From Chloroflexota bacterium (GTDB lineage: Bacteria > Chloroflexota > Dehalococcoidia > UBA2979), in contig JAQCIU010000004.1 of the NCBI GenBank assembly GCA_027593235.1, forward strand, positions 64,001 to 128,000: a DNA stretch of 64,000 nt, read 5' to 3'. Positions 1-64,000 of the stretch are shown here, piece by piece. Below the pieces are notes generated by a model, which was given only the letters and a program-made list of their open reading frames with translations, was not told where the DNA came from and ran no database searches. Made by a program: the position numbers and the translations under genes. The first letter of the stretch is position 1. Each line of letters begins with the position of its first letter.

Positions 1-128
1 GGGTGGGCTGCTGGCCGCCGGGATTGGCGCGCAGAGCACCCAGTTCCTTTACGGCGCGCTCACGCCTGGTCGCTGGTACCGCCGTGCTCGTGCTCGCCCG
101 CAGGCTGGGCGACTATCGGATGCCGTAA
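1..128 (+). CDS. 3' end of a probable membrane protein (MFS-like C-terminus), apparently frameshifted near 62-67
   Basis: Frame 2 reads GGLLAAGIGAQSTQFLYGALT; frame 3 continues LVAGTAVLVLARRLGDYRMP to TAA at 126-128. Hydrophobic helices with a basic tail; truncated by the window edge. Confidence 0.35.
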   Translation, partial: VGCWPPGLARRAPSSFTARSRLVAGTAVLVLARRLGDYRMP

Positions 129-204
129 CCACGCACTGCGCGTGGCAACATCGAGGCCCACCGCTCCCGGGCGCTCCGGGCGCGCTGACGGAACGGACGT
201 AGCG

Positions 205-867
205 ATGACCAGCGATTCCTCCAACGACAACGTCAGGTTCCCCCCGGAGTTCTTCCAGCGGGCGGACCCCGCTCCGGACACGCAGTTCTACCGCGAGCCA
301 CGCTTCGTCACCCACATCGATGACGCCACCATCGAGGCGCTCACCGGCCTGTACGCAGAAGTGATCCCACCCGGGAGCGCCGTGCTCGACTTGATGTCGT
401 CGTGGGTCTCGCACCTCCCGACCAGCGTCGCCTATGAGCGCGTCTCCGGACTGGGGATGAACGAGCAGGAGTTGGCGACGAACCCCCAGCTCGACGACTA
501 CGTCGTCCACGATCTGAATCAGCGCCCGGAGCTGCCGTACCTGGACGAGAGCTTCGACTTCGTCGTCAGCGCGGTGTCGGTGCAGTACCTCGCCAGGCCG
601 ACGGAAGTGTTCGCATCGATCGCGCGTGTGCTCCGACCGGGCGGTACCTCGGTGGTCGCGTTCTCGCATCGGATGTTCCCGACCAAGGCGGTCGCCATCT
701 GGCAAGAACTGAGCCGCGACGATCGCGCTCGACTCGTCGCGTCGTACCACGTCGTGGCCGGCGCGTTCGACGATCCGGTCTTCGTCGATCGATCGCCGGC
801 GGACGCTGATCCGCTCTGGGTCGTCGTCGCTCGCAAGCGATCCGCGGATGGCAGTCCGATCACCTAG
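205..867 (+). CDS. Class I SAM-dependent methyltransferase (type 11-like)
   Basis: FYREPRFVTHID, VLDLMSSWVSHLP, GLGMNEQEL, VHDLN, AVSVQYL and FSHRMFPTKA motifs; ATG at 205. Confidence 0.85.
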   Translation: MTSDSSNDNVRFPPEFFQRADPAPDTQFYREPRFVTHIDDATIEALTGLYAEVIPPGSAVLDLMSSWVSHLPTSVAYERVSGLGMNEQELATNPQLDDYVVHDLNQRPELPYLDESFDFVVSAVSVQYLARPTEVFASIARVLRPGGTSVVAFSHRMFPTKAVAIWQELSRDDRARLVASYHVVAGAFDDPVFVDRSPADADPLWVVVARKRSADGSPIT

Positions 868-887
868 AAAGAATTTTCCCCAAACCA

Positions 888-914
888 TGAACCTTTCACC
901 GACTACAGGCGTTC
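888..914 (+). promoter_or_regulatory. Candidate ECF-sigma-type promoter for the histone-like gene
   Basis: TGAACC (888-893)-N16-CGTTC (910-914), matching the AAC/CGT ECF promoter pattern, in an AT-richer intergenic region. Confidence 0.4.
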
Positions 915-992
915 TAATGGATGAGGGGTGTGGGCAATTGACATTGCTCGCCCTCAACTTTGTCGTTCAACGGTCTGAGAAGGGATACTCAA

Positions 993-1451
993 CTGGCCAC
1001 CACAAATCGCACCGTCGCGGCTGCAAAGCCTGCCGCGAAGTCAGCAGCCAAGCCGGCTGCGAAATCGGCGGCCAAGCCCCGCGCGGCGGTTCGAACCGCT
1101 GTCAAGGCAGCAGCCAAGCCGAAGGCAGTAGCCAAGAAGCCAGCCACCAAAGCAGCGGCTAAGCCCGCCGCCAAGGCCGTCGCAAGGAAGCCTGCGGTGA
1201 AGGCCGCCGTCAAGAAGCCAGCCACCAAGGCTGCGGCCCGACCGGCCGTGAAGGCTGCGGCGAAGAAGCCAGCCGCCAAGGCTGCGGCCCGACCGGCCGT
1301 GAAGGCCGCGGCGAAGAAGCCAGCCGCCAAGGCTGCGGCCCGACCGGCCGTGAAGGCTGCGGCAAAGAAGCCAGCCGCCAAGGCTGCGGCCCGACCGGCC
1401 GTGAGGGCTGCGGCGAAGAAGCCAGCCGCCCGCGCGGCAGCGAAGCGGTAA
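993..1451 (+). CDS. Histone H1-like Lys/Ala/Pro-rich nucleoid protein (HctB/AlgP/PhaF-tail-like)
   Basis: Composed almost entirely of AAKP/KKPA repeats with no acidic residues. AAGGGA SD-like motif precedes an in-frame CTG at 993; alternative TTG at 960. Confidence 0.8.
   Translation: MATTNRTVAAAKPAAKSAAKPAAKSAAKPRAAVRTAVKAAAKPKAVAKKPATKAAAKPAAKAVARKPAVKAAVKKPATKAAARPAVKAAAKKPAAKAAARPAVKAAAKKPAAKAAARPAVKAAAKKPAAKAAARPAVRAAAKKPAARAAAKR
1197..1430 (+). repeat. Coding tandem repeat, 51-bp unit (VKAAAKKPAAKAAARPA), about 4.6 copies
   Basis: Units start at 1197, 1248, 1299, 1350 and 1401 and are nearly identical at DNA level. Confidence 0.92.
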
Positions 1452-1473
1452 TTACCGCACCGGGTTCACACCC

Positions 1474-1511
1474 AACAAACAGGCCACCGGAATCCGGTGG
1501 CCTGTTTGTTT
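1474..1511. terminator. Intrinsic terminator, probably bidirectional
   Basis: Perfect 17-bp inverted repeat AACAAACAGGCCACCGG-aat-CCGGTGGCCTGTTTGTT between convergent genes. Confidence 0.85.
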
Positions 1512-1534
1512 GTCCGGGCTACGGGCGGAGGGCC

Positions 1535-2383
1535 TCAGTCCTCGTGCAGTCGGGCCCCCAGCCGGCGTAACAGCACCCGGCACGCCTCGCGCGGTCCCGC
1601 GACGTACGGCGGAATGCTGATCTGCTGCGGCGACAACTCCAGCCGTTCGCCGTTGAGCATCAACAGCGCGCCGCCAGCCGCCTCCAGCACGGCGACGCCG
1701 CCCGCGACGTCCCAGACCGATCGAGGTCCCGTCGAGAAGTAGACGTCCGCCTGCGACGTTGCCGCGTGCACCAGCTTCACTGCCGCCGATCCACACGGGT
1801 ACACGTCGAACGGGATCTGGTAGTGCAACTCTCGCCACTCGTAGTCGTGTCGAGAGACCACCACCCGCTGGACCTCGTCGCGACCTGCGATCGATTCGAT
1901 CGGCACCCCGTCGACGCGCGCCTCCAACCGATCCTCGATCACCAGCCCCGACAACACCGAGGACCGCTCGTCCTCCTCGTCGTCGTTCAGCGGCAGCCCG
2001 ACCGCGCCGAGCACCAGTTCGTCACCAACGAACAGGCCGACCGATACGCCGAACTCCGGTAGTCCGCGCAGAAACTCGCGCGTGCCGTCGAGCGGATCGA
2101 CGACCCAGGTCGGCTCGCCGTGAATCAGCGGCGCGTCCTGGCGCGACTCCTCGGAGATCCAGTGCGCGCCCTCGATCAATCCGATGAGCTCACGGTGGAG
2201 CACATCGTCCGCGGCGTGATCGGCCTCGGTGACCGGGCCCTCACCGGGCTTGTGACCCACCCGCATGGTGTCCTGCGCGATGACGCCGAGGATCGCCTCG
2301 TTCGCCTGTGCGACCGCCTGCTCCAGGCCGTCCCGAATCGCATCGAAGTCCAGCGCGCCCCAATCGGACGGCGCGTCGCTCAC
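1535..2383 (-). CDS. Inositol monophosphatase / CysQ family phosphatase
   Basis: PVTEAD, SEE, WVVDPLDGTREF, GSAAVK and WDVAGG motifs. Confidence 0.9.
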   Translation of the reverse strand: MSDAPSDWGALDFDAIRDGLEQAVAQANEAILGVIAQDTMRVGHKPGEGPVTEADHAADDVLHRELIGLIEGAHWISEESRQDAPLIHGEPTWVVDPLDGTREFLRGLPEFGVSVGLFVGDELVLGAVGLPLNDDEEDERSSVLSGLVIEDRLEARVDGVPIESIAGRDEVQRVVVSRHDYEWRELHYQIPFDVYPCGSAAVKLVHAATSQADVYFSTGPRSVWDVAGGVAVLEAAGGALLMLNGERLELSPQQISIPPYVAGPREACRVLLRRLGARLHED

Positions 2384-2517
2384 CGGCTCGCGCTGCCCTC
2401 GACGCCAGTCGTCCAGGCCGTGGCGCCGTTGTCGCTCGCGATGATCGCGAGCAAGAATCGCGCGTCCAGCGCGGACCGACGGGCGGTTACGACCGCCACT
2501 CTGCCCTGAGTATCCAT
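2380..2517 (-). pseudogene. 45-codon ORF, probable remnant of a short-chain dehydrogenase
   Basis: Starts MDTQGRVAVVT; an alternative frame continues PSVRAGRAIL. GGGGAG RBS; GTGA overlap with the downstream phosphatase. Confidence 0.45.
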
Positions 2518-2647
2518 CGTGCTCCCCAGAGGACGCGTCGCCTTGGCAAGCGCATCGTAACCGGTCGCCGAGGGTCGAACGAACAACGGCAGAGCGCAGC
2601 TCAGCAAACAGCCGAGGGAGGGGCGTAGCCGGGTGCCCTGCCCGCGG

Positions 2648-4270
2648 TTACGACGGTCGGACCCACTGTGCGGCGAGCCAGCTCTCGTTGAACCCGTAGG
2701 CGTCAAATTCATATCCGCCCAGCCGTGCGCCGATCGAAGCAATGTCGATCGGGGTAACCAGCGGGAACATTCCCGGTGCCGACCCCAGCAGGACTCGCTG
2801 CGCTTGCCGCATCGCCGAGGCCCGTTCCAGCGGCTCGACCTGCGACAGAGCGGTCGTCACCGCGGCATCGAACACCGGGTTGGAGTACCCCCATTGCGAG
2901 AAGCGCCCATCGAGGCCACCGGTTGTATGCAGCCGGAGACCGTCGCCCGGGGTATCGAGTCCGCCGACCTCAAAAAGGGTCGCCTCGAAGTCGCCCGCAA
3001 AGAACGCCGTCTCCCAGACGGCGTGTTCCTCGATCCGCAGCTGCGCGTCGAAACCGACCGCTCGCAACTGACTGGTCACCATCGAGAGGTAGTCGCGAGG
3101 TCCGGCGGCGTCCGAGGTCAGAATGCGGAACGCCAGCGGCTCGTTCGTCGCCGCCTGCAGCAGCTTCGCCGCCTCGGCCGGGTCGAACTGGTAGAGCGGC
3201 TGCGTCCGCAACTCCGGAACGGCCAGGCTGTCGGCGCCATGCGCCGCACCCACCGGGCTCGCGATCACGCTGGCGTCCACTGCCGCGAGGGCGTCGCGAT
3301 CGAGGCTGCGCGAGATCGCCCGACGGATCCGTTCATCCTGAAACGCCTCGACATGCATCTTCGGCAGGCCGCCCTTGTTCGGGAGAAGCGACAGCCCCAG
3401 CCCGCGCAGCTTCCGCGCTGCCCGCCGCTCCTGCTGCGTCCCCGGTCGCTCAAGCGCCCGTGTCGCGTCCGCCATCGACGTGTGATGGCGGACATCCACT
3501 TCGGACCGCTGGAACGCCTCGTCGAGCTGCGCATCATCGTCGTAGTAGAGGGCGCTGACCTGCTCGAGCCGCGGATAGCCGCTGTCATGGAAGCGCGGGT
3601 TGGCGACGAGCGCGTGGCCCGTGGGGTCCTGGCCCGCCGGTACGAACGGTCCGCTACCAACGGCGTCGGAGAACGGCGCGTAGCGCGTGTCGCCGCGGAC
3701 GCTTGCCCCGGGCGCCGCGAGCGAGTCGAACAGCAGCGCGAACGGCGCGCGAAGACGCAGGCTCAGCGTTGATGAATCAGGGACCGTGACCTGGTCGACG
3801 ACCTCACTGAAGAGGTAGGCCCCCGCCGCCGCCTGCTCCTCGAATCGGCGCTGGATCAACTCCGTGGTGATCGGGGCCGCCAGTCCCTCCACATCCGGGT
3901 GGAAGAACAGATCGGGGCGCAGCGTGAAGTGAATCTCCAGCGGTTCAACCAGCTCGAACGCGCTCGCCAGATCGGCATGCACCGTGGCGCTTCTGGGATC
4001 GATGGCGATGAGCCTGGAGTAGGCGAGCTGCTGCTCTAGGCGGCTGAGCGGCTGCGAGACCAACCGATTGCTGTTGACCACGCCCAGCCGGAGTCGCCCC
4101 GATGGCGCGCCGCTCGGTCCCGCCTCGCGCCCGAGTGTCGCCGTCGCCGCCGCACTGGAACCGGGGGCTGAGTCATCGCCGCATGCGAGGCCGAGCCAAC
4201 TGCCGGCGGCCAGCACCCCGGCGCCCGCAGCCAATCGCAAGGCCTCACGCCGGGAGATACTGCGGGCCAC
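2648..4270 (-). CDS. ABC transporter family-5 substrate-binding lipoprotein with Tat signal
   Basis: SRREALRL twin-arginine motif, LGLAC lipobox, FTLRPDLFFH, GSGPF and DERIRRAISRSLDR motifs; GTG at 4270 after GGGAG. Confidence 0.85.
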   Translation of the reverse strand: MARSISRREALRLAAGAGVLAAGSWLGLACGDDSAPGSSAAATATLGREAGPSGAPSGRLRLGVVNSNRLVSQPLSRLEQQLAYSRLIAIDPRSATVHADLASAFELVEPLEIHFTLRPDLFFHPDVEGLAAPITTELIQRRFEEQAAAGAYLFSEVVDQVTVPDSSTLSLRLRAPFALLFDSLAAPGASVRGDTRYAPFSDAVGSGPFVPAGQDPTGHALVANPRFHDSGYPRLEQVSALYYDDDAQLDEAFQRSEVDVRHHTSMADATRALERPGTQQERRAARKLRGLGLSLLPNKGGLPKMHVEAFQDERIRRAISRSLDRDALAAVDASVIASPVGAAHGADSLAVPELRTQPLYQFDPAEAAKLLQAATNEPLAFRILTSDAAGPRDYLSMVTSQLRAVGFDAQLRIEEHAVWETAFFAGDFEATLFEVGGLDTPGDGLRLHTTGGLDGRFSQWGYSNPVFDAAVTTALSQVEPLERASAMRQAQRVLLGSAPGMFPLVTPIDIASIGARLGGYEFDAYGFNESWLAAQWVRPS

Positions 4271-4395
4271 GCATGCTCCCTGGTGATGCCGACTCAGCGC
4301 GCCGTCATCGTACGAGGTGCTACGGACGAGTGACCACCGTCGCCGCCGAATGCTGGGGCACGACCGCAGCACAATCGATCAGTAGCATCGAGGGC

Positions 4396-5007
4396 ATGCG
4401 GCACTTCGACGACACACCGGACGATTCCCGTCCAGCCAATCCATGGCCACGCCTGCTCGCCCTTGGCGCCGTAATTCTCGTCGCCATCCTTGCCTCCGGA
4501 GCTTGCCTCGTCGCCTTCCTCAACACCGGCGCCGAACCGGAGTTGCGGTTGACGATCGACGAAATCGAACCGGGCATCCCACGGTTCGAGCCGATTACGA
4601 ACTGGGGCGCCGACGACGAGCAATTCACTTACGGAATCTGGGTGGCCCAGATTGAGGGCGTCGGCACCCGTGCGTACCTGTCGCGCGACGTCGGCTCCGG
4701 ATGCCACGTCCAGTGGCTAGCCACCGCGCGCGTCGGCGAGACGGTCGGCCTGTTCCGCGACCGCTGCAGCGGCAGTAGTTATGACATCGGCGGCGCGGTG
4801 ATCGATGGGCCGGCCAGCCGCAACCTCGATCAGTTCAGCGTCACCACGCCGCCGGGCGAGGTGATCGTCGACTTCGCGGTGCTGCTCATCGGGGAATGCC
4901 ACGGTGCGCCGACATCCGACGCACCGATCTGCAGCACTGAACTTGGCACGACGACCCGCACGGTGCCGACGAGCCAGCGGTTGCCGGACGACTTCGCGAC
5001 GCGCTAG
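4396..5007 (+). CDS. Membrane-anchored Rieske-fold protein lacking canonical [2Fe-2S] ligands
   Basis: N-terminal TM helix; box1 DVGSGC, box2 DRCSGSSY, then GPASRNLDQF Pro-loop. Confidence 0.65.
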   Translation: MRHFDDTPDDSRPANPWPRLLALGAVILVAILASGACLVAFLNTGAEPELRLTIDEIEPGIPRFEPITNWGADDEQFTYGIWVAQIEGVGTRAYLSRDVGSGCHVQWLATARVGETVGLFRDRCSGSSYDIGGAVIDGPASRNLDQFSVTTPPGEVIVDFAVLLIGECHGAPTSDAPICSTELGTTTRTVPTSQRLPDDFATR

Positions 5008-5026
5008 CGCCGCAGGCCGAGGCTGG

Positions 5027-5356
5027 CTACCAGATCCCCAGTGCCATCTTGACCTCTTCCGAGGCCATCTCGCGCGGGTCCCACGGCGGGCTCCAGACGA
5101 GGTTCACCTCGACGTCTTCGACGCCCTCGACGTCCGTCGCCTTGTGGTAAATCATCCCCTGCAGCAGCGGGCCGACGGGACAGGCCGGAGAGGTCAACGT
5201 CATGTCGACGGTGACCATGCCCTCGTCGTCTACCGCGACGTCGTAGATCAGACCCAGCTCCGTGATGCTCATGTGGAGCTCGGGGTCTTCGACGGTCTTC
5301 AGGACCGCCCAGATCTCGTCCGTGGTCGGTCGCTTCTTCGTCTCGACATCAGCCAT
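5027..5356 (-). CDS. sufT: SufT / DUF59 metal-sulfur cluster assembly factor
   Basis: VEDPELHMSITELGLIY, MTLTSPACP and LVWSPPW motifs; last gene of the suf operon. Confidence 0.9.
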   Translation of the reverse strand: MADVETKKRPTTDEIWAVLKTVEDPELHMSITELGLIYDVAVDDEGMVTVDMTLTSPACPVGPLLQGMIYHKATDVEGVEDVEVNLVWSPPWDPREMASEEVKMALGIW

Positions 5357-5849
5357 CGTGGTTGGTCCTCTCGTCCGTCGTGGCCGGATCGGCCGCCGGT
5401 CGTGGTTTCAGTGCCTGTTCAAGCGTCTTCCAGGCCAGCGACGCGCACTTCACGCGCGCCGGGAACTTGGCCACGCCAGCTAGCATCTCGCTGTCGCCCA
5501 GATCGTATTCGCCCGCTTCACCGGTGAGCATCAGCTGCTGGAACGCGTCGATCGCCGCCTGCGCGCCTGCGCGATCCAGCCCGTTCACCTGCTCGGTCAT
5601 CATCGAGGCGGACGCCTGCGAGATGGAGCAGCCCTGCCCCGAGAAGCGCAACGCCTCGATGTTGTCACCGTCGAGCTGCACATCGAGGTGGATCTCGTCG
5701 CCACAGAGCGGGTTCGCGCCATCGGCCGCGCAGGTCGGCGCTTCGAGTTCGCCCTTGTTCCGCGGGCTGCGGTAGTGCTCCAGGATCACCTCGCGATAGA
5801 GGTCCTCCATCAGGCTCCCGGCGTTCTCGAGGTCGCGCCTGGCCGTCAT
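5349..5849 (-). CDS. sufU: SufU Fe-S assembly sulfur-transfer protein
   Basis: LYREVILEHY, NPLCGD, GQGCSISQAS and FPARVKCA motifs. Confidence 0.93.
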   Translation of the reverse strand: MTARRDLENAGSLMEDLYREVILEHYRSPRNKGELEAPTCAADGANPLCGDEIHLDVQLDGDNIEALRFSGQGCSISQASASMMTEQVNGLDRAGAQAAIDAFQQLMLTGEAGEYDLGDSEMLAGVAKFPARVKCASLAWKTLEQALKPRPAADPATTDERTNHDG

Positions 5850-5877
5850 CAGTTCGCCCCAAACAGCAGCGTGATCA

Positions 5878-7152
5878 TCAGCGGGTCCCAAACATGCGGG
5901 CGGTGTCCTCGACGGCGCTCACGAGCGCGTCGACTTCCTCGCGGGTGTTGTAGATGTAGAACGAGGCGCGCGCCGTCGCGGGCACCCGCAGCGCCGCCAT
6001 CACCGGCTGTGCGCAGTGGTGACCGGCGCGGATCGCGACGCCGTGGTCGTCCAGCACCTGGCCGATATCGTGCGGGTGCACGTCCTCGAGGGCGAACGAC
6101 AGGACGCCGCCGCGGTCCTCGGCGTTGGGCGGGCCAAAGAGCGTCACGCCCGGCACGTCACCCAGGCGTGCGAGCGCGTACCTCGTGAGGTCCAGCTCGT
6201 GCGCGCGAACCTGGTCCATCCCGAGTGCGTCGAGGTACGTGAGCGCGGCGCCAAAGCCGACGACGCCGGCGATGTTCGGCGTCCCCGCCTCGAGCTTCGC
6301 GGGCACCTCGGCCCAGGTGGACATCTCCTTGGTGACGGTGAGAATCATGTCGCCGCCACCCATGAACGGGTTCATCGCATCGAGGACCTCGAAGCGCCCC
6401 CAGAGCACGCCGACGCCGGTCGGGCCGAGCATCTTGTGCGCCGAGAAGGCGAGGAAGTCGATACCAAGCGCCTGCACGTCAATCGCCAGGTGCGGCACGA
6501 GTTGCGCGCCATCGACGAGCACCGTCGCGCCCTGCGCCTTCGCGAGCGGCACCAACTCCTCGAGCGGCACGATGCTTCCGAGGGCGTTCGACATCGCGGT
6601 GATTGCGAGCAGCTTCGTCTTCGGGCCGATCAGCGCGCGCGCGGCCTCGAGGTCGAGCGTACCGTCGGGCAGCATCGGGATGAACTTCAGCACGATGCCG
6701 CGCTCGTCGCGCAGCATCTGCCACGGCACGATGTTGGAGTGGTGCTCCAGCTCGCTGACCACCACCTCGTCGCCCGCCTGCAGGAACTTCCGTCCCCACC
6801 CGTGCGCGACGAGGTTGATCGATGCCGTCGTCCCGGACGTGAAAACGATCTCGCGTGAGTCCGCAGCGTTGATGAACGCCCGGGTCTGTTCGCGCACGTT
6901 CTCGTAGAGGCCGGTCGCTTCCTGCGACAGCGTGTGCACCCCGCGGTGGATGTTCGCGCTGTGGTCGCGGTAGAAGCGCGTCAACTCAGCGATCACCTGC
7001 ACCGGGTGCTGCGAACTGGCGGCGTTATCGAGGTAGACGAGCTTCGCGCCGGAGGCGACGTCACGCTGCAGGATCGGGAAGTCGCGGCGGATCTTCGCGA
7101 TGTCGTAGGCGCGCGGTGTCGCCTGCTCTTCCGAGATCACCGGCTGTGCCAT
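5878..7152 (-). CDS. sufS: SufS group II cysteine desulfurase
   Basis: YLDNAAS, NIHRGVH, SAHKMLGPTG and RAGHHCAQP motifs. Confidence 0.96.
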   Translation of the reverse strand: MAQPVISEEQATPRAYDIAKIRRDFPILQRDVASGAKLVYLDNAASSQHPVQVIAELTRFYRDHSANIHRGVHTLSQEATGLYENVREQTRAFINAADSREIVFTSGTTASINLVAHGWGRKFLQAGDEVVVSELEHHSNIVPWQMLRDERGIVLKFIPMLPDGTLDLEAARALIGPKTKLLAITAMSNALGSIVPLEELVPLAKAQGATVLVDGAQLVPHLAIDVQALGIDFLAFSAHKMLGPTGVGVLWGRFEVLDAMNPFMGGGDMILTVTKEMSTWAEVPAKLEAGTPNIAGVVGFGAALTYLDALGMDQVRAHELDLTRYALARLGDVPGVTLFGPPNAEDRGGVLSFALEDVHPHDIGQVLDDHGVAIRAGHHCAQPVMAALRVPATARASFYIYNTREEVDALVSAVEDTARMFGTR

Positions 7153-7484
7153 CAGTTGGCCTCGCCCTGCGCTTGCTCGCCACACTCGACGAGGACGCTA
7201 CCGCCCTCGGTCGTGACGGGGTAGGCCGCAACGTCCCGGACCGCGGGCAACGACAGCACCTTGCCAGTTTTCGCATCGAAGGCGGCGCCGTGCCGCGGGC
7301 AGATCACCCGCCCACGTTGCAGGCGGCCCTCGCCAAGCGGTCCACCATCGTGCGTGCAGACGTTGTCGATCGCGTACAACTCGCCGTCGATGTTGCTCAG
7401 CGCGAGCGAACGCCCCGCGCATTCCACCACTCGCACTTCGCCCTCGGGAATGTCATCGATCGCACCAACACGCTCACCGGTCAC
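7152..7484 (-). CDS. Rieske [2Fe-2S] ferredoxin
   Basis: CTHDGG and CPRHGA motifs; TGATG overlap with sufS. Confidence 0.93.
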   Translation of the reverse strand: MTGERVGAIDDIPEGEVRVVECAGRSLALSNIDGELYAIDNVCTHDGGPLGEGRLQRGRVICPRHGAAFDAKTGKVLSLPAVRDVAAYPVTTEGGSVLVECGEQAQGEAN

Positions 7485-7497
7485 AGACGATCCCTCG

Positions 7498-8730
7498 CTA
7501 CAGTTCCGCGTCCGCGAGCTTCGTCACGACGATCGATTCAAGCTCCTCGGCGAGCCCGGCCACGGGAATGTCCTGGATGACGGACTGGAAGAAGCCGGCG
7601 ACCAGAAGCTGGAACGCCGCACGCCGAGGTAAGCCGCGGCTCTGGAGGTAGAACAGCGCTTCCTCGTCGACCGGGCCGACGGTCGCACCGTGGCCGCAGC
7701 GGATCACGTCCGAGGTCAAAATCTCGAGCACCGGGTCAGAGTCCGCCTTCGAGTGACGCGAGAGCAGCAGATTGCGATTCACTTGTTCCGCGTGCGAGCC
7801 CTTCGCCGAAACCTCGACGCGGGTGACGCCGTAGTAGATGGACTTTGAGGCACCCGCGAGCGCTGCCTTGATCTCGACATCCGAGGTCGACTTCGGACCG
7901 ATGTGGTCTTGCAGCGTGACGAAGTCGAAGTGCTGGTCCCCATCGCCGAGGGCGACGCCTCGGATCGTGGAGTTGGCGCCTTCGCCCTCGATCAGCGCTT
8001 CGATCGTCTGCTTGATGATCCGCCCGCCAATCGCGAGCGATGCGACCTGGACGTCGGCGCTGCGGCCCACGCGGCTGCGTGCAGTCGTGAACTCGCGCGT
8101 CTCCGAGCCCCAGCGATCGTCGATCAGCACGCGCACACGCGAGTCGGAATCAGCGACGATCTCGATCACGCTGGAGACGAGCAACGGAGCGTCGCTCGAA
8201 CGAAAGCGCAGCACGACCGTCGCCTCGCTGTCGACGCCAGCGTCGATCAGCACGCGCGGATAGACCGCGCTGCCCGCCGCAACGGCGGTCGCGTCGATGG
8301 TCGCCACAACGGGGCTCTCGAGGCGTGCACCGCGTGGCAGGCGCACGTAGACGCCGTCCGTCCAGTGCGCAGCGTTGGCCGCCAGGAAGCGACCCTCGGT
8401 CGTCGTGACGACGGATCCGAGGCGTTCGCGGACCTGGTCGCCCTCGGAACCGGCGATCGCCTCGCGGAGGCTGCCGGCGAAGGCGCCCGGCGGAGCGGTC
8501 GCCTCGATGGTCAGCACCGGCTCGGCCGGGGCGTGCGACTCGATCACGAGGTCGCTGACGTCCGTGTACTTCCACGGGCGGAGCTGTGGCGTCGGCATCG
8601 GAGTTGATTCGAAGGCGCGAGCGCCCTCGGTGCGACGCGCGAGGAGCCAGTCCGGCTCGTTGCGCGCGGATGCGGCTGTGATGATGGCGGCCTCGGTGTA
8701 CGCCGAGGTCGTTGTGGTGACGTCGGCCAC
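7498..8730 (-). CDS. sufD: Fe-S cluster assembly protein SufD
   Basis: WKYTD, NRNLLLS, PVLEI, CGHGATVG and LFYLQSRG motifs. Confidence 0.93.
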   Translation of the reverse strand: MADVTTTTSAYTEAAIITAASARNEPDWLLARRTEGARAFESTPMPTPQLRPWKYTDVSDLVIESHAPAEPVLTIEATAPPGAFAGSLREAIAGSEGDQVRERLGSVVTTTEGRFLAANAAHWTDGVYVRLPRGARLESPVVATIDATAVAAGSAVYPRVLIDAGVDSEATVVLRFRSSDAPLLVSSVIEIVADSDSRVRVLIDDRWGSETREFTTARSRVGRSADVQVASLAIGGRIIKQTIEALIEGEGANSTIRGVALGDGDQHFDFVTLQDHIGPKSTSDVEIKAALAGASKSIYYGVTRVEVSAKGSHAEQVNRNLLLSRHSKADSDPVLEILTSDVIRCGHGATVGPVDEEALFYLQSRGLPRRAAFQLLVAGFFQSVIQDIPVAGLAEELESIVVTKLADAEL

Positions 8731-10187
8731 TAGCCCACCGAACCTTCCATCTGCAGTTCGATCAGGCGGTTCAGCTCGATCGCGTACTCCATCGGGAGTT
8801 CCTTCACGATCGGCTCAACGAAACCGTTCACGACCATCTTCGCCGCGTCCTCTTCCGGGATGCCGCGCGACATCAGGTAGAAGAGCTGCTCTTCACCGAG
8901 CTTCGAGACCGAGGCCTCGTGCCCGATGTTCACACGCTCCTCGTCGACCTCCATGGTCGGGTAGGTGTCCGAGCGGGAGTGCTCGTCGAGCAGCAGCGCG
9001 TCACAGCGGACGGTCGAGCTGGAGTTCTCAGCGCCCTCGTAGACCTTGAGCAGGCCGCGGTAGGAGCTACGGCCGGAGCCGCGCGACACCGACTTCGAGA
9101 TGATCGCCGAGGTGGTGTTCGGCGCGACGTGAACGACCTTGCCGCCCGCGTCCTGGTGCTGCCCATCGCCGGCAAACGCCAGCGAGAGAATCTCGCCGTG
9201 CGCCCGCTCGCCCATCAGGTAGACCGACGGGTACTTCATCGTGAGCTTGGAGCCCAGGTTGCCGTCGACCCACTCCATCACCGCGTCCTCGTAGGCGTAG
9301 GCGCGCTTGGTGACGAGGTTGTAGACGTTGTTCGACCAGTTCTGAATGGTCGAGTAGCGGACGCGAGCGCCCTTCTTCACAACAATCTCGACGACGGCCG
9401 AGTGCAGCGACGCCGACGAATAGATCGGCGCGGTGCAGCCCTCGACGTAGTGCACGTAGCTGCCCTCGTCGGCAATGATCAACGTGCGCTCGAACTGGCC
9501 CATGTTCTCCGTGTTGATGCGGAAGTAGGCCTGCAGCGGGACGTCGACCTTGACCCCCGGCGGCACGTAGATGAACGAGCCTCCGGACCAGACGGCCGAG
9601 TTCAACGCCGCGAAACGGTTGTCTCCGGACGGGATGATCGTCCCGAAGTACTCCTGGACGATCTCCGGGTACTCCGCGAGTCCCTGGTCCATGCCAAGGA
9701 ACAGAACGCCCTGCTTCTCCAGGTCCTCGCGGATGTTGTGGTAGACGACCTCGGAGTCGTACTGGGCGCCCGCACCGGCGAGGAACTGCCGCTCCGCCTC
9801 CGGGATGCCCAGCTTGTCGAAGGTGTCCTTGATGTACTCGGGGACGTCGTCCCAGCTCGTGGCGTCCTGGTCGGTCGCCTTCACGTAGTAGTGAATGTTG
9901 TCGAAGTCGATTTCCTCGAGCTCACCGCTCTCGGCCCACTTCGGGTTCGGGATTTCGAGGAACTGGCGGTACGCGTCGAGGCGGTACTCGAGCATCCACT
10001 CGGGCTCGCCCTTCATCCCCGACATACCGCGGATGACGTCCTCGTTCAGGCCCTTCTCGGCCATGAACAGCGGCTTCTCATCGTCGTGGAAGCCCCACTG
10101 GTATTCGCCGACCGCGCCGCGTGCGATGTCCTTGGACGTGGCTTCCTTGGACGCGATTTCCTTGGCGATGTCTTTGGACAGGGTCAT
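8730..10187 (-). CDS. sufB: Fe-S cluster assembly protein SufB
   Basis: [29 protein letters not shown] and GHEASVSK motifs; 485 aa, no intein. Confidence 0.97.
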
Positions 10188-10966
10188 GCCGTGACCGCCT
10201 CTTCCGCGACGCCGAGTTCCTGAAGAATCGGGTCGTAACCGTTCGTTTCGATTTCCTTGGCGAGCGTGTAGTCGCCTGACTTCACGATCCGGCCGCCCAC
10301 GAGGATGTGCACGAAGTCCGGCGTGATGTAGTTCAAGATCCGCTCGTAGTGGGTGATGATCAGGATGCCGATGTCCGGCGTCCGCAGCGCGTTCACACCC
10401 TCGGCGACCGTCCGCAGCGCGTCTACATCGAGGCCCGAGTCGGTCTCATCGAGGATCGCGAGGCTCGGCTTCAGCATCCCGAGCTGGAGGATTTCGGCGC
10501 GCTTCTTCTCTCCGCCGGAGAACCCATCGTTCACGTAACGGCGGGCGAAGCTCTCATCCATCTTCAGCGTCGCCAGCGTCTCGCGCAGTTCCACCAGGAA
10601 CTCCCGCGCCGGTACCTCGGCGCCGCGCCGCGCCTTCAGCGCCTCGCGCAGGAAGTTCACCATCGTGACGCCGGGGATTGCCGTCGGGTACTGGAAGGAC
10701 AGGAACATCCCCAGCCGGGCGCGCTCGTCCGCGGGCATCCCCGTGACGTCCTGGCCCTTGAAGAGAATGTCACCGCTGTCGACGGTATACGCCGGGCTCC
10801 CGGCGATCGTGTTCGCCAGCGTGCTCTTGCCGGAACCGTTCGGACCCATCAGTGCGTGAATCTCGCCGGCGCGGATCGTCAGGTCCGCACCGCGGACAAT
10901 CTTCAGCTCCGGCTTGTTGACGATGCTTACATGAAGGTCGCGGACCTCCAGGATCGGGTCGCTCAT
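10184..10966 (-). CDS. sufC: Fe-S cluster assembly ATPase SufC
   Basis: [17 protein letters not shown] and LDETDSGLD motifs. Confidence 0.96.
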
Positions 10967-11032
10967 CGTTGCCTCTTCATCCCATCTCACCGGCGGTCGT
11001 GCCCGACCGCCGTCAATTGATCTCGTTCAAAC

Positions 11033-11707
11033 TCACCCTCGAAGCGAAACGCCCGAGGCAGGCCGTGCCAACGGCCGTCGTACTACGTACTCGCAGGCGT
11101 CGCCGCCACTGGCCATCGTCGAGGCCTGCACGACCGGCAGCCCGAGCAGGGCTTCGATCGCACCTCGGTCGGCGTCGCACATCGCGTGATTGCCCTCGGC
11201 GCACGAGCGTACCGGGCAGGTGGTGTTGCGCAGCACGACCAGGTCGTCCCGCTGCTCGACCAGCTCGAGGATCCCCTCCTCGTGCAGCACCGCGGTCACC
11301 TGCTGCACGCGCTCGTCGAACAGCTCGGCGGTCACGCGCGGCGCGTGTTCACGCGCCACGGACTCGCCCACGCGGTCGAAGATGAGGTTCATCAGCTCGG
11401 CGCCATCGAGGCCGGACACCTCGTCGCTGCCCATGCCGGACAGCGCCGGGTAGATGCGCTCCAACAACCGTGAATAGCGAGCGCCCGAGGTCTCCTCCTC
11501 GCCCGCTTCGCTCAGCGAGTAGCGGGTGACGGGGCGTCCACGTTGCTGACGGACCAGCTCGGTCTCCAGCAGACCCTCGGCGACCATGATGTCCATGTGG
11601 CGGCGGATCGATCCGGTGGAAACGCCCACCTCGGTCGCCAGATCGGCGGCCGTCGAGGATCCACGTTCCTGCAGCAAGCGGATCACCGCGTCGCGTGTCT
11701 GCTCCAT
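11033..11707 (-). CDS. sufR: SufR-type HTH transcriptional regulator
   Basis: N-terminal HTH with RGRP; C-terminal CP..C..C..C cysteines; first gene of the suf operon. Confidence 0.82.
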   Translation of the reverse strand: MEQTRDAVIRLLQERGSSTAADLATEVGVSTGSIRRHMDIMVAEGLLETELVRQQRGRPVTRYSLSEAGEEETSGARYSRLLERIYPALSGMGSDEVSGLDGAELMNLIFDRVGESVAREHAPRVTAELFDERVQQVTAVLHEEGILELVEQRDDLVVLRNTTCPVRSCAEGNHAMCDADRGAIEALLGLPVVQASTMASGGDACEYVVRRPLARPASGVSLRG

Positions 11708-11773
11708 GGCGCACCTCCCGCCTCGGTCCCCGCGCCTCGGGCAGAGCTGCCCCGTCGCATCGAACCTGAAGCC

Positions 11774-11802
11774 AAGCTATCGCCGGATCGAGGTGTAGTC
11801 AA
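11774..11802 (-). promoter_or_regulatory. Sigma70-type promoter of the suf operon
   Basis: TTGACT-N17-TAGCTT on the minus strand. Confidence 0.65.
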
Positions 11803-11814
11803 CGTTTCTATCGT

Positions 11815-11838
11815 TTTATTGCACTTAATGAGAATAAA
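11815..11838. promoter_or_regulatory. AT-rich imperfect palindrome, candidate operator
   Basis: TTTATT-gcacTTAAtgag-AATAAA just upstream of the suf -35 element. Confidence 0.5.
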
Positions 11839-11920
11839 GCCTCGAACCGGCACCGCTCCGGCGCTCGATTGACAACATCTGTGCTGGCATCCATCGTCGA
11901 TCGAGTGAGGGGAGCGTGAG

Positions 11921-12526
11921 ATGTCGCAGCTCCGAACGGTCGGTCTGATCGCGCTGTTCGCCTTCGTCTCCGCGCTCGTCGTCGTCACCCCGGCCCACGC
12001 CGAATCCCCATGGTTCGTCCTGATCGAACTCGACAAGGAATCTGGACCCACCATCGTCGACAATCGCCCTGCGGCGGTGATCGGCACCCAGGTGTCGCTC
12101 GATGTCGTGGCCGGGCTTCCGGCCGGAGGCCAGACCTTCGAGGATCTGCGAGGCCGTCTCTACTACAACCTGAAGCTGCTGTTCGGCGATCCGGGGACCT
12201 GGGAACCCTACCCCTCAACGCCGGAGTCATTGATCCGCCTCGAATGGGACGCGCGGCCGCTCGTCGTACTCGCGCGCTTCTATCCCGCGATCGGCACGAC
12301 CAGCGGGGCGCTCTTCGTCGTGTGGGACATGAACGCACCAACGAATTCCTACCGGATCCACCAACCCACTGAGTCTGACCTCATCGGCCTGAGCACAGCG
12401 GGCGTGCCGATCGTCGTATCCGAGGCCGGCGGACAGACCGCGCGCCTCGTGCTGATCGCCGCCCTCGGCGTCCCGCTCATCCTCGTGCTGATGCAGGGTG
12501 GGCGGCACCTCGTACGGCGCCACTGA
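11921..12526 (+). CDS. Hypothetical exported protein with C-terminal membrane anchor
   Basis: Signal peptide ending PAHA; C-terminal hydrophobic helix with RHLVRRH tail; GAGGGGAG RBS. Confidence 0.6.
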   Translation: MSQLRTVGLIALFAFVSALVVVTPAHAESPWFVLIELDKESGPTIVDNRPAAVIGTQVSLDVVAGLPAGGQTFEDLRGRLYYNLKLLFGDPGTWEPYPSTPESLIRLEWDARPLVVLARFYPAIGTTSGALFVVWDMNAPTNSYRIHQPTESDLIGLSTAGVPIVVSEAGGQTARLVLIAALGVPLILVLMQGGRHLVRRH

Positions 12527-12645
12527 CGACGAGGCGTGCCATTCGACCGTTGTCCGGCGCCGACCGCCCCCGTAGCATGCGGCGCGACGGTCACAAGACC
12601 CGACCGACAGCCACCCCAGCGCAACAACTCTCAGGGAGTCACACC

Positions 12646-13074
12646 ATGGCGGACGACGTACAGGGCCTGACGGTCGGCAGCACGGCCAGTTTCGAGAAGA
12701 CAGTCACCGCCGAGGACGTCGCCAGCTTTGCGCAGATCACGGGCGACACGAACCCGTTGCACACCGACGCCGCCTACGCGGCGCGCACGCGCTTCCAGCA
12801 GCCAATCGCGCACGGCATGCTCGGTGCCGGCGTCATCTCCGCCGCGATCGGCGCGAAGCTCGCCCCCGGCAAGGCGGTCATCTACCTCGGCCAGAATCTG
12901 CAATTCCGCGCACCGGTCATGCCCGGCGACACGATCACCGCGAAGGTCGAAGTGATCGAGGTCGACGCGGAACGCGGTCGCCTCAAGCTCAGCACCACCG
13001 TCTCCAACCAGGACGGCACCGACATCATTCGCGGCGAGGCCAACATCATGGTCGAAGCCTTGGCCGACGCGTAG
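12646..13074 (+). CDS. MaoC-family (R)-specific enoyl-CoA hydratase (PhaJ-like)
   Basis: FAQITGDTNPLH, IAHGM and FRAPV motifs. Confidence 0.9.
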   Translation: MADDVQGLTVGSTASFEKTVTAEDVASFAQITGDTNPLHTDAAYAARTRFQQPIAHGMLGAGVISAAIGAKLAPGKAVIYLGQNLQFRAPVMPGDTITAKVEVIEVDAERGRLKLSTTVSNQDGTDIIRGEANIMVEALADA

Positions 13075-13262
13075 CAGCACGGGCACTCGCAGACGCATCG
13101 ACGGGCAGAGTTCCCCGCTCGAATCGGTACCAACCGGAGCCGCAAAATCTAACCGCGTTTGGATGCGTGGACGCAGCAGTTCGATTACAAACGGGCAACA
13201 TCGCGTGACCCCACAACGCTCGCGCGGATTCCACACTCAGCACTGATCAGGGGGACGCAACG

Positions 13263-14006
13263 ATGGGCGCACTGGACGGACAGGTAGCAGTCGTGACCGG
13301 GGCCAGCCGCGGCATCGGCCGTGCCTGCGCGATTGAGCTGGCAAAGCAGGGCGCCAACATCGTCGTGAACTACACGTCGAACGCCGAGGCTGCCGAGTCC
13401 TGCAAGGCCGCGATCGAGGCGGAGGGCGTCAAGGCGCTCGTCATTCAGGCCGACGTCTCGAACCCCGAGGACGCACAACGCCTGATCGCCACCGCCGAGG
13501 AGCAGTTCGGCAAGGTCGACATCCTCGTGAACAACGCGGGCATCAACCGCGACAAGACCGTCCAGCGGATGTCCGTTGAGGACTGGCAGTCGGTGATCGA
13601 GACCGACCTGTCGTCGATGTTCTACTGCACCAACGCCGTCGTCACCGGCATGCGAGAGCGCAACTACGGCCGCATCATCAACATGTCCTCGATCATTGGT
13701 CAGATGGGCAACCTTGGACAGTCGAACTACGCGGCCGCGAAGGCCGGGATGATTGCGTTCTCCAAGTCCGCGGCCAAGGAACTGGCCCGCTTCAACATCA
13801 CCGTGAATGCGGTCTGCCCCGGCTTCGTGGCCACCGACATGGTTGAAGCGCTCGACGACAAAATCAAAGAGGCGCTCATCGCCCAGATCCCGCTGGGCCG
13901 CTTCGGCACCGTCGAGGAAGTCGCCAGCACCGTGCGCTTCCTCTGCACCGAGGGCAGTTTCTACACCGGCGCGCAGCTGAGCCTCAACGGCGGACAGTAC
14001 ATGTAG
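13263..14006 (+). CDS. Acetoacetyl-CoA reductase (PhaB) / FabG-type SDR
   Basis: TGASRGIG, NNAGINRD, NYAAAK and a C-terminal LSLNGGQYM typical of PhaB. Confidence 0.88.
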   Translation: MGALDGQVAVVTGASRGIGRACAIELAKQGANIVVNYTSNAEAAESCKAAIEAEGVKALVIQADVSNPEDAQRLIATAEEQFGKVDILVNNAGINRDKTVQRMSVEDWQSVIETDLSSMFYCTNAVVTGMRERNYGRIINMSSIIGQMGNLGQSNYAAAKAGMIAFSKSAAKELARFNITVNAVCPGFVATDMVEALDDKIKEALIAQIPLGRFGTVEEVASTVRFLCTEGSFYTGAQLSLNGGQYM

Positions 14007-14132
14007 CTCCCTGTTCGCCATCCGGCGGACGAACCAGACAGTCGCCCTGGCGGGCATCCGATCGCGAAGCCGCTCCCACCGAGCGGCTTCGCTGCATTCC
14101 GAGGACCGCCGACCCGCCGTACGATTGGCGCG

Positions 14133-14510
14133 ATGAGCAACTCCAACCTCGTGTGGTCCAGCGACGGCGGGCGGGCAAAGCCGCGCGCCGAGCCACCACG
14201 CCCCTCGCGACCTCCGAAGCGCGGGCCCAGCTCCCGAGGTGACACCGACTCGCTGCCCACCGATCCCGGCGACGGCTTCGTGCGGCTGCACCGCGGCAAG
14301 TCCGCGAAAGGCGGCAAGCCGGGCACCCTCGTCGTCGGCCTGCCCGGCACGGATGCCGATCTCGACGCCGTCCTCAAGCGCTGCAAGCAACGCATCGGGG
14401 CCGGCGGAACGCGGCAGCAGCGGGTGCTCGTGATCCAGGGCGATCACCGCGACAAGCTGAAGACGCTCCTCGAGGCCGACGGTCACAAGGTGAAGCTCGC
14501 GGGCGGCTGA
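14133..14510 (+). CDS. yciH: SUI1/YciH translation initiation factor family protein
   Basis: LVWSSDGG N-terminus, GAGGT, IQGDHRDK and VKLAGG motifs. Confidence 0.88.
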   Translation: MSNSNLVWSSDGGRAKPRAEPPRPSRPPKRGPSSRGDTDSLPTDPGDGFVRLHRGKSAKGGKPGTLVVGLPGTDADLDAVLKRCKQRIGAGGTRQQRVLVIQGDHRDKLKTLLEADGHKVKLAGG

Positions 14511-14557
14511 CGTTCGATCTACCCTCGGTCGCCCGCGCGGCCACCGAGGATTGCGGC

Positions 14558-15151
14558 ATGCCCCCCACTGCGAACGATCGCCCCCTGATCGGCGAGCGGA
14601 TCGTCGTGATCGGCAACACCTCCAGCGGCAAAAGCACGCTGGCGGCGCGGCTCGCCGAAATCGTCGGCGGAACGCACGTCGAGCTCGACGCACTGTACTG
14701 GCGGATCCCCTGCTGGCAACCGCCGGAGGCCGCCGACTTTCAGGCCGCCGTTCGCGACTCGATCGCCGGGACCCCACGCTGGGCCTCGAGCGGCAACTAC
14801 CTCGGCAGCGGCGCCCAGGAGATCCTCTGGCCGCTGGCCGACACCCTGATCTGGCTCGACATGCCGCTGCCGATGGTGCTGAGGCGCGTGGTGAAACGAA
14901 GCTGGCGCCGTTGGCGGGACGACGAGTTGCTGTGGGGCACTCAGCGAGAGAACTTCTGGGACCACCTCAAGCTCTGGACCGACGAGTCACTGATCCACTT
15001 CGCGATCCGCTACCACCGCCCAAAGCGGCGGCAGTACGCCGCCGAATTCACCGACCCGCGCTGGGCCCACCTGCGGAAGTACCGGCTGCGGTCCCCCAGC
15101 GCCGTCGCCGCATTCCTCGACCGCATCGAAGCGAACCCAACGCTCGCTTAG
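14558..15151 (+). CDS. Adenylate-kinase-like P-loop protein (FlaR/topology-modulation type)
   Basis: GNTSSGKST, ELDALYW, GNY and ADTLIWLD motifs. Confidence 0.85.
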   Translation: MPPTANDRPLIGERIVVIGNTSSGKSTLAARLAEIVGGTHVELDALYWRIPCWQPPEAADFQAAVRDSIAGTPRWASSGNYLGSGAQEILWPLADTLIWLDMPLPMVLRRVVKRSWRRWRDDELLWGTQRENFWDHLKLWTDESLIHFAIRYHRPKRRQYAAEFTDPRWAHLRKYRLRSPSAVAAFLDRIEANPTLA

Positions 15152-16320
15152 GAGCGTTCGAACACCTGCTTGCCGGTCTCGTGACGGCGGATGTACTCCC
15201 AGTCGAGCGTCGCGCCGAAGCCGGGGCCCGTCGGGACGCTGACGTTGCCGTGCTCGTCGATCGAATCGAGCTGCTCGTCGAAGTCCAGGTAGGCCGGTGG
15301 ACGGGACAGTTTCAACCGCGGGTGCACCAACCCGAGTTCGTAGTAGTTGCTGTTGCGGATCGCGGCCATGAGGTTGCGCCGTTCTGGCCCGCCGACGTGG
15401 ATCTCCGCGTCAAGCCCGAAACCCTCGGCCGCATGCGCGATCTTCATCCCGCCGGTGATCCCGCCGTCGTAGTCGGGGTCGATGCGGACGAAGTCGGTGC
15501 CGTCCGCGACGATGAAATCGACGTGCATCTCAAGACCGCGGATGTGCTCGGTCTGCAGCAGCGGGGTCCTGATCAGCTCGCGCAGTTTGCGGTGGCCGAA
15601 CGCGGAGACGCCGCCGTCACGGTACGGGTCCTCGAGCCACATGAAGCCGTACTCGTCACAGGCGCGACCGACCTTCACTGCGTCTGCGAACGTCAGCAGC
15701 GTGCTGGCGGGATCGAGCATGAGATCCATCTTGCCGCCGACGCGCTCGGCAACCGCCTTGAGTAGGTCGAGGCGCTTTCGCATCGGCGCCTCGCGCCACC
15801 AGTGGATCTTGTAAGCGGGGTAACCCATCTCAAGGCACTGCTCCGCGAAATCGGCGTACGCCTCGGGCGTGCTCAGGCCGTCGGGCTCGTCGTCGCCCAC
15901 CATCGTGCTGGCGTAGCAGGGCAGCTCGGTCCGGTACTCGCCGAGGAGCTGGTAGACCGGTGCATCGAAGAACTTGCCGGCGATATCCCAGAGCGCCATG
16001 TCGACCTGCGACATACCCATCCGCGCCTGCTGCTTCAGCGACAACTTCGCGTCGTTGTAGAACCGCTCCCGCGCGAGCGCGCTGCGACCGAGGAGCGCGT
16101 AGGCGACGTTCGCCACGCCCGCCAGTTCCGAGGCGTTGCCGCCGACGTACTCGCCGGTGATACCGAGGTCGGTTTCGATGCTCAGCACGCGCGAGCGGCG
16201 GGTCAGCTTGCCGCCCTTCTTGTAGGTCGGCATCCGCGTTTCGCGATGCGGCTCGATGTCCTGCAATTCGTACGAGAACTCGGTGATCTCGATCTTCGTG
16301 ACGATCGGTGCCTGGTCCAC
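15148..16320 (-). CDS. Mandelate racemase / muconate lactonizing enzyme family protein
   Basis: DMALWDIAGK, YKIH, LMLD, WLEDP and GGITG motifs. Confidence 0.9.
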   Translation of the reverse strand: MDQAPIVTKIEITEFSYELQDIEPHRETRMPTYKKGGKLTRRSRVLSIETDLGITGEYVGGNASELAGVANVAYALLGRSALARERFYNDAKLSLKQQARMGMSQVDMALWDIAGKFFDAPVYQLLGEYRTELPCYASTMVGDDEPDGLSTPEAYADFAEQCLEMGYPAYKIHWWREAPMRKRLDLLKAVAERVGGKMDLMLDPASTLLTFADAVKVGRACDEYGFMWLEDPYRDGGVSAFGHRKLRELIRTPLLQTEHIRGLEMHVDFIVADGTDFVRIDPDYDGGITGGMKIAHAAEGFGLDAEIHVGGPERRNLMAAIRNSNYYELGLVHPRLKLSRPPAYLDFDEQLDSIDEHGNVSVPTGPGFGATLDWEYIRRHETGKQVFERS

Positions 16321-16420
16321 GGTTCACCCTCCCCAAGATTTCGCTCCGTCGGGCAGCATAACGAGCGGGCGGCAGAGCGCCTCCTGGTCGTACCCTCGCG
16401 GGTCGAAGGGAGGCTTCGGT

Positions 16421-17056
16421 ATGGCGGAACGACTGCGCTTCTCGGCGGCGGCCGCGTACCGCCACCTGCGCGAGGCCGATCCGGTCGTTGGACGGCTGAT
16501 CGACCAGCACGGCCCCTTCACGCCCCGCCCGACCACCGATCCCTACGCCTCGCTGGTGCGGACCATCCTCTTCCAGCAGCTCGCCGGCGCCGCGGCCTCC
16601 GCGATCCAGAAGCGCCTCTACGCCAGGTTCGGCGACGAGACCCGCACGCCCACCCCGGCGGAGCTGCTCGCGACCAACGACGAGGACTTCCGAAGCGTCG
16701 GCGTGTCCCGCCAGAAAGCCGGATACCTGCGCGACCTCGCGCAGCACGTCGCCGGCGGCGAGCTGGACTTCGACCACATCGATGATTGGCCCGACGCCGA
16801 GGTCTCCGCCCACCTGGTCGCCGTCAAAGGCATCGGCGAGTGGTCGGCGCACATGTTCCTGATGTTCCAGCTCGGCCGCCCTGATGTGCTCCCGGTCGGC
16901 GACCTCGGTGTGCGCATCGGAATGCGTGTCGCGTACGACTTGACCGCCACGCCGACGGCGAAGGAGGCCCTCGTCATTGGCGAGCCGTGGCATCCGTACG
17001 CCTCGGTCGCGTCGTGGTACATGTGGCGCGCGGCCGAGACCGTGACGCCCGACTAG
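16421..17056 (+). CDS. alkA: DNA-3-methyladenine glycosylase II (AlkA family)
   Basis: ILFQQL, KGIGEWSA helix-hairpin-helix, PVGDLG and WHPYAS motifs. Confidence 0.9.
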   Translation: MAERLRFSAAAAYRHLREADPVVGRLIDQHGPFTPRPTTDPYASLVRTILFQQLAGAAASAIQKRLYARFGDETRTPTPAELLATNDEDFRSVGVSRQKAGYLRDLAQHVAGGELDFDHIDDWPDAEVSAHLVAVKGIGEWSAHMFLMFQLGRPDVLPVGDLGVRIGMRVAYDLTATPTAKEALVIGEPWHPYASVASWYMWRAAETVTPD

Positions 17057-17100
17057 CATCGCGATCCACTCGCTCGGAAGAGCCTGCCGCGGCACGTGCA

Positions 17101-17106
17101 TATAAT
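17101..17106 (+). promoter_or_regulatory. Consensus -10 element
   Basis: TATAAT about 45 nt upstream of the formyltransferase start. Confidence 0.5.
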
Positions 17107-17150
17107 CCGGCCCGAGCCTCGCGCCACCTCGTGAGGCACCAGCGGAAGGT

Positions 17151-18062
17151 GTGACCATGCGGATCGTGGTCTTCGGTCAGGCGGCATTCGGGCTCGACGT
17201 CTTCAACGCACTGCGCGAGGCGGGTGAGGACATCGTCGGCGTCTCGACCCCTCGGCAGAAGTCGCGGCCGGATCCGCTGTTCACGGCTGCAGGCGAAGCC
17301 GGCATCCCGGTGATCGAGACCCCCGACCTCCGCAAGGACGAACCGTTCCAGCAGTACCTCGACTTGAAACCCGAACTGCTCGTCTTCGCCTTCGTTACAG
17401 ACATCGTGCGCAAGCGGGTTCTCGATGCCGCAACGCACGGCGCGATTCAGTACCACCCCTCGCTGCTCCCGCTGCACCGCGGCCGTGCGGCGATGAACTG
17501 GCCGATCATCAGCGGTTCGACGAAGACCGGCCTCACCATCTTCTGGGTCGACGAGGGCATCGACACGGGCCCCGTCCTCTCCCAGCAGGAGTTCGCGATC
17601 GAGCCGGCCGACACTATGGGTTCGCTCTACTTCAACAAACTCTACCCGGCCGGCGTGCTGGCACTCGCCGATGGCGTGCGCCAGGTCCGAGAGGGCACCG
17701 CCCCGCGTATCGAACAGGACCACTCGCAGGCCAGCTACGAGCCGCCGTGCGGCCCCGAGCACTCGAAGATCGACTTCATGAAGCCAGGCCCCGTCGTCTT
17801 CAACCTGATCCGCGGCTGCGACCCATCGCCCGGCGCCTCCGTGCAGGACGGCGCGCGTCTGATCCGCCTCTACGACGCCGGCTACCGCCCCGGCGCACCT
17901 GACGAGGCGCCCGGCACCGTAATCGCCGCCGCCGACGGCAGCGTCGAAATCGCCGCGATCGGTGGCTTCATCACCGTCGGCCGCGCCCAGCTCGAAGGCG
18001 AACGCAAGACCGCCGCCGCGGATCTGCTCGCGGTTGGCACCGTCCTCGACCGACCTGCGTGA
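17151..18062 (+). CDS. Formyltransferase family protein (10-formyl-THF dehydrogenase N-domain-like / Fmt-like)
   Basis: GQAAFG, QYHPSLLPLHRG, IFWVDEGIDTG, ASYEP and IRGCDPSPGA motifs. Confidence 0.85.
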   Translation: MTMRIVVFGQAAFGLDVFNALREAGEDIVGVSTPRQKSRPDPLFTAAGEAGIPVIETPDLRKDEPFQQYLDLKPELLVFAFVTDIVRKRVLDAATHGAIQYHPSLLPLHRGRAAMNWPIISGSTKTGLTIFWVDEGIDTGPVLSQQEFAIEPADTMGSLYFNKLYPAGVLALADGVRQVREGTAPRIEQDHSQASYEPPCGPEHSKIDFMKPGPVVFNLIRGCDPSPGASVQDGARLIRLYDAGYRPGAPDEAPGTVIAAADGSVEIAAIGGFITVGRAQLEGERKTAAADLLAVGTVLDRPA

Positions 18063-18138
18063 GACCCCGCGACGCTAAGGCCGCCCGGCACGGCGGCCCG
18101 GTCGTCCGCGCCGGCGTCGCCGTTGACCGCGGCTGACG

Positions 18139-19404
18139 GTGACGATCATCGGTCGCGCCTTCCGTCCGCTCCGAGAGCACGAACAGCTCCTGATGATCAC
18201 CATCTCCACGGTCCTGGTGATGGCCGGACAGGGAGTCGTCTCTCCGATCCTTCCGGCGTTCGCGAAGAGCTTCGGCGTGTCCACCTTCGTCATCGGGCTG
18301 ACGCTTACCTCGTTCGCGCTCGCGCGCATGGTGTTGAACGTCCCGCTGGGACTGCTCTCCGATCGACGAGGGCGACGGGTGCTGCTGGTCGGTGGGCCGA
18401 TCGTGACGGCGGTCGGGATGTTCGGCTCGGGATTCGCGCCCGACATCTGGCAGCTACTGGCGTGGCGGTTCGTCGCTGGCGCCGGGTCCGCGATGTACAT
18501 GACCGGAGCGCAGATTTACCTCGTGGACGTCTCCACGGCCCAGACGCGCGCGATGTTCCTGGGTACCAACCAGATGGCGATCAGCCTCGGTGTCGCGCTC
18601 GGCCCCGGGATCGGCGGCATCGTCGCGGAGTTCATGGGGCTCCGCGCCCCGTTCCACGTCGTAGGCGCGAGTGCGCTCCTCGCGGGCGCCTACGCCTACT
18701 GGCGGCTGCCCGAGACCCGCCACCTCGCGTACCGCGAACCCGCCCTCGCCGATGGTGCCGTTGCGGCAACGCCGAGCGGTGGACCACCGTGGCTACGGAT
18801 GATGCGGTCGCGCCGCTTCCTCGCCGTCGCGCTCGTCTCCATGATGATCTTCTTCACCCGCGGCGCCTCCCGACAGACCTTGATTCCGCTGATCGCGATC
18901 GACGAACTTGGTTTCTCCACCGGCGCGCTCGGCGGGTTCCTGATGGCGACCTCGTTGATGCTGATGGTGCTGCTGCCGTTGGCCGCGTTCATTGCGGACC
19001 GCTTCGGTCGGACGGCGGCGATCCTGCCGGGTGGGATCGTGGTTGGGCTCGCGCTCCTCGGTGTCGCCGCCTCGCACAGCGTGCCGCCGTTCGTCGTCTC
19101 CGGGCTCGCGCTCTCGGTCGGGTTCGCGATCGCCGGTCCAGCACCCGCCGCCTATGCCGCCGAGATCGCACCGCCGGAGATGCGAGGGCTGGCAATGGGC
19201 CTGTACCGCACCGCGGGCGACTTCGGACTGCTGATCGGCGCCCCACTGCTGGGGTTGATCGCCGATGCACGAGGCTTCGGCTGGGCGCTCGTGACGAACG
19301 CGGTGCTAATGGTTGCGGCTGTCGGGTTCTTCGCCTTCGCCGCCGGCGCGGGACGGGCGGCGCCGTCGACCGAGGCCGAGGTCGCTCGCGGCACCAGCGG
19401 CTAG
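18139..19404 (+). CDS. MFS transporter
   Basis: About 12 TM helices; motif A GLLSDRRGRR and ADRFGR. Confidence 0.9.
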   Translation: MTIIGRAFRPLREHEQLLMITISTVLVMAGQGVVSPILPAFAKSFGVSTFVIGLTLTSFALARMVLNVPLGLLSDRRGRRVLLVGGPIVTAVGMFGSGFAPDIWQLLAWRFVAGAGSAMYMTGAQIYLVDVSTAQTRAMFLGTNQMAISLGVALGPGIGGIVAEFMGLRAPFHVVGASALLAGAYAYWRLPETRHLAYREPALADGAVAATPSGGPPWLRMMRSRRFLAVALVSMMIFFTRGASRQTLIPLIAIDELGFSTGALGGFLMATSLMLMVLLPLAAFIADRFGRTAAILPGGIVVGLALLGVAASHSVPPFVVSGLALSVGFAIAGPAPAAYAAEIAPPEMRGLAMGLYRTAGDFGLLIGAPLLGLIADARGFGWALVTNAVLMVAAVGFFAFAAGAGRAAPSTEAEVARGTSG

Positions 19405-19928
19405 GCCGGCGGCTCGGTCCTGCCCTCGGCTTCCTCGGCATGAGGTCCGAGTACGCCCCAACCGAGTTCCTCGATCAGGTGCTGCTCGTCGGCCGCTGGC
19501 ACACGCAGGAAGAGGGCAGACGCCTCGACGAGCAGCGCGCCCCCGGCGTCCTCGATCGACGATTCGACCTCGATGCGGCGCCCGCGGGTGCGCGCCACGG
19601 CGGCGCGGACGATCAACCGCCCGTCCGGCGCGGCGGGCCGGCGATAGCGGGTCTCCATCTTCGCGGTCACCCCCAGCGCGCGGTGCGACGCGAACATCGC
19701 CCACGCCATCGCCTCGTCGAGCAGTGCGACCAGCACGCCGCCATGCATCACGCCGGGGAAGCCCTGGTGTTCGCGTCGGGGCGTGTAGTCGCAGATCACG
19801 CCGCCGGCCTCGCGACGGAACTCCATTCGCAGCCCCAGCGGATTGTCGCGACCGCATGCGAAGCAGTACTGCTGATAGAGCCGTTCATCGAGGAGCTCGT
19901 CCGAGGACTGGTCGCGAGCGCCGGTCAT
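19401..19928 (-). CDS. PaaI-family thioesterase
   Basis: CFACGRDNPLGL and HGGVLVALLDE motifs. Confidence 0.88.
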   Translation of the reverse strand: MTGARDQSSDELLDERLYQQYCFACGRDNPLGLRMEFRREAGGVICDYTPRREHQGFPGVMHGGVLVALLDEAMAWAMFASHRALGVTAKMETRYRRPAAPDGRLIVRAAVARTRGRRIEVESSIEDAGGALLVEASALFLRVPAADEQHLIEELGWGVLGPHAEEAEGRTEPPA

Positions 19929-19941
19929 GGTCGGCCTCCCG

Positions 19942-20337
19942 CTACGCGAGCGGTGCGCGCGCCGTCCCGGTCAGCAGCACGGTCCCGTGCTCGTCTTCGC
20001 AGCTCACCTCGTAGCGCGCGACGCCGTCCGTCACCTTCTGAAGCTCCGCGCGGGCGGTCACCGTGATCGGCGGCAGCGCGGGCGCACGCCAGCGCACCTT
20101 CAGGTGGCCGCCAGCCGCCCAGCGCTCACCAAAGGTGTTCGTCATCGCCTCGGACACCAGCGACAGCACCAGCATCCCGTGCGCGATCGGCTGACCGAAC
20201 TGGGTAGCTGCCGCCTCCGGAGTCTCCAGGTGGATCGGGTTGGGGTCGCGCCCGCCCGCCGCGTAGCGGTTCACACGCGGCTGATCGATCAGGCGGGTGA
20301 CCGGCAGCACCTCGGGGCCGGAATGCAGGTCGCTCAT
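19942..20337 (-). CDS. MaoC dehydratase, catalytic subunit (HadB-like)
   Basis: YAAGGRDPNPIH and IAHGM motifs. Confidence 0.85.
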   Translation of the reverse strand: MSDLHSGPEVLPVTRLIDQPRVNRYAAGGRDPNPIHLETPEAAATQFGQPIAHGMLVLSLVSEAMTNTFGERWAAGGHLKVRWRAPALPPITVTARAELQKVTDGVARYEVSCEDEHGTVLLTGTARAPLA

Positions 20338-20771
20338 TCGGCGAGCAGATCTGGGTCGACGCCCTCAGGAACCAGCATCACCGTCGTGCGGCCGCGACCA
20401 ACGACCGCGTCGCGTGCGCGCAACTCGATCGCGAACACGACCATGCGCGCACCGCGCCGCTCGGAGTTCGAGACGACGACGATGCTTACCTCGACGCTCT
20501 CGCCGATCGGAACCGGCGCGACGAAGTCGTACTCCTGGCCGGTGTGCACCAGGCCACCCGGCACCTTGAACCGATCCATCAGCCCACCAAGCGCGAAAGC
20601 GCCGAGCGCGAGCGGGGGCACGTAGCGACCCCACAATTCGTTTTGCTCGCCGGTGGCGCTCAGATAGAGCGTGACATCGTCGGCATTCACCAGGAGATAG
20701 AAGGAAGGCAGCGCGTAACCGCGCTCAAGGGTCGCAAACTCGCCCTTTGTCTGCGATGGGGCCTCGGGCAC
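20334..20771 (-). CDS. MaoC-like non-catalytic hotdog partner (HadA-like)
   Basis: VPPLA and LVHTGQEYDFVAPV motifs; ATGA overlap with the next gene. Confidence 0.78.
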   Translation of the reverse strand: MPEAPSQTKGEFATLERGYALPSFYLLVNADDVTLYLSATGEQNELWGRYVPPLALGAFALGGLMDRFKVPGGLVHTGQEYDFVAPVPIGESVEVSIVVVSNSERRGARMVVFAIELRARDAVVGRGRTTVMLVPEGVDPDLLAE

Positions 20772-20778
20772 CGCGCCG

Positions 20779-21126
20779 TTAACCCTCGACCGTCTCGACG
20801 GTCATGTGCGATCGCCCCCATGCGGCCAGTGGCTTCATCGCCACCGCCAGTTCCCGCCCGCGCGCGGTGAGTTCGTACTCCACCCAGGGCGGGTTGGTCT
20901 CCACGATCTCGCGGTGGACCACGCCCACCTGTTCGAGTTCTTTGAGACGGTCACGTAGCGTCCGCGAGTTGCATCCGCCCACCCGCTCCGCCAGTTCGTT
21001 GAAGCGCCGCTTGCCGCCGGTCAGTTCGTAGACGATGTGCGGAACCCACTTCTGACCGACGAGCGCCAGCGTCGTGCGCACCGGGCAGAACTCACCTTCG
21101 CGGGTCTGGGTCAGCTTTGCTTCCAC
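20779..21126 (-). CDS. HxlR-family winged-helix regulator
   Basis: CPV...KW, RRFNEL, PPWVEYELT motifs; GTG start after GGAG. Confidence 0.9.
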   Translation of the reverse strand: MEAKLTQTREGEFCPVRTTLALVGQKWVPHIVYELTGGKRRFNELAERVGGCNSRTLRDRLKELEQVGVVHREIVETNPPWVEYELTARGRELAVAMKPLAAWGRSHMTVETVEG

Positions 21127-21196
21127 CGTGGCATCTCCATCAGCGACGCTAGCGCACGCCGATGTGGAGCGTCCATCGGCCCGCGGGCGCGGCAAG

Positions 21197-21646
21197 CTAG
21201 CCGAGGTGCGCCAGCACCTCGGAGTGATCGCGGGTCTCGGGCAGCGAGTCGCTCTTGGTGGTGTAAACGACCTCCCCGGCGGCGTCGATCACCACGGTCA
21301 GCCGGTTCGCCACGCCAACATCTTCGTTCCACGTACCGTAGAGACGGGCAACGTCGCCCTTCATGTCGGCAAGCAGTGCGTGGTCCAGGTTCTGCGCGTC
21401 CTTGAAGGCCTTGTGCACGAAATGGCTGTCGCGGCTGATCCCGAGCACCGTCGCGCCCTGCTGACCCCAGTCCTGGTGCTCGTCGCGGATCTCGCAGTGC
21501 TCGGCGGTGCACGGCGGCGAGAAGTCGAAGGGGTAGAACATCAACACCACAGGCTTGCCGCGGAGCGCGGAGAGGGTGACCGGTTCGCGGTCCTGGTTCG
21601 GCAGGGTGAAGTCTGGTGCGCTCTGGCCAACCTCGATCGTCATCAC
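21197..21646 (-). CDS. Peroxiredoxin (AhpE/BCP-like)
   Basis: APDFTL, FYPFDFSPPCTAEHC (PxxxSxxC plus CxxxxC). Confidence 0.88.
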   Translation of the reverse strand: MMTIEVGQSAPDFTLPNQDREPVTLSALRGKPVVLMFYPFDFSPPCTAEHCEIRDEHQDWGQQGATVLGISRDSHFVHKAFKDAQNLDHALLADMKGDVARLYGTWNEDVGVANRLTVVIDAAGEVVYTTKSDSLPETRDHSEVLAHLG

Positions 21647-21792
21647 ACAATCCCTTCATGTTCGGTCGAACCAGCCACGAAACTCGCCTCAGTGGCAGGA
21701 CGCCCGGAATGTTCGTCGTGCCTCGATCATAGCAACGGCCGATCGAGGTAGGTCGAGATGGCCCGAGGCGCCCGCAGCGGTGACGTCGACGC

Positions 21793-22239
21793 CTACCGCC
21801 CGTCGTCGCCCTCGAGGCCGAGCGCCGGAACCACCATGAACGTCCCGCTCGCCGCGCCGACGAGTTCGTCGCGCTCGTCGAACAGCTCCGCCGTGCAATG
21901 CGACAGGGTGCGCCCGCGACGGACCAGCCGTCCGACTGATCGCAACGTCCGGCCGTGCGCCGCACGCAGCCAGCGCAGATCGAGCTGGGCGGTCACCGCG
22001 CGCTCTCGCTCCACCTCGATCATCGTGCGAATCGCACCACCCATCGAGGAGTCCGCCACCACCGCCCACATCCCGCCGTGGAGAACGCCGTCGCCGTTCA
22101 GCAACTCGTCGCGGACGGTGAGCGACACCTCGATCCAACCGGCGCCACCGCCGGTGATGTCCAGCCCGAGGTAGTTGTAGGACGGGCTGATCATCGAGCG
22201 CGCACGCTCGAGGGCGAGCGCATCGGAGACCTCGGTCAT
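21793..22239 (-). CDS. PaaI-family thioesterase
   Basis: NGDGVLHGG..AD motif; ATGA overlap with znuB. Confidence 0.85.
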   Translation of the reverse strand: MTEVSDALALERARSMISPSYNYLGLDITGGGAGWIEVSLTVRDELLNGDGVLHGGMWAVVADSSMGGAIRTMIEVERERAVTAQLDLRWLRAAHGRTLRSVGRLVRRGRTLSHCTAELFDERDELVGAASGTFMVVPALGLEGDDGR

Positions 22240-23102
22240 GCGTCACGCCCGTCCGCTGCCGCGTGCGGGATCGCTGCGGTCGGCGCAACGCGACGGCGAG
22301 CCGTCGCCGCCAGCGTCACCGCGAACGCCGCGCACGCGACCAGCACGATCGCGGGGCTCGTCGCGACATTCGCATGGAACGACAGGTGGAGCCCGACCAC
22401 CGAGGATGTCGCGCCGAGGGCGACCGCCAACACCATGATCTGCTCGATCCGCCTCGCAACCAGCGAGGCGGTCGCCGCGGGCACGATCAGCATGGCGTTC
22501 ACCAGCACGATGCCGATCGCCTTCAGGGCAACGACGACCGCGACCGCGATCAGCACCAGCAACGCGTACTGGAAGAACCGCACCGGAACGCCGACGGTGG
22601 CGGCCATGGAGGGGTCGTAGGCAACCATGCTCAGCTCGCGGCGGAAGGCGGCGACGAAAGCGAGCGTCGCTGCGCCGAGGAGGAGTGCGCCGAGGAGGTC
22701 AGACTGCGAGACGCCGAGGATGTTGCCGAAGACGAATGAGAAGAGGTCGGGGGTGTAGGAGGTGCGGCGCGAGATGACGAGGATGCCGAGCGAGAACATC
22801 GCGACAAAGAGGATCCCGATCGCGGTGTCGTAGGAGACGCGACCGCGCCGCTGCGTCCAGCCGATCCCGAGGGCGGTCGCGACGGCCGCGATAAGCGCGC
22901 CAAGGCTGACGTTGGCGCCGTTGACGAAGGCGATCGCGACGCCGGCGAGCGTGCTGTGCGCGAGTGCGTCACCGGAGAAGGCTAGGCCCTTGTGCACGAC
23001 GAAGGTTCCGACGACGCCGCCGACGACGCTGACGACGAGCAGCACCAGCAGCGCGCGGCGCATGAACTCGAACTGGTAGGGATCGAGGATCCAGTCGATC
23101 AT
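22236..23102 (-). CDS. znuB: Zn/Mn ABC transporter permease
   Basis: GDALAH, FGNIL and LIVPAATA motifs. Confidence 0.9.
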   Translation of the reverse strand: MIDWILDPYQFEFMRRALLVLLVVSVVGGVVGTFVVHKGLAFSGDALAHSTLAGVAIAFVNGANVSLGALIAAVATALGIGWTQRRGRVSYDTAIGILFVAMFSLGILVISRRTSYTPDLFSFVFGNILGVSQSDLLGALLLGAATLAFVAAFRRELSMVAYDPSMAATVGVPVRFFQYALLVLIAVAVVVALKAIGIVLVNAMLIVPAATASLVARRIEQIMVLAVALGATSSVVGLHLSFHANVATSPAIVLVACAAFAVTLAATARRRVAPTAAIPHAAADGRDA

Positions 23103-23117
23103 CTCGCGCCCGCCCGC

Positions 23118-24023
23118 TTACTCACCGGCGATGTGCTCGTCGTAGGCCGCAACTTGCGCGGGTGGGTGGGGGCTGGCGAACTGTGGGGCGAAGGACGCGA
23201 CCTGAAGCAGGTGGCGGTCGAAGGTGCGTGACAGCACGTCCTCGGTGAGGACGGCGGCGGGGGAGCCGGAGGCGATGACCCGCCGGTTGAGGCAGACCAC
23301 GTCGTCCGAACAACTCGCGACGCAGGAGAGGTCGTGGGTCGCCAGCAAGACACTGCGCCCGTCCTGCACGAGCGCGTCGAGGATTTCGAGGAGATCGTGC
23401 TGCACGGCGGCGTCGAGTCCGGCGAAGGGCTCGTCGAGGAGCAGCAGGCGGGAGCCGCGGGCGATCGAACGCGCCATCAGGACACGGCGGCGCTGGCCGC
23501 CGGAGAGTTCGCCCACCTGGCGTGAGGCGAAGCGACTCAGACCGACACGCTCAATCGCCTCGGCGGCGGCCTCGCGATTGGCTCGCGACCAACCTCCGAA
23601 GGGACGCAGGCGCTGATAGCAGCCCATCAGCACGACGTCAGTGACGGAGACCGGGAAATTCCAATCAACGTCCTCGAGCTGTGGCATGTAGGCGATCAGC
23701 GCGCGCGCCTCGCGTACCGGTTTCCCGAAGGCGAGTACCTGGCCGCGGATCGGTTCGACCAGCCCGAGGATCGATTTGAAGAGCGTCGACTTGCCGGCGC
23801 CGTTGGGACCGACCAGCCCCACGATCTCGCCGAGCGGAACGCGCAGATCGACGGCCTCGATCGCCGGCGGCTGGCCGGGGTAGCCGGCCCAGAGATCGCG
23901 AACCTCGAGGGCCAACTCGCCGTGTTCGTGCCCCGGCGGGAGCGGCTCGCGTGCCAGCTCATGATCGCCGAGCACCGTCGGGGCGGATTCCGCCGCGGAG
24001 GGCGACGGTGGTGCAGAGGTCAT
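23118..24023 (-). CDS. znuC: Zn/Mn ABC transporter ATPase
   Basis: GPNGAGKST, FPVSV, LSGGQ and LDEPF motifs. Confidence 0.9.
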   Translation of the reverse strand: MTSAPPSPSAAESAPTVLGDHELAREPLPPGHEHGELALEVRDLWAGYPGQPPAIEAVDLRVPLGEIVGLVGPNGAGKSTLFKSILGLVEPIRGQVLAFGKPVREARALIAYMPQLEDVDWNFPVSVTDVVLMGCYQRLRPFGGWSRANREAAAEAIERVGLSRFASRQVGELSGGQRRRVLMARSIARGSRLLLLDEPFAGLDAAVQHDLLEILDALVQDGRSVLLATHDLSCVASCSDDVVCLNRRVIASGSPAAVLTEDVLSRTFDRHLLQVASFAPQFASPHPPAQVAAYDEHIAGE

Positions 24024-24086
24024 CTTCCAGCCCTTTCCGCGGCGCCCGCGCCGGTGCCATCGGCACGAACGGCGCCGAGTGTAGTC

Positions 24087-25037
24087 CTAGCGCCCGAGGC
24101 CTTCGACCAGCGCAGCCGCGTTCGCTCGCATCAGCTCCGGGTAGCTGGCGACGCCGTCCGCGAAGTTGGAATAGAGCAGCAGCACTTCGACCCCCGTCTC
24201 ATCCGCGACCGAGGTGAGGACTGCCGCGTTGAACTGCGGCTCGCGGTAGATCGCCGGGACGCCGCGCTCGCGAATCAGCTCGATGAGGGCGACCACCGCG
24301 CCCGCGTTCGGATCCTGCTGCGCACCGGCCGGCAGCAGCGTCGCGATCACCTCGAGGTCGTAAGCGGCCGCGAAGTACTGGTACGCGTCGTGCAGCACGA
24401 CGAGCTGCCGATCGCCCTGGGGGATCGTCGCGATCGCGGCGCGGATCTCACCGTCCAGGGCGCGCAGCTCCTCGATGTACGCGGCGGCGCGTGATTCGTA
24501 GCCGGCGCTCGATGCGGGATCGAGCGCGACGAGTTGGTCCCGAATCACTTCGACGTAGGAGATCGCGTTGTCCACCGCGAGCCAGAAGTGCGGATCGCCA
24601 TCGGCGAAGACGAGGTCATCGGGATCGCGGGCTTCGGCTTCGTGGTCGGCGTCATCGTCATCATGCCCACCAGCGAGCGGGGTCAGCCCGGCGGCAACCG
24701 GGACGACGGGGGTCCCATCGGCAACGTTGGCGAGAATGATGTCGAGCAGGCCTTCCTCAAGGTGGTAACCGTTGACGAAGACGATGTCGGCTTCCGCGAT
24801 TGCCGCGGCCGTTGCGGGCGCCGGTTCGTAGCTGTGGACATCGACACCCGCCGGGATCAGCGTCGACACCTGCGCGTCATCCCCGGCAACGGTGGCCGCA
24901 AACTCGGCGATCAGCGCCGTGGAAGCGGCGATCCGGATCGACCCATCGTCAGCGGGGGTGGTTCCCTCGCCGCCACAGGCGCTCGCGGTGACCAGAGCGA
25001 CCAGGAACAAGAGAGCCGTTGCGTGGCGGGACTGCAC
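24087..25037 (-). CDS. znuA: Zn/Mn ABC transporter substrate-binding lipoprotein
   Basis: ASAC lipobox, DVHSYEP, His/Asp loop, DPHFW and HDAYQY motifs. Confidence 0.9.
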   Translation of the reverse strand: MQSRHATALLFLVALVTASACGGEGTTPADDGSIRIAASTALIAEFAATVAGDDAQVSTLIPAGVDVHSYEPAPATAAAIAEADIVFVNGYHLEEGLLDIILANVADGTPVVPVAAGLTPLAGGHDDDDADHEAEARDPDDLVFADGDPHFWLAVDNAISYVEVIRDQLVALDPASSAGYESRAAAYIEELRALDGEIRAAIATIPQGDRQLVVLHDAYQYFAAAYDLEVIATLLPAGAQQDPNAGAVVALIELIRERGVPAIYREPQFNAAVLTSVADETGVEVLLLYSNFADGVASYPELMRANAAALVEGLGR

Positions 25038-25050
25038 GGGCGTGCCTTTC

Positions 25051-25088
25051 TGATACTGCATCTCGATCCGTATCGATACTGTGTATCA
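25051..25088. promoter_or_regulatory. Tandem candidate Zur/Fur operator
   Basis: cGATAC-tgt-GTATCa (25074-25088) and a degenerate copy TGATAC-tgc-aTcTCg (25051-25065) between zur and znuA. Confidence 0.6.
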
Positions 25089-25133
25089 AGTAGAGATCCC
25101 GTGCGTCAAGACGATGGACGCCCATCCCGAGTT

Positions 25134-25553
25134 CTAGGCGTCGCAGTCGGAGCAGCGCCCGTAGAGCTCGAGGCGATGCGTGTCGATGTCGAATCCGGTG
25201 CTGGTGGCGACGCGTTCGAGTTCACCCTCGAGGCCGTCGCTGGCGAACTCCGTGACGCGCCCACATTCGGTACAGATGACGTGATGGTGGTGATCGGCCT
25301 GGTCATCGTCCGCGAGCTGGTAGACGGCGGTTCCGTCGTCCAGCACGACCTGGCAGATGACGCCGAGTTCCCGCATCAGCTTCATCGTTCGAAAGACGGT
25401 GGCGCGACCGACCGTGGGCGACGCGACCTGGACTTCTTCGGCGGTGAAGTGGTTGCCCAGCACGCGCATGGTGTCGAGCACCGCGCGTCGCGGATTGGTG
25501 AGTCGATAACCGCTACGCGAGAGGGTGCGCTCGATCGGATCGGCTGTGGTCAT
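25134..25553 (-). CDS. zur: Fur-family regulator (Zur-like)
   Basis: RLTNPR, ATVFR, HHHHVICTECG and GRCSDC motifs; lies upstream of znuACB. Confidence 0.85.
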   Translation of the reverse strand: MTTADPIERTLSRSGYRLTNPRRAVLDTMRVLGNHFTAEEVQVASPTVGRATVFRTMKLMRELGVICQVVLDDGTAVYQLADDDQADHHHHVICTECGRVTEFASDGLEGELERVATSTGFDIDTHRLELYGRCSDCDA

Positions 25554-25617
25554 GCCGTCATGGTCCCGAGGGGCGTCCCGGTCTGTCAATCAGCGACTGA
25601 TCGGGCATAGTTGTCGC

Positions 25618-26877
25618 GTGGGCAACGCGCAGCGCTGGCGAATCGGTCTCTGGCTATCAATGCTCGTCGGCGTGCTGTACATCGCGTACGGCGCACGCGG
25701 CGCATTGCTGCCGTTTGCCGTGGGCGGGCTGCTGGCCTACGCGCTTGCGCCGATCGTCGATCGCATCGCCGCGGTGATCCCCGCGCGTTCACACCGCGGG
25801 GACGTCTACCGGCGCGGCCTTGCGGTGGTGCTGCTCTATGTGGCGATCGGATCCGCGGCCTTCGTCGCGGGCTCCGCCGCGATTCCGATCGCCGCCGACC
25901 AGGTGACGGAGTTCGTGGACACGCTGCCGGAGACGGTGGATGCCGCCCGCGAGCAGGTCAACGTGTGGCTGGAGGTCTACCGGGAGCGGGCGCCGGCGGA
26001 TATCCAGGAGCGGGTCGACTCGCTCGTCGAGGACGCCACCAACGGCGCCGTGGATGCCGCGACGGCGATGGGACAGCGCACGATCGGGGTGCTGACGGGC
26101 ACGCTCACCGTAGTAGTGGGCTTCGCGATCATGCCGTTCTGGATGTTCTACGCGCTGCGTGATCGCCACTTCGTACGGAAGAACTTCCTACAGGCGATCC
26201 CGGAGGCGTTCCGGGACGACGGGATCAACCTGCTGCACATCGGTGACCGGCTGCTCGGGCGCTACATCCGTGCGCAGCTACTGCTGGGCGTGGTCGTCGG
26301 TACGGCGGTGGGTGTATCGCTCACGCTGCTGGATGTTCCGCTGTCGCTCGCGCTCGCGGTGATCGCGGGGGTGACGGAGCTGATCCCGATCGTCGGCCCG
26401 TGGATCGGCGCGCTACCGGGACTGCTGTTGGTCGCCGCGACGGAGCCAGACAAGATCGTGTGGGTGGCCCTGGTGTACTTCATGGTGCAGCAGGTGGAGA
26501 ACCTGTTGCTGGTCCCGCGGATCCAGGGCGAGGCGCTGGAGATGCACCCGGCGATGATCCTGCTGGTGCTGTCGCTGGGCGGCGCGGCGTTCGGGTTCAT
26601 CGGGCTGATCGTCGCGGTGCCACTGAGTGCGTTGCTGCGCGAGGTGTTCTGGTACGTGGATCGCCGATTGCGGGGCGAACTGCCGGAGGAGGCGCTGGCC
26701 GCCAGCCACGTCGGCCGGCTCGCGGACGTCGAGGCCCAATTGTCGCACCGCGACCAGCTCCGGCCAGAGCCGCTGAGCAGCATGCTGGCCGTCATGCAGC
26801 CGGCGCTGGCGACGGTCGACTCGGCTGACGGTGGCGATGCGGCTGGCGACGACGATCCCACTGACGAGGACGAGTAG
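25618..26877 (+). CDS. AI-2E (PerM) family transporter
   Basis: LAYALAP, GRYIRAQ, IPIVGP, QQVEN..PRI and MHP motifs. Confidence 0.9.
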   Translation: MGNAQRWRIGLWLSMLVGVLYIAYGARGALLPFAVGGLLAYALAPIVDRIAAVIPARSHRGDVYRRGLAVVLLYVAIGSAAFVAGSAAIPIAADQVTEFVDTLPETVDAAREQVNVWLEVYRERAPADIQERVDSLVEDATNGAVDAATAMGQRTIGVLTGTLTVVVGFAIMPFWMFYALRDRHFVRKNFLQAIPEAFRDDGINLLHIGDRLLGRYIRAQLLLGVVVGTAVGVSLTLLDVPLSLALAVIAGVTELIPIVGPWIGALPGLLLVAATEPDKIVWVALVYFMVQQVENLLLVPRIQGEALEMHPAMILLVLSLGGAAFGFIGLIVAVPLSALLREVFWYVDRRLRGELPEEALAASHVGRLADVEAQLSHRDQLRPEPLSSMLAVMQPALATVDSADGGDAAGDDDPTDEDE

Positions 26878-26895
26878 CCGCCGACGGCTGCCGGC

Positions 26896-27756
26896 CTAGT
26901 TCGTGCCCCCGACGCTCAGCACGACGGGCCCGTCCGGGACGGTGCTGGTCGAAACCTGGTTGGTCGCGAAGACCACCACGGTCTGCGGCCATGCCCCGGG
27001 CGGGATCGAGATCAGGGTGATCGTTTCGCCGCCGGCCGGGACGATCGACTCCGAGGCGATCGAATTTCCCCAACGGTCCATCAGGGTGATCCGGTAGACG
27101 TCACCGAAGCCAATCGGCGGCAGATTACGAAGCACGACCACCGCCGCATCAGCGGAGGCGCTCCAGGTGTAGGAGCCGGTTGCGCCATGGGCGGCGCCGG
27201 TTGCGATCAACTCGGCCGATTCGGCTTCCGGGTCGAGCAAGATCGAGGTTGCGGAGCGCGTCTCGTTGAGCTGTGTCGCCAGGGAGCTGATATCACGCCG
27301 GCTGTCGGGGACGGCGGCGATCTGATCGAGGCGCTTGGCGTCCGCCTCGACGACGGCGGTCAGCAGCGCGGCCTGGTCGCGCAGTTCCAACATGTCTTGC
27401 TGGAGGTTGACGGCCCAGATGCTGACGATGGCGAGCGTGGCGGCCATCCCGGCCAGGGGGACAAACCGAGCGACGGGGAAGTGTAGGCGGCGGCTGCGGG
27501 TCGCCGGCATCCGACGGGCCGCCGCGAGCACGCGCTCACGGAGGGCAGCGGGTGGCCGGTGCAACGGCGCAGCGAACGCCAGCAACTCCGCGATCTCGCG
27601 GAATCCCTCGACCTCGCGGGCCGCTGCCGGATCGGACTGGATCAGCCGTTCGGCATCCTCGGCATCGGGCGCGCTCAGCGTCCCGAGTGCATAGGACGCG
27701 AGCAGTGCCTCACGCTCCTCCGGAATCATCGCTTCCCCCTGGTCGCTGCTCGACAT
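26896..27756 (-). CDS. Anti-sigma factor (RskA-like)
   Basis: LLASYALGTL N-terminus, PPAALRERVL, one TM helix, LPP extracytoplasmic domain; overlaps the sigma gene. Confidence 0.82.
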   Translation of the reverse strand: MSSSDQGEAMIPEEREALLASYALGTLSAPDAEDAERLIQSDPAAAREVEGFREIAELLAFAAPLHRPPAALRERVLAAARRMPATRSRRLHFPVARFVPLAGMAATLAIVSIWAVNLQQDMLELRDQAALLTAVVEADAKRLDQIAAVPDSRRDISSLATQLNETRSATSILLDPEAESAELIATGAAHGATGSYTWSASADAAVVVLRNLPPIGFGDVYRITLMDRWGNSIASESIVPAGGETITLISIPPGAWPQTVVVFATNQVSTSTVPDGPVVLSVGGTN

Positions 27757-28438
27757 CGTCGGTCAGCGCCTCCCGCAGCTTGCGCATCCCCAAGCGGATG
27801 CGCGTCTTGATTGTTCCCAGCGGATCCCCGGTGCGTTCAGCGATCTCGGTCTGGGTGAGCCCGCCGAAATAGGCGAGTTCGATGACGAGTCGCTGCGCCT
27901 CTGGCAGATCGAGCATCGCCGCGTAGATACGGCGCCGATCGTCCGCGAGAACCGCCTCGTGAGCTGGATCGTCACCTCGTCCTTCGGCCGGCAGGCGAAG
28001 CACGGGATCCTCATCTTGATCCTCGGCACGTCGCCGGCGGCTCATCCGCCGTTGCTCGTCCAGCGCGCGGTTGCGCGAGACGGAGCTGATCCAGCTAATA
28101 AACCGGCCGCGAGACGGATCGAACGAGGCTGGCTGTCGCCAGATGCGCAGGAACACCTCTTGCGTCACGTCTTCGGCGAGTGCGTGGTCGTGCAGCACGC
28201 GGAGTGCCACCGAAAACACGAGCGCCGAATAACGGTCGTAGAGCTGTTCGAGCGCTCCTACCTCGTCCGTGGCGAGCGCGGCCACAAGGACCGCGTCTTC
28301 TTCCGCCCGCTGCAGGCGATCTTCGGCTGTCTTACTCGGTACGTGCGCCAGCGGTCGCCGGATCTTGGCGAGGTCGGGGAGGGCTGGAGTCTCAGTGGGG
28401 AAGACGATTGGGTTTGCACCCGTCCTGGGCTCATTCAC
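27710..28438 (-). CDS. ECF sigma-70 factor (SigK-like)
   Basis: LYDRY, AEDVTQEVF, FDPSRG, LAYFGGLTQTEIA and PLGTIKTRIR motifs; GGAGG before GTG at 28438. Confidence 0.92.
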   Translation of the reverse strand: MNEPRTGANPIVFPTETPALPDLAKIRRPLAHVPSKTAEDRLQRAEEDAVLVAALATDEVGALEQLYDRYSALVFSVALRVLHDHALAEDVTQEVFLRIWRQPASFDPSRGRFISWISSVSRNRALDEQRRMSRRRRAEDQDEDPVLRLPAEGRGDDPAHEAVLADDRRRIYAAMLDLPEAQRLVIELAYFGGLTQTEIAERTGDPLGTIKTRIRLGMRKLREALTDDVEQRPGGSDDSGGA

Positions 28439-28564
28439 CAGGCGCCTCCAATGAGGCGGGAAGCGGTTGCAAAGTGTGTACCTGCCACAAGGGAGGACAT
28501 CGTGCAGTGATTCACAGCACGTTCCGGCCACAAGCCGGGCACAAGGATGTGGGGAGCGTGACGG

Positions 28565-29398
28565 TCACACCGCCTGCCCGGTGCTGAAGAGCAGGCCACG
28601 GGCAAGCACTTCGCCGGCGAGCAGCGCGCCGAGGGCGATGTAGAGCAGACCGGTGGCCGACATCATTCCGCGGATGGTCGCGGTTCGCCAGGCGAGCCAG
28701 GCGAGGACGGCGGGGAAGATCAGGCCGACGAGGACCCGCAGCCAGAACGCCGGGTTTCCACCAAGGCCGACCCCGATCGCGCTCTCCGAGAGCGGTACCT
28801 CGCGAGGCGAGATGGCGACCGCGAGGATCACGAACACCGCCTGAACGAAGACCGCGGCGAAGACGAAGAGCGACATCTGCTCCATCGGTTCCTTCGGCAA
28901 GCGACCGGAGGTGAGGTACCAGTGACCCCACATCATCGCCATCAATGCTCCGCCGAGCAGGAGCGCCGCAGCAAGCATGCTGCCGACGACCCCCCAGGCC
29001 GACCACGCGGGAGGAGCAACGAGCGCACCGATCGCGACGAGCGCGGCCGTTCCGACGACGGCGCCGACCGCGCCGAGCCGCACGCCGAGTTGCTGTCGCT
29101 CCTGTAGCGCGGCGAACGTGTGCAGCGCGCTGACGACGACGAAGCCCGCGAGGGCGGCACGAGCCGGATTGAACCAGGCGTCACTGAGCGCGTAGCCGCC
29201 GATATCGTCCTGGCGTCCGATGGTCGCGAACGTCCAACCGGCGAGGATCGCCAGCGGCGCGACCGTGAGCGCGCCGGCTTTCACGTAGCCACGCGTGACC
29301 TGACCGCGGGCGTCGACGACAGTGAGCACGGCAAGGCCGCCCACCGCCAGTTCGGCGAGGAGGATGAGGACGGTGTACGGCAACGAAGAGGCGTTCAC
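28565..29398 (-). CDS. Polytopic membrane protein (about 8 TM) with AMxxGHWYL motif
   Basis: Multiple hydrophobic helices; AMMWGHWYL and SATGLLY motifs. Confidence 0.65.
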   Translation of the reverse strand: MNASSLPYTVLILLAELAVGGLAVLTVVDARGQVTRGYVKAGALTVAPLAILAGWTFATIGRQDDIGGYALSDAWFNPARAALAGFVVVSALHTFAALQERQQLGVRLGAVGAVVGTAALVAIGALVAPPAWSAWGVVGSMLAAALLLGGALMAMMWGHWYLTSGRLPKEPMEQMSLFVFAAVFVQAVFVILAVAISPREVPLSESAIGVGLGGNPAFWLRVLVGLIFPAVLAWLAWRTATIRGMMSATGLLYIALGALLAGEVLARGLLFSTGQAV

Positions 29399-29431
29399 GT
29401 CACCGGATCGTGGGCCTCGATGATCGAACGA

Positions 29432-30070
29432 TCAACGTGGCTGCTGATCGGAGACGATCCGGCCGAGGCGTTTCCAGTCCTCGATCTGTCGATCCCAGCT
29501 CCGGCGGCCCTGTGTTCGCGGGCTCGGATGGACCAACGGGACGAGCGTGCGCCCGGCCCACGGCCGAGGTTCACCCGCCTCCTCCGAGACGCGGGTCACG
29601 CCGTGTGGGGCGGCGCGTGCCAGCGCTGCGAGCGCGATCCCGCCGAGCGCGGCGACCACCGGCGCGGCGACGAGGTCCAGCGTGGCGGCGAGGAACGGAC
29701 CGCATTCGGCCAGCTCGCTGGTGCGCGGGCGGCGGTTGCGTGCCGCGTCCGCTTCGCCGGCCAGCGGGTTACAGAGGACCGCGTTCGTGATGAAGACCTC
29801 GGCGCGAGTGAGGCCGGCGGCGGCGAGCAAGACGCCGAGGCGCGCTCCGGATCGGTCGCCCTCGAAGGGCACGCCCGTCCGCGCGGCGCCGAGGCGACCG
29901 GGCGCTTCACCCACGATCAGCAGGCGAGCCTGGAGCGGACCGTTGGCTGGTCCGAGGACGTGCGAGTAGGCCATCCCCTGACAGGCGTGACAGGCACCGA
30001 CCGCAGCCTGGAGGCTTCGGAAGGCGGCGGGCGCTGGCGGTAGTGGTCCGATGCTGCGGTTCGTTGACAG
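29432..30070 (-). CDS. Uracil-DNA glycosylase, family 4/5 ([4Fe-4S])
   Basis: GEAPG, TNAVLC, EC and HPSP motifs. In-frame CHAC lies upstream of ATG 29974, so the start is probably CTG at 30070. Confidence 0.85.
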   Translation of the reverse strand: MSTNRSIGPLPPAPAAFRSLQAAVGACHACQGMAYSHVLGPANGPLQARLLIVGEAPGRLGAARTGVPFEGDRSGARLGVLLAAAGLTRAEVFITNAVLCNPLAGEADAARNRRPRTSELAECGPFLAATLDLVAAPVVAALGGIALAALARAAPHGVTRVSEEAGEPRPWAGRTLVPLVHPSPRTQGRRSWDRQIEDWKRLGRIVSDQQPR

Positions 30071-30099
30071 GTCCCTTCCACAAGCCGACCATCGCGAAC

Positions 30100-30603
30100 A
30101 TGCCCCAGTACGTCTCCGCCCGCTACAGCGAGCAACCTCGGTACCTACGCAAGACGCTGCGTGAGGTCGCGCACCGCATCGAGGAACTGGCGGTCGAGCT
30201 GACGGAGGATGAGGCGCGCGAGCACATCCCGGAGGACGACTGGTCGGTCGTGGAACTGGCGGGCTTCCTCCGCGACAGCGAGCGCGAAGATCTGCGGGCT
30301 ATCAACTCGATGGTGATGCGCGACGGCGCCCGGATCGATGAGCGCCGCGCGCAGTACGGTCCGGCCGAGAACAACTACCAGGCGAAACACCTGGACGAGC
30401 TGATCTGGTACTTCGCGACGATCCGCGAGGAAACGCTCTGGACGCTCAATGACATCGATGGGCTCTGGCACCGCACGGGCACGCACCCCTATCGAGGCAC
30501 GGTGACGCTGACCGAGTGGGTGCGCGAAATGAACGAACGCGATCTTGACGTGATGTGGCGAATCGGTCGGATCGTGGAGCGGCTGCGGGCGCATCGGCGC
30601 TAG
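30100..30603 (+). CDS. DinB-like four-helix-bundle protein
   Basis: WSVVELAGFLRDSE, R..T, G.HP and a D-x-D C-terminal helix; TTGACA-N17-GACCAT upstream. Confidence 0.75.
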   Translation: MPQYVSARYSEQPRYLRKTLREVAHRIEELAVELTEDEAREHIPEDDWSVVELAGFLRDSEREDLRAINSMVMRDGARIDERRAQYGPAENNYQAKHLDELIWYFATIREETLWTLNDIDGLWHRTGTHPYRGTVTLTEWVREMNERDLDVMWRIGRIVERLRAHRR

Positions 30604-30648
30604 CCCGCGCCGGTCATGGGCCCCAGTTCGCGACGCGCCCGGACCTCG

Positions 30649-32331
30649 TTAGCTGGCGGAGACCGCCCGTTCGATCGCCGGCAGGAGTTCGTCCGGCCGG
30701 GTGACCAGCGGTCCGTACTCGCCACCGACGAAGCAGAGCGCGCCGCCAATGTCGGCCGGCACGCCCAGCTGGCCGACCAACACATCATCGAACCGCGGGT
30801 TGAGGCGCTGCACGGTGTGGGCGGAGAGCGCCAGCCGAAGCGCCTGGGCATGCAGCGGGTCCGCGATAGCGTCGCGTTCGCCCGGGGGAGCGAAGGCAAT
30901 GATCTTCACCTCCGGTTCGAGCGAGAGGAGGCGGTCGACGACGCGCGCCACCGCGCACGCGGATTCGAGGTCGGCGCTGCCGAAGGCAGCGACGGCCCCG
31001 CGAAGGATCGAGTAGGCGGTGTCCATGTAGCGATCGTCGTGCGTGAGGTGGGTGAGGCGGATCAGTAACTCCGCCGCTTCCGCGTTGTCGAACAGCGAGA
31101 CGCGCGGCTCCTCTAACTGTCCGTAACCGCGCTGACCGAGATCGATGTCGGCGAGCGGGCCATCGGAAATCTGGAACTGGCGGCTCAGCAGGCGCGCGAC
31201 GGTCTGCGCGTGATGCAGGTAGTCGACCGACCCGGTCGCCTCGTAGGTATCGAGCAGCGCCTGGCCGGTGAGCACCTGATCGGCGAGCAGGCCGAGGGTG
31301 CGCGGGACGCCGTCCCAGACGTGGTAGAACCCGGCCTCACCGGCGCGCATCCGGCGGATCAGGAAGTCGACGCCGGTCTGGCCGCGGCTGCGCCAGTCCG
31401 AGCGGTCGAAGACGACACCGCAGGCGAGCAGGCCGCGCGCGAGCAAGGCATTCGCGGAGGCGAGCACCTGATCGCTCTCGGCGCTGTAGGCGAAGCCGCC
31501 GCTGGAGTTGCGTAGCTCAGCCTCGACGAACTCGATGGTGCGGGTAACCGCCTCCAACGCCCACTCGTGCGCGTCACTGTCCTCGGAGGCGATGCGAGCG
31601 AGCACGGAGAGCCAGCGGCCTTGATCGGCCGCCGGGCGTTCCGCGCAGTCCGCGCCGGGATCAACGCAACGGCGGAAGCCGCCCGCTTCGCGATCGAACC
31701 CGCCGCCATCGACGCGTCGCTGGATCGCCACGCGGGCGCGTCGCTCGGATTCGAGGTCGGCGCGGCGGCGATGTGCGTAGAGCCAGAGGCGGATCCGTTC
31801 CGGGCCCGCCAGATCCTCGGCAGTGGCGGCACGATCGAGGGCGATGTCGAGCACGCTGGGCGTGAGGTCGCCCCGACGGATCGGGCGCGTCGCCAATCGC
31901 AGTACGCGCTCCGCCTCGAGTTCGGCGAGCACCGCGTCGCGCTCGTCACGCCAGCGGGCCAGCCAGGTTTCGATGACCTCGACAAGTTCGCCGGACGAGG
32001 TGTCGCGGAACTGGGCGAGGAGTTCACCGCCGGGGCTGAGCAAGGCGAGCGTCGCGCCGCTGGGGTCGCCGTAGCGCAGGGCGAGGTCGGGGCGCAGATC
32101 TGGCTCGACGCGGATCGGCGTGACCGCGCGCGGGATCAGCCGCGCGAGTCGCGGATCGGCAAGCGAGCCTCGCGCGAGCACATCCAGATCGCGGTGCGAC
32201 GGGGGCGCGACGAGCAATAGCCGGAGCTGATCGGCCGTCGCGCGATCCTCGAAGAGGTCATCGTCCCACTCAAGCCACGCGATATCCGTAACGCGGTTGA
32301 GCGGTGACGTACCGAAGGGTGTTGATTCCAT
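30649..32331 (-). CDS. YyaL/SPATA20-like (DUF255 plus alpha-toroid) protein with degenerate thioredoxin motif
   Basis: IAWLEW, PIRVEPDLRPDLALRY, GGFDREAGGFRR, GGFAYS and GLLADQ motifs; no CHWC. Confidence 0.75.
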   Translation of the reverse strand: MESTPFGTSPLNRVTDIAWLEWDDDLFEDRATADQLRLLLVAPPSHRDLDVLARGSLADPRLARLIPRAVTPIRVEPDLRPDLALRYGDPSGATLALLSPGGELLAQFRDTSSGELVEVIETWLARWRDERDAVLAELEAERVLRLATRPIRRGDLTPSVLDIALDRAATAEDLAGPERIRLWLYAHRRRADLESERRARVAIQRRVDGGGFDREAGGFRRCVDPGADCAERPAADQGRWLSVLARIASEDSDAHEWALEAVTRTIEFVEAELRNSSGGFAYSAESDQVLASANALLARGLLACGVVFDRSDWRSRGQTGVDFLIRRMRAGEAGFYHVWDGVPRTLGLLADQVLTGQALLDTYEATGSVDYLHHAQTVARLLSRQFQISDGPLADIDLGQRGYGQLEEPRVSLFDNAEAAELLIRLTHLTHDDRYMDTAYSILRGAVAAFGSADLESACAVARVVDRLLSLEPEVKIIAFAPPGERDAIADPLHAQALRLALSAHTVQRLNPRFDDVLVGQLGVPADIGGALCFVGGEYGPLVTRPDELLPAIERAVSAS

Positions 32332-32332
32332 A

Positions 32333-32366
32333 TCGCGACCTCCCTGCGATCGTATCGAGGTCGCGA
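32333..32366. promoter_or_regulatory. 10-bp perfect inverted repeat covering the RBS and -10 of the yyaL-like gene
   Basis: TCGCGACCTC-N14-GAGGTCGCGA directly upstream of the ATG at 32331. Confidence 0.5.
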
Positions 32367-32417
32367 GCTAAACGGGGCAGGGGTCTCCCCCAACCCGAGA
32401 AGTGTCACGATCGGCGA

Positions 32418-32834
32418 CTAGCGGGCCTCACGATCGCGGGCGGCGAGCAGCAGCATCCCGCCCGCGGCGATCAGTAGCAGCGGCCACGCGGCGCGAGCCG
32501 CCCCAAAGCCGACGAAGCGCATCAGCGCGAATTGGTTGGCGAGGAAGAGCAAGCCGAGCCCGACGAGCATGATTCCGAAGATCAGGGCGGGGTCCACGTG
32601 ACCACCTGACGCTGACGTGCGCCCCTCGCCGGGCGCCGCTTCCGGCATCAGCAGCCAGAGGACGACGTAGACCAGCAGCCAGGTGATCCCGGCGCCGAGG
32701 ATCAAGAGGACGACGAAGGCAAACCGGACGATCGTCGGATCGATATCGACGTAGTCGGCAATGCCACCGGCGACGCCGGCAATCATGCGGTCGTCGCCGC
32801 GCCGGAGCCGGCGCCTGCTGCTGTCCTCGGCCAT
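32418..32834 (-). CDS. PspC-domain membrane protein with LiaF/DUF5668-like helices
   Basis: DRMIAGVAGGIADY..IDPTIVR, Y..LWLLMP and WPLLLI motifs. Confidence 0.88.
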   Translation of the reverse strand: MAEDSSRRRLRRGDDRMIAGVAGGIADYVDIDPTIVRFAFVVLLILGAGITWLLVYVVLWLLMPEAAPGEGRTSASGGHVDPALIFGIMLVGLGLLFLANQFALMRFVGFGAARAAWPLLLIAAGGMLLLAARDREAR

Positions 32835-32850
32835 TGTGCTGCCCTCGGCG

Positions 32851-33294
32851 CTAGGTACGTTCGGCGAGGAGTCGCTCGATCTGTTGGTAATCCTCGTCGG
32901 AGATTTTGTGGAGGTTCCCGCGAAACGCCATGCCGAGCTTCTTCGGGCCGAGCTTGCGGGTCTTGTCGAGGAGGTCGGTGATCTCGCGGACGTCGACGTA
33001 GTTGCCGGCATCGGGGATGACGACCGGTTTCGTGTCGATGCGGAACGGATAGTCCTCGCCGGGCTTCCCCTCGGAGCGGAGGCCGATGTCGGAGATGTCC
33101 TCGAACATCTCGCCCGTCACCTCGACGATGCCGCCGAAGAGGACTTCCTTGGTCAGGTAGTAGACGATCCGGTCGCCGGGCTTCATCTCGCCGGACTGCT
33201 TGCGACGGGACGCCTTGAAAGCACACACATCGAACTTGCGTTTGCGGAGGACCTCGAAATTATCGGGGGAGCCCACGGTGATCCATGCCTGCAT
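32851..33294 (-). CDS. EVE domain protein
   Basis: W....NF, MKPGDRIVYY, YPFRI and ISDEDY motifs. Confidence 0.85.
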   Translation of the reverse strand: MQAWITVGSPDNFEVLRKRKFDVCAFKASRRKQSGEMKPGDRIVYYLTKEVLFGGIVEVTGEMFEDISDIGLRSEGKPGEDYPFRIDTKPVVIPDAGNYVDVREITDLLDKTRKLGPKKLGMAFRGNLHKISDEDYQQIERLLAERT

Positions 33295-33378
33295 CGCTGG
33301 TCCTTCCTGCTGACACGTTCGGGTCAGTGACCGCCACCAGAATAGGCAAGTGAGGCGAGCCGGTGGGGATGGGTACGA

Positions 33379-33404
33379 AGAAGCCCCGCACTCGCGGGGC
33401 TTCT
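33379..33404. terminator. Hairpin terminator downstream of iscA
   Basis: AGAAGCCCCGC-actc-GCGGGGCTTCT. Confidence 0.7.
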
Positions 33405-33473
33405 GGTTAGTCAATCAACGGAACCTGCGAGTCCCGACAGCGGCCCTCTCGGGGCGCATTCTCCGTCGGCCCT

Positions 33474-33917
33474 CTAGCAGGGCCGGGGCGTGCCCTCGTG
33501 CCCGCTTGCCTGGAAGGACGAGCCGCAGGCGCACGAGGAGACGGCGTTGGGGTTGTAGATGGTGAAGCCGGACTTCATCAGGTCCTCGACGAAGTCAATT
33601 TCGGCGCCAGCGATCATCGGCACCGAGTCGGCGTCAACGACGATGCGCGCGCCACTCTCCGCGACGATGACGGTGTCGCCCTCGTCAGCTGTTTCGGCGA
33701 TCGCCATGCCGTACTGGAAGCCGGAGCAGCCGCCGCCGACGACGAAGACGCGGAGCAGGCCCTCGGCGTGGCCCTTGTCCGCCAGGAGCGAACTCGCCTT
33801 TGCGGAGGCGCGATCCGTGATCGTGACCAGCGGACCGGTGAAGGTCGGCTGTGCAGAAACTTCGTTTCCGGCGGCAGCGAGGGTCGCGCCCATACCGGGC
33901 AGCAGTCCACCTGACAT
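33474..33917 (-). CDS. iscA: A-type Fe-S carrier (IscA/ErpA/HesB)
   Basis: GGGCSGFQY and NPNAVSSCACGSSF motifs. Confidence 0.92.
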   Translation of the reverse strand: MSGGLLPGMGATLAAAGNEVSAQPTFTGPLVTITDRASAKASSLLADKGHAEGLLRVFVVGGGCSGFQYGMAIAETADEGDTVIVAESGARIVVDADSVPMIAGAEIDFVEDLMKSGFTIYNPNAVSSCACGSSFQASGHEGTPRPC

Positions 33918-33959
33918 CGTTACCTCCGAGATTGTGGCGCCACGTAGCCGCGGCGCTGC

Positions 33960-34676
33960 TTACGAATGATATTCGGCTGCCGGAGCCACGTCCACGAACG
34001 GTCGCTCCTCGGCGGGGGCGTGCACGCGGAAGGCACACAGGAATTCGTGGGGCACCTCGCCGGGTGGCAACGTCGTGACCGGCACGCCGAGCAGCCGTTC
34101 GAGGAGTTCGCGGTCGTGGTCGACGCCGTCAGCGCCGGGGGATCCGTGGCCGATTCGGGCACAGAGGCCGCGGCCCAGCAGGCGGAGTTCGCCGTTGGTT
34201 CGATCCACTTCGAAGTCGAGGCCCTCGTCCTCGAGCAGGGTGAGCGCCGAGGCGATGCGGTCCTCGATCGTGACGCCGCTGACGCGGGGGCCGTACTCGA
34301 GCAGCAGGCGTTCGCACATCTTGCCGACGACCAACTCGGCGAGCTGGCCGCCGTTGCGGCCGGTGGTTTCGGCGGGGGTGAGCGCGACGATCTCCTCGAG
34401 GAGCCGGTGGGTGATGCGGACGTAGTGGTGCGGGAACAGCTCCCCGCCTCGCTCGGTGAGCGAGAAGATGTGGCGCGGGCGGCCGGTGCCACCGCGGACC
34501 TGGCTCACGGAGACGTAGTTGTCGCGAAGCAGTACATCGAGGTGACGACGCACCGTTGCGCCGGCGAGCTCGAGTTCGCCAGCGAGGTCGTCGACCGATG
34601 CGCCCTCGGAGCGCCTCAGGATGTTGAGGATCTGCTCGCGGGTGCCTTCGATGCGTCCGTTGCCGTTTCGTGTCAT
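33960..34676 (-). CDS. Second SufR-like HTH regulator
   Basis: TREQIL, TVRRHL, GRPRHIFSLT and FPHHY motifs; two C-terminal Cys. Confidence 0.82.
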   Translation of the reverse strand: MTRNGNGRIEGTREQILNILRRSEGASVDDLAGELELAGATVRRHLDVLLRDNYVSVSQVRGGTGRPRHIFSLTERGGELFPHHYVRITHRLLEEIVALTPAETTGRNGGQLAELVVGKMCERLLLEYGPRVSGVTIEDRIASALTLLEDEGLDFEVDRTNGELRLLGRGLCARIGHGSPGADGVDHDRELLERLLGVPVTTLPPGEVPHEFLCAFRVHAPAEERPFVDVAPAAEYHS

Positions 34677-34704
34677 CACGACCGAGCGTAGGACAGCTTT
34701 TTCA

Positions 34705-34732
34705 CCTTTGCCAGTTCTAAAGATGGCAAAGG
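34705..34732. promoter_or_regulatory. Palindromic candidate operator
   Basis: CCTTTGCCA-N10-TGGCAAAGG, perfect 9-bp arms, between the regulator and the divergent iscS. Confidence 0.6.
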
Positions 34733-34893
34733 GCGCACGAATCGACGCTGACCGGTGCCGGACCCTTGAGCTGGGGAGCGATGAGCGCGCGCGGGATCGC
34801 GCAGCCCGACGCGGTGGCGCGGGGTGAGGCGAGGTGGTGCGAGGTGGTGCCGGGTGGCCGTGTCGCCGCGCCTCGTGCGCTACGATCGCGCGG

Positions 34894-36126
34894 ATGACCA
34901 CCCAGCGCTCCGCGGGCACTCGCGTCTATCTGGATCACGCGGCGACCACGCCGCCGGATCCGCGCGTCATCGAGGCGATGCTGCCCTACCTGACGGAGCA
35001 CTGGGCGAACCCGTCTTCGATTTATGTCGAGGCCCAGCAGACGCGCCGTGCGATCGACGACGCGCGCCGGACGGTGGCGGCGGCGGTGGGCGCCGACGCA
35101 TCCGAGATCATTTTCACCGCGGGTGGGTCGGAATCCGATTCGCTCGCGCTGCGTGGCGTGCTCGCGGCAAGCAGGCGTCGAGGACGGCACCTCATCATCT
35201 CCGCCGTCGAGCATCACGCCGTCCTCGATACCGCCGAGCAACTGGCGCGCGACGGCGAGGCGGAGCTGACGGTCCTCGACGTCGACCGCGAGGGCCGCGT
35301 CGACCCGGCCCCAGCAGCCGCGGCGGTGCGCGACGACACCGTGCTGGTGTCGGTGATGCACGCGAACAACGAGATCGGCACCGTCAACGACATCGCGGCG
35401 ATCGCGCGAGCAGTACACGAACGCAACCCCCGCACCGCTGTGCATACGGACGCGGTGCAGTCGGTCGCGCACCTCGGTGCGAACGTGGACCGCCTGGGGG
35501 TCGACCTGATGACCTTTACCGGGCACAAGCTCTACGGGCCGCGCGGCGCTGGCGCGCTCTACGTCCGATCCGGGACCCCGCTCGCTCCGCAGATCCTCGG
35601 CGGCAGACAGGAGGAGCGGCGGCGGGCGGGTACCGAGGACACACCGGCGATCGTCGGCTTCGCGCGGGCGATCGCAATCGCGAACGAGCAACGCGAGGCC
35701 GACCTCAGCCACGAGCGCGCACTCCAGGCGCGGTTGATCGCGGAGCTGCCGAAGCGGATCCCGCTGACCGGCATCACTGGTCCCGCCAACCTCGATGACC
35801 GTCTGCCGGGCAACGTCTCCGCGCTGATTGGCTTCGTCGAGGGCGAATCGATCCTGCTGGCGCTCGATCTCGCCGGCTTTGCCGCCTCCTCGGGATCGGC
35901 GTGCACCACGGGGTCGGTCGAGCCGAGCCACGTACTCGTCGCGGCCGGTGTGCCGAACGAGCTGGCGCGCGGGTCGCTGCGGTTCAGCCTGGGGCGCGGC
36001 AATACCGAGGAAGACGTGGAGCGGCTGCTGGACGCCCTGCCGCCGATCGTCGAGCGCTTACGCGCCCTCTCACCGATGCCAACCACCGAGGCGCCGGCGG
36101 ATTGGTTACCGTGGCTGAGCGCGTAG
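34894..36126 (+). CDS. iscS: Group I cysteine desulfurase (IscS/NifS)
   Basis: [23 protein letters not shown] and SSGSAC motifs. Confidence 0.93.
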
Positions 36127-36226
36127 TTGCGCGCATCAGCGGCTCAGGCGCGCGCGACGCGTTTGCTCCTCAGATCAACCGCTCGCTAGGATTCGAGCGA
36201 TCGTCGCTCATTGGTCGGGGGAACGC

Positions 36227-36925
36227 GTGACCACGCACCAGCCAGACATAGCGATCCCGCACCCGCTGCTGGGTGGTCGGGATGAGGTCGGCGTCGACCT
36301 CGAGGAGGAGGTTCGGAAGAACGTCCTCGTCACCTCGGTCGACGGCATCCTGAACTGGGCGCGTTCGTCCTCGCTGTGGCCGGCGATGTTCGGCCTCGCG
36401 TGCTGCGCGATCGAGATGATCGCGAGCGCGACCTCGCGCTACGACATCGCGCGCTTCGGCTCCGAGGTCTTCCGCGCTTCGCCGCGGCAGGCAGACCTGA
36501 TGATCGTCGCCGGCACGGTGACCTGGAAGATGGCGCCGGTCCTCCGCCGCATCTACCTCCAGATGTCGGAGCCGCGCTGGGTTATCTCGATGGGCGGCTG
36601 CGCGATCATGGGCGGCCCCTTCGCCTTCGGGTACTCGGTGCTGCCGGGCGTAAACCTCGTGGTACCGGTCGACGTCTACGTCCCCGGCTGCCCGCCGCGA
36701 CCGGAGTCGCTGCTGCAGGGCCTGATGATGCTGCAGGACGAAATCCGAGACTTCGGCGTGACCAAGCAGCGGCGGCGCCCGGAGCCGGACGGCGACTTCT
36801 CCTCCTACCTGCCGGAAGGCGATCCGATTCGCCGCGAGCTCGAATCGCTGTGGCCGCCGTACCCGGGCCTCGATGACCCGAACCGCACATCGGGCGGCGT
36901 TCCGCTGCACGCGTTCCGCTCCTAG
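36227..36925 (+). CDS. nuoB: Stand-alone NADH-quinone oxidoreductase subunit B paralogue
   Basis: [23 protein letters not shown] and PGCPPRPE motifs. Confidence 0.9.
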
Positions 36926-37094
36926 CTCGAACGCCACCCTTGAGGGGCGTCCGTCGCTCCCCCCGGTATCGCCGTGTTCGCTGCGCTGACCGATCGGTCG
37001 GGCCGAGGACTAGCACGCGGGTGGTAGCATTTGCCGCGTCCGGCGCCCGAGTGGCGTGGACAGCTATCCAGCCGACACCGACGAGGAGCATCGC

Positions 37095-37520
37095 TTGAAG
37101 ATCAAGAACCGCGTCGCCTCGCTGCTGCGCCCTAACCAGGTCGCGCACGCGCACTGCGACATTCCCTGTGGCATCTACCACCCGCACATCGCCCAGCAAG
37201 GCGCCGAGAGCGTCGAGCGCATGTGCGTCCTGATCGGTGAGCTCGGCTCGCCGAGCGACAGCGCCGGCCACGCCTCCCTCTCGCGCTACGTCGCCGAGAA
37301 GGAGAAGGCCGCTGAGCTCGTGAAGCACGAGGTTCGCATCCTCTGGGGCGACTACTTCAAGCCGCCGCACCTGGAGATGTTCCCCGACCTGCACACGAAG
37401 GCCTGGACCATCATGAAGCTCGCCGGCACCGCCCGCGGCAGCGTCAAGATCGACGACGCGAAGGCACTGCGTGCCGCCGTCGACGAGTTCGCCGACATGT
37501 TCTGGAAGACGAAGGCATAG
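37095..37520 (+). CDS. sodN: Nickel superoxide dismutase precursor
   Basis: Ni-hook HCDIPCGIY after a short leader; LWGDYFKP and FWKTK motifs; GAGGAG before TTG. Confidence 0.95.
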   Translation: MKIKNRVASLLRPNQVAHAHCDIPCGIYHPHIAQQGAESVERMCVLIGELGSPSDSAGHASLSRYVAEKEKAAELVKHEVRILWGDYFKPPHLEMFPDLHTKAWTIMKLAGTARGSVKIDDAKALRAAVDEFADMFWKTKA

Positions 37521-37591
37521 TCCCTCACCTTCCGTACCGTTCGAATCGACCGAGACGGCTGCGCGCGGCTCTCAAACCGTTCGTAGCCGCC

Positions 37592-38146
37592 TTGTTGATC
37601 CTGCCCGCCGCGATCGCGCTGGTACGACTGCTCCGCAGCCGCTATTACCGTGTCGAGGTCGCCGGCGACAGCATGCGACCGACGCTGTACCCCGGTGACT
37701 TCCTGATCCTCCGTCGCGGCGCGCCAGCGTCCGGGGACGCCGCCGCGGGCGCGATCGTCGCGCTTCACGATGCGACCGGTCGATTGATCCTGAAGCGGGT
37801 GATCGGCCTACCCGGCGAATCGCTGCGCGTCGGGACGGCGGTGCTGATCAATCGCCGGCCGCTCCGCGAGCCCTATGCCCAGGGCGAGACGCCGCAAGCC
37901 CAGTTCCGAGGCGCCAACCAACTCGCGCCGGATGAGTACTTCCTGATCGGCGACAACCGCGAAGCGAGCACGGACAGCCGCGACTTCGGCGCGGTGACCC
38001 GCGCGCGCCTCGAGGGTGCCGCCGTCTTCCGCTACTGGCCGCCCGGCCGCCTGGGGCGCCTCGCGTCGCCTGGGCGTGTGCTTGGCGCCGTGCCTCCCGA
38101 TCCGGAACTGCCGCTGGGGATGATCCCGCCGCGCCCGACCGCCTGA
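37592..38146 (+). CDS. sodX: S26 peptidase, NiSOD maturation protease
   Basis: GDSMRPTL, LKRV, GDN..STDSR.FG motifs; directly downstream of sodN. Confidence 0.82.
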   Translation: MLILPAAIALVRLLRSRYYRVEVAGDSMRPTLYPGDFLILRRGAPASGDAAAGAIVALHDATGRLILKRVIGLPGESLRVGTAVLINRRPLREPYAQGETPQAQFRGANQLAPDEYFLIGDNREASTDSRDFGAVTRARLEGAAVFRYWPPGRLGRLASPGRVLGAVPPDPELPLGMIPPRPTA

Positions 38147-38303
38147 TCCACTTCGCCCCAACGGGCGTAGGGCTGATTCGACGTCAGTGCGCCGACAGCC
38201 GCGACGGTCAGTAGCACCGGGACTTCCCTATCCGGCTGTAAGCCCTGAATCGCCGAGGATTCTTACGAGTCACTGGAACCGCATGGACGCGGAGGACCGA
38301 CCA

Positions 38304-39206
38304 ATGGGGTCGACACTCAACCCCGACGAGGCTGGCGAACCGAACGAGTCGGACGCCGATCTCGTCATCCCTTCGTTGGACGAGCTCATCGAGCAGATCG
38401 CCGAACTGCATCCGCTCCCCGCGGTTGCGACCTCGATCTTGCGGCTGACGGAGCACGATCGCTTCTCCGCGCACGAACTTGCCAGCGCGATCACGGCCGA
38501 TCAGGCGCTGACGGCGAAGCTGCTGCGCCTGGCGAACTCCGCGTACTACGGCTTCCCCCGCACGATCGGGACCGTCCGCGACGCGGTGGTCTTGCTGGGG
38601 TTCCGCACGGTCCGCTCAACGACGCTGGCTTCCTGCGTGATCGGCACGCTGTCCGGCACGAACCACCTCAACTACGAGGAGTTCTGGCACTTCTCCGTGA
38701 GCACCGGGATGCTGGGCGAGATGCTTGCCCGCACCGAGGGTGCGCACCAGGACACCGCGTTCACCGCCGGGGTACTGCACAACATTGGCCTGCTGGCGAT
38801 GGACCAGCAGCGCCCGGAACTCCTCGGTGCGGCGCTCGCGTACGGGAGCAAGACCGGCATGAGCCGGCACGAGGCGCAGCGCGCCGTCCTCGGCTACACC
38901 GACGCCGATCTCGGCGGGGGTCTCGCCGAGGCGTGGTCGTTCCCGCCGGAACTGGTCGACGCGATTCGCGATCACGCGATGTCGCTCGACACCCTTCCCG
39001 ACCCGAGGAGCCTCACGGCGTTCGTACTGCGCGCGCGATTGCTGGTCCGCTCCCACGGGGTCGCAGACGGCATCGATCATCCGGAACGGATGGAGCTGCC
39101 CCAGGAATGGACCGCGCCACCACTGTCCGTGACACTCAAGCGCTCCGGCGGCATGGAGGGCGTTTTGGACAAGGTCGAGGCGTTCCTCGAATCGACCGTC
39201 CGCTAG
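38304..39206 (+). CDS. Stand-alone HDOD domain protein
   Basis: LHPLP, DQALTAKLLRLANS, AVVLLG, AGVLHNIG and WSFP motifs. Confidence 0.9.
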   Translation: MGSTLNPDEAGEPNESDADLVIPSLDELIEQIAELHPLPAVATSILRLTEHDRFSAHELASAITADQALTAKLLRLANSAYYGFPRTIGTVRDAVVLLGFRTVRSTTLASCVIGTLSGTNHLNYEEFWHFSVSTGMLGEMLARTEGAHQDTAFTAGVLHNIGLLAMDQQRPELLGAALAYGSKTGMSRHEAQRAVLGYTDADLGGGLAEAWSFPPELVDAIRDHAMSLDTLPDPRSLTAFVLRARLLVRSHGVADGIDHPERMELPQEWTAPPLSVTLKRSGGMEGVLDKVEAFLESTVR

Positions 39207-39223
39207 GCCCGATCCGGTTCGTC

Positions 39224-40531
39224 TCAGGATCCGCCCGACGCAGCGATCACCTCGGCAGTGCCGACGGTGAGTTCGAAGCAACCCCAGTTGTGTGGGGCGG
39301 CTGTCGCCACGATCGTCCAGATGCCCGGCAGGGGCAGGACGGGCGCAGTCACGAAGGTGAAGGGCTCGGATGCCGCCGAGCGGGGCCCCGGCGCCACGAA
39401 CTGGTAGGTGTGAACTGGCTCTGACGGTGAGCCGAGGGCGAGGCTTGTCGACCGATCGGTGCTCAACGTGTCGCGGATGGTGAGGGCGCCGAGTCGGTCC
39501 TGGTATTGCGGGAGCCAGATCACTTTCGAAGCCCGTCTGGCCGGCGAGTAGCCCTCGTTCACGTCGTTGCCAAAGCCGTTGGCGTAGGCGAGGCCGAACT
39601 CCCCCGACCGCACGCGTGGCCCCACATCAGCGGTCAGTAACGGGACACAGCTCCGCGAGTCGGTGCCAGACACCACCCCGTCGAATGTTGTGTAGCCGCG
39701 GAGTTCCGAGTCTTCTCCGACGTCGTCCCCGGCGGGCGGATCCGGGAACCATTGCGAACTCCCACTCGCCGGTGCTGGCCAGCGCACCGGGTCGCTCCCG
39801 CTCTCCAGCGTGAAGCATCCCCACAGCGGGCCCGCTGTCACCACGGCCATCCAGCGCGTGTCGCGCGGCGATTCGAAGACGAGGTCGTACACCCACGTTC
39901 CGCCGCCAGTCTGCGTCGGTTGCTGCATCGCCTCGACGAGATGCGTTGCCTCCCAGTTCGCGCTGTCGACAGCGCGAATGCGCAGCATCTGCGGATCTGC
40001 GGTGTCGCGGAGCAGATCGGGGGCGATCGGGAACAGAACCAACCGCCGCTGTCCCGCGGCCGGCGGTGCGCCGGGGCCGGCAGGCGAGCCCGCGTGAAGC
40101 ACCCAGTCCCCGGACTGGGCTCGTCCCTCCGCTGGCACCGACGGGCAGACCTCGGCGTCGGCGAGATCGAGGTCGAAGGCCGGCGGAGGCGCCCCCTCGA
40201 ATTGCCATCCGTCCGCGTGCACGGGCCGCTCCTTGATCGCCTCGTCGAGCGAGGACGGCGGCGTGCGGTTTACGCGCGTTGGGTGATCCCAGGCGACCGG
40301 CTGGTACAGGGAGGCAGCCGCCTCGGGAGCTGCGAGCGCCAACGGAGTGGAGGTGGCGGTGACCTCGGCGGTACGAGTGGATGGCGGAGTCGAGGACGGC
40401 GATGCCGCCGCCGCTCCGTCGGCGGCGGTCGGAGATGGCGGATCGTCCTCGGAGATGACGACGAAGACCAATGCCACGAGCGCAACGGCCGCGAGTCCAA
40501 CGATGCCGACGACGCGCCAGTGCTCGCGCAC
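39224..40531 (-). CDS. Membrane-anchored hypothetical protein with two WGCF-ending domains
   Basis: N-terminal TM helix, P/S/T/A linker, extracellular part paralogous to the upstream LuxR protein. Confidence 0.7.
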   Translation of the reverse strand: MREHWRVVGIVGLAAVALVALVFVVISEDDPPSPTAADGAAAASPSSTPPSTRTAEVTATSTPLALAAPEAAASLYQPVAWDHPTRVNRTPPSSLDEAIKERPVHADGWQFEGAPPPAFDLDLADAEVCPSVPAEGRAQSGDWVLHAGSPAGPGAPPAAGQRRLVLFPIAPDLLRDTADPQMLRIRAVDSANWEATHLVEAMQQPTQTGGGTWVYDLVFESPRDTRWMAVVTAGPLWGCFTLESGSDPVRWPAPASGSSQWFPDPPAGDDVGEDSELRGYTTFDGVVSGTDSRSCVPLLTADVGPRVRSGEFGLAYANGFGNDVNEGYSPARRASKVIWLPQYQDRLGALTIRDTLSTDRSTSLALGSPSEPVHTYQFVAPGPRSAASEPFTFVTAPVLPLPGIWTIVATAAPHNWGCFELTVGTAEVIAASGGS

Positions 40532-40594
40532 AACAGGCCTCGATTCTGCCTCGATGCTAGCAGCGCCGAGGGAGCGTGGGCCGAGCGGCGGCGT

Positions 40595-42199
40595 TCAGTT
40601 CCAGACACTGATCGGCTGCGAGGTGCCCGCATCCAGGACGAAGCAACCCCAGTTCACGGGAAGGATCATCGCCAGCACCGTCCAGCGACCGGCGACCGGC
40701 AAGAGGAAGCTGGTCCGGTAGATGTCCGACGGACGATCCACGCCTGGCACTAGGCCCCCGTACCAGGCACGACTGAACTCGACGGCATCCGCCGCCTCGA
40801 ACGTATGCAGCGGGCCGGCCTCGTCTCCGTCGACGAACGCGCGTACGGTCAGCGACGTCGATTCAGGGTGCAGGCCCATCCAATCCACCGCACCGTAGCT
40901 GCGAGCGTTGACGGGCCAGTCTGCCCAGGTCTCCAGCAGCCCCGCGGCGGCGATCTCCCCCGAGCGGACCGATGGAGGTCCGACATCGACGCAGACGCGG
41001 TCGTCGGAACCGGTGACCGCGGGGTGCCCTCGGGGGGCGGGGGCTACCCGTCCTGCCGGCGGAGCGACGTAGGGCAGCACGGGCTGGACATCCGCGCGGG
41101 TCGCAGGCCAGCCGTCCGCATCGCGTTCGGTGCTGACGAAGAAGCAGCCCCAGAGGGGGCCGGCCGTGACGATGGCGAGCCAGCGACCGGCCCGTGGCGA
41201 ATCGAACCGGGTCTTCACCACGCCGGCGCCATCGACGGGCTGGGATGTCCAGAGTTCGAAGACGTGGGTGGCCGTCCAGTGTTCGGTCTGGACCGCGCGG
41301 ATGCGCAGCGGCACTGCGGAGTCCGACCTCGGCGTGTCAGTCACGAGCTCCGCCAGAGCGACGCCGGGCAGCGTCAGCAGTACCGAGGGGTCGATCGGGA
41401 TCAGCTCCAGTTCGTAACGCCCGGCATCGGCAAACGAGCCGCGGAACGCAGGGACCAGACGCAGGACCCAATCACCGGACTGACCCGCGGCGCCATCCGC
41501 ACGAACGTCGATGCATTCCGTGGTGCCGAGCTTCGAGCGGTCGAACGCAGCAGGTGGAGCGCCTTCGAACTGGTACCCATCCTGGTAGATCGCACGCTCC
41601 GCGAGCGCCTGATCCAGCGAACGAGGTGGCACCCGATTGACCCGCAGCAGGTCGTTCCAGGCGAGCGGCCGGTAGAGCTGATCGAGCAGCTCCTCGTTGG
41701 TGAGATCGCCGAGCGAAATCGGCACCTGTTGCGTCCGAGGCGGCTGAGCCGTCGGTTCACCCTGGACGGCGGCGGGGGACGGAGCGACCTCGGGAGTCGC
41801 GGCGAGCAGGGAGGTGTCGGCGCGGCCGGAGCTGAGCAGCAATACGCCCCCGACCGCGACCGCCGCTGTGGCAAGCGCCGCGCCCGCGACGGCGGTCAGC
41901 ATCCAGCCGCGGCGCCGCGTGCGCGCTCGCTCACCCGCGACCCACTCGGCGATCTGCTCGCGGCGTTGGAGATCCAGGCGGGTCAGCAGCTCGGAGACGT
42001 GATATTTCGCGCCATCAAGCGAGATGCCGAGGCGCTCCCCGATCTCAACGTTGGTCAGGCCGCCGGCGACGAGGCGAGCGACCTCGAGCTGGCGCTCCGT
42101 CAGCGGCCGAGGGCCCTCGGGCAATCGCGGTTCCACGGGACCTCCCGGTTCGGTGGTGTGCTGGCGGTCAGTTTCGGGGGCGCAGCGACCGGTTGTCAC
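40595..42199 (-). CDS. LuxR-HTH / TM / extracellular-domain one-component regulator
   Basis: LTERQLEVARLVAGGLTNVEIGERLGISLDGAKYHVS, then RRR plus a TM helix and two WGCF domains. Alternative GTG start at 42136 with GGAGG. Confidence 0.8.
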   Translation of the reverse strand: MTTGRCAPETDRQHTTEPGGPVEPRLPEGPRPLTERQLEVARLVAGGLTNVEIGERLGISLDGAKYHVSELLTRLDLQRREQIAEWVAGERARTRRRGWMLTAVAGAALATAAVAVGGVLLLSSGRADTSLLAATPEVAPSPAAVQGEPTAQPPRTQQVPISLGDLTNEELLDQLYRPLAWNDLLRVNRVPPRSLDQALAERAIYQDGYQFEGAPPAAFDRSKLGTTECIDVRADGAAGQSGDWVLRLVPAFRGSFADAGRYELELIPIDPSVLLTLPGVALAELVTDTPRSDSAVPLRIRAVQTEHWTATHVFELWTSQPVDGAGVVKTRFDSPRAGRWLAIVTAGPLWGCFFVSTERDADGWPATRADVQPVLPYVAPPAGRVAPAPRGHPAVTGSDDRVCVDVGPPSVRSGEIAAAGLLETWADWPVNARSYGAVDWMGLHPESTSLTVRAFVDGDEAGPLHTFEAADAVEFSRAWYGGLVPGVDRPSDIYRTSFLLPVAGRWTVLAMILPVNWGCFVLDAGTSQPISVWN

Positions 42200-42244
42200 T
42201 ACCCGGAAGCGGTCGGTATGTCACTTCGACTGTCGTCGAGATGA

Positions 42245-43987
<1,743 letters not shown>

Positions 43988-44009
43988 ACCGGCCCCTCAG
44001 TCGGACACC

Positions 44010-44046
44010 AAACGGGGCCGGCATCCGCCGGCCCCGTTTTCTTTTC
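44010..44046 (+). terminator. Intrinsic terminator of groEL
   Basis: AAACGGGGCCGGC-atcc-GCCGGCCCCGTTT followed by TCTTTT. Confidence 0.88.
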
Positions 44047-44115
44047 CCGGCACCCCCGTTTTCTGTTCCGCGCACGGGGCCGCGTTACGCTGGATTGGCT
44101 GCAAAGGAACGCCCC

Positions 44116-44568
44116 GTGCACTACGGCGACAACGGCCTTGCTGTCGACTTCGATCAGCTCGCACTCGCGGTGGACGACGGCGACGTGATCGTGGTCGGGT
44201 TCGAGATGACCGCGAAGCGGCTGGTGATCGACCTGCGGCCGGACGATCACTCCCCGCCGCTGCTGGAGCTCGTGGAGCCCGTGGGCGGCGCGCATGAACG
44301 CAATGCCTGGCTGAGCGAGCGTCGACCCGGCGTGCCACTCCCAGAAAAGTTCGTCTATTTCATCTGGCCGCACAGCATCGAGATGCTTGGCCAGTCGCCG
44401 CTGTTCGAGCGCTCGCAAGCGCGGATCGCGCGCGAGCAGGGCATCGACGTCGCCGAGGAGATCAGCGACCTCGTCGAGGACCTTGAGCGGCGCGAACGCG
44501 ACGACCTCCGACGCGCGCTGGTCGGTGGTGACGGCTACGAAACGGTCTGGAGTCGCGACGGCGCGTGA
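44116..44568 (+). CDS. Hypothetical cytoplasmic protein
   Basis: AAAGGA RBS before GTG; globular, acidic composition. Confidence 0.65.
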   Translation: MHYGDNGLAVDFDQLALAVDDGDVIVVGFEMTAKRLVIDLRPDDHSPPLLELVEPVGGAHERNAWLSERRPGVPLPEKFVYFIWPHSIEMLGQSPLFERSQARIAREQGIDVAEEISDLVEDLERRERDDLRRALVGGDGYETVWSRDGA

Positions 44569-44666
44569 GTGCGGACGCGTGGCCTCGGTCACGCTCTCTG
44601 TCCTCGAATCGTGCGACCCTTGGCCCTCGCCGCCTCCCACCCGAGGCGCATCGGATGGAGGAAGCT

Positions 44667-45059
44667 ATGACCCGCCTCGTCGTCTACGGACGCTCCTCGT
44701 TCTGCCCGGACATGATGCGCTGGGACCACTGGCTCAAGCGTTACACCGTGGCGCACATCTCCTTCGACATCGATAGCGACCCCGAGGCGCTGGCGAAGGT
44801 GGTGGGGTGGACCGGCCATCAGTCCGTGCCGACGTTGGTGATCGCACCCGATGACGGCTTCGATCCGATCGAGGACCCGGCACCGCTGCCAGCCGGGCGC
44901 GGTCCGCGCGCGATCGATCGCGGCACGATGCTGACCGAGCCGAACCCCGGCCAGGTCGAGGCGTTCCTCGACCGTCACGGGATCCCCTACAGCGCCGCCG
45001 CCGCGGGCGACGGCGGTGACACCACCGGTGGTGGCCTGTTGAGCAAGCTCTTCCGCTAG
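44667..45059 (+). CDS. Monothiol glutaredoxin/mycoredoxin-like protein
   Basis: VYG..FCPD, DID.DPEA, TGHQSVPT (cis-Pro) and LTEP motifs. Confidence 0.8.
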   Translation: MTRLVVYGRSSFCPDMMRWDHWLKRYTVAHISFDIDSDPEALAKVVGWTGHQSVPTLVIAPDDGFDPIEDPAPLPAGRGPRAIDRGTMLTEPNPGQVEAFLDRHGIPYSAAAAGDGGDTTGGGLLSKLFR

Positions 45060-46430
45060 CGGCCGCTCCCGAGGGCGAAGGCGGGCCAGCGGTCCGTCCA
45101 CGGCAGCGCGGCCTCGATCTGCGCGGCCAGCGCGAGCAACTCCTCGTCAGCTCCGGGACGCCCGACGAGCTGCACGCCGATCGGCAGCCCGTCCTCGGAC
45201 ATCGCGACCGGGAGCGACAGCACCGGCTGGCCGGTGAAGCTGAACGGGAAGATGAACGGCCCGGCGTGCTGCGGTCCATCCGGCAGGCCCAGCGGCCATG
45301 CTGGCTGCCGCGTCGTCGGGGTCACGAGTACGTCGTGCGCATCCCACCACGCGAGGAGCGGCGCGACCTCGGTTGCGATCGCCGCCGCGCTCGCGCGCTG
45401 CTCCTCGGCGGATGGCAGCACCTCGACGCGCGGGTTAGTCCTGCGCGAGGTCGCCCACCGCGAGCGGGCGCCCAATCGTGCGCTCGAGCCAGCGCAGTTG
45501 GACCTCGCGCGCCGCGCCGATCGTCGGCATCAGCGCTGGCACGATGCGCTGCATGAAGCCGGGCAGCGCCGCCGGGGGTTCCGCGCCGACCTCGTGACCG
45601 AGAGCGCCGAGCGCGCGCCCAACCGCCGCCACCGCCGTAGCACAGGCGGGCGCTACCTCGGCGCGATGGTCGGCGTCGTGGTCGAGCAGGGCGACGCGGA
45701 GCGCCGCGAGCGGTGCGGACGTGCGGGCGTCGTTGGCCACGAGCGCGAACAGCCCCGCCAGATCGCGAACCGAGCGTGAGAGGGCGAAGCCGGACCAGAC
45801 GTCGCTCTGCTGCTCCGCCGGGATTGCCGTCGGTACGCGGCCGGGCGTCGGTCGCAAGGTCGCGACGCCGCATACGGCTGCGGGGACGCGCAGCGAGCCG
45901 GTGGCATCGCTGCCGAGGGCGATCGGGACGAAGCCGGCGGCGACGGCCGCTGCCGATCCTCCGCTCGATCCGCCCGCCGTCCGCCCTAGGTCCCACGGGT
46001 TCCTCGTTGCCCCGAACGCCGCCGGCTCGGTCGTCAGGCCGGAGGACAGCTCGGGGAGGTTCGTCTTGCCGATCGGCACGAAGCCGGCCACGAGGATTCG
46101 CCGCACGAACTCTGTGGTGCGGGGCGAGCGGTAGTCGAGGTCGCGCAGCACCGGCGTGCCGATCGTGTAGCGCGTTCCCGCCAACTCCTCGCCGCCGTCC
46201 TTCAAGAGGATCGGCACACCTCGGAAGGGGCGATCGTCCGCGGGGAGCGCGGCCACGAACTCGCGCGCGACCTCGGACAGTGGGGTGACGACGGCGTTGA
46301 TCGCGGGGTTCAACGCCTCCACGCGCGTCAACGCCGCCTCGACGAGCGCAGAGGGCGTAGTGACGCCCTCGCGGACGAGCGCGGCCTGCGCGGTCGCATC
46401 CAGGCGCCACCAGTCGTTGGGGAGTGACAT
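45056..46430 (-). pseudogene. Amidase signature family gene, interrupted
   Basis: GVPILLKD, GKTNLPE, GGSSGGS and DATGSLRVPA in one frame, ending at TAA 45435-45437. The C-terminus (HDVLVTPT, TGQPVLSLP, GLPIGVQL) is in another frame. Confidence 0.8.
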
Positions 46431-46462
46431 CACCGAGGTTATACGCGTTCGGCAGACGGCTG

Positions 46463-47938
46463 TCAGGTCACCGTCCACCACGGCTCGTCCGCGTCGTCGC
46501 GATCGCCGTGGCCAATCCACCACGCGAGGATGGCAGCGACGACCATGGCCAGCCCGGCGACGATGAACACTTCGCGGAAGGTGGAGACCTCGGCCTCGCG
46601 CACCAGTGCGTCGAACTCTGGAGATCCGATGTCGATCGTCCCGGCGCGGGCGTAGAACCGTCCGAGGCCGGACGAGGTCAGCAACGCCGCGCCCGCCAGC
46701 ATCCCGGTCACGCGGCTGAGTGTGAGCCACGAGGCGGCGGTCGCTCGGTCGTCCTCGCCCACCTGCTGCAGGACGGCGGCGCTCAGCGGGGCGATCACGA
46801 GGCCGAAGCCGAACCCGCCGACGAGCAGCGGGAGTGTTCGCAGCGTTTGCGAGACAGTCTCGTTCCAAGCCTGCAATCCCGCGAAGGCGACCGCAGCCAG
46901 CAGCATCCCAGCCGTCGCCACGGTGCGGAGGCCCATCCGGCCCCCGAGCCAACCACCGGCGAGCGCGCCGATCGGAACCGCGACGGTCAGACGCATGAGC
47001 GTGAGGCCGCCGTCCAATGCTCCTTCGCCGAGTACGAGGTTGACGAACAGCGGCACGCCAATCAGCACCGCGATCAGCCCACCGCCGAGCAGCACGCTCG
47101 TCAGGTTCGCGGCCAGTACCGCCGGCGACCGCAGCATCTCGGGCCGAACCAGCGGCGCGGCAGTCCGCCGCTCGTGCCACCAGAACACGAGGCCGAGGGC
47201 GACCGAGACGCCGAGGAACGCCAGCGTCACGGCGAAGGGACGCGCGTCGTTCGGGTCGTCGACCAGCGCGAAGGTCAGCACCGCTAGCGAAGCACCGAGC
47301 AGCGCTGCTCCCAGCCAGTCGATGCCGCTCTGCTGCCGCTTGGTGCCCGCGAGGTACCAGGCCGCGACGAGGATTGGCAGCGCCATCGGGACGTTGATCC
47401 AGAACACCCAGCGCCAGCCGAACCACTCCGTGATCGCGCCACCCCAGAGCGGGCCCAGTAGCGCACCCGCCTCGGAAGCCGCGGCGATCGCTCCGAGGCC
47501 GAGCAGCCTTCGATCGCGCGGCAGTTCGTCCACGACGATCGCCATGGCGACCGGCACCACCGCGCCACCGCCAACCGCCTGGATCGCTCGCGAGACGACA
47601 ATCGCCTCGAACCCGGGACCGAGCGCGACGAGCACGCTGCCGAACATGAACAGCGCCAGCGCACCTGCGTACACGCGGGCGTGACCGTACACGTCGGCGA
47701 TCCGGCCAACGATCGGCAGCGCGACGATGTAGCCGAGGAGGTAGCCGTTGACGATCCATGAGGCGCGATAGAGGTCATCGACGGTCAACCCGATGTCTTC
47801 GATCATCGCCGGGAGCATGGTGACGATCGACGTCTGATCGTCGGCGGCGACGAAGACGCCCGCGGCAACGGTGATCAGCAGCCAGCGCTGCCGACGGCGG
47901 ACCGCTCGATCGGGCGCGTTCATCGCTGCGCCGTCCAT
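46463..47938 (-). CDS. 14-TM MFS exporter (P55/Rv1410c-like)
   Basis: D.T.IVT, WIVNGYLLGY...P..GRIAD, GGGAVVPV and WRWVFWINVP motifs. Confidence 0.88.
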   Translation of the reverse strand: MDGAAMNAPDRAVRRRQRWLLITVAAGVFVAADDQTSIVTMLPAMIEDIGLTVDDLYRASWIVNGYLLGYIVALPIVGRIADVYGHARVYAGALALFMFGSVLVALGPGFEAIVVSRAIQAVGGGAVVPVAMAIVVDELPRDRRLLGLGAIAAASEAGALLGPLWGGAITEWFGWRWVFWINVPMALPILVAAWYLAGTKRQQSGIDWLGAALLGASLAVLTFALVDDPNDARPFAVTLAFLGVSVALGLVFWWHERRTAAPLVRPEMLRSPAVLAANLTSVLLGGGLIAVLIGVPLFVNLVLGEGALDGGLTLMRLTVAVPIGALAGGWLGGRMGLRTVATAGMLLAAVAFAGLQAWNETVSQTLRTLPLLVGGFGFGLVIAPLSAAVLQQVGEDDRATAASWLTLSRVTGMLAGAALLTSSGLGRFYARAGTIDIGSPEFDALVREAEVSTFREVFIVAGLAMVVAAILAWWIGHGDRDDADEPWWTVT

Positions 47939-47945
47939 CTCGCGG

Positions 47946-48641
47946 CTAGCGCGGGGCCTGGATGTCGAACGACTCGCCGAAGTTCGTCAGCGTGAGGCGG
48001 CGGACGAGGTTGTCCGGCTCACCGGTGACGATCGCGCCGACCGCTTCCACCCGATAGACCAGCGGGTCGTCGATGCCGATCCAGGCCTTGAGTGCGATCG
48101 TTTCACCCTCGCTGGCGTTGCCGAACAGCGTCATCAGATCCGACTTCACCTTCGCCTCGACGCGGTAGCTGTCGACGCCGTCGATCGTCTCCGCGCCGGC
48201 GACCGTCGCGCCGTCGAGCGAGCGCATCAGTCCGGTGACGCCCTCGGCGGGATCGAAGAAGGTGGCAACGTCGATCGTCTCGCGCTCCCAGCGCCCGGTC
48301 AGCGGGTTGGTAATCCAGCCCTCGTCGGGCAGCACGATGATCTCGATCGCGGCGTTCAGCGGCCCTGCCTTGACGTCGACCTGCAGGTGCATGCGGTCGG
48401 GGCCCTCGACGTCCCCGCTCGCGCGCACCATCTGGAGGCCACGCACGATCGAGGCCGTGCCGTTCTCGTGCTCCAACTCGAATCGGAACGAGTCGACAGC
48501 GTCCATCCGATCGGCGGCGGCCGTCAGTAGCGCCTCGACATCGACGCTGCTGGTATCGACGTCGGGACCGCTGTCACCGCAAGCGGCGAGGGCGAGTGAC
48601 ACGAGCGCGACGATGCCGACGAAACGACGGCGACAGTTCAC
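47946..48641 (-). CDS. LppX/LprAFG-family lipoprotein
   Basis: LAAC lipobox, S.RFELEH..G, A.GD...PD, FFDP..G and ETIDG motifs; GTGA overlap with the selD stop. Confidence 0.75.
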   Translation of the reverse strand: MNCRRRFVGIVALVSLALAACGDSGPDVDTSSVDVEALLTAAADRMDAVDSFRFELEHENGTASIVRGLQMVRASGDVEGPDRMHLQVDVKAGPLNAAIEIIVLPDEGWITNPLTGRWERETIDVATFFDPAEGVTGLMRSLDGATVAGAETIDGVDSYRVEAKVKSDLMTLFGNASEGETIALKAWIGIDDPLVYRVEAVGAIVTGEPDNLVRRLTLTNFGESFDIQAPR

Positions 48642-49693
48642 CGCACCACCACGCCCGGTTCGCCCGCTTCCACCGATCCGATGCGCCAGCACCCGCCGGT
48701 CTCACCCTCGATGGCCGCGCGGAGCGCTTCCGCCGCGTCCTCGGGAACCGCGATCAACAGGCCACCCGAGGTCTGCGGATCGAAGAGCAGTTGGCCGAGC
48801 GTTTCATCGAGGTCCGCCGGCAGCTTCACCCGCGCTCCGAGTTGCTCACGGTTGCGGCTGCCGCCGCCGGTGACCGCACCGGCCTCGGCGAACCTGTAGG
48901 CGTCGGTCAGCAGCGGCACCGCACTGGCCTCGATCGTGAAACGCGTACGACTCTGGAGCGCCATCTCCGAGGCATGACCAAGCAGCGCGAATCCGGTCAC
49001 ATCGGTCATCCCATTCACACCGGCCGCGCGGGCGAGGTGCGAGGCGTGGCGGTTCAGGGTGAGCATCGAACGGACGGCGTGATCGAACCCGGCGGCCGTG
49101 TCCTCGAAGTCCCGCTGCGCCGCCGTCAGCAGGACGCCGGTGCCGATCGGCTTCGTCAGCAACAGCGCGTCGCCGGGCTGCGCGCCGCCCTTGGTGATGA
49201 TCGCAGCAGGGTGGATCATCCCGGTGACGGAGAGCCCGTACTTCGGCTCGGCGTCGAAGACGGTGTGACCGCCCGCGATCACGCCGCCCGCCTCACGGAC
49301 CTTCTCCGCACCGCCGCGGAAGATCTCGGCGAGGATCGCCGGATCGAGATCCTCGGGGAAACCGGCAATATTCAGGGCGAGGCGTACCTCACCGCCCATC
49401 GCGTAGACGTCTGACATTGCGTTCGCGGCGCCGATTGCCCCGTAGGTGTACGGGTCGTCGACCACCGGTGGGAAGAAATCCAGCGTCTGAATCAGGGCGA
49501 GATCATCCGAGACCCGGTAGACCGCCGCATCGTCAGCCGCGTTGAGGCCGACGAGGAGGTCCGGGTAGTCGCCCGAATCAAAGGTGTCCTGCAAGGGACG
49601 CAGTACCTGCGCCAGGGTCCCGAGACCCATCTTGCCCGCTCAACCAGCGCAGGAAGCGAGATCGGTCAGACGAATGATGTCGTCGCGAGTCAT
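48638..49693 (-). CDS. selD: Selenide, water dikinase with selenocysteine
   Basis: N-terminus reads MTRDDIIRLTDLASCAG-TGA-AGKM; DDAAVY, DFFPP, GGHT and DPQTSGGLL motifs. Confidence 0.95.
49615..49628 (-). promoter_or_regulatory. Candidate bacterial SECIS hairpin
   Basis: GGGUC-UCGG-GACCC stem-loop after an 11-nt spacer 3' of the UGA (49640-49642). Confidence 0.65.
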
Positions 49694-49838
49694 CGAGCCC
49701 CCTTTCGCTGTGTTCACCGGAGTGCGGGCCATCGTCGCATCGTCCGCGCGGCACAGCAATGACCGACGACGCCGCCTGATTCGCCCGCGGGGTGGCGAGC
49801 CGCGATCGTCAGCGCCAGCGACTCGCTACCATTCGCGG

Positions 49839-50561
49839 ATGGCGAAGCCACCGACCAAGCCAACATCCAGCACGGCCGCACGACGCCGCGTCCGCAAGGC
49901 TGAGTACTGGACGCCGTCCGAGCTGATCGGGATCCTCGGCGAGCGCTACGGTCGGGCACCGCAACAGGCGTCGCACGCGCCGGTCTTCGAACTGGTGCTC
50001 ACGCTGTTGTCACAGCACACCTCGGACCACAATTCCGGCCACGCGATGCATCGCTTGATCGAGGCCTACCCGACGTGGGAGGCGATCCTCGCAGCCCCGA
50101 TCGCTGGCGTTGAGGACGCGATCCGGCCGGGCGGGCTCGCTCCGACGAAGTCCAAACGGCTGCAGGCGTTGCTGGCCGAGGTCAAAGAACGTGTTCCGGA
50201 CTGGGAGCTTGATTTCCTCGCGGACCTGCCCCTGGAGGAAGCGAAGCGGTGGCTGACGTCGCTCCCCGGCGTCGGACCGAAGACGGCGGCGTGCGTGCTG
50301 CTCTTCTCCCTCGAACGGCCCGCGCTCCCGGTCGACACCCACGTTGAACGTGTCGCCAAGCGGCTGGGGCTGGTCCCGGCGAAGATGCCGGCCGTGAAAG
50401 CCCACGACGCCCTCGAGGCACTGCTCACGCCCGACGAGGTCTACGCCTTTCACGTTGACCTGATCCAGCACGGCCGGCGCACCTGCCACGCGCGTGGTCC
50501 GAAGTGCGTGGAGTGCCCGCTGCTGGAACGCTGTCCTCGCGTCGGGCTCCCGCCGCTCTAA
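49839..50561 (+). CDS. nth: Endonuclease III-like HhH-GPD glycosylase ([4Fe-4S])
   Basis: LSQHTSD, LPGVGPKTA, PVDTHV and C-x6-C-x2-C-x5-C motifs. Confidence 0.88.
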   Translation: MAKPPTKPTSSTAARRRVRKAEYWTPSELIGILGERYGRAPQQASHAPVFELVLTLLSQHTSDHNSGHAMHRLIEAYPTWEAILAAPIAGVEDAIRPGGLAPTKSKRLQALLAEVKERVPDWELDFLADLPLEEAKRWLTSLPGVGPKTAACVLLFSLERPALPVDTHVERVAKRLGLVPAKMPAVKAHDALEALLTPDEVYAFHVDLIQHGRRTCHARGPKCVECPLLERCPRVGLPPL

Positions 50562-51082
50562 GCCTCGTCGGGCCCGCCCGCGGAAAGCCGCAACTCCAGA
50601 TCGACCGAGTCGAGCCAGCGGCCAAACTTGTACCCGACCTCGTGGTGGTGGGCGCAGCGCACGAAGCCGAGTCGCTCGTGCAACGCGATGCTCGCCTCGT
50701 TGCTCGACTCGATCACCGCAAGCAACGTCCGTATGTCCCGCCCGCGCGCTTGATCGACCAGTGCCTGGAGGAGACGACGTCCGAGACCACGCCCCTGAAA
50801 CAGCGGATCGAGGTAGACTGTGTCCTCACGGGTGAACCGGTAGCCGAACTTCGGCCGATACAGAGACAGATACGCGAAGCCCACAACCTGACCGTCGACC
50901 TCCGCCACGAGCACCGGCTCCGCCGGGTCGTGGTCCTGAAACCACCGTTCGCGCGCTTCGAGCGTCCACGGCTCGTAGTCCCACGTCGCCACCCCCGTCC
51001 GGATCTCCTCGTTGTAGATCGCGTTGATCGCGGGCAAATCGTCCGAGGTTGCGGGGCGGATGATCGGATCAACGGCTGGCAT
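50558..51082 (-). CDS. GNAT N-acetyltransferase (PAT/YncA-like)
   Basis: AIYN, E.TVY, QGRGLG, N.ASI.LH..LGF and GYKFGRW.D motifs. Confidence 0.9.
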   Translation of the reverse strand: MPAVDPIIRPATSDDLPAINAIYNEEIRTGVATWDYEPWTLEARERWFQDHDPAEPVLVAEVDGQVVGFAYLSLYRPKFGYRFTREDTVYLDPLFQGRGLGRRLLQALVDQARGRDIRTLLAVIESSNEASIALHERLGFVRCAHHHEVGYKFGRWLDSVDLELRLSAGGPDEA

Positions 51083-51193
51083 TGGCGGCTCCCGATGTGA
51101 CAATTCGCCCAGTCTCACGGCGGTATGGTCATCGCCGGGCGGTGACTATACTCGCCGCTTCCATCGTCCCGTTCGGCGTCCACGAGGAGAGTC

Positions 51194-52429
51194 ATGAACG
51201 ACGCGCCCGAGCCCAGCCTGGACTGGCTCGATGACGGTAGTGTGACCACTCCGGCCGGCTTCTCGGCTGGCGGCGTCTACACGGGTGTCAAGACCTACGG
51301 TCCCGAACCCCGCTTCGACCTCGGGGTGCTGCTCTCCGACCGTCCCTGCACCGTCGCCGGCGTGCTGACGAAGAACGCCGTGACCGGCCCCGCCGTGGCG
51401 CGTGCGCGCCGTCTGCTGACCGCCGCCGGCGCGGGACGCGCGATCTTCGCGAACTCCGGTTGCTCCAACACGGTCACCGGTCAGCAGGGCATCCGCGACA
51501 CCGAGCGCCTGGCGCAGCTCACCGCCGAGCGCTTTGGGATCGACGCCTCGGAGGTGTTCATAGGGTCCACCGGGGTGATCGGCCGCCTGCTGCCGATGCC
51601 GCCGATCGAGGCTGGTATCGCCTCGTTGGAGCTGGCGCCCGAGGGCGGTCACCGCTTCGCGCGGGCGATCCTCACCACCGACACCCGACCGAAGGAGACG
51701 GCCGTCCGCTTCGAGGTCGATGGCGTCAGCTATCACGTGGGCGGCTGCGCCAAGGGCTCCGGGATGATCCACCCGGACATGGCGACGATGTTCGGTTTCA
51801 TCACGACCGACGCACCCGTAGACCGGGCGTGGCTACAGGCCGCGGTCAGCCTGATCGCGGATCGCACGTTCAACATGCTCGATATCGACATGGACACCTC
51901 GACCAGCGACACGGTGCTGGTGCTCGCGAACGGCGCCGCCGGCGGCGAGACGGTCGGACGCGGCCATCCGGCCGCCGGTGCGCTGGCGCAGGCCCTCGAG
52001 GGTGTTGCTCGCTACCTGACCCGCGAACTCGCGCGCGACGGCGAAGGCGCGAGCACGTTGATCGAAGCGGTCGTCGGCGGCGCCGCGACGATGGAGGACG
52101 CACGGCTGGCCGCGCGGACGATCGTCTCGTCGCCGCTGGTGAAGACGATGGTCACCGGGCGCGACCCGAACTGGGGCCGCGTGATGATGGCGATCGGCCG
52201 CTCGGGCGCGCGCGTCGAGCAGGAGAAGGTCTCCGTCTGGGTGGGGCCGCATTGCGTCCTCGACAGTGGGACCCCCACCGCCGTCGACCTCAAGGCCGTG
52301 TCGCAGGCGATGAACGTCGCGGAGGTGCAGCTCCGCGTCGACCTCGCGCTCGGCGACGAAACGGCAACCGCGTGGGGCTGCGATCTGACTGCCGAATACG
52401 TCAGCATCAACGCGGACTACACCACATGA
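51194..52429 (+). CDS. argJ: Ornithine acetyltransferase ArgJ
   Basis: STGVIG, ILTTDT, KGSGMIHPDMATM, RDGEGA and WGCDLT.EYV.INADY motifs. Confidence 0.96.
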   Translation: MNDAPEPSLDWLDDGSVTTPAGFSAGGVYTGVKTYGPEPRFDLGVLLSDRPCTVAGVLTKNAVTGPAVARARRLLTAAGAGRAIFANSGCSNTVTGQQGIRDTERLAQLTAERFGIDASEVFIGSTGVIGRLLPMPPIEAGIASLELAPEGGHRFARAILTTDTRPKETAVRFEVDGVSYHVGGCAKGSGMIHPDMATMFGFITTDAPVDRAWLQAAVSLIADRTFNMLDIDMDTSTSDTVLVLANGAAGGETVGRGHPAAGALAQALEGVARYLTRELARDGEGASTLIEAVVGGAATMEDARLAARTIVSSPLVKTMVTGRDPNWGRVMMAIGRSGARVEQEKVSVWVGPHCVLDSGTPTAVDLKAVSQAMNVAEVQLRVDLALGDETATAWGCDLTAEYVSINADYTT

Positions 52430-53205
52430 CCGTCCAGGCGGCTGGCATCACTGTCGTCAAGATCGGCGGCTCCACCCTCGGCGCGGAGGACACCACGCTC
52501 GAGGATGTCGTCGCCCTCGCGCGTGAGGGACACCGCCCACTCGTGGTGCACGGTGGCGGCGCAATGATCAGCAGCTGGCTGGAGCGGATGGCGATCGAGG
52601 CGGTCTTCGTCGATGGTCTGCGCGCGACGAACGCCGACGCGTTGGACGTAGTGGTCGGCGTGCTCCGCGGCGTCGTGAACGCGCGACTGGTCGCGCAGAT
52701 CGTGGAGTTGGGCGGTCGCGCGATCGGCGTCAGCGGTATCGACGGTGGATCGATCCACGCCGAGCGGTACGACGAGCGCCTGGGATTCGTCGGGCGCGTG
52801 ACCGGCGTGGACGCCAGCTTCTTCACCGACCTGATCGACGCTGGGGTGATCCCGGTCGTGGCGCCGATTGGCCTCGAGCGGCCCTCGCAACCGCTGAACA
52901 TCAACGCCGACACCGTCGCCGGAGAGCTCGCGCGCGCAGTGCACGCTGAGCGCCTGCTGTTCATGACCGATGTCGATGGCTTGCTGGATGGAAACGGTGA
53001 GTTGATTGCCACCCTGGACGCCCAGCGCGCAGCTACGTTGCGTCAGGAAGGCGTCCTCACGGGTGGTATGATCCCGAAGGTAGACGCATGCCTCCGCGCG
53101 GCGGAGACCGGCACGGAGGCCTTTATCGCCAACGGCACACTCCCAGGCACTGTCCGACGCTTGTTTACCGATCAGCCGCTCGGCACCCGTGTGGGCGAGC
53201 GCTAA
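52426..53205 (+). CDS. argB: Acetylglutamate kinase
   Basis: VKIGG, VHGGG, NINAD and GGMIPK motifs; ATGA overlap with argJ. Confidence 0.95.
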   Translation: MTVQAAGITVVKIGGSTLGAEDTTLEDVVALAREGHRPLVVHGGGAMISSWLERMAIEAVFVDGLRATNADALDVVVGVLRGVVNARLVAQIVELGGRAIGVSGIDGGSIHAERYDERLGFVGRVTGVDASFFTDLIDAGVIPVVAPIGLERPSQPLNINADTVAGELARAVHAERLLFMTDVDGLLDGNGELIATLDAQRAATLRQEGVLTGGMIPKVDACLRAAETGTEAFIANGTLPGTVRRLFTDQPLGTRVGER

Positions 53206-53209
53206 GCCG

Positions 53210-56020
53210 ATGGGTTTCTTCGACGACCGCGAACGTGGCGACCTTGGGCCACCCCCGGAACCGTTCCGAATTGGTGGTAACATGCCGGAGTTCCGATCCA
53301 CCGTTCCGCTGCGCTGGATCGGCGTGGCGGCGGCAGTCCTCGTCGGTTTCATCGTCCTCAGCGTCCTGAAGTCGATCTACGTCGATGTCCTGTGGTTCGA
53401 CTCGGTCGGCTACCAGAGCGTCTTCCGCCGGGTGCTGGTCGCACGTATCTCGCTGTTCTTCGTGGGCGCCGCGATCACGGTCGCTGTAATCGGCGCCAAC
53501 ATCTTCCTCGCGCGCCGGCTCGCACCGCGCGGCCCCGAGGAGTCCTTCATCGAGGAAGTCGACGTGGTCGCGCTGCGGCGGATCGTCGCGGTGGTGCTGA
53601 TCGCCGGAACGATTTTCCTCGGGGTGATCTTCGGCTCGGTGGCCGGCGGCTCATGGGAGACCGTGCTCTCGTGGCTGAACGGCGTCGAGTTCGGCCGAGA
53701 AGACCCGCAGTTCGGGCGTGACATCTCCTTCTACATGTTCAGTCTGCCCGCGTATCAGCTCATCCAGGGCTGGTTCCTCGGCCTGTTGATCGTCTCCACC
53801 CTCGCGGCCGGCGCGGTCTACGCACTCTCGCTCTCCCTGCAGGGGTTCGAACTCAACGTGACGCGCGGAATGCGGATCCACCTCTCCGTGCTGCTCGGCA
53901 TCATCCTGCTGCTGATTGCGTTGAGCACCTACCTCAGCATCTTCGACCTCGTGCTGTCGCCGGGCGGCATCGTGGACGGCGCGACCTACACCGACATCAA
54001 CGCCCGGCTGCCGGTCCGCTACATCCTGATTGCCATCGCGCTGTTCGCCGGGCTGGCGACGATTGCCAACGCCTTCCTGTCGCAGGACAGCTACCGCCTG
54101 CCGTTGTTCGCCTTCGGGCTGTGGGCCGTCACTGGACTGCTGGGCGGCGTCCTCTACCCGAACTTCGTTCAGTCGTTCCAGGTCGAGCCGAACGAACGTG
54201 AGCGCGAAGAGCAGTACATCGCGCGCAACATCGACGCGACGCGGTTCGCCTACGGCCTCGCCGAGATCGTCGAGACGCAGTTCCCGGCGGAGCAGTCGGT
54301 CACGCGTGAGGCGCTCGCCGCGAACCCGCAGACCATCGACAACATCCGCATCCTGGACCCGCGTCCGCTGCGTGACACCTTCAACCAGGTGCAGGCGATC
54401 CGCCAGTTCTACCTGTTCAACGACGTCGACGTGGATCGCTACGTCCTCGATGGCCAGGTACGACAGGTGATGCTGTCGCCGCGTGAGCTGGACATCAGCC
54501 GCGCGCAGGAACGGAACTGGACGCGCGAGCGGCTCCAGTTGACGCACGGATTCGGCGCCGTCGTGGCGCCGGTCAATGAGGTCCTCGAGGAGGGCCTGCC
54601 GGACTTCATCACACGCGACATCCCGCCCGTGAGCGAGCAGCTCGAGCTGTCGATCGAGGGATCCCGGATCTACTTCGGCGAGATCACGAACGAGTACGTG
54701 ATCCTCAACTCGAACGAGCCGGAGTTCGACTACCCGCTGGGTGAAGGCAACGCGGAGACGTTCTACGAGCCGAAGCGCGGCATCGAACTCTCCTCGTTCG
54801 CGCGTCGGTTCGCGCTCGCCTGGGAACTCGGCGACACCAACCTCATGATCTCGGGGCAGATCAACAGCGACTCGCGCCTGCTGATCCACCGGAGCATCCA
54901 GAACCGGATCGACAAGGTCGCGCCGTTCCTCGTGCTCGACCAGGATCCGTACATGGTGATCCTCGACGGGCGGATCATCTGGATCCAGTCGGCCTACACG
55001 GTGTCCGACCGGTTCCCCTACTCGCAGCAATCACGTGGCTCGGTGAACTACATCCGGGATAGCGTGAAGATCGTCGTGGACGCCGTCACTGGCGACATGA
55101 CGTTCTACCTCCAAGACTCGGATGATCCGGTTGCCGCCACCTGGGCGAAGATTTTCCCGGACCTGTTCGCGCCTGACGCGGAGATGCCGCAGGCGATCCG
55201 CGACCACCTCCGCTACCCGTTGGACATGTTCTCGCTTCAGGCAGAGCTGTACCTGCGCTACCACATCACCAATCCGGACGTGTTCTTCATCGGCGAGGAC
55301 GTCTGGAACATCCCGACGGAACGGTTCCGCCAGCAAGAGCAGCCGGTTGAGCCGTACTACGTCTTGATGACGCTCCCGAGCGCCGAGCCTGATGTCGAAG
55401 AGCAGCTCGAGTTCGTGCTGATCATGCCGTTCACGCCGCGCAACCGGCAGAACACCGTCGCCTGGCTGGCCGGGCGATCGGATGGCGACGAGTACGGATC
55501 GCTCCGCGCCTACCGCTTCCCCACCGACGACCTCGTCTTCGGCCCGGCACAGATCGAGGCGCGCATCGACCAGAACCCGGGCATCTCGCAGCAGATCACG
55601 CTGTGGGACCAGGCCGGCTCCGAGGTGATCCGCGGCAACCTGCTGATGATCCCGATCGGTCAGTCGTTCCTCTTCGTCGAACCGATCTACCTCCAGGCCG
55701 AGAACTCGCGGCTGCCGGAGCTGGTCCGCGTCGTCGTCGCCAACGGCAACGCGATCGCGATGGAGCCGACCTTCGAGCGCGCGCTGGAAGTCGTCCTTGG
55801 ACGCGCCGCGTCGAGCCTCCCCGGGGCCGGTGACCTTGGCGGCGGCGTGATCACGACCGATGCCACGCCAACCGCGGTACCGGGCAGCGGAACGCCCAGC
55901 GGCAGCCTGAGCGAGTTGCTGCGGGACGCCCGCGACGCCGCGGACGCCGCAGAGGCCGACCTCAACCGGCTGCGGGCACTCCTCGACGCGATCGAGCGCG
56001 AGCAGGCATCCGGCAACTAG
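53210..56020 (+). CDS. UPF0182 family membrane protein
   Basis: LWF, DPQFGRDISFY.F.LP, DVDRY, NYIRDSVK and RGNLL motifs. Confidence 0.93.
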   Translation: MGFFDDRERGDLGPPPEPFRIGGNMPEFRSTVPLRWIGVAAAVLVGFIVLSVLKSIYVDVLWFDSVGYQSVFRRVLVARISLFFVGAAITVAVIGANIFLARRLAPRGPEESFIEEVDVVALRRIVAVVLIAGTIFLGVIFGSVAGGSWETVLSWLNGVEFGREDPQFGRDISFYMFSLPAYQLIQGWFLGLLIVSTLAAGAVYALSLSLQGFELNVTRGMRIHLSVLLGIILLLIALSTYLSIFDLVLSPGGIVDGATYTDINARLPVRYILIAIALFAGLATIANAFLSQDSYRLPLFAFGLWAVTGLLGGVLYPNFVQSFQVEPNEREREEQYIARNIDATRFAYGLAEIVETQFPAEQSVTREALAANPQTIDNIRILDPRPLRDTFNQVQAIRQFYLFNDVDVDRYVLDGQVRQVMLSPRELDISRAQERNWTRERLQLTHGFGAVVAPVNEVLEEGLPDFITRDIPPVSEQLELSIEGSRIYFGEITNEYVILNSNEPEFDYPLGEGNAETFYEPKRGIELSSFARRFALAWELGDTNLMISGQINSDSRLLIHRSIQNRIDKVAPFLVLDQDPYMVILDGRIIWIQSAYTVSDRFPYSQQSRGSVNYIRDSVKIVVDAVTGDMTFYLQDSDDPVAATWAKIFPDLFAPDAEMPQAIRDHLRYPLDMFSLQAELYLRYHITNPDVFFIGEDVWNIPTERFRQQEQPVEPYYVLMTLPSAEPDVEEQLEFVLIMPFTPRNRQNTVAWLAGRSDGDEYGSLRAYRFPTDDLVFGPAQIEARIDQNPGISQQITLWDQAGSEVIRGNLLMIPIGQSFLFVEPIYLQAENSRLPELVRVVVANGNAIAMEPTFERALEVVLGRAASSLPGAGDLGGGVITTDATPTAVPGSGTPSGSLSELLRDARDAADAAEADLNRLRALLDAIEREQASGN

Positions 56021-56297
56021 GCAGCCCCTCGGCAGCCCGATAGCCCTCGTTCGCCCGACCGCCCTCGGCGGTCGGAGCTCGCGCTGGTGTCTCACCATCG
56101 CGTGAGTCCACGATCGACGCATCGAGGCAGGCTTCGGTCACTCGATCCGCAGTAACAATGGCCGTCCGGACGCGATCACCGCGTGGTGGAGTGCTGAAAA
56201 CGGCAAGCCTTGACGCTCGGTCACGCGACCGCGCCCTCGCCGCGCGGTAGGCTGTCTGTTCCTCAATGCACACGTGCCCAACACAAGGAGACAGACC

Positions 56298-57488
56298 GTG
56301 GGCGACATTCCCTCCCGAGAAGCGGCGATTCATATGCAGACCGGCCGCCGTCTGCCGATCACGCTGGTTCGCGGTGAGGGCACGCGTGTCTGGGACGACG
56401 AGGGCAACGAATACCTCGACTTCATCGCCGGCATCGCCTCGGACACCCTGGGCCACGCCGATGAGGGTCTGGCCGAGGTGATCTCGAAGCAGGCGCGGAC
56501 GCTGATCCACGTCTCGAACATCTTCTACACGGTCCCGCAGATCGAGCTGGGCGAATGGCTCATCGAGCACTCCGTCCTCGATCGCGTCTTCTTCGCGAAC
56601 TCCGGCGCCGAGGCCAATGAGGCGGCGATCAAGCTCGCGCGGAAGTGGGGCATCCAGAACCGCGACGGCGCCTACGAGATCATCTCGACGCACAACAGCT
56701 TCCACGGCCGGACGCTGACGACCGTGGCCGCGACCGGAACCCCCGCGTACCGCGAGCCGTTCGGCCCGCCAACGCCCGGCTTCGTCTTCGTCGACTACAA
56801 CAGCATGGCGGCCCTGCGCGAAGCGACCACACCGCGCACGGCGGCAATCATGCTCGAGCCGATCCAGGGCGAGGGCGGCGTCAATGTGCCGGACGCCGAC
56901 TATCTGAAGCAGGTCCGCGCCTGGTGCGACGAGCAGGGAATCCTGTTAATCCTCGACGAGATCCAGACCGGCATCGGACGAACCGGCACGGTCTGGGCGT
57001 ACGAGCAGGCGGGCGTGGAGCCGGACATCATGACGTCCGCGAAAGGCATCGCCGGCGGGGTCCCGCTCGGAGCCGTCCTCGCGAAGGAGCACGCCTGCGT
57101 CTTCGTACCGGGCGACCACGGATCCACCTTCGGCGGCAACCCGCTCGCCACGGCAGCGGGCGCCTACGTGGTGCGCCAACTCCACGCGCGAGGCGTCCTG
57201 GAGAACGCGAAGGCGCGCGGCCAGCAGCTCAGCCAGCGACTCGCGGGCCTCGAGGATCGCCACCCGCTGGTGATCGGCGAGGCGGGCGGCGGGCTCCTCC
57301 GCCGGCTCGAACTGGCCGAAGACGTCGCGGGCGAGGTGGCGACCAAGGCGCGCGAGCGCGGACTGCTGCTGAACCCCGTTCGCCCGAATCGCGTGCGGTT
57401 CATGCCGCCACTGACCGTCACGGCTGCCGAGATCGATCAGGCCGTTGATATCGTGGAAGCGGTATTGACCGAGCTCGAGGCCAAATAG
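56298..57488 (+). CDS. argD: Acetylornithine aminotransferase
   Basis: NSGAEANE, SFHGRT, EPIQGEGG, DEIQTG and HGSTFGGNP motifs. Confidence 0.93.
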   Translation: MGDIPSREAAIHMQTGRRLPITLVRGEGTRVWDDEGNEYLDFIAGIASDTLGHADEGLAEVISKQARTLIHVSNIFYTVPQIELGEWLIEHSVLDRVFFANSGAEANEAAIKLARKWGIQNRDGAYEIISTHNSFHGRTLTTVAATGTPAYREPFGPPTPGFVFVDYNSMAALREATTPRTAAIMLEPIQGEGGVNVPDADYLKQVRAWCDEQGILLILDEIQTGIGRTGTVWAYEQAGVEPDIMTSAKGIAGGVPLGAVLAKEHACVFVPGDHGSTFGGNPLATAAGAYVVRQLHARGVLENAKARGQQLSQRLAGLEDRHPLVIGEAGGGLLRRLELAEDVAGEVATKARERGLLLNPVRPNRVRFMPPLTVTAAEIDQAVDIVEAVLTELEAK

Positions 57489-57544
57489 GCGGGGTTCGCA
57501 CCCGCACCCAATCTCCGCCTGCTCTCACTCCCGATGGGGGTCTC

Positions 57545-58795
57545 ATGACCGAGAAGATCGTGCTCGCCTACTCCGGCGGGCTGGACACGTCCGTTGCCTG
57601 CAAGTGGCTCCAGGAGACCTACGGCTACGAGGTGCACTGCCTCACGGTCGACCTTGGCAACCTGCCCGACATCGAGGGCGCGCGTTTGCGCGGCGAGCAG
57701 GCCGGCGCCGCGAGCGTCGAGCTGGTCGACGCGAAGGAGGACTTCCTCAACTACTTCGTGTTCCCGGCGCTGCAGGCGAACGCGCTCTACCAGGGCGAGT
57801 ACCCGCTCGCGACCGCCCTCGGACGGCCGTTGATCGCGAAGCTGCTGGTCGACAAGGCGCGCGCGATCGGCGCAACGGCGGTGGCGCACGGCTGCACCGG
57901 CAAGGGGAACGACCAGGTCCGCCTCGATATCGCGATCGGCACGCTGGCGGCCGACCTCAAGATCATTGGCACCGCGCGCGAGAACGAGATGAGCCGCGAC
58001 GCGGCGCTCGCCTACGCCGCCAAGCACGGCATCACCGTCCGCCAGACCACCGAGGCGCCCTACTCCACCGACGAGAACCTCTGGGGTCGCTCGGTGGAGT
58101 GCGGTGAGCTCGAGGACCCGTGGGCCGAGCCGCCCGCCGACGTCTGGTTCTGGACGCGCAACATCGATGACACGCCGGCTGAGCCCGCCGTGATCGAGAT
58201 CGCTTTCGAGCAGGGCATCCCCGTCTCGCTCGACGGAGAGCGCCTCGACCCCGTCTCGCTCGTCCAGCGTCTCTCCAACCTCGGCGCCGAGCACGGCGTC
58301 GGGCGCATCGACATGGTCGAGGACCGCGTCGTCGGCATTAAGTCGCGCGAGGTCTACGAGGCACCGGCGGCGGTGATCCTGATCGCCGCGCACAAGCAGC
58401 TTGAGCAGCTCACGCTCTCGAAGGCCCAGCACCGGATGAAGGCGCGCGTCGCCGACGAGTACGCCGACCTGGTGTACGGCGGCCACTGGTTCAGCGCGCA
58501 CCACCGCGACCTCGCGGCGTACGTGCAGTCCTCGCAGCAGGACGTGACTGGCGAGGTGCGCATCCAGCTCCACCGTGGCAACGTCCGCACGCTCGGCAAG
58601 CAGGCCGCACGCAGCCTCTACAGCAAGGAACTCGCCACCTACGGCGACGACGACCTGTTCGACCAGAAGGCCGCGCAGGGCTTCATCAAGCTGCACGGCC
58701 TCGCGGTACAGGTGCAGGCGCACCGCCAGCTTCTGCAGGACAAGCGCGACCCGCTGCACCTCGCCGCTCCGCCCCGCGATAGCAGCGACCGCTAG
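57545..58795 (+). CDS. argG: Argininosuccinate synthase
   Basis: LAYSGGLDTS, HGCTGKGNDQVR and KSREVYE motifs. Confidence 0.97.
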   Translation: MTEKIVLAYSGGLDTSVACKWLQETYGYEVHCLTVDLGNLPDIEGARLRGEQAGAASVELVDAKEDFLNYFVFPALQANALYQGEYPLATALGRPLIAKLLVDKARAIGATAVAHGCTGKGNDQVRLDIAIGTLAADLKIIGTARENEMSRDAALAYAAKHGITVRQTTEAPYSTDENLWGRSVECGELEDPWAEPPADVWFWTRNIDDTPAEPAVIEIAFEQGIPVSLDGERLDPVSLVQRLSNLGAEHGVGRIDMVEDRVVGIKSREVYEAPAAVILIAAHKQLEQLTLSKAQHRMKARVADEYADLVYGGHWFSAHHRDLAAYVQSSQQDVTGEVRIQLHRGNVRTLGKQAARSLYSKELATYGDDDLFDQKAAQGFIKLHGLAVQVQAHRQLLQDKRDPLHLAAPPRDSSDR

Positions 58796-58811
58796 CCACG
58801 TGGGCGGGCCG

Positions 58812-59663
58812 ATGCGGCGCATCGTGCTCGCCGACAACCTCGAGGTCTTGCGGTCGCTTCCGGACGCGTCGATCGATCTGATCTACCTCGATCCGCCCTT
58901 CAACACCGGGCGCACACAGCGCCGCACCACGGTGCGCGCGGAACGCGTCGAGGATGGCGGGGCGCCCGGCGATCGCACCGGCTTCGGTGGTCACCGTTAC
59001 CGCACCACCGAACTTGGTTCACAAGCCTTCAACGACGCTTTCGACGACTTCCTCGGATTCCTCGAACCGCGGCTCGTCGAGTGTCACCGCGTGCTGGCGG
59101 CGAACGGGTCGCTCTTCCTGCACCTCGATCCTCGCGAGTCGCACTACGCGAAGGTGCTGCTGGACGGGCTCTTCGGCCGGGACAGCTTCATGAACGAGAT
59201 CGTCTGGGCGTACGACTACGGCGGGCGGTCGAAACGACGCTGGCCCGCGAAGCATGACGTGATCCTCTGGTACGCGAAGGACCCTGCGAACTACACGTTC
59301 AACTACGACGCGATCGACCGCATCCCGTACATGGCTCCGAAGCTGGTGACCGAGGAGAAGGCCGCGCGCGGCAAGGTACCGACGGACGTGTGGTGGCAGA
59401 CGATCGTCCCCACCTCCGGCGCGGAGCGCACCGGCTATCCCACGCAGAAGCCGCTGGCGGTCCTCAATCGCATCGTTCGAGTGCACTCCAATCCCGGCGG
59501 TCTGGTCGCGGACTTTTTCGCCGGATCCGGCACCACGGGCGAGGCCGCCGCCCGCAACGATCGAGGGTTCCTGCTGGTCGACGAGCATGCCGAGGCGATC
59601 GAGGTGATGCGGACGCGCCTCGCGGCCTGGGAACCTGACATCGAGCGCCCTTTCCGACCCTGA
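58812..59663 (+). CDS. Orphan N6A/N4C DNA methyltransferase (beta class)
   Basis: DPPF (motif IV) precedes YPTQKP and DFFAGSGTT (motif I). Confidence 0.9.
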   Translation: MRRIVLADNLEVLRSLPDASIDLIYLDPPFNTGRTQRRTTVRAERVEDGGAPGDRTGFGGHRYRTTELGSQAFNDAFDDFLGFLEPRLVECHRVLAANGSLFLHLDPRESHYAKVLLDGLFGRDSFMNEIVWAYDYGGRSKRRWPAKHDVILWYAKDPANYTFNYDAIDRIPYMAPKLVTEEKAARGKVPTDVWWQTIVPTSGAERTGYPTQKPLAVLNRIVRVHSNPGGLVADFFAGSGTTGEAAARNDRGFLLVDEHAEAIEVMRTRLAAWEPDIERPFRP

Positions 59664-59700
59664 AGACGACGCAACGGGCTAAACCACCCGATCATCAAGC

Positions 59701-60498
59701 ATGTCGATCGACAATGACTGGTACGACGACCTGGGTGATCGATGGTGGGATCGGCGTGGGCCGGTTGCGGCGCTGCACGATTTCAACGTCGCGCGAACCG
59801 GCTACGCCGTCGGCGTGATCCGCGGGCGCCTGGCAGACCTCGAGCGGCCGCGCGTGCTCGATGTCGGCGCTGGTGGCGGTCTCTTCAGCACCAGCCTCGC
59901 CGCCGCCGGGTTCGAGGTCGTGGGCATCGATGCCTCGCGGCCCTCGCTGTGCGCGGCACGGCGGCACGCCGCCGGAACTCCCGAGGGCTGCGCGCCCTCG
60001 TACGTCGCGGGCAACGCGATGTTGCTGCCGTTCCGCGATGCGACCTTCGACGTCGCGGTCTGCTCCGAGGTGCTGGAGCACGTCGCCTCCCCGGAACAAT
60101 TGATCGAAGAGGTCGCGCGGGTGCTCCGTCCCGGCGGCATCTTCTGTTTCGATACGCCGAATCGCACCTGGCTGGCGCGGATCGGCCTGATCGCGATCGC
60201 CGAAAACATCGGCTGGGCGCCACGCGGGACCCATGATCTCGATCGGTTCCTCACCCCGGAAGAGATCCGCGAGTACGCCACCACGGCCGGGCTCCGCATC
60301 CGGGATCTGCGTGGATTTACGCTTCGGAAGCAGGCGCTAGGCGCGATGGTCGGCTATCTCCGTCGTCGCGACATCGGAGGCTTCCGGCTCACGGATGACC
60401 TCCGGTTCGTCATGACCGGCTACGCGGAGAAACCGCGCCCCCCGGAACTCGCCGTCGTCGGCGCAGCGCCGATAGCCGCCGCCGAGGACGCGCGCTAG
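59701..60498 (+). CDS. UbiG-like O-methyltransferase
   Basis: WWD..G...LH..N..R, LDVGAGGG, EVLEHV, TPNRT and GTHD..F..P motifs. Confidence 0.8.
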   Translation: MSIDNDWYDDLGDRWWDRRGPVAALHDFNVARTGYAVGVIRGRLADLERPRVLDVGAGGGLFSTSLAAAGFEVVGIDASRPSLCAARRHAAGTPEGCAPSYVAGNAMLLPFRDATFDVAVCSEVLEHVASPEQLIEEVARVLRPGGIFCFDTPNRTWLARIGLIAIAENIGWAPRGTHDLDRFLTPEEIREYATTAGLRIRDLRGFTLRKQALGAMVGYLRRRDIGGFRLTDDLRFVMTGYAEKPRPPELAVVGAAPIAAAEDAR

Positions 60499-60520
60499 CC
60501 TCCCTGCGCGGGAGGGCGAG

Positions 60521-61957
60521 ATGACGAACGAACCGGGTCAGGCGAATGAACCGCCGATCAAGCTCTGGGGCGGACGCTTCAGCGGCGACACAAACGCGCT
60601 GGTCGACGCCTTCAACGCTTCGATTGATTTCGACCGCCGCCTCTACCGCGAGGACATCGCCGGCTCGATCGCCCACGCCCGAATGCTCGCCAGCCGCGAG
60701 ATCATCTCGATCGACGACCGCGATGCGATCGTTGCCGGGCTGGAGGAAATCCGCGACGAGATCGACGCGGACGAGTTCGAGTTCCGGATCGATCGCGAGG
60801 ACATCCACCTCAACATCGAGGCGGCGCTGATCGAGCGGATCGGCGATGCCGGCCGTCGTCTGCACACCGGTCGTTCGAGGAATGACCAGGTCGCCACGGA
60901 TACACGCCTGTTCGCGCGTGCCGCCTGCGATCAGATCCTGATCGAGCTGCGCCAGATCCGGGAGTCGCTGCTTGACCTCGCCGATCGCGAGGCGGAGACG
61001 GTGATTCCGGGCTACACGCACCTGCAACGGGCGCAGCCGATCCTACTCGCCCATCACCTGCTGGCCTACGAGGCGATGTTCACCCGCGACAGCGAGCGCT
61101 TCGCACAGGCGCGGGTGCGCGTGAACGTCTCGCCGCTGGGCGCGGGCGCCCTCGCAGGTGTGACCTACCCGATCGACCGTGAGATGACCGCGCGCGAACT
61201 TGGCTTTGACGCGATCACCTCGAACAGCCTTGATGCCGTCTCAGATCGCGACTTCGTGGTCGATGTGCACTCCGCCGCGTCGCTGGCAATGGTCCATCTC
61301 TCGCGGCTCTCCGAAGAGCTGATCCTCTGGGTCTCGGCCGAGTTCCGCTTCGCGAAGCTGGACGACGCCTTCGCGACCGGGTCGAGCATCATGCCGCAGA
61401 AGAAGAACGCGGACGTCGCCGAACTGACGCGCGGCAAGAGCGCGCGCGTGATCGGCAACCTGATGCAGTCGCTCGCCCTGCTGAAGAGCCAGCCACTGGC
61501 CTACAACAAGGACAACCAGGAGGACAAAGAGCCGCTCTTCGACACCGTCGATACGATGCTGATCTGCCTGCGGGTGATGAGCGCGATGCTGCCGACGATG
61601 ACCTTCAACGCGCGCGACACGGCCGAGGCGGCCGTTGCCGACTTCGCGCTCGCGACCGACTACGCCGACTACCTAGCGAAGCATGGCGTCCCGTTCCGCG
61701 ACGCTCACGAGGCGATCGGCGCCCTGGTCGCACGCTGCGAACGCGAAGGCCGCACGTTCGATGAACTCAGCCTGGAGGAGCTCCAGCAGGTGCACCCGGC
61801 GTTCGAGGCTGACGCGCTCGACATCAACCTCACGAGCGCCCTGGCAGCGCGCGATGTTCCCGGTGGCACCGCGCCCGTGGCAGTCGCCAGTGCGCGCGCA
61901 GCCGCGCGCACCCGGCTCGAGGCCGAGCAGGCTGGTGCGCCGGGAGCCTGGGTGTGA
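60521..61957 (+). CDS. argH: Argininosuccinate lyase
   Basis: LWGGRF, HTGRSRNDQ and GSSIMPQKKN motifs. Confidence 0.97.
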   Translation: MTNEPGQANEPPIKLWGGRFSGDTNALVDAFNASIDFDRRLYREDIAGSIAHARMLASREIISIDDRDAIVAGLEEIRDEIDADEFEFRIDREDIHLNIEAALIERIGDAGRRLHTGRSRNDQVATDTRLFARAACDQILIELRQIRESLLDLADREAETVIPGYTHLQRAQPILLAHHLLAYEAMFTRDSERFAQARVRVNVSPLGAGALAGVTYPIDREMTARELGFDAITSNSLDAVSDRDFVVDVHSAASLAMVHLSRLSEELILWVSAEFRFAKLDDAFATGSSIMPQKKNADVAELTRGKSARVIGNLMQSLALLKSQPLAYNKDNQEDKEPLFDTVDTMLICLRVMSAMLPTMTFNARDTAEAAVADFALATDYADYLAKHGVPFRDAHEAIGALVARCEREGRTFDELSLEELQQVHPAFEADALDINLTSALAARDVPGGTAPVAVASARAAARTRLEAEQAGAPGAWV

Positions 61958-62631
61958 GCCGCACGATCCGAATCGCCCCCTCGATCCTGACAGCCGACTT
62001 CGGCCACCTCGCGGATCAGGTCCGCGCGGCCGAGGCGGCGGGCGTCGATCTGATGCACCTCGATGTCATGGACGGGCACTTCGTCCCGCCACTCAGTTTC
62101 GGCACGGAGGTCGTCGCCGCCGTACGTGCCGCGACCGCGCTCCCGATCGAGGTGCACCTGATGGTCGAACGCCCCGGCGAGCACTTCGAGGGATTCGCGC
62201 AGGCCGGTGCCGCCACGCAGATCTTCCACTACGAGGCGGCGGGTTCGCTCGAGGCCTCGCACGCCCTCATCGAGCAGCTCCGGACGCTCGGCTGCACGCC
62301 AGCGCTAGCAGTGAACCCCGAGACTGCCCTCGAGGAGTTCGAGGCGCTGATCCCGGAGCTGGCCCAGGTGACGGTGATGACGATTCGTCCCGGCTGGGGC
62401 GGTCAGAGCCTGCGCGAGGATCTGCTGACCAAGGTCACGGCGGTCCGCGCCGCGGCGGACGCTGCGGGCCTCGAACGCTTCGTCGTCGAGATCGACGGAG
62501 GGGTGAAGGCGCACAACATCGCGCAGTGCGTGCACGCCGGGGCGGATCTGCTGGTTGCCGGATCCGCCGTGTTCAACGACCGGCAAACGCCAGCGGAAGC
62601 GGCCGCCGAGCTGCGGGCGGCCCTCGCCTAG
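61954..62631 (+). CDS. rpe: Ribulose-phosphate 3-epimerase
   Basis: APSIL, HLDVMDGHFVP, IDGG and VAGSA motifs. Confidence 0.95.
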   Translation: MSRTIRIAPSILTADFGHLADQVRAAEAAGVDLMHLDVMDGHFVPPLSFGTEVVAAVRAATALPIEVHLMVERPGEHFEGFAQAGAATQIFHYEAAGSLEASHALIEQLRTLGCTPALAVNPETALEEFEALIPELAQVTVMTIRPGWGGQSLREDLLTKVTAVRAAADAAGLERFVVEIDGGVKAHNIAQCVHAGADLLVAGSAVFNDRQTPAEAAAELRAALA

Positions 62632-62641
62632 CGCCGGTGGG

Positions 62642-63016
62642 CTAGATCCAGGCATCCTCGGCGGTCAGTTCGCTCCGCGTCTCGTCGCCGGTATTCACGG
62701 TCCCCGCTGGTTCCAGCATCACGAACTCGCACTCCTCGGCGGCGAGCGGGGCATGCTCAACCCCGCGCGGAACCACGAAGAACTCGCCGGCCGCGATCGC
62801 TGCGTCATCGCGGTCGCGCATCCGGATCGTGAGCGAACCGTGGATCACGAGGAAGAACTCGTCGGTTTCCTCGTGGACGTGCCAGGGGAAGTCGCCCTGC
62901 CCCTTCGCTATCTTCAGATGCAGGTCATTGACCTGACCGACGATCCGCGGCGACCAGTGCTCCCTGATGAGCGCGAGCTTCCGGTCCAGATTCACGACCC
63001 TGTCCGGCGCGGCCAT
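62642..63016 (-). CDS. Cupin domain protein
   Basis: W.P, F.WH.H.ETDE.F, VPRGVEH.P and NTG motifs. Confidence 0.88.
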   Translation of the reverse strand: MAAPDRVVNLDRKLALIREHWSPRIVGQVNDLHLKIAKGQGDFPWHVHEETDEFFLVIHGSLTIRMRDRDDAAIAAGEFFVVPRGVEHAPLAAEECEFVMLEPAGTVNTGDETRSELTAEDAWI

Positions 63017-63035
63017 CTTGCCTCCTGGGGTACGA

Positions 63036-63062
63036 AAAACGCCCGGTGCTACCGGGCGTTTT
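63036..63062 (-). terminator. Intrinsic terminator of rpmB
   Basis: AAAACGCCCGGT-gct-ACCGGGCGTTTT. Confidence 0.85.
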
Positions 63063-63086
63063 GGGTTCGGTCTGCGAGCGTACCGC

Positions 63087-63317
63087 CTAGTACGGAACGC
63101 CCTTTTCCTGCATGTGCTTCATCTCGGTGCGCAGGTACCGCGCGTCCACTCTGACGCGCTGCCACTTGCCGTCCACGAACATGCGCTTCACCTGGACGTT
63201 CGGCTTGAACTGCCGGCTCGTCTTCGGGGCTTTGCGCGCCCAGGCACCGGAGTGCTTGTGGCGGATCTGCCGTCCAAAGGCGGTCTGCTTCTTCCCGAGG
63301 CGCGGGAGTCCGGACAT
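63087..63317 (-). CDS. rpmB: 50S ribosomal protein bL28 (cysteine-free)
   Basis: Basic 76 aa; G...FG....H and T.R.FKPNVQ motifs. Confidence 0.88.
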   Translation of the reverse strand: MSGLPRLGKKQTAFGRQIRHKHSGAWARKAPKTSRQFKPNVQVKRMFVDGKWQRVRVDARYLRTEMKHMQEKGVPY

Positions 63318-63435
63318 CGTCTGCTCCAGGTTGTTGTGGGCTCCGCGCGTTGCGGGCGTCCGAAAAGCCTAGCAATGACCGGCCTCCGAGTCCATGCGGG
63401 AACCTCGAGGGGCCGGCACCGGTAGTATCAGCCCC

Positions 63436-64000
63436 ATGGCCCTCGAAACACCACTCGCGACCGTGATGCTCGCTTCAGACCCGCAGTTCGGGATGTATCG
63501 CGCGCAGCTCGACACCGCGATCCGGCGTAGGGACCGCCTCGCCGAGAGTGGGCAAAGCGACCCGATCTTCGATGACCTGCCCGATATCACCTTCGAACGC
63601 GAAACGCTGCTGGCGCGCGAAACGATCGAGGCCGCGAACCGGCTCAAGCCCGACGCGCTCATTGTCTGCGGCGACATGGTGAACGACTGCGACAGCGACG
63701 AACAGCGGGACCTCGCGCTCGGGATGGCCGATGCGCTCGACCCCGCGATCGAGTTGGTCTGGGTCACCGGAAATCACGATGTCGCGCAAAACGCCTACGA
63801 CCCGACGGAGGACGCACTCCGCCGCTATCGAGCGACGTTCGGCGACGATCGCTACGCACGGTCGATCGAGGGCGTTCGCCTGATCGTCCTGAACAGCACG
63901 GCGATTCACAGCGACGCGCTGCCGGACGAGCGCGCGTCCAACCTCGCGTTCCTCGAAACCGAGCTGGTCGCCGCTCGCGCGAGCGGCGAGTATCCGGTCG
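63436..64000 (+). CDS. Calcineurin-like metallophosphoesterase (CPPED1-like), truncated by the window end
   Basis: SDPQFG, CGDMVN, GNHD and LNS motifs; absent from the ORF track because there is no stop in the window. Confidence 0.85.
   Translation, partial: MALETPLATVMLASDPQFGMYRAQLDTAIRRRDRLAESGQSDPIFDDLPDITFERETLLARETIEAANRLKPDALIVCGDMVNDCDSDEQRDLALGMADALDPAIELVWVTGNHDVAQNAYDPTEDALRRYRATFGDDRYARSIEGVRLIVLNSTAIHSDALPDERASNLAFLETELVAARASGEYPV

Follow-up and report, generated by a model that had tools for sequence, protein, structure and literature searches.

A predicted membrane-spanning LuxR-type regulator and its HTH-less paralogue in Dehalococcoidia share a duplicated two-cysteine ectodomain

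Two adjacent genes from an uncultured member of the Dehalococcoidia are interpreted here as a membrane signalling pair. Gene 1 would encode a single-pass transmembrane one-component regulator, and gene 2 an HTH-less copy that pairs with it as a co-receptor or decoy, a reading that we modestly favour. A membrane regulator is inferred for gene 1 because of its GerE HTH, a TM helix preceded by positive charges, the paralogy of the two genes, and the duplication within their ectodomains. LuxR-type transmembrane regulators and their general architecture are already known; what appears to be new is the double recruitment of the ectodomain, the recurring HTH-plus/HTH-minus tandems, the nesting of HTH-less copies among HTH-bearing ones, and an upstream GGNTAGTGACAAC box.

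Architecture of the two genes

Both open reading frames of the original prediction are present on the minus strand of the window (the whole 64,000-nt stretch of DNA that was analysed; Table 1), and the domain order proposed for them holds. Gene 1 carries a LuxR HTH, a basic run, one TM helix, a P/A/T-rich linker, and an external region (Pfam, Kyte–Doolittle, translation), and gene 2 has the same TM helix and ectodomain without the HTH (38% identity to gene 1 across 383 residues, E = 6e-52). Counted from the first GTG, gene 1 encodes 534 aa; the true start is likely the GTG at 42136 (VEPRLPEG), giving 513 aa, because this matches the near-identical 513-aa protein P0003 and the orthologue in G003, of the same genus.

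The HTH of gene 1 matches PF00196 (E = 1.5e-9, 37.8 bits vs. a Pfam cut-off of 23.5), and GerE is likewise above the cut-off in 6/6 other HTH-bearing relatives scanned (7/7 with gene 1). A PDB profile search with gene 1 returned only the HTH domains of NarL, GerE, DosR, and VraR. There is no Trans_reg_C match in gene 1 at E up to 1, and Pfam lists only GerE, HTH_24, and DUF7646. Three other identities were rejected: a NarL/FixJ response regulator (no receiver; 31 residues before the HTH, or 10 from the likely start), a quorum-sensing LuxR protein (no autoinducer-binding domain in Pfam, and no room N-terminal to the HTH), and an ECF sigma factor or sigma/anti-sigma fusion (no region 2 match; TIGR02937 covers just the HTH, at 11.7 bits where the cut-off is 42.9). 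NCBIfam matches in gene 1 span only the HTH part of response-regulator models.

Residues 104–122 of gene 1 form the sole hydrophobic helix of the protein (mean 2.25), as called by our own Kyte–Doolittle script rather than by TMHMM or another dedicated predictor. The RTRRRG basic run lies on the N-terminal side of this helix, and a mere ~12 residues separate the HTH from the membrane. The N-in/C-out single-pass topology put forward for the protein, in which the LuxR HTH faces the cytoplasm and the beta-rich, two-Cys sensor region is extracytoplasmic, is upheld. Within the conserved prelude that precedes module 1, the invariant positions are Y2, P17, P18, A24, and F45 (alignment A1), and AF2 models a helix at 21–32. 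Gene 1 combines a DNA-binding domain and at least one TM region in the same polypeptide, as transmembrane transcription regulators are defined in PMC10269533.

Gene 2 consists of a 6-residue cytoplasmic tail, the TM helix, a stalk, and the ectodomain, and has no match in Pfam or NCBIfam. We infer that it is co-transcribed with gene 1, because the two genes lie on the same strand with a gap of 63 nt, and gene 2 has its own ribosome-binding site (GAGG, 8 nt ahead of its GTG). An assembly from another study contains the locus in intact form, its sequence across the gene junction differing by 36 substitutions without any gap, which bears on presence and integrity only. The organism occurs in aquatic and estuarine samples, and a look-up of RNA sequencing runs turned up none that includes the locus. 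No RNA family was detected by Rfam in 36000–46000, and a promoter scan found no sigma-70-like sites; three terminator-like sites were judged spurious from their positions inside the genes. The adjacent sodN/sodX, HDOD, and groEL genes were set aside, as their linkage is conserved in the same genus (G003) but not beyond it.

Table 1. Features of the two-gene locus, in window coordinates
Feature	Position	Strand	Basis
Conserved upstream box GGGTAGTGACAAC, candidate operator or promoter element	42192–42204	−	55 nt before likely gene 1 start
Gene 1: LuxR HTH, TM helix, stalk, and double-module ectodomain	40595–42199	−	ORF list, translation, Pfam GerE
GerE/LuxR HTH, residues 32–86, predicted cytoplasmic	41942–42106	−	PF00196
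Basic juxtamembrane run and single predicted TM helix, ~residues 100–122	41834–41902	−	Kyte–Doolittle, RTRRRG
Pro/Ala/Thr-rich stalk, residues 123–174	41678–41833	−	Translation; unconserved among relatives
Ectodomain prelude (LYRPLAW...PP...F), conserved, one modelled helix	41528–41677	−	Alignment, AF2
Gene 1 module 1, Cys229 to WGC352, predicted Ig-like beta-sandwich	41120–41527	−	hhalign, AF2
Gene 1 module 2, Cys403 to WGC519, predicted Ig-like beta-sandwich	40598–41017	−	hhalign, AF2, VIA-align
Gene 2: HTH-less paralogue, 435 aa	39224–40531	−	ORF list, alignment to gene 1
Gene 2 predicted TM helix, residues 8–26	40454–40510	−	Kyte–Doolittle script, only hydrophobic helix
Gene 2 double-module ectodomain	39227–40309	−	Translation, alignment

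The WGC module, its family and its fold

Compared as single sequences by BLASTP, modules 1 and 2 align only over their last 30 residues (E = 4e-5); compared as profiles of nine family members each, they align over 112 columns (hhalign, probability 99.6%, E = 2.7e-23), an alignment from which we take the internal duplication of the ectodomain to be real. The prediction of two modules per ectodomain is thereby borne out. As to its motif, C-x(8-13)-[QR]SG[DE] stands as written, and 9/9 two-module ectodomains retain all four Cys and the two W-G-C triplets without exception, but the F of "WGCF" is not invariant. The two conserved Cys of each module, the putative disulfide pair of the original prediction, sit in the first and last strands (alignment and AF2). 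A reading of "WGC" as a YkuD-like catalytic Cys was rejected in that both Cys are equally invariant and lie in terminal strands.

The module has no sequence match in Pfam, NCBIfam, or the PDB, consistent with its first description as unrecognised. An exhaustive HMMER search, which replaced an earlier word-indexed ectodomain search that gave one near-identical match only, yields a family of 475 cluster representatives, mostly ~190-aa secreted two-Cys proteins, with members in MAGs labelled Chloroflexota, Gemmatimonadota, Acidobacteriota, and actinobacterium. Proteins of ≤260 aa make up 109/150 top family matches; among the 109 single-module relatives, 83 have an N-terminal hydrophobic segment, and in 88 the number of Cys after residue 35 is exactly two. 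Of the 29 two-module relatives in the tree, 13 carry a lipobox by regular expression (LAAC or LSAC). Because of the lipoboxes, the N-terminal hydrophobic segments, and the two-Cys pattern of these relatives, the function of the WGC module can be placed outside the cell.

The family is patchily distributed (11/99 genomes of the taxonomic family; 3/401 genomes sampled from the class). HTH-bearing relatives of metagenomic origin are P0011, P0013, P0014, P0016, and P0022; metagenome scans with A4 and P0011 returned no relatives. The neighbours of 10 single-module loci are heterogeneous, with a VanW/PG_binding_4 neighbour in two related Chloroflexota loci and unrelated genes elsewhere, and these 10 contexts offer no functional clue.

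AlphaFold models (pLDDT 85 and 90) are Ig/FnIII-like beta-sandwiches; in module 1 of gene 1, AF2 strands run from 56 to 183 with block pLDDT mostly >90. These models supersede a crude Chou–Fasman estimate of 0% helix and 26% strand. The best Foldseek matches are tandem FnIII pairs (E = 1.7e-4), and FnIII domains, adhesin repeats, and an S-layer protein match the module at Z 5–6.7. The Runt domain matches module 2 of gene 1 at Z 6.5 (VIA-align, residues 214–360 of the two-module model); for the FnIII/Ig/Runt-like matches, identity is 6–18% and query TM 0.15–0.19, and these sandwiches, together with s-type Ig, share with the module the general seven-to-nine-strand arrangement and nothing beyond. 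The top structural match of a single module, at Z 7.5 with an rmsd of 2.6 across 91 residues, is CrdA, the copper resistance determinant of H. pylori (Z 5.7 against the same residues of the two-module model by VIA-align), and other periplasmic copper/iron binders are also among the nearest neighbours of the module (HftA, Z 6.0; Tp34, Z 5.9; P19, Z 5.5). With Z <8 and a tie with FnIII domains, the CrdA match appears non-specific. In the ESM Atlas, with relative P0066 as query, the nearest named cluster is YtkA/DUF4871 (feature score 0.76), and the resulting YtkA/DUF4871/CopC lead has a TM score (0.40–0.51) below the level for a specific relationship.

Like the module, CrdA, YtkA/CtaK, DUF4871, CopC, and P19/HftA are small secreted or lipid-anchored Ig-like sandwiches, but they are not related to it in sequence. 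PF13115 (YtkA) and PF16167 (DUF4871) match 0/130 family members even at E up to 10; a six-frame search of genome G000, which carries the locus, also gave none with either model, the PF16167 search being weak in that its control was silent in all control genomes. To our knowledge, the two-Cys/WGC signature is not a feature of the CrdA/YtkA/DUF4871/CopC/P19 families. The modelled fold is best described as a generic Ig/FnIII-like sandwich, a common arrangement that is silent on function; resemblance to characterised domains thus extends to the fold, but no characterised family claims the module.

Scaffold family, tandem copies and the upstream box

At least five proteins of G000 combine an N-terminal GerE HTH with one TM helix, each with a different ectodomain, in one case Kelch repeats. 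This HTH–TM scaffold is common to 67 protein clusters, of which nine have Kelch ectodomains, nine M23 and/or LysM, two PD40/DPPIV, and ~46 no named domain. Gene 1 belongs to this Dehalococcoidia LuxR–TM scaffold family with swappable ectodomains; a literature search for Dehalococcoidia LuxR transmembrane transcriptional regulators found no paper on the scaffold. The WGC ectodomain was fused to two different LuxR–TM scaffolds, i.e., recruited twice, because type-I HTH proteins fall in clade A of the tree, and type-II HTH proteins are nested among the lipoproteins of clade B (support 100/100).

Tandems of HTH-plus and HTH-minus genes occur in G000, G003 (one plus, two minus), and G106 (9-nt gap); the arrangement therefore recurs, in two genera, and is not a one-off. 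The HTH-less copies of clade A nest within HTH-bearing clades. That they lost the HTH is suggested by parsimony only (three losses vs. at least four gains), and array recombination would mimic such a pattern. Across eight clade-A proteins that bear the HTH, median identity over 28 pairs is 76% for the HTH vs. 39% for the ectodomain, as would be expected if the sensors diverged while the DNA target stayed common to all.

The GGNTAGTGACAAC box lies 51–64 nt upstream of membrane-LuxR or family genes at 5/6 exact sites in four genomes. In the 3.39-Mb G000 genome the exact 10-mer has only two sites, both upstream of type-I membrane LuxR genes; the same placement is found at 2/2 sites in G003, which are not independent of those in orthologous G000, and in G023, where the box precedes a family lipoprotein gene. 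A site in G081 was treated as chance (unrelated secreted protein downstream, different flanks). With up to one mismatch allowed, the box is missing from the fetched loci of G024, G019, G106, G068, G004, and G081, as it is from those of the type-II regulators. Genome-wide in G000 it is about as frequent as its reversed control (2 vs. 2), so that what sets it apart is its position alone. It may be a promoter element instead of an operator.

Proposed mechanism and alternatives

In the reading that we favour, the LuxR/GerE HTH would be cytoplasmic, and the TM helix and flexible P/A/T stalk would carry the two-module sensor on the outside. Binding of an envelope or external ligand would change the pairing of ectodomains and, because LuxR HTHs bind DNA as dimers, would alter occupancy of the operator by the HTH. 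The best operator candidate is the GGNTAGTGACAAC box, and its location upstream of gene 1 itself would imply autoregulation of the two-gene operon. Gene 2 would most likely pair with gene 1 via the ectodomain or TM helix, and may tune or attenuate signalling as a co-receptor or decoy.

A possible but clearly less probable alternative is that the HTH-less paralogue and the lipoproteins are working envelope proteins (e.g., in binding or traffic of metals or wall components), and that gene 1 is an HTH-wired sensor copy, which would sense the same ligand and set expression of the working protein without contacting it. The logic resembles that of BlaR1, which senses through a paralogue of the very enzymes under its control. 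Most family members are secreted, small, and free-standing, and must therefore do something in their own right; clade B consists mainly of lipoproteins, and its one HTH clade groups (100/99) with three of them, including the tandem neighbour G106_b. The G023 box ahead of a lipoprotein member is consistent with this alternative, as is G019, in which a family lipoprotein is divergent from a type-I membrane LuxR regulator bearing an unrelated ectodomain. The periplasmic copper/iron binders among the nearest structural neighbours (CrdA, HftA, Tp34, P19) and the Atlas lead would also fit, but the structural matches are tied with FnIII domains, all at Z <8. Moreover, the clade A HTH-less copies keep the TM anchor of the regulator, not a lipobox, within HTH-bearing clades, and therefore look likelier to be truncated receptors than ancestral effectors.

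A more specific form of the pairing model, which we regard as rather unlikely in its entirety, is that the decapitated copy heterodimerises with gene 1 and blocks formation of a two-headed DNA-binding dimer (dominant-negative gain control), with GGNTAGTGACAAC as the common operator of the scaffold and the WGC module binding ligands, possibly metals.

It is improbable that the gene 1 protein is instead kept inactive at the membrane until proteolysis, whereby a signal-dependent cut would free a ~95-residue HTH head to act in the cytoplasm; gene 2 would then resemble the fragment left behind or act as a rival substrate of the protease. Membrane anti-sigma factors are processed by site-1 and then site-2 proteolysis; the long, unstructured stalk would suit a site-1 cut, and a ~12-residue tether would make chromosomal DNA awkward to reach. 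However, no protease gene accompanies the family from genome to genome, and the nearby S26 peptidase gene adjoins a Ni-superoxide dismutase gene, which its product probably serves; ToxR and CadC-type regulators are described as acting membrane-bound (PMC10269533). Least plausible are structural or adhesive envelope components of tandem Ig-like domains, with the HTH a fusion relic without regulatory role: the fold is closest to FnIII, adhesin repeats, and an S-layer protein, but the HTH is conserved much more strongly than the ectodomain, exceeds the Pfam cut-off in every HTH-bearing member scanned, and is found with the same ectodomain on two different LuxR–TM scaffolds.

The favoured arrangement, a transmembrane regulator paired with an HTH-less copy, has the topology of ToxR/ToxS, TcpP/TcpH, CadC, and VtrA/VtrC (N-terminal cytoplasmic DNA-binding domain, one TM helix, C-terminal outside sensor), and ToxR/ToxS-type systems likewise encode a second membrane protein beside the regulator. 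In ToxR and CadC, cysteines on the periplasmic side are important. Gene 1 differs from these systems in the fold and family of its sensor, and in having a GerE/LuxR domain in place of the OmpR-type winged helix of ToxR-like receptors; gene 2 is paralogous to the regulator's own TM helix and sensor, whereas the ToxR/ToxS-type partner is unrelated. Novelty had initially been seen in the departure from OmpR-type winged helices, and this does not stand: in Supplemental Table 1A of PMC10269533, GerE ranks third by frequency among the DNA-binding domains of transmembrane transcription regulators (4,943 of 50,302), ahead of Trans_reg_C (3,459). BguR is a described membrane-spanning GerE regulator (bioRxiv 10.64898/2026.01.10.698779). 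BguR and SusR (both Bacteroidota) and the GerE regulators of the census are, like gene 1, membrane-spanning one-component proteins with a GerE HTH and no phosphorelay. The order described for BguR is reversed, with an N-terminal beta-propeller sensor and a C-terminal HTH, whereas the HTH of gene 1 is N-terminal and its two-Cys sensor is new.

Membrane-bound one-component regulators are numerous and almost all unstudied, and ~57% are reported to have no recognisable sensor domain (PMC10269533); the locus provides a concrete, foldable example. It brings to light an extracytoplasmic domain family, with 475 cluster representatives, that was wired twice to DNA-binding heads. With a candidate operator and a natural HTH-less partner at hand, the signalling logic could be probed in a heterologous host. 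If the proposed mechanism is true, the pair would be a self-contained membrane signalling unit of new design, built on a widespread extracytoplasmic domain that has twice been made a sensor. For the Dehalococcoidia, which are difficult to culture, the locus points to lineage-specific sensing of the outside.

A transmembrane LuxR-type regulator and its HTH-less paralogue

The sequences of gene 1 and gene 2 (see table) predict a transmembrane one-component regulator of LuxR type and a headless paralogue of it. The gene 1 product carries a GerE/LuxR helix-turn-helix (HTH) domain at residues 32–86 (PF00196, E 1.5e-9, 37.8 bits, cut-off 23.5; NCBIfam matches are confined to the HTH portions of NarL-type models) and a single transmembrane (TM) helix at residues 104–122, just preceded by RTRRRG, beyond which a two-module ectodomain lies outside the cell. 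The gene 2 product likewise has one TM helix (residues 8–26; both by our own hydropathy script), with a cytoplasmic portion of about six residues. Gene 1 probably starts at GTG 42136 (VEPRLPEG), giving 513 aa, because this is the length of both its 98%-identical database relative (P0003) and its orthologue in the same genus, and it is exactly at this point that DNA conservation resumes. The gene 1 stop and gene 2 start are separated by 63 nt, with GAGG 8 nt ahead of the gene 2 GTG.

Over 383 residues the two products are 38% identical (E 6e-52). Single-sequence BLASTP matches only the last 30 residues of modules 1 and 2 of gene 1 (E 4e-5); profiles of the two modules, built on nine family members, align over their full length, 112 columns (probability 99.6%, E 2.7e-23). 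In 9/9 two-module ectodomains, neither the four Cys nor the two W-G-C triplets vary. These results confirm the observation of a paralogous pair sharing a duplicated WGC module.

A contig from one sequencing run spans 39000–42406 with 3 differences, and another, from a different study, covers 39934–42007 including the gene junction, with 36 substitutions and 0 gaps; a separate contig from the same run as the latter (depth 4.8) has a 3-nt insertion at 39370, inside gene 2. Among RNA runs, none was found to contain the locus. The CIRCE-like inverted repeat between gene 1 and groEL, also kept in the same-genus genome G003, presumably serves groEL as its HrcA operator and is separate from the gene 1/gene 2 finding. 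The S26-like protein we take to be the likely maturation protease of the Ni-superoxide dismutase (SodX role).

Features of the gene 1/gene 2 locus in the source genome G000 (3.39 Mb, 89.7% complete; window G000:C16:64001-128000) and of related loci
Feature	Position	Strand	Remarks
Ni-superoxide dismutase gene	37056-37520		Sod_Ni, E 6.6e-43
S26 signal-peptidase-like gene	37592-38146		After Ni-superoxide dismutase gene
Stand-alone HDOD-domain protein	38187-39206	+	E 3.9e-51; convergent with gene 2; neighbour also in G003
Gene 2 ORF	39224-40531	-	435 aa
Gene 1 ORF	40595-42199	-	534 aa as called
CIRCE-like inverted repeat	42297-42323		TTAGCACTC-N9-GACTGCTAA
groEL	ATG 42377		Divergent from gene 1
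Small glutaredoxin-like protein	44565-45059	+	E 1.5e-6; downstream of groEL
Kelch regulator	G000:C32, L049 1393-3204		Kelch repeats; HTH 58% identical to that of gene 1
Two-module family lipoprotein	G019:C4, L017 4491-5735	-	Divergent from LuxR-TM regulator
Type-I LuxR-TM regulator	G019:C4, L017 5838-7577	+	Unrelated ectodomain

Regulator class and the LuxR-TM scaffold

LuxR-type transmembrane regulators are an already known class. The original prediction set the pair against ToxR/ToxS, TcpP/TcpH and CadC, which use OmpR-type winged helices. In a published census, GerE ranks third among the DNA-binding domains of transmembrane transcription regulators (4,943 of 50,302), above Trans_reg_C at 3,459 (PMC10269533, Supplemental Table 1A), and about 57% of such regulators lack a recognisable second domain (PMC10269533). 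BguR is described as a membrane-spanning GerE regulator, as is SusR by the account of the BguR authors (bioRxiv 10.64898/2026.01.10.698779); their domain order is opposite to that of the gene 1 product.

The scaffold is modular. The gene 1 HTH has 13 matches in G000, five of which carry the HTH at the N terminus, a single TM helix and an outer part that differs in each: the gene 1 product (C16), the Kelch regulator (C32), a propeller-like protein and a second, smaller one (both C43), and a small protein (C15). The Kelch regulator, with its beta-propeller ectodomain, is the closest paralogous membrane LuxR regulator. The HTH comes in two subtypes: type I has 'LGISLDGAKYHVSELL', and type II has 'PDVLTPAEWRVL...NTVR.HVS'. 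Used as a database query, gene 1 residues 22–125 recovered 67 clusters sharing this lineage-specific scaffold, named, where a name is present, 'helix-turn-helix transcriptional regulator [Dehalococcoidia bacterium]'. Their outer domains include Kelch (9), M23 and/or LysM (9), PD40/DPPIV (2) and an HD domain (1), and the HTH is the sole recognised domain in about 46 of the 67. Peptidase_M23, in some cases with LysM, is joined to the LuxR HTH and TM helix in P0166, P0178, P0195, P0200, P0203 and P0204, an arrangement that couples a DNA-binding head to an ectodomain resembling a peptidoglycan hydrolase.

The two-Cys module

The claim that the module was unrecognised is borne out by Pfam, NCBIfam and PDB sequence profiles. 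Pfam gave no module match in either window protein or in any of 30 relatives (E <=0.01), and no recurring family across 130 members (E <=10); NCBIfam gave none in 12 relatives. PDB profiles returned 0 matches with family alignment A1 and nothing but LuxR HTH domains with A2. HMMER, run exhaustively against 1.84 billion representatives, recovered 475 proteins at E <=1e-3 (252 at 1e-10, 27 at 1e-30), of which the top 24 are two-module proteins and the rest mostly single-module proteins of ~180–200 aa. Among the 109 single-module proteins in the top 150 matches, WGC is present in 106, the upstream Cys in 102, exactly two Cys beyond residue 35 in 88, and an N-terminal hydrophobic segment in 83. 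Source names, where present, read 'hypothetical protein', and MAG labels among 12 relative-bearing loci comprise Dehalococcoidia, Thermomicrobiales, Chloroflexia/Chloroflexota, Gemmatimonadaceae/-ales, an actinobacterium and Acidobacteriota. A few fusions join a single WGC module to a Peptidase_M74-like segment, TonB_C, or an acidobacterial VWA domain (P0037, P0054, P0087).

The AlphaFold2 model of the 360-residue gene 1 ectodomain (130-row alignment; mean pLDDT 85.4, pTM 0.87) has a short helical prelude followed by two all-beta modules, each with one Cys in the first strand and one in the last. The best Foldseek matches in the PDB were tandem FnIII pairs (E 1.7e-4, query TM 0.17). By VIA-align against 48,161 chains, no chain reached Z 8; the maximum was 6.5, for the Runt domain, whereas FnIII scored near 6 and CrdA, HftA, P19 and PmoD scored 4.9–5.8. 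The single-module relative P0066 (101 rows; pLDDT 89.9, pTM 0.82) best matched Helicobacter pylori CrdA (Z 7.5, rmsd 2.6, 91 residues, 9% identity), followed by adhesin and FnIII repeats (Z 6.7); Foldseek of this model gave no match at E <=1e-3. In the ESM Atlas, 30/30 nearest clusters were without a name, the nearest named being YtkA-like/DUF4871 (feature score 0.76, TM 0.40–0.51) and CopC/YtkA (TM 0.45). [quoted passage not shown] PF13115 and PF16167 had 0 matches in the six-frame G000 genome. From these models, we read the module as a new sequence family with a predicted Ig/FnIII-like sandwich fold, which may lean, faintly and non-specifically, to extracytoplasmic metal-handling sandwiches.

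Tandem recurrence, origin of the HTH-less copies and an upstream element

Members of the two-module family were found in 6 of 41 relatives, in 11 of 99 genomes (7 of 21 genera) of the taxonomic family, and in at least 3 genomes of a 401-genome sample of the class (best five candidates per genome scored); these last three all belong to that taxonomic family. The HTH-plus/HTH-minus tandem recurs in two genomes. In G003, two TM-anchored copies that lack the HTH follow a single HTH-bearing gene, in the same neighbourhood as gene 1 and gene 2 (groEL upstream, HDOD gene downstream); in G106, from another genus, a gap of 9 nt separates a type-II HTH-bearing gene from the lipoprotein paralogue behind it (G106_b). 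The HTH-bearing gene of G081 is solo, and G024 has two lipoproteins in tandem and a third at another site. In G019, the type-I regulator divergent from the family lipoprotein has a 480-residue, Cys-free, repeat-rich ectodomain and matches GerE in Pfam, with none beyond.

An IQ-TREE phylogeny of 29 ectodomains (leaving out P0003, because it is 98% identical to gene 1, and nine exact duplicates) places eight type-I HTH proteins and three TM-only proteins in clade A. Clade B (18 rows, 13 of them lipoproteins by our own regex) has one type-II HTH clade nested in it (100/100), within a group (100/99) holding three lipoproteins, including the tandem neighbour G106_b. Because HTH proteins of the two types fall in A and within B, respectively, the ectodomain was joined to a LuxR-TM scaffold on at least two occasions. 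The sister of gene 2 is the HTH-bearing P0011 (97/93), and that of the G003 family gene G003_b is the HTH-bearing P0016 (98/92); G003_c is on a long branch, its placement unsure. In the genus of the window, the HTH-less copies appear to be regulators from which the HTH was lost, because this takes 3 losses vs. at least 4 gains; recombination inside the arrays is an alternative to HTH loss. Across the eight clade-A proteins that carry an HTH, identity is 76% in that domain vs. 39% in the ectodomain (medians, 28 pairs).

The element GGGTAGTGACAAC is kept upstream of gene 1 in the same-genus comparison. Across G000, its only zero-mismatch site is that before gene 1 and its only one-mismatch site is upstream of the Kelch regulator. 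An exact 10-mer of this box occurs twice in G000, before these same two genes; a reversed control also occurs twice, and therefore it is the placement alone that is unusual. Both box sites in G003 precede the two orthologous regulators (the Kelch orthologue on G003:C32), and the sole site in G023 is 51 nt before a family lipoprotein gene; these placements (gene 1 orthologue pair, Kelch pair, G023) make three instances that are roughly independent. The sole site in G081 precedes an unrelated secreted protein. The box was not found in G001 and G019, and at <=1 mismatch it is absent from the fetched loci of G024, G019, G106, G068, G004 and G081 and from type-II regulator loci. It is a candidate operator or promoter element.

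In the proposed mechanism, gene 1 and gene 2 would be co-transcribed, a ligand would alter the pairing of the proteins, the HTH would bind DNA at the box, and the HTH-less copy may act as a co-receptor or decoy. The earlier interpretation as a whole is partly supported: the unnamed two-Cys sensor and tandem recurrence stand, but the novelty of the regulator class does not, given the GerE census. What is new here is a previously unnamed Ig-like two-Cys sensor family, together with the headless paralogue.
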